Virus record (IMG/VR): IMGVR_UViG_2713896773_000016
Span: 1-8,431 of that record
DNA from: a virus
Lineage: Duplodnaviria > Heunggongvirae > Uroviricota > Caudoviricetes
Strand: one strand, 5' to 3'
DNA length: 8,431 bases
Translations under genes and position numbers: made by a program
The notes under the pieces: generated by a model
Databases searched by the model: none
What the model saw: the letters and a program-made list of their open reading frames with translations, nothing else
What the model was told of the DNA's origin: nothing
In this document: in pieces, positions 1-8,431 of the stretch
Position numbering within the stretch: the stretch's first letter is position 1
How the letters are laid out: every line of letters starts with the position of its first letter

Positions 1-64
1 GTTGTGTACTTTTTTTCTGGCTGATTTGCACCAAGCTTATCAAAAAAAATGGACAAAATCATGA

Positions 65-1366
65 TTAGCTCTCATTCCCGCGCTCATGCAAGCTCCGGCT
101 GTAAACAGAGTCAGCCGGCATTTCTACGCGCACGGAAACGAAATGATCGGCAGGGATATCTACCGGCTCCCCCTCTTCGATTCCGTCTCGTTCATTTCTG
201 GCGAATACTGGGGCGGTTGGATATGTGCGATGATAAGTTCTAACCAAAATGGAACCGTCCGCATTAACTTCATAATCGAGCCAAATCAGCGGCTGCTTGT
301 TGCGGTCAGTGGGGATATCAAAACCGCCGTCTATGCCTCCCCACGCGGCATCAGCATTAAGCCCCATACAGCCTTCAATGAGATATGCTCCGGTATTAAT
401 ACGGGTTACAGTGCATCCTGCTGACTCATCGTTTAATTGAAATTCACCATCAGAATAAATCTTAACAATCGGAGAGGCAGACTTTATAAATCCACTACTA
501 TCTACCGTTGTGTTTTGGTCCGTCCACATTCTGGTTCGCCATGATTCTGTATTAACATCTACTCCAGAAGCTTTAGTCTGTTTGCACACAACACCAACAT
601 TTTTGGACGAGCTATTGGCATACCAAGTAAAGGCGAAGTTGTTCACACCCTCGTTTGTTTTTGCCGTCAGTTTACCTTCATGACCAGCACCACCAAAACC
701 ACCTGCTGATAAACTTGAATAGTACCAGGAAAAAGAATTTTCACTCTCCGCTGCCGATAGAGGCGGGGCCTTAACAGGGGTGCCAAAACCAAAATCGCCT
801 AAAGAAAGAATATCTCCGGATGTGCTGTAAGCATTGCGTGTGGCGCTACTTCCTAAACCGAGGTTTGTGCGAGCGGCTTCTTTGGTTTTTGCGCCGGTCC
901 CACCCTGGTCAATACTCAATGCTGTACTTAGCCCTTTCAGCTCTGTGATATCGCTATTTGCCCCTTTCCGGGCGAGACCACCGATGGCAGGAATGCTGAG
1001 GCTGGTGCCGTTGATTGTCACAGTGACCAGTTGGTTCGCTGAGGTACTGGCGAACGTTTCCCACGCACCGATATTCTCGTCATACTCATTGATGAGCTGA
1101 GACATGGCCTGTGCCAGTCCATCAACCGAGATAATGTCTGATACCAGAATGCCGTACTTCTGGCCGCTCAGCGCCGGGGAAGCAGCTGGAGTAACCGTCA
1201 TTGACGTGGCGCTATTCACGGATGAAATCTGGAACATCTGAACCGGGTTAGACATGACAATAATCGTCTGGCCAGCGCGAACCTGGCTGGCCGGTGCAGT
1301 CCAGTTTGTACCGGAGCCGGTTGCGGTATTTCCGTTAATAGAGATAGTTCCGGTGCTATAAATCAT
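65..1366 (-). CDS. Phage tail fiber protein (side tail fiber / receptor-binding fiber), 433 aa
   Basis: Seen: ORF 1366->65 with AGGAG 5 nt upstream of the ATG (minus-strand reading AGGAGTTGTTATG). The translation has a Gly/Thr/Ser-rich N-terminus (MIYSTGTISINGNTATGSGTNWTAP...) and the motif LSIDQGGTGAKTKEAARTNLGLG (aa 150-172, plus ~851..917). Established/inference: from memory this QGGTGA...AR.NLGLG motif is recurrent in enterobacterial phage tail fibers; position directly downstream of J agrees. The C-terminal ~140 aa has no motif I recognise. Confidence 0.7.
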   Translation of the reverse strand: MIYSTGTISINGNTATGSGTNWTAPASQVRAGQTIIVMSNPVQMFQISSVNSATSMTVTPAASPALSGQKYGILVSDIISVDGLAQAMSQLINEYDENIGAWETFASTSANQLVTVTINGTSLSIPAIGGLARKGANSDITELKGLSTALSIDQGGTGAKTKEAARTNLGLGSSATRNAYSTSGDILSLGDFGFGTPVKAPPLSAAESENSFSWYYSSLSAGGFGGAGHEGKLTAKTNEGVNNFAFTWYANSSSKNVGVVCKQTKASGVDVNTESWRTRMWTDQNTTVDSSGFIKSASPIVKIYSDGEFQLNDESAGCTVTRINTGAYLIEGCMGLNADAAWGGIDGGFDIPTDRNKQPLIWLDYEVNADGSILVRTYHRTYPTAPVFARNERDGIEEGEPVDIPADHFVSVRVEMPADSVYSRSLHERGNES

Positions 1367-1486
1367 AACAACTCCTAAATTTAGACAACATGAAGCCCGG
1401 AGAGGTATATAACCATCACCAGAAATAATTTCTGAATTGGTTTTTAATACATATTGGGCAACCTTCCAATTGTGTTATAGACTACT

Positions 1487-1520
1487 AAATATTAACCCCT
1501 CAAAAGAGGGGTTAATATTT
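1487..1520 (-). terminator. Perfect 15-bp inverted repeat with 4-nt loop (AAATATTAACCCCTC-AAAA-GAGGGGTTAATATTT), a terminator-like hairpin overlapping the J stop codon
   Basis: Seen: plus 1487-1501 is the exact reverse complement of 1506-1520. The GC core CCCCTC/GAGGGG is followed on either strand by a U-rich stretch (minus RNA ...GAGGGGUUAAUAUUUAGUAG). The J stop codon (1520-1522) sits at the edge of the stem. Inference: intrinsic terminator and/or RNA-stabilising stem-loop at the 3' end of J, possibly bidirectional. Confidence 0.5.
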
Positions 1521-4500
1521 TAACCTGTGAATGAACCAGATCCGTGTGATACTATGATAGTAGGAGAAGAAATGGACGCACCCCTGCCATTTTGAGCGGA
1601 CACTTTAATACTTACTGTTACGTCTGGGCCTGTCACAACCGCAGAATGCATGATAAGTCTATCTGTGTCTTGCACGGATGAACCACTCTCATTACCGTTG
1701 ATATTGATTATTCCCGCACCATTACCTTTAACGTTTGCTATAACACAGACGTGTCTTGCGTGCCCAGAACTGGATGAATCCTTATAAGTCATTACCTTTT
1801 CTAAAGATCCATCGTTATCCCGACTCACATTCGTCCCTGTGTGCATATTTGCAATGTCCCCGATAAAACTTTGGGCTTCCACAGTCCCTTTGAATTTACC
1901 GCTTGTTGCTTGGATCTCACCAGTAAAGCTACCGCCACTAGCATATACTACACCTCTGACGGTCACATTGTTGAATTCAGCATCTCCAGCTTTATTCAAC
2001 TTCCAACCAGCAGAACCAGCTGCATAGTTGTTGGACTGGATATAGTTGCCGATTTTGGCGTTCTCAATGGTGCCGTCCTGGATGAAGCTGGCCCGGATGA
2101 ATGTCTGCCCGTTCTGGATCACGAACGGCAAAGCTACGCTATTTCCGGCTGCCGTGGTGACGGCGAAGCGGTCAGCCAGGAAGATAACCTGCGACTGCAT
2201 GCCGGATGGCGTATTCTCCACGCCGATACCCATCCCCGCGGCGTAATACTGCCCGTTGCTGGAGACACCAACCTTGATGTTATACATCGCGCTGAGTTCG
2301 CCATTAACGTTGGCTATAGCCTGAGCGTTAGTGGTGATGGCGGAGGTATGCCCGTTCACGGTCGCCGTGATGCCGTTTATCTGCGTGGCGGTGGCCTGCT
2401 GATAGTCGGAGAGCGTCTGATTCAGGCTGTTGATGGATGCCTTGTTGCCGTTGACGTCCGTCCGCAGGCTCAGCAATGAACGTGCTGTGGCTTCCTTCTC
2501 ACTGACGATCACCTCGTCGAGACGATCCAGCTGCGCACTGTTACCGGCGACCGTTGCGGAAAGCCTTTTGCGTGTGGCCACCTGCGCCAGTCCGTTCTGG
2601 ATAATGGCAATGGCTGAGTTCTTAACCCCGCCCGTCATGCCGTCCATAGACACGCTGATGCTGTCGATTCGCTGGCCCAGCGCGGTATCAGCCGTTGCGA
2701 CGGTCTGCTCAAGATCTGATAGAGAGGACGACACATCACCGACCGTGCTCGAAAGCTCATTAACACTGGTCTGAACCTGCCCAATGTCCTGCGCGTTTTT
2801 TGCGATTTCCTGCGCCTGGAGCTCAAGTTCATCGTTGGCCTGTTTGATGTCGTCAGCCATGCCAGCAATTTTTTCATTGCTGTCCACCGCGTTCTCGATC
2901 AGGTCTTTGAACGTATCGGAGTCTTTAATTTCCTCCAGAATCACATCTGTGATATCGGAAACATCGATGCTGGCCTGTCCTCGCACCCATTCTGTGTACC
3001 CTGATTCGTTGCCGCTGCGGTCCACCAGCTGCGCGCGGTACCAGAAAATCTGCCCAGCCTTAAGCCCCATCTGCTGATAAAGTTTCTGCGGATACGGTAC
3101 AGATGCCAAAAGCATAGGATTCGAACCGTCAGCGGCAATGCTGTATTGCAGTTCAGTGCTCAGGGTGTCGCCGGTATTAGCCGGGAATCCCCAGGTGACG
3201 TTGATTCCGAATACGACGTCTTCGGAGGCCTTAAGCCCGACAGGTTTGGGTACCTCACCCGCGCGTCCCTTCAGGTGTGTAAGCGCGGAAGTTGCCCAGA
3301 GACTCGATGCGCCGCCGGAGTTGATCGCGCGTACACGGACCAGATAATCACCCTCGAAGATGCCAGGCACTTCGATATTGCGAAGACCGGTCTCCGGTAC
3401 GTTAACCCACTCATTGTCGCCGCGCTTCCACTGCACCCGATAGGCTATGACATCCGCCTGTGGTTTGCCGTTCTTGTCGACCGGCGCATCCCAGGATGCC
3501 GTCAGGGTAGCCACTCGCTGCCCCTGGCGCACTGCGTCATAGCTCGCTACCACGATATTGGTCGGCTGGTTGACGAGGCCGGTTGGTATCAGACTAATTG
3601 GCGGCGTGTCCAGGCGGGCATTGTTATCGACCGCATCATATTTTGATGCGTTATATTCGGCCCCGGTGATAGTGAAGGTGTTTTCTTCATCATCAAATCT
3701 CAGGTTCGTAACGCGGAAGTATTGCAGGCGCAACTGCCCTGCATCGATGACGAATACAGCGTTAGGTAACGGCTCTGCCGTGAAAGGCGTGGCGATCACC
3801 AGCTGCGTGCCGTTTACGGCCTGGATCACCCTGCTTTCGACGGTACCGCCCCGTGTGCGGATCATCAGTGTGTCACCCGCAACGGCACTGGTTCCCCGAT
3901 CGGTTGTCACAGCCTTCAACCCGGCGTTATATCCGGTTATACGCCCGCCATAAACACGCCCTGAAAGGCGTTCGTCAGCAAATGCAAACACGGTACCCGG
4001 CACGTAGACATAGCCATCAAGCCCGGTCTGTAGCGTAATAATCCGGTCGAGTGAGTTGGAATACACCGCCCACCCGCCACGGCGCTGTGCTTCGCTCTCG
4101 CGCGTACAGCCGATTGCGGTGATCTGCGTCTGCTTAAACTTGAACTGCTTAACCAGGTCCGGGAACATCACCGCTGTTGTGCGGTCCTGATAGTGATTGT
4201 CAGGGTCGCTGAAGTTAATCAGCGCGCTGGAGAAGCGGGTCTTTTCACTGCCGCTCGAGTAAACCGGTTTGCCCACCACCGAAGCGCGGGTAAGGATTTG
4301 CAGCTTCGACGTATCCGCCGGCATGTCCGAGACAACATTGAACATGTTGTTGCCCCAGAAAGTCATTCCGTTGAAGCCCGCGGCAATATCTTTAATCACC
4401 TGCCAGGCATCAGCCTGGGACTGGATGTAAACGTCAAACATGAAGCGTGGCTCGGTACCGCTTCCGCCTTTCCCGTCGGGTACCTTCTGGTCGCAGCGCT

Positions 4501-5434
4501 GGGCGATGCGATAGAGCTCCCACTTATCGAGCATTTCTGGCGTCACGCGGCGCCCAAGGCCGAAGCGCGGCTCAGTCAGAACATCGAACCAAATCCACGC
4601 CGGGTTATTCGTCCAGCCCCATTTAAACGTCCCGTCCCATGTTCCGCTATAAGTCCGCGCTATTGGATCATAGTTCGAAGGGATTCGGATGATGCGCCCC
4701 TTCGGCATGCAGGAAATCTTAGGGATGTTGTTGAATGACTTTGCGTTAAAGGACACGTACAGCAGCGCTGTGTGTGGATATCGCAGGCGAGCATCGATCA
4801 CTTCAGTAATCGCTTGCACCTGCGTTTTGTTCTGCAGCATCTGGCTGGTGCTGTCATCGGTGTCACGCACCACTCGAATTTGCCAGCCAGTGCTGGCTTT
4901 GGGAAGATTAATACGGTGGGTTAGTTCATAGAGCGAGCTGAGCTTCTCTGTGACGGTTTTCGTCATGACTGTCGAGTAAGCGCCACCGTCCACCGCCAGA
5001 TCAATATGGTACTGAACCGTAGTGCCGACAATATCCCCATCGTTTTCCTGCTGCTGTAACCCAGGGATGCCAATACGAACCAGCACCGCGTCAATCTGGG
5101 TGTTACTCAGTGCGCGGGTCCATGGTGTGGCCTTTGTCAGCGATACCCCAACCGTAGTTTCATTCTCGACTGCAGGGAATCCCGGTATTGGTGTCTGGGT
5201 CTGTGTGCCAGGCCGGAAATCCCATGACACATTTTCAAAATTCATCGTTCCGTCGGGGTTTCCCAACGGCGTACCGTCCAGGAATATCCGGGTCGCATCC
5301 AGGCCACCAGCAAACTCCCCCTCCCCGAGCGCCAGCAGCATGCGGCAGCGCGCCATTGACTGCGCCGAATCGGGCTGTTCTACAGGTGTGTGCTGCTTCT
5401 GGCTGCCACCCTTTGCACCAGTGATCGCTTCCAT
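1520..5434 (-). CDS. J: Host specificity protein J (central tail fiber / tail tip protein), 1304 aa
   Basis: Seen: 3915-nt ORF. Translation matches remembered lambda gpJ blocks: N-terminal KGGSQKQHTP (lambda KGSSKGHTPRE), QNKT, YSGTWDGTFK (lambda YSGIWDGTFK), CDQKVPDGKGGSGTEPRF (lambda CDQSVPDGFGGTEPRI), a fibronectin-III-like segment (aa ~640-720) and QYYAAGMGIGVENT...VIFLADRFAV (lambda HYVAGIGLSMED...FLVAANRIAF). Established: gpJ forms the tail tip and binds the host receptor through its C-terminal domain. Confidence 0.92.
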   Translation of the reverse strand: MEAITGAKGGSQKQHTPVEQPDSAQSMARCRMLLALGEGEFAGGLDATRIFLDGTPLGNPDGTMNFENVSWDFRPGTQTQTPIPGFPAVENETTVGVSLTKATPWTRALSNTQIDAVLVRIGIPGLQQQENDGDIVGTTVQYHIDLAVDGGAYSTVMTKTVTEKLSSLYELTHRINLPKASTGWQIRVVRDTDDSTSQMLQNKTQVQAITEVIDARLRYPHTALLYVSFNAKSFNNIPKISCMPKGRIIRIPSNYDPIARTYSGTWDGTFKWGWTNNPAWIWFDVLTEPRFGLGRRVTPEMLDKWELYRIAQRCDQKVPDGKGGSGTEPRFMFDVYIQSQADAWQVIKDIAAGFNGMTFWGNNMFNVVSDMPADTSKLQILTRASVVGKPVYSSGSEKTRFSSALINFSDPDNHYQDRTTAVMFPDLVKQFKFKQTQITAIGCTRESEAQRRGGWAVYSNSLDRIITLQTGLDGYVYVPGTVFAFADERLSGRVYGGRITGYNAGLKAVTTDRGTSAVAGDTLMIRTRGGTVESRVIQAVNGTQLVIATPFTAEPLPNAVFVIDAGQLRLQYFRVTNLRFDDEENTFTITGAEYNASKYDAVDNNARLDTPPISLIPTGLVNQPTNIVVASYDAVRQGQRVATLTASWDAPVDKNGKPQADVIAYRVQWKRGDNEWVNVPETGLRNIEVPGIFEGDYLVRVRAINSGGASSLWATSALTHLKGRAGEVPKPVGLKASEDVVFGINVTWGFPANTGDTLSTELQYSIAADGSNPMLLASVPYPQKLYQQMGLKAGQIFWYRAQLVDRSGNESGYTEWVRGQASIDVSDITDVILEEIKDSDTFKDLIENAVDSNEKIAGMADDIKQANDELELQAQEIAKNAQDIGQVQTSVNELSSTVGDVSSSLSDLEQTVATADTALGQRIDSISVSMDGMTGGVKNSAIAIIQNGLAQVATRKRLSATVAGNSAQLDRLDEVIVSEKEATARSLLSLRTDVNGNKASINSLNQTLSDYQQATATQINGITATVNGHTSAITTNAQAIANVNGELSAMYNIKVGVSSNGQYYAAGMGIGVENTPSGMQSQVIFLADRFAVTTAAGNSVALPFVIQNGQTFIRASFIQDGTIENAKIGNYIQSNNYAAGSAGWKLNKAGDAEFNNVTVRGVVYASGGSFTGEIQATSGKFKGTVEAQSFIGDIANMHTGTNVSRDNDGSLEKVMTYKDSSSSGHARHVCVIANVKGNGAGIININGNESGSSVQDTDRLIMHSAVVTGPDVTVSIKVSAQNGRGASISSPTIIVSHGSGSFTG

Positions 5435-5445
5435 ATTACATCCAT

Positions 5446-5470
5446 AAAAAAAGCACCCAATTGGGTGCTT
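5446..5470 (-). terminator. Terminator-like hairpin between I and J: palindrome AAGCACCCAATTGGGTGCTT followed on the minus strand by a 7-U run, ending 12 nt upstream of the J start codon
   Basis: Seen: plus 5451-5470 is a perfect 20-nt palindrome (GC core GCACCC/GGGTGC, AATT centre); plus 5446-5452 is A7, giving U7 immediately 3' of the stem on the minus-strand RNA. Inference: intrinsic terminator or attenuator; function unproven. Confidence 0.45.
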
Positions 5471-5489
5471 GATATTCAGAAAGGAGTTT

Positions 5490-6083
5490 TCAGATGTCTT
5501 CAGCGACTATGCCTGCACTGATGATGGCGCCGCCAATCTCACGGACGCCATAGAGAAGCGCGACCGGGCTTCCCATCGCAAGGGTATTCACCGAGCCACC
5601 AAAGGCATAAGAGGGTTTATTGTCAGGGTCGTCTCGCCCCTGTAACCCTTTGGGCTGAGGTGATAGCATCTGGTAAATGCCGCCTGCCATCATTGACGCG
5701 CCCGACATCGCAAGGCCTGTGCCAAACGTAGCCAAAGTACCGGAGCTAAAGTAAGAAATTGCGATACCAGCCACCACCATCACAGCGCCCAGGATGGTCT
5801 GAAATACTCCGGCTTTTTTCGAACCTTCCATAATCGGCGCAATGCGGATATCACTGTCTCCTGCCAGCTCCTGGAAGTCCTGAGTGCCGATATTCCTTTT
5901 TCCGCGAAACACCGCGAAGATCATGCCATTTTTTTTGGCATTCATCAGATAATCTTCCAGCCCGTCGAAGTTGATACACAGGGCTTTGACCGCTTCGGCA
6001 GATGTCTGCACTGCCAGTTTATGCACACGCCCGAAGCGGGCGCCCAGTGCGCCATACAGACGAATGGTGGTTAAACGCGCCAT
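5490..6083 (-). CDS. I: Tail assembly protein I (lambda gpI-like), 197 aa from the preferred start
   Basis: Seen: the track ORF is 5490..6170, but the ATG at 6083-6081 is preceded by AGGAGA with 7-nt spacing and overlaps the K stop (6071-6073) by 13 nt, typical translational coupling. Translation MARLTTIRLYGALGARFGRVHKL... with an internal hydrophobic Gly/Ala-rich stretch (GVFQTILGAVMVVAGIAISYF). Established/inference: position between K and J plus family-like features support gpI; I could not align to lambda gpI from memory residue by residue. Confidence 0.8.
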   Translation of the reverse strand: MARLTTIRLYGALGARFGRVHKLAVQTSAEAVKALCINFDGLEDYLMNAKKNGMIFAVFRGKRNIGTQDFQELAGDSDIRIAPIMEGSKKAGVFQTILGAVMVVAGIAISYFSSGTLATFGTGLAMSGASMMAGGIYQMLSPQPKGLQGRDDPDNKPSYAFGGSVNTLAMGSPVALLYGVREIGGAIISAGIVAEDI

Positions 6084-6802
6084 GGCTTTATCTCCTGCGG
6101 CAGGTATTTGTGACGAACGCAGATCATCGTGCGGTCTTTGAAATAGCCACGGGCATAAGGCGTGACACACGAGGGCTGGCCGTAAAGATGGTGCAGCAGT
6201 TCGCCTTCTTCAGTGATGATGCCCGCATGGTTCCACTTATCCGAATCAACCTGCATGATGACCATGCAGCCTGGTGCCGGATCGCACTCGACGAATCCTT
6301 CCCGTTCCCAGTTATCAAAATAGAGGTTGTCCGGGTACTGGCTTTCCCACCACGGGTAATCGACGCGAAAATCGTTCAGCGTGACGCCCTGAATGGCGTG
6401 CCAGTCCATAATCAGCCCCCAGCAGTCATTCGAGCCCAGGATAAACGGACGCCCAATAAGCGGCACCGCCTCCGGCATTATCTCGGCGTATTCATCGCTG
6501 TCCGGAGCGTAAATACCCCATACCAAGCCGGAGTTGTTGCACTGCTGGCGGTCCAGATCTGACGGAATAGGCCGGGCACCGTCGCCCGGGTGGGAGTGGA
6601 TGACGCGAATAATCGTCCCGATATCTTCGGCGTTAGCCCAGTGCTCGCCGTCGATGCGAAAATGTTCTGTCGGATTTTCGTGCGTATTCGGCACGGGAAT
6701 GTAGCGCTGGCGACGGCCAGACTGAATAACGAAGCCACAGCACTCACGCGGGGATTCCTCCAGTGCATGCGCCCGGATAGCTGCCATTATGGTTTTATTC
6801 AT
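6071..6802 (-). CDS. K: Tail assembly protein K (lambda gpK-like; MPN/JAMM-type motif plus NlpC/P60-type Cys/His motifs), 243 aa
   Basis: Seen: translation aligns with remembered lambda gpK: IRAHALEESPRECCGFVIQSGRRQRYIPV...PTEHF (lambda IRAHAAAEYPRECCGVVAQKGRRQRYFP...PTEHF), HSHPGDG...S..D (lambda HSHPGG...S..D), NDCWGLIMDW (lambda TDCYTLFRDAY), NHAGIITEEGELLHH (lambda NHAAIYCGDGELLHH). The ATG at 6802-6800 lies 13 nt downstream of the moron terminator and has only a weak SD. Confidence 0.92.
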   Translation of the reverse strand: MNKTIMAAIRAHALEESPRECCGFVIQSGRRQRYIPVPNTHENPTEHFRIDGEHWANAEDIGTIIRVIHSHPGDGARPIPSDLDRQQCNNSGLVWGIYAPDSDEYAEIMPEAVPLIGRPFILGSNDCWGLIMDWHAIQGVTLNDFRVDYPWWESQYPDNLYFDNWEREGFVECDPAPGCMVIMQVDSDKWNHAGIITEEGELLHHLYGQPSCVTPYARGYFKDRTMICVRHKYLPQEIKPWRV

Positions 6803-6811
6803 TGGTACGTC

Positions 6812-6838
6812 CGTAAAAAAACCCGCCGAAGCGGGTTT
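6812..6838 (-). terminator. Rho-independent terminator of the moron gene: stem AAACCCGC / GCGGGTTT, loop TTCG, then a U-run (minus-strand RNA)
   Basis: Seen: plus 6819-6826 aaacccgc pairs with 6831-6838 gcgggttt (8 bp, GC core, 4-nt loop); the minus-strand RNA reads AAACCCGC-UUCG-GCGGGUUUUUUUACGG, a canonical intrinsic-terminator architecture. It lies 7 nt after the moron stop (TAG, 6845-6847) and upstream of the K start. Confidence 0.75.
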
Positions 6839-6844
6839 GGTTAT

Positions 6845-7594
6845 CTAGATGGTTATGGAGAGGTCGGGCCTAACCTTTTTCCTGAGAATGTATTTGCTAA
6901 TGCCAGTCCGTAACGCGGCCTCTTTAAGTTGCATTTTTTCGCCATTCAAAATTACGTAAGGGATTCGGTTTCGTACAGGTTTCGCTAACGCATCTTCGGC
7001 ATTCATACCGGCGTTTAGTCTGTTGTAAAAAGTTGACTCTTTCATGCCATTTGTTTGCCATGCTGCGCTCATAGTTACCGACTCTCCGCTCACGACAACT
7101 TTATGATTATTGCGCTTGTTGCGACCTTGCTCTGTAGCATTTGCCCATCGACAATTGTCTGGAGAATAGCCTTTATTGTTATCTATGCGTTCAATTGAGA
7201 ACCCTTTAGGCTTCTCACCCATGTCATGAGCAAAATTCACGGGGTTGCTCCATTCATCGCAGACTGTTATACCCCGCCCGCCATAGTGGGGAAAGTCCTT
7301 GCAAGCAGGATTTCGACAGCGATCAAGCATAGATGTCCAAGACGAATATCCTGAATAAGCTGTGATTGGCTTGCCATTATGCAGTTTTGTTATTTTTTTC
7401 TTATGATAACAGCCGCAAGAAACAACAGCGCCACTACGGAGTGACCCCATGGAAATGCTCTTAACAACACCACATTCACAAGAGCACAAAAAGTATCTGA
7501 GACCTTTTGTTTTTATATGGCTAGGGGCTTTGGTTTCTTTAATAATTGTAAGATAGCCGTACTTTTCACCCGGAAAAATAGTAATGCGTGACAT
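6845..7594 (-). CDS. Accessory (moron) gene inserted between L and K: 249-aa protein with a Cys-rich zinc-ribbon-like N-terminus, an HNH-like endonuclease-related core and C-terminal HTH-like modules
   Basis: Seen: ORF with SD GAGG 5 nt before the ATG (minus reading ACGAGGTTTATATG), flanked by 99-bp and 42-bp non-coding gaps and followed by its own terminator. Motifs: CSCECG...SCGC (Cys cluster); YSGYSSWTSMLDRCRNP...HYGGRGITVCDEWSNPVNFAHDMGEKPKGFSIERIDNNKGYSPDNCRWANATEQGRNKRNN; C-terminal VILNGEKMQLKEAALRTGISKYILRKKV. Established/inference: from memory this YGGRGI..C..W...F..DMG..P.G.S..RID.N..Y.P.NCRWA...EQ..N pattern is a widespread phage family usually annotated as HNH endonuclease. The position where HNH enzymes carry the catalytic His reads E-R here, so nuclease activity is uncertain. 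Confidence 0.6.
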   Translation of the reverse strand: MSRITIFPGEKYGYLTIIKETKAPSHIKTKGLRYFLCSCECGVVKSISMGSLRSGAVVSCGCYHKKKITKLHNGKPITAYSGYSSWTSMLDRCRNPACKDFPHYGGRGITVCDEWSNPVNFAHDMGEKPKGFSIERIDNNKGYSPDNCRWANATEQGRNKRNNHKVVVSGESVTMSAAWQTNGMKESTFYNRLNAGMNAEDALAKPVRNRIPYVILNGEKMQLKEAALRTGISKYILRKKVRPDLSITI

Positions 7595-7686
7595 ATAAAC
7601 CTCGTAGCAGGTTGCGTAGATGATGGTGCGCGGCAGGAGTGTCTACGTTCACTCTCTTCGACTGGCCAGTCTAGCCGCGCTGACAG

Positions 7687-7692
7687 ATTATA
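7687..7692 (-). promoter_or_regulatory. Candidate sigma70 -10 hexamer (TATAAT on the minus strand) immediately after the L stop codon, ~90 nt upstream of the moron start
   Basis: Seen: minus-strand reading ...TAA-TTATAAT-CTGTCAGCG...; perfect TATAAT but no convincing -35 at 16-18 nt spacing (best is TACCAC). Inference only; it fits the moron architecture of promoter, gene, terminator. Confidence 0.2.
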
Positions 7693-7693
7693 A

Positions 7694-8431
7694 TTACCTG
7701 CTCAGTAAAGTGGTAGCAGGAAATCCACCGTAGTCGAGGATGGCCGCGTTCGGCTCCGCTAGGCCAGCGCCGAACCGTTTACGGCAATCACTGAGGCAGC
7801 CCCCACACGCATCCAGCGGCGGATCAGCCACCGCGTTACCCTTCGCGTCGAAATATGCCGTACCGTTATAGGTGCATCCATCGCCGCTCCGGTACTGCCC
7901 GCGTAGCGCCCATTCGCAGAGCGAGGTGATTTGTCTGGTTGGGATAACAAGCCCCTGCAAGTCAGCGGGGCTACTGAGTGACCATGAAACCACTTCGTCG
8001 TCTTCGGAGGTTTTCGTGTCAAGCCAGAAAGTCTGAAGCGTGAACATCGACGGGTCGGCGGTCGGGTTCACCCCACCAGGGTAATTCACGGCATCGAGGT
8101 AAACCGAATAGGTGTCGATAATGCTCACTTTTGCGTTAACCATGTCCTTAAATTGCAGGCACAGCGCAGTGATATGACCGTCGAGGTTGGAAACGCTAAG
8201 AGACGGCTCTGCCGCCTGGTCTGTTGATAGCTCCAGGCCTGAAACCTGAAACGGCCAAAAATCGTAGATATTGCCACCGAAGACAATTGGCTTGGGTCCA
8301 AGCTTTTCTTCATCTCCATTGGCAGCATCAATTTCTTCCGGCGTATGGGGGAAAGGTGCGTAGTGGAATCGGTGGATTCCGCCACTGAACTCTGAGGCGT
8401 CAACTTCAACCAGGCGTACCCTGCCACCCGG
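7694..8431 (-). CDS. L: Minor tail protein L (lambda gpL-like), 5'-truncated by the window edge (C-terminal 245 codons present)
   Basis: Seen: I translated the minus strand from 8431 down to the TAA at 7694-7696; the frame is open across the whole stretch with no stop (PGGRVRLVEVDASEF...SLSVSNLDGHITALCLQFKDMVNAKVSIIDTYSVYLDAVNY...CGGCLSDCRKRF...). The ATG at 8143 in the ORF track is therefore an internal Met. Matches remembered lambda gpL: TLTVSNLYGMVT / YARFLDAVNF / CSKCLSGCKFR. Confidence 0.88.
   Translation of the reverse strand, partial: PGGRVRLVEVDASEFSGGIHRFHYAPFPHTPEEIDAANGDEEKLGPKPIVFGGNIYDFWPFQVSGLELSTDQAAEPSLSVSNLDGHITALCLQFKDMVNAKVSIIDTYSVYLDAVNYPGGVNPTADPSMFTLQTFWLDTKTSEDDEVVSWSLSSPADLQGLVIPTRQITSLCEWALRGQYRSGDGCTYNGTAYFDAKGNAVADPPLDACGGCLSDCRKRFGAGLAEPNAAILDYGGFPATTLLSR

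Follow-up and report, generated by a model that had tools for sequence, protein, structure and literature searches.

The alpha-helical shaft of a lambdoid central tail fibre protein J and its probable helix-to-sheet refolding

The J gene and its surroundings

The window analysed here is a stretch of 8,431 nucleotides from a virus of the class Caudoviricetes (IMG/VR record IMGVR_UViG_2713896773_000016). Its tail genes were arranged in the order L-K-I-J and were followed by side-fibre genes, as is typical of the lambda-type tip protein TipJ. The genes upstream of J encoded Phage_tail_L, JAB and NlpC/P60 (K) and Lambda_tail_I products, and a tail fibre gene (positions 65-1366) was located directly downstream. 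The J gene and its C-terminal domain were placed as follows:

1520..5434, minus strand: gene J, central tail fibre / tip attachment protein, a 1304-aa open reading frame
1928..2341, minus strand: Pfam Phage_Tail_Tip (PF09327) domain of J, aa 1032-1169, E-value 1.4e-49

The J protein possessed the N-terminal hub and the subsequent FNIII domains of a lambda-type TipJ (Pfam E-values 1.2e-44, 1.3e-11 and 3.8e-05) and, in its C-terminal part, the PF09327 beta-prism domain. The Pfam families recorded were FNIII-A_GpJ (PF24801), Phage-tail_3 (PF13550), fn3 and Phage_Tail_Tip. The PDB sequences matching J were those of the F2-pyocin fibre, phage T1 gp33 and lambda J.

The product of the side-fibre gene did not match the side fibre of pyocins. 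Instead, it matched PDB 7z47 ('Putative tail fiber'), and its N-terminal domain also matched the corresponding domains of PDB chains with the name 'Depolymerase', which are adaptor domains of Klebsiella phage depolymerases.

An HNH endonuclease gene was found between L and K. A disruption of gene L, listed as an open reading frame of 149 aa, was considered and rejected, as L is intact and continues past the end of the window. Several plus-strand and other-frame open reading frames overlapped positions 2272-2932, and the simplest reading of these was shadow ORFs inside J.

Composition, helices and length of the shaft

The peptide strings quoted in a preliminary description of this DNA were found in J residues 835-1055 (positions 2270-2932), a segment which had been called rich in Ala, Ser, Gln and Leu. 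The segment contained Ala (12.7%), Ser (10.4%), Thr (8.6%), Ile (8.1%), Asn (8.1%), Leu (7.7%) and Gln (7.2%). Pro, Trp and Cys were absent from residues 820-1060, whereas Pro accounted for 4.3% of the remaining J. The following parts of the shaft were delimited:

2282..2962, minus strand: whole alpha-helical shaft, aa ~825-1051, without Pro, Trp or Cys, helical in the single-sequence AlphaFold2 (AF2) model, longer than in lambda J by a net insertion of 177 aa
2645..2917, minus strand: helix 1, aa 840-930, coiled coil of canonical heptads without a break
2633..2644, minus strand: helix break or kink, aa 931-934 (DGMT, with GG next at 935-936), in the single-sequence AF2 model
2282..2632, minus strand: helix 2, aa 935-1051, heptads imperfect and shifting in register, candidate region for fold switching

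The coiled-coil-like appearance of the segment, noted previously by eye, was borne out. Helix 1 contained 11 heptads in one register with no interruption, the 'a' positions being occupied by I856, I863, L870, I877, I884, V891, V898, L905, V912, L919 and I926. The period-3.5 hydrophobicity power of residues 840-930 was equal to 15.8, when shuffled sequences gave a mean of 1.0 and a maximum of 6.7 (0/1000 as high). For residues 935-1051 the power was only 4.2 (p ~0.018; shuffle mean 1.0), and several register shifts were observed. Single-sequence AF2, which was run on a monomer of a trimeric assembly, predicted helices at 840-930 and 935-1051 with a moderate pLDDT of 70-83. Heptad periodicity and predicted helices free of helix breakers were thereby found together in J, as in coiled-coil shafts.

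The folding of both helices back on each other in the monomer model was regarded as an artefact. A PDB fold search with the single-sequence model gave no match at E <= 0.001, the entries retrieved being generic antiparallel coiled coils (SMC, chemoreceptors) only. The matches of the segment to the Pfam families BLOC1_2, Filament and PEARLI-4 were below the gathering scores and were set aside as compositional coiled-coil matches rather than homology.

The shaft was also homologous to an experimentally resolved trimeric coiled coil. In the F2 pyocin fibre (PDB 25vf), residues 908-1109 aligned with J residues 865-1074 (domain E-value 6e-11), and residues 907-1084 of this fibre are a trimeric coiled coil by cryo-EM (PMC13455828; bioRxiv 10.64898/2026.02.24.707460).

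In the alignment, the kink of J fell approximately where the F2-pyocin shaft is kinked. In F-type pyocins three side-fibre trimers bind this coiled-coil kink, as seen in the F2 and F7 structures, and side fibres are required for the assembly of the F7 fibre. With a side-fibre gene directly after J, the long shaft, and especially its kink at 931-937, might be thought to serve mainly for anchoring the side tail fibres (65-1366). Such a main role appears very improbable, since an acidic patch (Asp950, 951, 953, 954 and 961) makes up the kink of the pyocin, when the break of J reads SMDGMTGG and shows no acidic docking kink. [quoted passage not shown] A docking role is nevertheless compatible with the fold-switch model that is preferred below.

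The length of the shaft was compared with that of lambda J. By BLASTP, J residues 10-869 aligned with lambda J 4-858 (29% identity) and residues 1048-1194 with lambda J 860-997, and the Pfam Phage_Tail_Tip domain started at 1032 in J and at 845 in lambda J. Hence, in the pairwise alignment that the preliminary description had proposed, the segment was not of equal length in lambda. The net insertion in J amounted to 177 residues, with alignment on both sides of this gap, and explained the whole size difference of 172 residues (1304 versus 1132), of which it had been claimed to account for most. The expansion had also been described as absent from lambda J, but the element itself is present there, as lambda J has a short homologous alpha-helical shaft (AHS) at residues 809-861 (PMC11101478). 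Therefore, the J segment, which is far longer than the lambda equivalent (~220 versus ~53 residues), is a roughly four-fold expansion of an existing shaft element and not a new insertion.

Nor was the segment a peculiarity of this J protein. It was 94.6-96% identical, with an equal length of 221 aa, in HK97 (96%), mEpX1, HK633, HK75 and mEp235, and was present in at least 58 phage records at a coverage of at least 80%. The linker lengths of 75 full-length relatives, taken from a 50%-identity representative library after a homologue search had given only partial proteins of <900 aa, ranged from 37 to 3710 aa with a median of 461 aa, and J was placed at the 25th percentile. Long shafts are thus the rule, and it is lambda that stands out by a short one.

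Repeat units and predicted folds of the shaft

Further features were found within the shaft and at its junction with the beta-prism:

2672..2767, minus strand: 32-aa block, aa 890-921, absent from HK639 J in the alignment
2396..2491, minus strand: 32-aa unit ATARSLLSLRTDVNGNKASINSLNQTLSDYQQ, aa 982-1013, one predicted beta-hairpin (strands 5 and 6), duplicated in mEp043
2213..2671, minus strand: antiparallel beta-meander of 10 strands, aa 922-1074, as predicted by the alignment-based AF2 model, strand plus turn recurring every 16 residues
2213..2296, minus strand: first two constant beta-prism strands, aa 1047-1074, predicted non-switching 'seed', beta in both AF2 models

When AF2 was supplied with an alignment of only 59 sequences, mostly 50-95% identical, J residues 922-1074 were predicted as beta strands with a pLDDT of 70-89, while helix 1 was still helical with low confidence. 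The turns of the predicted meander were located at DG, NG, AG, EKE, NG, DYQ, NG, VNGE and NG, and the NG/DG positions were conserved. Two folds were thus predicted for the same residues, a helix from the single sequence (935-1051) and beta strands from the alignment (922-1074), by monomer predictions rather than by the trimer CF-random protocol of He et al. In a PDB fold search with the beta model, 8xci and 8xcj alone reached significance (E-values of 4e-6 to 5e-5), with low TM-scores (0.16). Both entries are the lambda central fibre in its open LamB-bound state.

The segment was also enriched in the relaxed pattern SxSxxMxxLxS. Counted in either orientation, 15 matches were present in J residues 835-1055, when shuffled sequences gave 4.2 +/- 2.0 (0/2000 reached 15), and the density was 6.8 per 100 aa versus 0.74 elsewhere in J. 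The expression used was permissive, and helix 1, being a heptad repeat, matched it as well at a spacing of 7 residues. Forward and reverse copies alternated each 15-17 residues (950, 967, 982, 999 and 1014) and coincided with the predicted strands, in agreement with the alternating strands of He et al. The strands at 1047-1074, where the homology to lambda J resumes (J 1048 corresponds to lambda 860), were in the place of a seed, a concept of prism growth taken from PMC12874032.

The self-similarity of J was best at an offset of 32 aa (score 71, when the shuffle maximum was 56). The offsets 64, 96 and 128 were also top-scoring, and among these only 96 (score 62) exceeded the shuffle maximum. 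A unit of 32 residues has the length of a single predicted hairpin, and 32 is not divisible by seven. An exact tandem copy of unit 982-1013 was found in mEp043, resulting in a length series of HK639 (-32), J and HK97 (0) and mEp043 (+32). It was tentatively suggested, for the three close variants to which the exact +/-32 statement applies, that the shaft might evolve by gain or loss of exact 32-residue hairpin units, with selection keeping the register of the refolded state; we are rather doubtful of this. Each extra unit would add a four-residue stutter to the coiled coil, which may be a source of metastability. If this is true, the stroke length and the stored energy of a non-contractile tail trigger would be tunable via hairpin units. 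Multiples of 16 in the linkers of distant relatives were dropped as unreliable owing to anchor extrapolation errors and inserted domains.

A simpler explanation of the shaft would be a stable trimeric coiled coil which sets only the reach of the fibre, for example so that it clears O-antigen or capsule and arrives at a receptor in the outer membrane, and does not refold. The textbook heptad coil of helix 1 agrees with it, as do the hugely variable linkers of the relatives, which a length-tuned spacer predicts, and the Pro-free, heptad-rich linkers of 700-950 aa in several of them. It is unlikely for J, as the heptads of helix 2 are poor, yet its 16/32-residue organisation is strong and its NG/DG turns are conserved. 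Moreover, the natural indels come in 32-aa units and not in multiples of 7, AF2 goes to beta strands once it is given an alignment, and the homologous coil of F7 pyocin refolds, its activity requiring the refolding (PMC12874032).

It might equally be argued that J residues ~922-1051 are always a prism, as in the CSF of lambda, and that the coiled-coil look is a compositional artefact. The pLDDT of the alignment-based beta model was slightly above that of the helical one, and AF3 gives a beta-prism outright in 30% of related phage proteins (He et al., PMC12874032). We regard a permanent prism as highly unlikely, because a coiled coil is present in the resting particles of F2 pyocin, in two independent cryo-EM studies, and of F7 pyocin, in a third. 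The F2 coiled-coil region aligns directly with the J segment, and residues 935-1051 combine a weak but significant heptad signal with an absence of Pro and a confident single-sequence helix.

Of a refolding shaft we are moderately confident: residues ~825-1051 of J would be alpha-helical, resting as a trimeric coiled coil and refolding in part to a beta-prism at receptor engagement. In F7 pyocin, a homologous 163-residue coil turns into a beta-prism upon cell contact, and mutations preventing the prism abolish killing (PMC12874032, preprint). By analogy, the shaft of J is probably a spring-loaded helix-to-sheet switch and more than a passive spacer. The lengthening of the central fibre shaft, which had been proposed previously, agrees with the aligned pyocin region being a trimeric shaft, but is probably only half of the function. 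The switch has been shown only for F7, which is a pyocin rather than a phage J, and the same switch was predicted in 21 of 24 phage central fibre proteins, HK639 being among those modelled (PMC12874032). The AF3 predictions for HK639 and mEp390 are given in Extended Data Fig. 9a of He et al. 2026, according to whom lambda and T5 are without an equally extensive switch (PMC12874032).

What was observed in J itself comprises coiled-coil character, homology to a solved shaft, the dual prediction and the 32-residue periodicity with its indels. The following sequence of events was proposed. In the virion, three J chains would most likely associate in parallel as a trimeric coiled coil, from which the beta-prism and the receptor-binding end would hang ~30 nm below the tail tip, as estimated from a rise of ~1.5 A per residue (the 53-residue shaft of lambda gives ~8 nm). 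Helix 1 (840-930), a regular heptad coil and likely the non-switching or 'spine' part of the shaft, would be followed by the kink (931-937) and by helix 2 (935-1051), built of 16-residue units with a small-x-small-x-x-middle-x-x-Leu-x-small pattern of alternating orientation. Receptor engagement would trigger the refolding, as judged from the homologous central fibre of F7 pyocin. The coiled coil of helix 2, possibly together with the last part of helix 1, would then become an antiparallel beta-prism growing off strands 1047-1074. Such refolding would shorten the fibre, free the FNIII domains sealing the tip, open the tail tip and drive the ejection of the tape measure and DNA. The triggering in J could differ from that in the pyocin and HK639, because J has its own HK97-type receptor-binding end, when the proteins of the pyocin and of HK639 stop sooner and rely on adhesins that are separate.

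The energy source of non-contractile tails for breaching the cell envelope is a long-standing question, and the pyocin structures of 2026 propose the coiled-coil shaft as an energy store. Here, every predicted switch signature is carried by a lambdoid J of E. coli type which has a receptor-binding end of its own. The HK97-type phages, with tractable genetics, close relatives and -32/0/+32 variants, offer a convenient test system for the switch in infection. In annotation, a long Pro-free, Ala/Ser/Thr/Asn-rich stretch ahead of PF09327 in J is a normal shaft and no anomaly.

Comparison with known central fibres

Lambda gpJ has its AHS in the same place as the J shaft, between FNIII-2 and the beta-prism central straight fibre, but of ~53 residues versus ~220. 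BLASTP similarity between the two was undetectable past the first ~45 residues. The AHS of lambda is a three-helix bundle clamping the FNIII trimer, and upon LamB binding it flips and partly turns to beta strands atop the prism (PMC11101478).

The central fibre protein of phage T1, gp33 (PDB 9l9p), is J-like and aligned with J residues 3-1155 (E-value 8.6e-224). [quoted passage not shown] The T1 shaft (821-1172) is unresolved in the structure, and its receptor-binding arrangement is unlike that of J.

HK639 is the phage closest to the window, and its J protein (YP_004934053) was 90% identical to J overall, with the hub, the FNIII domains, helix 2 and the prism start alike. Its shaft is 32 aa shorter, lacking the counterpart of J residues 890-921, so that the linker is 186 aa versus 218 aa in J. 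The HK639 protein has a length of 1154 aa and lacks the HK97-type C-terminal domain, and two small genes come next, whereas J carries its own C-terminal end (1200-1304). J residues 1-850 were ~95% identical to HK639 J, and residues 800-1200 were 96-100% identical to HK97 J (gp24), of which the N-terminal 750 residues were only ~50% identical to J. By these identities, J is a mosaic of an HK639-like N-terminus and an HK97-like C-terminus, with a recombinant junction near the start of the shaft. The likeness to HK022 is known here from one figure alone, a nucleotide identity of 88.5%.

The central fibre of F-type pyocins (PA0641 / PyoF10; PDB 25vf, 25vj and 26ci) was homologous to J over the full length (E-value 1.6e-259), with a shaft identity of only ~25-30%. 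Upstream of its coil the pyocin carries an inserted Pro-rich domain which J does not have, and the acidic side-fibre docking kink and separate adhesin proteins of the pyocin were not seen in J either. In the pyocin fibre, a long and kinked trimeric coiled coil precedes a beta-prism. The long coiled-coil shaft of J is real and, rather than being a new kind of element, is already known from phage HK97 and from the F-type pyocins.

Tail-tip genes of the window

A lambda-like tail-tip module was found to be encoded on the minus strand of the window, with the following genes:

L: runs off the window end, minus strand, intact
HNH endonuclease open reading frame: 6845-7594, minus strand, 249 aa, phrog_374 (E 2.8e-59)
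K: 6071-6802, minus strand, JAB and NlpC/P60 domains
I: 5490-6170, minus strand, tail-tip gene
J: 1520-5434, minus strand, 1304 aa
Side tail fibre gene: 65-1366, minus strand, 433 aa, phrog_1591

The HNH reading frame, for which no Pfam match was obtained, lay between L and K. Since K directly follows L in HK639, it looks like a mobile or homing-endonuclease insertion within the tail-tip operon. The side fibre was chimeric in character: residues 12-97 resembled the N-terminal domain found in PDB entries whose chains are named 'Depolymerase' (7lzj, 7vz3, 7vyv), and residues 152-418 resembled the 'Putative tail fiber' 7z47 (E 1.6e-81) and Pfam Phage_tail_C_2. Only 64 nt of the window lie beyond this gene, too few for a tail fibre assembly gene. 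Among 5426 complete E. coli genomes, the best match to the whole window was strain ABWA45 (~93% identity over 84%), and the proteins related to the C-terminus of J were mostly from Enterobacter; the window may therefore derive from a host other than E. coli.

The helical shaft of J and its counterpart in lambda

The segment comprising J residues 835-1055 (window 2272-2932), in which the peptides quoted in the preliminary description were located, is an alpha-helical shaft of the central fibre. It was enriched in Ala, Ser, Thr, Asn and Ile, and Pro, Trp and Cys were absent from residues 820-1060. Residues 840-930 formed 11 heptads without interruption, with I, L or V at each 'a' position, and the hydrophobicity power at period 3.5 was 15.8 against a shuffle maximum of 6.7. 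The periodicity was weaker in residues 935-1051 (4.2, p about 0.018), where several register shifts occurred. Single-sequence AlphaFold2, used as a monomer prediction of moderate confidence, returned helices at 840-930 and 935-1051 (pLDDT 70-83) with a break at 931-934. In the virion, the shaft very likely exists as a coiled coil of three chains.

The full-length J protein matched four solved proteins, namely the F2 pyocin central fibre (PDB 25vf, E 1.6e-259), the J-like gp24 (PDB 23gd), phage T1 gp33 (PDB 9l9p) and lambda J; the shaft alone was matched to residues 908-1109 of 25vf (domain E 6e-11). In a BLASTP comparison with lambda J, residues 10-869 were aligned with lambda 4-858 at 29% identity and residues 1048-1194 with lambda 860-997, leaving a net 177 extra residues placed exactly at the transition from the last FNIII domain of lambda to the beta-prism. 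The Pfam Phage_Tail_Tip domain spanned 1032-1169 in J and 845-972 in lambda. The heptads, the helix prediction and the alignment gap confirmed the coiled-coil-like expansion that had been described, and the segment was not of equal length in lambda. It had been credited with most of the size difference; since the proteins of 1304 and 1132 aa differ by 172 residues, it explains the whole. Its reported absence from lambda needs correcting, as lambda J has a 53-residue three-helix 'alpha-helical shaft' at residues 809-861 (PMC11101478).

Origin and distribution of the shaft

Window positions 958-3229 were ~88% identical to HK97, HK022, mEp235 and related phages by megablast, and HK639 covered most of the window. 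J residues 1-850 were ~95% identical to HK639 J, and residues 800-1200 were 96-100% identical to HK97 J. Judged by these identities, J is a mosaic, HK639-like to about residue 850 and HK97-like from about residue 800, and its shaft is a near-copy of that of HK97 J. The crossover (window about 2900-3200, residues about 750-850) coincided with the boundary at which FNIII-2 ends and the shaft begins.

Further, 107 phage records matched the 221-residue segment by tblastn, with a coverage of 80% or more in 58; on such matches, the shaft is not peculiar to this J. A search of 1.84 billion cluster representatives with residues 720-1200 gave 3311 hits at E <= 0.001. The linker, measured from the end of FNIII-2 to the start of the prism in 75 full-length proteins, was 37-3710 residues long (median 461), the 218 residues of the window J falling at the 25th percentile. 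Many long linkers were Pro-free and heptad-rich. Although this sample is skewed to proteins whose shaft is like that of the query, it shows long shafts to be common and places lambda at the short end.

Among the relatives with long linkers (P0187, P0248, P0244, P0161 and others) were J-like proteins as large as 4797 aa, in which FNIII-2 and the prism lay 2000-3700 residues apart. Some linkers of 700-950 aa contained 0-0.1% Pro with heptad coverage of 80-95% (e.g., P0161, 909 aa), which would imply coiled-coil shafts of >100 nm; the longest contained 2-3% Pro and probably include extra domains. A Pro-rich block of ~50 aa near the shaft start, with the rough consensus YDPxxxYxxGxxVxxxxxLYQAxxxVPxxxxPPNxxYW, was present in many relatives (P0140, P0144, P0180, P0194, P0217, P0245, P0171) and missing from the window and HK97 J proteins; it is presumably the counterpart of the 'insertion domain' described for the shaft of the F2 pyocin.

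A putative fold switch and its 32-residue unit

[quoted passage not shown] He et al. reported an SxSxxMxxLxS pattern in every strand and predicted that 21 of 24 central fibre proteins from phages would switch likewise, with AF3 predictions for HK639 and mEp390 (Extended Data Fig. 9a); demonstration of the switch is confined to a pyocin and to a preprint (PMC12874032). Matched in either orientation with a permissive regular expression, the relaxed pattern occurred 15 times in J 835-1055 against 4.2 +/- 2.0 in shuffles, and forward and reverse copies alternated from residue 950 to 1014 at a spacing of 15-17 residues.

When AlphaFold2, again as a monomer prediction of moderate confidence, was supplied with a modest alignment of 59 sequences, helix 2 (935-1051) was gone and a 10-strand antiparallel meander of residues 922-1074 was obtained (pLDDT 70-89, 16-residue period), its turns falling on DG/NG positions conserved in the alignment. 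Significant PDB fold matches of the meander were confined to the open LamB-bound lambda central fibre (8xci, 8xcj; E 4e-6 to 5e-5), with low TM-scores, as expected for a lone chain of a trimeric prism. That the shaft region is a constitutive prism was considered highly improbable; a coiled-coil resting state is strongly favoured.

The shaft probably serves as a metastable element, refolding onto the prism after receptor binding. This full switch model is moderately probable, and a purely passive spacer is unlikely. The short lambda shaft also converts in part from helix to sheet upon LamB binding (PMC11101478), so the long shaft looks like an expansion of this switchable element. [quoted passage not shown]

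The segment resembled itself most when shifted by 32 residues (score 71, shuffle maximum 56). Offsets 64, 96 and 128 were among the top-scoring diagonals, of which only 96 (score 62) exceeded that maximum. In the mEp043 J protein (L004), the 32-aa unit ATARSLLSLQTDVNGNKASINSLNQTFSDYQQ (J residues 982-1013, window 2396-2491) was perfectly duplicated in tandem; this unit corresponds to predicted strands 5 and 6, that is, one hairpin. HK639 J was without a different 32-aa block (residues 890-921), and segment lengths in close relatives were 189, 221 and 253 aa. Natural shaft variants differ by exactly 32 residues, extra in mEp043 and lacking in HK639; this length corresponds to a pair of 16-residue strand-plus-turn units and is not divisible by seven.

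[quoted passage not shown] Both the structural class of the element and the mechanism proposed for it appeared in print in 2026 for close homologues; the hairpin unit of 32 residues, evident from self-similarity and from natural indels, is the one modestly new point.

Follow-up and report, generated by a model that had tools for sequence, protein, structure and literature searches.

Why should a structure that resembles a transcription terminator stand immediately in front of the gene for the central tail fibre, within a block of tail genes that all lie on one strand? This question was raised by the 55-bp spacer between genes I and J in a stretch of Caudoviricetes DNA of 8,431 nucleotides (IMG/VR record IMGVR_UViG_2713896773_000016, positions 1 to 8,431; termed the window hereafter). 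According to the original prediction, which was made from the letters of the window, the spacer holds a palindrome followed by a run of U and might represent an attenuator, a processing or stability element, or the scar of a lost or exchanged cassette at a mosaic junction.

Pfam domains and the comparison with Escherichia phage HK639 assigned all genes of the window to the minus strand (Table 1). The I-J region showed 95% identity to phage HK639 and 99.8% identity (over query) to a prophage of E. coli 21AR0133, and the window is an HK639-like lambdoid prophage. The start of gene I at 6089 is an estimate taken from the 600-nt HK639 gene; the mechanical open reading frame reaches 6170. A frameshift in gene L of the window was ruled out, as HK639 L residues 12-256 align in one frame to the window end (tblastn). 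The 153 nt that separate the stop of J from the following tail-fibre gene contain a short terminator-like hairpin (CCTCTTTTGAGGGG, 1496..1509, minus strand) with an A/T-rich tail behind it.

Table 1. Features of the window around the I-J junction, with per-position diversity (pi) among 47 distinct relatives that have an empty I-J slot and a GCACCC-type stem. The last row refers to other loci, which are denoted by L numbers throughout.
Feature	Position	Strand	pi	Remarks
L	runs past window end	minus		Pfam / HK639 comparison
Inserted 249-aa ORF	7594..6845	minus		between L and K
K-proximal terminator	6815..6838	minus		AAACCCGC-UUCG-GCGGGUUU and U-run; 12 nt before K ATG
K	6802..6071	minus		Pfam / HK639 comparison; ATG at 6802
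Tail assembly gene I	5490..6089	minus		Pfam Lambda_tail_I; HK639_22 'tail assembly protein'
I third codon positions			0.44	
Gene I stop TGA	5492..5490	minus		
I-J spacer	5435..5489	minus		55 nt; order: variable 5' spacer, hairpin, U-tract, J leader
Variable 5' spacer	5489..5471	minus	0.40	19 nt
Terminator hairpin	5451..5470	minus		identical in HK639, labelled 'terminator' there
5' stem arm	5470..5463	minus	0.08	AAGCACCC
Loop	5462..5459	minus	0.37	AAUU
3' stem arm	5458..5451	minus	0.03	GGGUGCUU
Run of seven U	5446..5452	minus		last two stem bases shared with the run; five more T past the stem
U-tail, five scored positions	5450..5446	minus	0.00	invariant in 47 relatives
J leader	5435..5445	minus	0.09	11 nt from last U to J ATG; AUGGAUGUAAU
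J ATG	5434..5432	minus		
Gene J, central tail fibre / host specificity	1520..5434	minus		1304 aa; Pfam FNIII-A_GpJ, Phage-tail_3, Phage_Tail_Tip
J third codon positions			0.30	
Tail-fibre gene	1366..65	minus		
Terminator and promoter-like box in T1-like loci	L253 (Shfl1) 408..445; L255 (Alina); L251			

The coordinates and the anatomy first described for the spacer hold on the minus strand. A perfect 20-nt palindrome, AAGCACCCAATTGGGTGCTT, occupies 5470..5451; as RNA it gives an 8-bp stem with five G-C pairs and a 4-nt loop (AAUU) at -12.7 kcal/mol, and this hairpin is the sole stable element in a 76-nt fold. Seven U had been placed after the palindrome; a run of seven is indeed present, but the last two T of the palindrome belong to it and five lie beyond the stem. 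On the opposite strand there is an A7 ahead of the stem and no T-run beyond it. Hairpin and U-run together are a predicted Rho-independent (intrinsic) terminator on the late, J-coding strand, where a terminator-like structure had been recognized from the letters, and this terminator separates the genes for tail-tip assembly (L, K, I) from gene J for the central fibre.

Downstream of the U-tract, the 11 nt to the J ATG leave no room for a promoter. A candidate promoter for J within the spacer (TTGGGT-16-TAATAT) was rejected, as it overlaps the ATG, would start inside J and was not flagged by the scan. The ribosome-binding signal of J is weak, as predicted, with GGA at 5443..5441 as its only Shine-Dalgarno-like element. 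The leader further contains an out-of-frame ATG 10 nt 5' of the J ATG that opens an upstream reading frame overlapping the J start (5444..5379, minus strand). Its ATGG was kept in enterobacterial relatives, with TTG or GTG instead in two, and the ATGGA of the leader was invariant among close relatives. We rejected a 21-codon upstream ORF starting at 5444 as the conserved unit, because beyond the ATGG neither frame nor length is kept: the ORF has 4 codons in L069-type loci and is missing from the Pseudomonas type. The GGA Shine-Dalgarno element and the A/U-rich leader offer a simpler explanation for the conservation of the ATGG.

A generic terminator scan of the window returned 13 sites compared to 8.7 +/- 3.5 in shuffled sequences, which was not significant overall, with the I-J site ranking first. 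A strict search, which required 8 or more Watson-Crick pairs with 5 or more G-C, a loop of 3-8 nt and at least 7 T of 8, left the I-J hairpin as the sole site in the window, and none was found in 300 dinucleotide shuffles. The generic scan misses the K-proximal terminator, apparently because the maximal stem is counted and too few T then remain. Rfam models run over the spacer gave sub-threshold matches only (Phe_leader, 23.8 bits vs a threshold of 55; Yfr10, 24.8 vs 43). A leader-type attenuator or riboswitch was rejected on the basis of these scores and of the single stable element in the 76-nt fold.

The GenBank record of HK639 (HM208537.1) labels positions 19137..19160, between HK639_22 (tail assembly) and HK639_23 (host specificity), as 'terminator'. 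Hairpin, U-run and leader are identical in HK639 and the window, and the one substitution in the spacer lies in the 5' spacer, outside the hairpin. The label is a sequence-feature annotation of the record. The late operon of HK639 carries six annotated terminators between the terminase genes and J, namely the one at I-J and five more, and the phage encodes a 'Q antitermination protein' (HK639_66). Terminator-like structures had been thought unusual for a tightly packed tail operon, a view not borne out by these six terminators and by the I-J hairpins of lambda, phiKO2, ENT39118, pAEv1818 and T1-like phages. Both the kind, i.e. terminators within lambdoid late operons, and this instance, by its annotation in HK639, were already known. 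What we add is evidence on positional conservation, on selection and on a cargo slot at this site.

In the E. coli 21AR0133 prophage the gene for an 'antitermination protein' precedes the lysis, terminase and tail genes and has their orientation, a lambdoid layout that HK639 shares; Q is in this way documented for relatives (HK639 and the 21AR0133 prophage), at a place outside the 8.4-kb window. We favour the reading, with a probability of roughly 55%, that the I-J element is a fail-safe terminator which is overridden by Q in lytic growth and which closes a cargo slot. During lytic growth Q-modified polymerase coming from the late promoter would read through the I-J terminator, and expression of J would depend on this read-through, because the 11 nt to the ATG leave no room for a promoter. 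When Q is absent, as in the lysogen, or when transcription starts from inserted genes or spurious promoters, polymerase would stop and J and the genes downstream of it would stay silent. The same terminator would also close a recurrent slot for cargo between the I stop and the hairpin.

If the element were instead an attenuator, a part of the polymerases would stop even in lytic growth, J mRNA would be less abundant than L-K-I mRNA, and the stoichiometry of the tail tip would be set at the level of transcription. The observed terminator anatomy is compatible with this, and partial termination is one of two roles proposed for intra-operon terminators in work on phage L, the other being to stop spurious, non-antiterminated transcription (bioRxiv 10.1101/2020.10.05.325894). 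A strong stem with seven U is, however, expected to stop most unmodified polymerases, and as re-initiation is impossible within 11 nt, J would be starved. It also counts against an attenuator that Q-modified polymerase passes terminators efficiently across the whole lambda late operon. We return to this explanation below with the virulent phages.

For the analysis of conservation we drew on viral contigs, from which 240 loci with a J homologue and its surroundings were taken, in three groups: relatives of the window J (88-100% and ~55% identity), of the lambda J and of a Pseudomonas J. Across these ~240 loci, almost every enterobacterial or Pseudomonas relative had a GC-rich hairpin with a U-tract just 5' of J, and the hairpin was present in all close relatives of the window. 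The 198 distinct loci had 348 terminator-like sites on the sense strand, of which 127 fell into a single bin, the 100 nt before the J start. When the 50 nt upstream of J were reduced to 132 distinct segments, 121 contained a hairpin. The T-tract was canonical in 90 of these and weaker or interrupted in 31, which include the lambda type. The remaining 11 segments had no hairpin; together with a few segments with spurious calls, these were mostly loci in which I and J abut or overlap. Spacer lengths were accordingly bimodal, either up to 13 nt without or 43-80 nt with a hairpin. The 121 hairpin-bearing segments used ~20 genuinely different 6-bp core stems (e.g. GCACCC/GGGTGC, ACCCGC/GCGGGT, GCCACC/GGTGGC, GCCCAC/GTGGGC and CCTCGC/GCGGGG), the automatic tally of 28 having counted in a few spurious pairings. 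A MAFFT alignment of all hairpin types left the stems out of register, and base pairs were counted in Python for each sequence separately. The distance from the stem end to the ATG was 14-23 nt overall; the enterobacterial relatives had 14-18 nt, and most members of the lambda and Pseudomonas groups 19-23 nt.

Two further observations were made in this collection. In several Pseudomonas-type loci (among L166-L187; e.g. L166, L167, L170, L171, L186, L192) the predicted fold pairs the U-tract (UUUUUUUUC) with the Shine-Dalgarno region of J (GAAGGAAAG), at about -30..-3 from the ATG, and a coupling of the terminator tail to J translation is possible in this clade according to the model. In E. coli VREC0761 (L002) an IS3-family element, ISSen4, is inserted at 3293..4590, ~18 nt into J and directly past the terminator and leader, so that J is disrupted; a frameshift RNA element was detected within this ISSen4 copy (Rfam).

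Whether the hairpin is maintained or is a mere remnant can be judged from its diversity. Among the 47 empty-slot relatives the constraint on stem and U-tract equalled that on codon positions 1 and 2, whereas the loop and the 5' spacer varied like synonymous sites. From this contrast, and as far as these comparisons go, the hairpin is an RNA structure under selection rather than a neutral scar. The loop occurs as AATT, AGTC, AATC, GGTC or CTCC. Since the loop drifts, the perfect 20-nt palindrome is incidental: it exists because the loop happens to be AATT in this lineage. Interior wobble pairs pointed in the same direction: on the sense strand G.U was found in 26 distinct sequences compared to A.C in 2, and this bias places the constraint on the coding-strand RNA and not on duplex DNA.

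These data bear on two rival explanations. A palindrome acting at the DNA level could be a site for binding or cleavage by a protein (a regulator, recombinase or homing endonuclease) or a repeat of the host REP type. The perfect dyad in the window and the insertion of homing endonuclease genes at I-J in some relatives would be in line with such a role. The dyad centre is nevertheless not conserved, its central 4 nt being variable, and the wobble pairs are specific to the sense strand, which is a property of RNA. The spacer was found in 12 of 5426 complete E. coli genomes, with one copy per genome and always at I-J, and we rejected both a protein-binding DNA palindrome and a host REP/BIME-type repeat on these grounds. 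Of the two outcomes that the original prediction had named as refuting, absence of the hairpin from close relatives and a host repeat, neither was observed. We regard an explanation at the DNA level as extremely improbable.

The second rival, put forward in the original prediction, is that a terminator was left behind by a cassette lost from I-J and is functionless now. Cassettes with a terminator at their 3' end do occur at I-J in 18% of relatives, the L-K cassette of the window carries its own terminator, and in L021 and L040 the cargo precedes the same GCACCC hairpin. A neutral leftover is hard to reconcile with strong purifying selection on stem (pi 0.03-0.08) and U-tract (0.00) in 47 relatives with an empty slot, in which 30-44% of synonymous sites (pi 0.30-0.44) differ and the loop (0.37) and the 5' spacer (0.40) vary. 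Furthermore, the empty slots of lambda, phiKO2, the Pseudomonas group and Aeromonas all retain a hairpin, with different sequences. The scar explanation is therefore very unlikely.

The further suggestion that I-J is a mosaic junction where cassettes come and go was borne out. An I homologue could be identified in 234 loci, and 42 of these (18%) carried 0.5-2.1 kb of cargo between the I stop and the hairpin; in the cargo-bearing loci the hairpin always adjoins the J ribosome-binding site. The slot of the window is empty (55 nt), and a moron in the sense of an extra gene between I and J is absent from it. The cargo genes encoded PHROG-890 lipoproteins, a TonB_C-domain protein (L077), small convergent ORF pairs (L070-L076), a P22-type antirepressor next to a ribbon-helix-helix gene (L061; the latter assigned by eye from its translation) and HNH endonucleases preceded by an int-alpA RNA motif (L021 and L040, both upstream of the GCACCC hairpin). 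In Stenotrophomonas phage CUB19 an HNH homing endonuclease is annotated between I and J. A consensus sigma-70 promoter 5' of the cargo genes was found in neither L054 nor L066.

The window itself carries an insertion at L-K. A terminator-like structure had also been noted before K, and we confirmed it with AAACCCGCTTCGGCGGGTTT at 6838..6819 and a T-run that ends at 6815 (minus strand). Upstream of it, the 249-aa product of the supposed moron (6845..7594) had no Pfam match and matched PHROG HNH-endonuclease families strongly (phrog_374, E = 3e-59). The insertion lies just past the L stop, and the order within the cassette is int-alpA RNA (7681..7614), HNH endonuclease ORF and own terminator. 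HK639 lacks this cassette between L and K, and its L stop is directly followed by CCGGACGTACCA-ATG with the K ribosome-binding site. The inserted ORF is a moron in the sense of an extra gene between neighbours that are adjacent in HK639, and from its sequence the insertion looks like a mobile homing-endonuclease cassette.

The int-alpA motif (RF02996) scored above the gathering threshold, with 39.4 bits in the window (7614..7681, minus strand) and 44.6-45 bits in L021 and L040 (2068..2138). Each time it lies directly 5' of a free-standing endonuclease ORF in a junction of the tail operon, which is L-K in the window and I-J in L021 and L040. The association of this uncharacterised motif with endonuclease cargo may merit a separate study.

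A post-transcriptional role has to be weighed against the fail-safe reading. After read-through, the hairpin might shield the upstream K-I mRNA from 3'-to-5' exonucleases, or the 5' end of J mRNA after an RNase E cut in the A/U-rich spacer, and the U-run may be an S1-binding enhancer that offsets the weak Shine-Dalgarno element of J. The tightly fixed distance from stem end to ATG within the enterobacterial and, for the most part, the lambda and Pseudomonas groups, the invariant ATGGA of the leader, the reduction of the Shine-Dalgarno element to GGA and the length of J, which at 3.9 kb is a long target for endonucleases, would all suit such a role. In particular, that the 11-nt leader is invariant and the distance to the ATG fixed is as compatible with an element for J translation or mRNA stability as with our main reading. 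The most conserved part (pi 0.00) is, on the other hand, the U-tract, for which a stabilizer would have no need. Nor does the hairpin always lie close to the ribosome-binding site, since in Motto and Shfl1 it stands directly 3' of the I stop and 40-60 nt from J. On balance we consider a post-transcriptional element rather unlikely.

The virulent T1-like phages Shfl1, Jk06, Alina and Motto carry a canonical hairpin with U-run directly 3' of the I homologue, and in the Pseudomonas phage Motto a terminator is annotated at the I-J junction. The leader from terminator to J measures ~20-70 nt in these phages (~50-70 nt in three of four), compared to 11 nt in the window. In Shfl1 and Alina this stretch contains a promoter-like TGTATAAT or TGTACAAT (extended -10-like) past the terminator, and Jk06 is without such a box. 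The box was read from the sequence and was not flagged by a two-hexamer scan. The string ...GCGGGTTTTTTTTCGCCTG of Shfl1 is the same as in Pseudomonas prophage-type loci. Judged by this arrangement, J is probably its own transcription unit in T1-like phages, and the pattern suggests punctuation by terminator plus promoter. To our knowledge these four phages have no lysogenic state and no known Q. As they keep the terminator after I, silencing in the lysogen is not the universal reason for its presence.

That the terminator is kept in virulent phages without known antitermination would also suit an attenuator. The promoter-like element past the T1-like terminator, however, suggests full punctuation and re-initiation and not leakage, and we regard attenuation as unlikely. 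In view of the T1-like phages, the boundary before J looks like an old transcriptional punctuation mark.

Taken together, lambda-like and T1-like tail modules from enterobacteria and Pseudomonas almost always have a terminator where I meets J, which selection maintains and which marks a hot spot for the insertion of accessory genes. The site is a well-defined and conserved test case for the roles of intra-operon terminators. In practical terms, it helps to place J start codons and flags the I-J gap for searches of prophage cargo. The Cronobacter phage ENT39118 (L247, ~953..1070) provides an example of the former. Its J start in GenBank overlaps I by ~60 nt, and a conserved ATG (ATGGAAAAAATAACCGGTAAAAAGGG) is found downstream of the hairpin GGCGCCTGCGGGCGC and seven T. 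Because of this downstream ATG the deposited J start is probably misplaced.

Among known systems, phage lambda has a 60-nt gap between I and J with a GC-rich 8-bp stem and tetraloop at 15463..15482, AAACCGCC-TGCG-GGCGGTTT, followed by TGTCATTTATGG. As at the junction of the window, a U-rich stretch and then UAUGGAG stand ahead of the J ribosome-binding site. The stem sequence of lambda is unrelated to that of the window, and the lambda hairpin is a weaker predicted terminator because its U-tract is interrupted (UUUUGUCAUUU). It was absent from the list of the generic scan. The lambda-type I-J hairpin was conserved in 80 lambda-type loci, and a literature search for experimental data on the lambda I-J terminator found none.

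The layout of the window recurs in ENT39118, phiKO2 and Aeromonas phage pAEv1818. The linear-plasmid prophage phiKO2 has an annotated 'putative terminator' between gp20 (I-like) and gp21 (J-like) with an architecture identical to that of the window, i.e. GGCCACC-TTGC-GGTGGC, seven T, ATGGACGCGAT and ATG, although the stem sequence differs. A moron, gp19, with a terminator after it lies in the same tail-tip gene block of phiKO2, between K and I, whereas the insertion of the window lies between L and K.

Phage L offers a comparison at the level of the operon, as its Q-type late operon, which has one promoter, contains predicted terminators whose roles are described as not known (bioRxiv 10.1101/2020.10.05.325894). 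In the P22-like phages L and epsilon34, moreover, the stretch just 5' of the receptor-binding (tailspike) gene is a cargo region of high variability (PMC2629481); their tail genes are those of podoviruses and not homologous to I and J, so that the likeness to the window is one of organization only. We further propose, tentatively and at somewhat less than even odds, that the J-proximal terminator is a selected insulator which also delimits a general landing pad 5' of the receptor-binding gene in lambda-like siphophages and which would keep J strictly dependent on late antitermination whatever inserts upstream. With its homing endonucleases, some of them with int-alpA, its lipoproteins, TonB-C-domain protein and antirepressor modules, this landing pad of lambda-like siphophages would parallel the variable slot 5' of the P22 tailspike gene.

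Follow-up and report, generated by a model that had tools for sequence, protein, structure and literature searches.

The question raised by this locus is how the essential tail gene K can be expressed when a predicted strong intrinsic terminator lies directly before it, inside a late operon. All genes of the window, by which we mean the whole 8,431-nucleotide stretch that was analysed, were found on the minus strand in the order L, ORF249, K, I, J and a tail-fibre-like gene (Table 1). A first-pass annotation of this DNA had called ORF249 a moron, had placed a hairpin with a U-tract between it and K, and had proposed that K depends on read-through by Q-antiterminated polymerase while the terminator insulates the accessory gene in the lysogen.

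Table 1. Features of the locus, with coordinates in the window; L007 and L008 are other phages with diverged homologues of ORF249 at the same junction, and ABWA45 is a prophage with an identical cassette.
Feature	Coordinates	Strand	Basis
L, minor tail protein	7694..8431, 5' end beyond the window	minus	Pfam Phage_tail_L, E 3.8e-58
Inserted cassette (-10, leader, ORF249, terminator)	6814..7693, 880 bp	minus	absent from HK639 and 10/12 prophages
TATAAT, candidate -10 of the cassette promoter	7687..7692	minus	conserved in the window, L007 and L008
Structured 5' leader of ORF249, Rfam int-alpA (RF02996)	7595..7681	minus	cmscan, RNAalifold, complementarity
ORF249, HNH-endonuclease-like, 249 aa	6845..7594	minus	PHROG match, conserved residues
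Intrinsic-terminator-like hairpin and U run	6815..6838	minus	sequence, dG, strict scan, cassette comparison
Remnant of the ancestral L-K spacer, CGGACGUACCA	6803..6813, 11 nt	minus	alignment of genomes with and without the cassette
K, tail protein (JAB and NlpC/P60)	6071..6802	minus	Pfam PF14464, PF00877
I	5490..6083	minus	gene order in the window
Second terminator-like hairpin, AAGCACCCAAUUGGGUGCUU, and U run, between I and J	5444..5470 (hairpin 5470..5451)	minus	scans, HK639 annotation
J	1520..5434	minus	gene order in the window
Tail-fibre-like gene	65..1366	minus	gene order in the window

The spacer from the ORF249 stop codon to K reads, on the minus strand, UAG-AUAACC-AAACCCGC-UUCG-GCGGGUUU-UUUU-A-CGGACGUACCA-AUG. 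Its hairpin has an 8-bp stem with 5 G-C pairs, in which AAACCCGC (6838..6831) pairs with GCGGGUUU (6826..6819) around a UUCG loop (6830..6827), within the stem lengths (5-14 bp) and loop sizes (3-8 nt) of intrinsic terminators. A U7 run (6821..6815), whose first three U are able to pair with AAA, abuts the hairpin and is followed by an A at 6814. The stop codon of ORF249 (TAG, 6847..6845) precedes the hairpin by 6 nt on the same strand, and 12 nt separate the last U of the run from the K AUG (6802..6800). The hairpin and U-tract were present as claimed, and the distance to the K start, earlier given as 13 nt, was essentially right and off by one. The description of K as a gene with neither an evident promoter nor a strong Shine-Dalgarno (SD) sequence also agreed with what was found before it, namely no promoter-like site and only a weak SD-like GGA (6812..6810), 7 nt 5' of the K AUG and within the ancestral spacer.

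Folding energy had been proposed as a check on the hairpin, and its computed dG was -12.2 kcal/mol. The 48-nt context folded with an MFE of -13.2 (z = -2.0), a stability that 8 of 200 shuffles matched, so that the folding energy alone was unremarkable; the noteworthy part of the element is the hairpin combined with the U7 run. Both strands of the 8431 bases were judged by the two together, in a strict scan that demanded a perfect stem of at least 5 pairs with at least 3 G-C pairs, a dG of -8 or lower, and at least 6 T among the 8 nt past the G-C core. Exactly two sites were returned, 6838..6819 before K and 5470..5451 before J, and both lay on the coding strand, in an intergenic spacer and directly 5' of a tail gene. 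Dinucleotide shuffles of the window (n = 100) contained 0.18 ± 0.46 strict sites on average, and a strict site with a dG of -12 or lower arose in three of them. A standard promoter and terminator consensus scan of the window did not list the K-proximal hairpin, because the stem was extended there through the A-U pairs and too few tail T were then counted. In the plus-strand reading a poor tail, TTTGGTT, comes after the hairpin, which indicated that the terminator is directional. That the hairpin before K is a real and conserved element of the predicted Rho-independent terminator class can be regarded as confirmed; the label "strong" is a prediction from sequence.

Comparison with relatives indicated where the element came from. 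The closest phage, HK639 (88.9% identity), was without the 249-aa ORF, as were 10 of the 12 matching E. coli prophages; the ORF was carried by the other two and by several IMG/VR contigs of about 50 kb each. The cassette-less genomes have the L stop, then CCGGACGTACCA, then the K ATG, with an L-K spacer of 12 nt. Homology between the window and these genomes ended past the L stop (7694) and restarted at 6813, after the U run and the A, and the insertion was therefore delimited as 7693..6814. Since the hairpin lies inside these boundaries, the terminator belongs to the insert, as its last element. What follows it, CGGACGUACCA, was common to cassette-bearing and cassette-less genomes, standing in the latter after the L stop and one C, and the K start codon was conserved in all relatives compared.

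GC content was 0.42-0.46 inside the insertion and 0.55-0.59 in its flanks. A tract of 1099 bp (6720..7818), reaching about 100 bp past the cassette on each side, was 100% identical to two prophages (L003 and L004) that were otherwise about 92% identical to the window, with 5-45 differences per 100 bp outside the tract. The GC dip and the identical tract in diverged prophages point to a horizontal origin of the cassette. The tract is the pattern expected of recent lateral spread with short co-converted flanks, which it would fit well; ordinary recombination could produce the same pattern. The insertion is intergenic, between conserved genes, and sporadic among close relatives, as are free-standing homing endonuclease genes. 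It also separates otherwise adjacent genes, deviates in base composition and brings its own predicted terminator, as a moron does.

The protein encoded by ORF249 has an N-terminal Cys4 zinc ribbon, a central core of the form ..YGGRGI..DRIDNNKGY..NCRW..EQ..N and two C-terminal helix-turn-helix-like modules. It matched PHROG_374 "HNH endonuclease" with an E value of 2.8e-59, and no match was returned from Pfam or NCBIfam. Its relatives numbered 7356 in the database, with 1189 phage records matched, often with several copies per genome; the scan of genome contigs for such relatives gave three distant loci only. The Cys4 ribbon, YGGRGI and R136/D138/Y143/N147/C148 were conserved, and there was no conserved His among the residues compared across relatives. 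Homologues at the same L-K junction in other phages were 78% (L007), 70% (L008) and 58% (L009) identical, and the junction is a recurrent insertion site.

ORF249 is, by its predicted family, an HNH-endonuclease-like gene in an evidently mobile cassette with homing-type signatures. The moron label was apt for an accessory insert between tail genes. It did not hold in the sense of a lysogenic-conversion gene, as the cargo looks like a nuclease-like selfish cassette, and the annotation should read putative HNH-like mobile nuclease cassette, not conversion gene. A role for ORF249 as a LexA-controlled antirepressor of the Gifsy type was also considered and rejected, with no LexA box in 7595..7693 and a nuclease-like protein family.

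The 5' part of the insertion was occupied by a structured leader, which scored 39.4 bits against Rfam RF02996 in cmscan, the gathering score being 35.8. Other leaders scored 41.6 (L008), 44.6 (the second copy in L014) and 36.5 bits (L069), and that of L007 was not listed for RF02996 at E <= 0.01. Helix P1 is formed by 7680..7674 and 7634..7628. The loop of P3, AACGUAGA (7649..7642), has two complementary sites downstream, UCUACG (7620..7615) and CUACG (7607..7603), the second of which abuts the SD GAGG (7603..7600). Nine of the 14 pairs in the three-helix fold were compensatory (RNAalifold, 5 sequences). Complementarity between loop and sites held in 5 leaders, among which the loop sequence took 3 forms; alternative loops (CACAGA, UGUUCG and others) came with matching changes at both sites. 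When either pseudoknot was included, about 96% of cells (95.8%) were paired across 33 leaders and 15 pairs had double changes, in an alignment that was fitted to a model built from the same sequences and so favours the structure. As controls, none of 500 shuffles reached the real values, and slid alignments were 22-55% paired, or 24-52% in the count that gave 95.8%.

The leader was also sought 5' of about 97 distant ORF249 homologues and in 100 loci sharing the exact 24-mer of the K-proximal hairpin, and in both searches it was absent except in L069 and in the same phage group. Being missing from most of these loci, the leader indicated that it and the hairpin are independent modules. A put-like antiterminator RNA was considered for the leader and set aside: put RNA has two stem-loops, whereas int-alpA folds into three helices. 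The HK639 putL-like RNA is annotated in the early region, and a cmsearch of HK639 with the leader model found nothing.

A pattern drawn from P1 and P2 retrieved 60 IMG/VR stretches, which reduced to 31 distinct leaders; in 25 of these the loop had two or more complementary sites. The ORFs behind these sister leaders were HNH_3(+AP2) (Pfam E 2e-16), canonical HNH, ORF249 relatives, GIY-YIG-like and one SNF2 helicase. A strict terminator lay within 100 nt of 16 of the 23 complete ORFs, and in 13 of those 16 cases an SD and a start codon came within the next 30 nt. One such cassette, in L014, places a leader and a 265-aa canonical HNH ORF between I and J, where it uses the native I-J terminator. 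The order candidate promoter, leader, nuclease ORF, terminator and next ribosome-binding site is thus a repeated module, with the cassette of the window as one member.

The TATAAT of the window sits 2 nt past the L stop and 6 nt 5' of P1, and it was kept in three diverged cassettes (the window, L007 and L008) while the 6-nt spacer was not conserved. Alignment of the same three by eye gave, at a spacing of 16-18 nt, a best -35 hexamer with 3/6 matches, and the hexamer of the window has no TG extension and was not called by the consensus scan. Among the sister leaders, 26 of 31 had a -10-like hexamer ending 6 nt 5' of P1, and 21 had one with a TG extension, as in TGATATAAT. With a conserved TATAAT at the leader and extended -10 elements in sister cassettes, it is plausible that the terminator has a transcript from within the cassette to stop.

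The hairpin itself, AACCCGCUUCGGCGGGUUUUUUU, was base-for-base identical in L007 and L008, in which the ORF had diverged to 78% and 70% amino acid identity, while the flanking bases differed. K and I were intact downstream in both, which suggested that the terminator has long coexisted with functional-looking essential genes. The 58% homologue in L009, at the same site, had a -10-like TGGTATACT and neither leader nor terminator, its ORF stop lying 12 nt before the K ATG; the terminator is therefore not obligatory, and insulation would be dispensable in at least one lineage. Across 100 non-redundant loci of ORF249 homologues, a terminator-like site within 90 nt past the stop was found in nine, six of which were close L-K relatives, indicating a feature of the lambdoid L-K cassette and not of the ORF249 family.

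The remaining part of the question concerned how the late operon copes with such a site. The second strict site of the window stands 9 nt ahead of the J AUG (5434) and is preceded there by no accessory gene. It is native to the operon, as it is annotated "terminator" in the HK639 record and was also present in the ABWA45 prophage, and it indicated that such hairpins may serve beyond moron insulation. Between ninG and the holin gene, the complete-looking lambdoid prophage ABWA45, which has an identical cassette, codes for a Q protein of Pfam PF03589; the Q protein of HK639 belongs to PF06530. In the stretch of ABWA45 that runs from Q to J, ten co-oriented terminators passed the strict scan. Two lie between Q and the holin gene, one past the lysis genes and another past the major capsid gene; three more sit around the tail tube and chaperone genes, and M, K and J each have one before them. 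No strict terminator was found antisense in the late region of ABWA45. The depositors of HK639 annotated six terminators in its structural operon, including sites directly before M and J. The repeated layouts in HK639, ABWA45 and contigs with the 24-mer indicated that a terminator abutting the ribosome-binding site of an essential late gene is ordinary in these phages. The K-proximal site is not special, there being an equal site before J and a widespread 24-mer.

Polymerase modified by Q is classically resistant to intrinsic terminators. Without Q modification of the polymerase, transcripts from the lambdoid PR' promoter stop at tR' (PMC7547250). The evidence on Q and PR' was drawn from relatives 89-92% identical in this region, both elements lying outside the 8.4-kb window. 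As these relatives, whose tail module is the same or a sister one, encode Q and have about ten co-oriented terminators in the late operon, terminator-resistant late transcription is the natural reading.

The element before K is thus probably a Rho-independent terminator that closes a horizontally acquired 880-bp unit in an HK639-like L-K spacer and is bypassed by Q-modified polymerase. Transcription begun at the cassette promoter, or by other unmodified polymerase that comes from upstream, would stop in the U run, at roughly 6818..6815. Termination there would precede the K ribosome-binding region and leave K, I and J silent in the lysogen. During lytic growth, Q-modified and terminator-resistant polymerase would pass the K-proximal site and roughly nine other co-oriented terminators, and K would then be translated from the retained ancestral spacer. 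We infer termination, promoter activity and Q-dependent read-through in this phage, as well as nuclease or homing activity of the cassette. The combination of read-through and insulation put forward in the first-pass annotation is plausible by the same comparisons.

The rival explanations were mostly compatible additions to insulation and not replacements for it. The hairpin may be a partial attenuator that also stops some Q-modified transcripts and so steps down the low-copy tail-tip genes K, I and J relative to the genes upstream, within a graded set of terminators along the operon. Terminator-like sites do occur where stoichiometry changes, namely before M, K and J, around the tail tube gene and past the gene for the major capsid protein; the I-J terminator, moreover, exists without an inserted gene. 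A precedent is the terminator inside T4 mobE, which stops about 30% of transcripts and was proposed to balance nrdA and nrdB (PMC2988022). However, the L-K site is missing from most relatives, so the operon works without a step-down there; the terminator came with the cassette and did not evolve in place, and Q-modified polymerase classically resists intrinsic terminators (PMC7547250). We consider attenuation unlikely on this balance.

The hairpin could also act at the level of RNA, on the polycistronic message made by read-through, guarding its upstream part from 3' exonucleases once processed and uncoupling the translation of ORF249 and K, with the U tract as a landing site for the ribosome (S1) at K. 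The layout hairpin-U7-A-(U/C)GGAG-N6-AUG is common to several late-operon terminators (before M, K and J), where it recurs more loosely as hairpin-U7-A-(U/C)GGAG/GGA-N5-7-AUG. An SD and a start codon followed within 10-18 nt in about 45% of the 122 occurrences of the 24-mer. The insertion, moreover, disrupts the ancestral 12-nt coupling distance between L and K, so that K needs de novo initiation. Every canonical feature of a terminator is nevertheless present, including an uninterrupted U7 that would be superfluous for a stabiliser, and the role would be compatible with, and secondary to, termination of unmodified polymerase. As a replacement for termination it is quite improbable.

Still harder to sustain is a portable recombination joint, in which the junction of hairpin, U run and ribosome-binding site provides short homology for the exchange of cassettes and termination is incidental. 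At least 120 viral contigs carried the exact 24-mer, in very diverse surroundings, and L008 and L018 each had the exact 23-mer at two places in one operon: behind a Fic-type moron and ahead of M, and again behind the nuclease cassette and ahead of K. On its right side the insertion ends where the U run does, and the PeSL elements of T4-type phages are a precedent (PMC2839356). Against such a joint, cassette-less relatives have no L-K hairpin to recombine with, 24 nt is short for homologous exchange, and a C(UUCG)G hairpin with a U run is a generic optimal terminator that may arise convergently. The identical tract of about 100 bp past the cassette fits homing-type co-conversion or flanking-homology recombination better, which makes the joint very improbable. 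A polar block, in which the insertion shut off K, I and J and was tolerated in a defective prophage, is scarcely credible, as the three genes are intact here and in every cassette-bearing relative, even those with 70-78% homologues, the ABWA45 prophage looks complete, cassette-bearing IMG/VR contigs are about 50 kb long, and in HK639, a viable phage, M and J are preceded by equivalent terminators.

An insulating terminator bypassed by Q-modified polymerase would be one more case in which a lambdoid late operon tolerates predicted strong intrinsic terminators directly before essential genes, and an inserted cassette that brings its own terminator agrees with the moron concept. The more valuable outcome is the int-alpA leader before several unrelated nuclease families. 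To our knowledge, int-alpA has no assigned function; it was reportedly first described in a screen by Weinberg et al. in 2017, and the Rfam label is sRNA. The name was not found in the main text of that paper (PMC5737381).

We tentatively put forward, at somewhat less than an even chance, that the locus belongs to an undescribed modular nuclease cassette of enterobacterial phages, in which the leader may be a cis-acting two-state translational switch limiting nuclease synthesis and the promoter-terminator pair may isolate a selfish gene. Under such a scheme the module would run from an extended -10 promoter through int-alpA, the endonuclease ORF and the terminator to the ribosome-binding site of the following phage gene. 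In it, int-alpA would be the leader common to HNH_3/AP2, canonical HNH, ORF249 PacI-like and GIY-YIG-like families, its P3 loop would pair with either of two repeats, one of them abutting the Shine-Dalgarno sequence, and the promoter and terminator would keep the selfish gene transcriptionally apart from the essential operon that it invaded. A covarying alternative pseudoknot beside a ribosome-binding site provides a concrete, testable hypothesis for the function of int-alpA, and it bears on how temperate phages restrain selfish nucleases.

Compared with int-alpA as described in Rfam (RF02996), the cassette leader scores above the gathering threshold and has the same three-helix architecture. 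Here and at 30 sister loci it stands as a 5' leader directly before a nuclease ORF, adding a promoter-like site 6 nt 5' and a loop complementary to two SD-proximal sites. The U run that follows P1 in the Rfam consensus is missing from the leaders here.

The terminator itself resembles the late terminators of HK639 (GenBank HM208537) and lambda tR' with Q (PMC7547250), which are likewise co-oriented GC-rich hairpins with U7 before the ribosome-binding sites of late genes. HK639 encodes Q, and its sites lie around the major tail gene and ahead of both M and J. It differs in having no terminator at L-K, the copy in the window having been imported with the cassette.

Promoter and stem-loop modules, the PeSL cassettes, can travel with accessory genes (PMC2839356). 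In T4-type phages these short conserved modules of promoter, stem-loop and SD flank variable genes, provide transcriptional isolation and are possible points of exchange. The cassette here differs from PeSL in that its cargo stands between the candidate promoter and the stem-loop and the empty site has no flanking repeat.

Among T4 homing endonuclease genes, terminators and RNA structures near the ribosome-binding site recur (PMC2988022). In mobE, segB, segF and seg43(25), as here, an ORF of a nuclease family occupies the spacer between conserved essential genes (PMC2988022), and free-standing homing genes of the T4 type are sporadic among close relatives, as is this cassette. They likewise combine terminators, RNA structure at the ribosome-binding site and a downstream essential gene whose expression has to be preserved. 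The differences are that the host here is a temperate lambdoid phage, that the terminator is 3' of the ORF rather than inside it, and that the downstream gene is without its own promoter and so must rely on antitermination. In place of a simple hairpin sequestering the ribosome-binding site, the leader here is a three-way junction with a two-site pseudoknot, and cleavage and homing are putative.

The cassette also resembles the lambdoid morons, which are expressed from repressed prophages by means of a promoter and terminator of their own (PMC3594210). Gene 15 of HK97 and the morons of HK022 (Juhala/Hendrix; PMC3594210) are likewise extra genes between tail genes that are adjacent in relatives. 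The cassette likewise has a deviant GC content, its own predicted terminator, a candidate promoter and a site inside a predicted Q-dependent late operon. Lambdoid morons carry a gene of benefit to the host, whereas the cargo here is HNH-endonuclease-like. Two further differences are the structured int-alpA leader between the candidate promoter and the ORF, and the identical cassette with flanks of about 100 bp in otherwise diverged phages, suggesting homing-like spread. In its architecture, the cassette matches published descriptions of morons, and a terminator before K is a textbook arrangement rather than a surprise.

Around the nuclease cassette that lies between tail genes L and K, positions 6720..7818 of the window (1099 bp) matched a pair of E. 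coli prophages without a single difference, whereas identity to them elsewhere was ca. 92%. The identical tract comprised the cassette, ca. 95 bp of K and ca. 125 bp of L, and its ends were the same against either prophage; judged from the alignments, this is a co-conversion-like signature. A 4349-bp viral contig, L017 (IMGVR_UViG_2713896773_000007), shared 3246 bp with the window at 100% identity; the two may come from one phage, or L017 from a clonal one.

Sister cassettes carrying an int-alpA leader were represented by 31 distinct leaders at IMG/VR loci L255-L312. At these loci, an (extended) -10 stood at a constant distance of 6 nt 5' of the leader, and the nuclease ORFs 3' of it were unrelated, encoding HNH_3+AP2, canonical HNH, ORF249-family and GIY-YIG-like proteins; in one locus (L309), the leader preceded a SNF2 helicase ORF. 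Of the 23 complete ORFs, 16 had a terminator 3' of them, with the next gene's RBS coming after it. The divergent ORF249 homologue in locus L009 had neither an int-alpA leader nor a terminator at its L|K junction. There, an extended -10-like motif, TGGTATACT, directly followed the L stop, and the homologue's stop was separated from the K ATG by 12 nt.

Features of the window and of a compared locus
Feature	Coordinates	Strand	Details
5' leader of the 249-aa ORF (ORF249)	7595..7681	minus	Rfam int-alpA RF02996, 39.4 bits vs 35.8
Second strong terminator-like hairpin	5444..5470	minus	between I and J; AAGCACCCAAUUGGGUGCUU plus U7, dG -12.7
ORF249 homologue, 58% identical	L009 1496..2317		same L|K junction

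The I-J hairpin is native to the operon. It ended 9 nt 5' of the J start codon, and the record of HK639, the closest phage, labels it 'terminator'. As HNH cassettes with an int-alpA leader were inserted immediately 5' of this hairpin in three other loci (L014, L266 and L282), the copy in the window may be a reused site or the relic of a lost cassette. Farther along the minus strand, the 153-nt gap from the J stop to the next tail-fibre-like gene (1367..1519) held only one weak hairpin, CCUCUUUUGAGGGG (1496..1509), which lacked a proper U run.

The exact 23-mer of the window's terminator hairpin before K occurred twice per tail operon in two loci, L008 (663 and 2697) and L018 (1247 and 3258), with one copy 3' of a Fic-domain moron directly before M and the other 3' of the nuclease cassette, before K. 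These copies formed direct repeats ca. 2 kb apart, which could mediate deletion or exchange.

Within the ORF249 leader, the loop of helix P3 (7649..7642) was complementary to two sites 3' of it, 7620..7615 and 7607..7603, the second of which adjoined the Shine-Dalgarno sequence. Covariation was seen at both loop pairings among 33 leaders, aligned to a model built from those same sequences. Rfam classes the int-alpA family (RF02996) as sRNA; from its sequence, the ORF249 leader appears to be a translational switch with two states that acts in cis.
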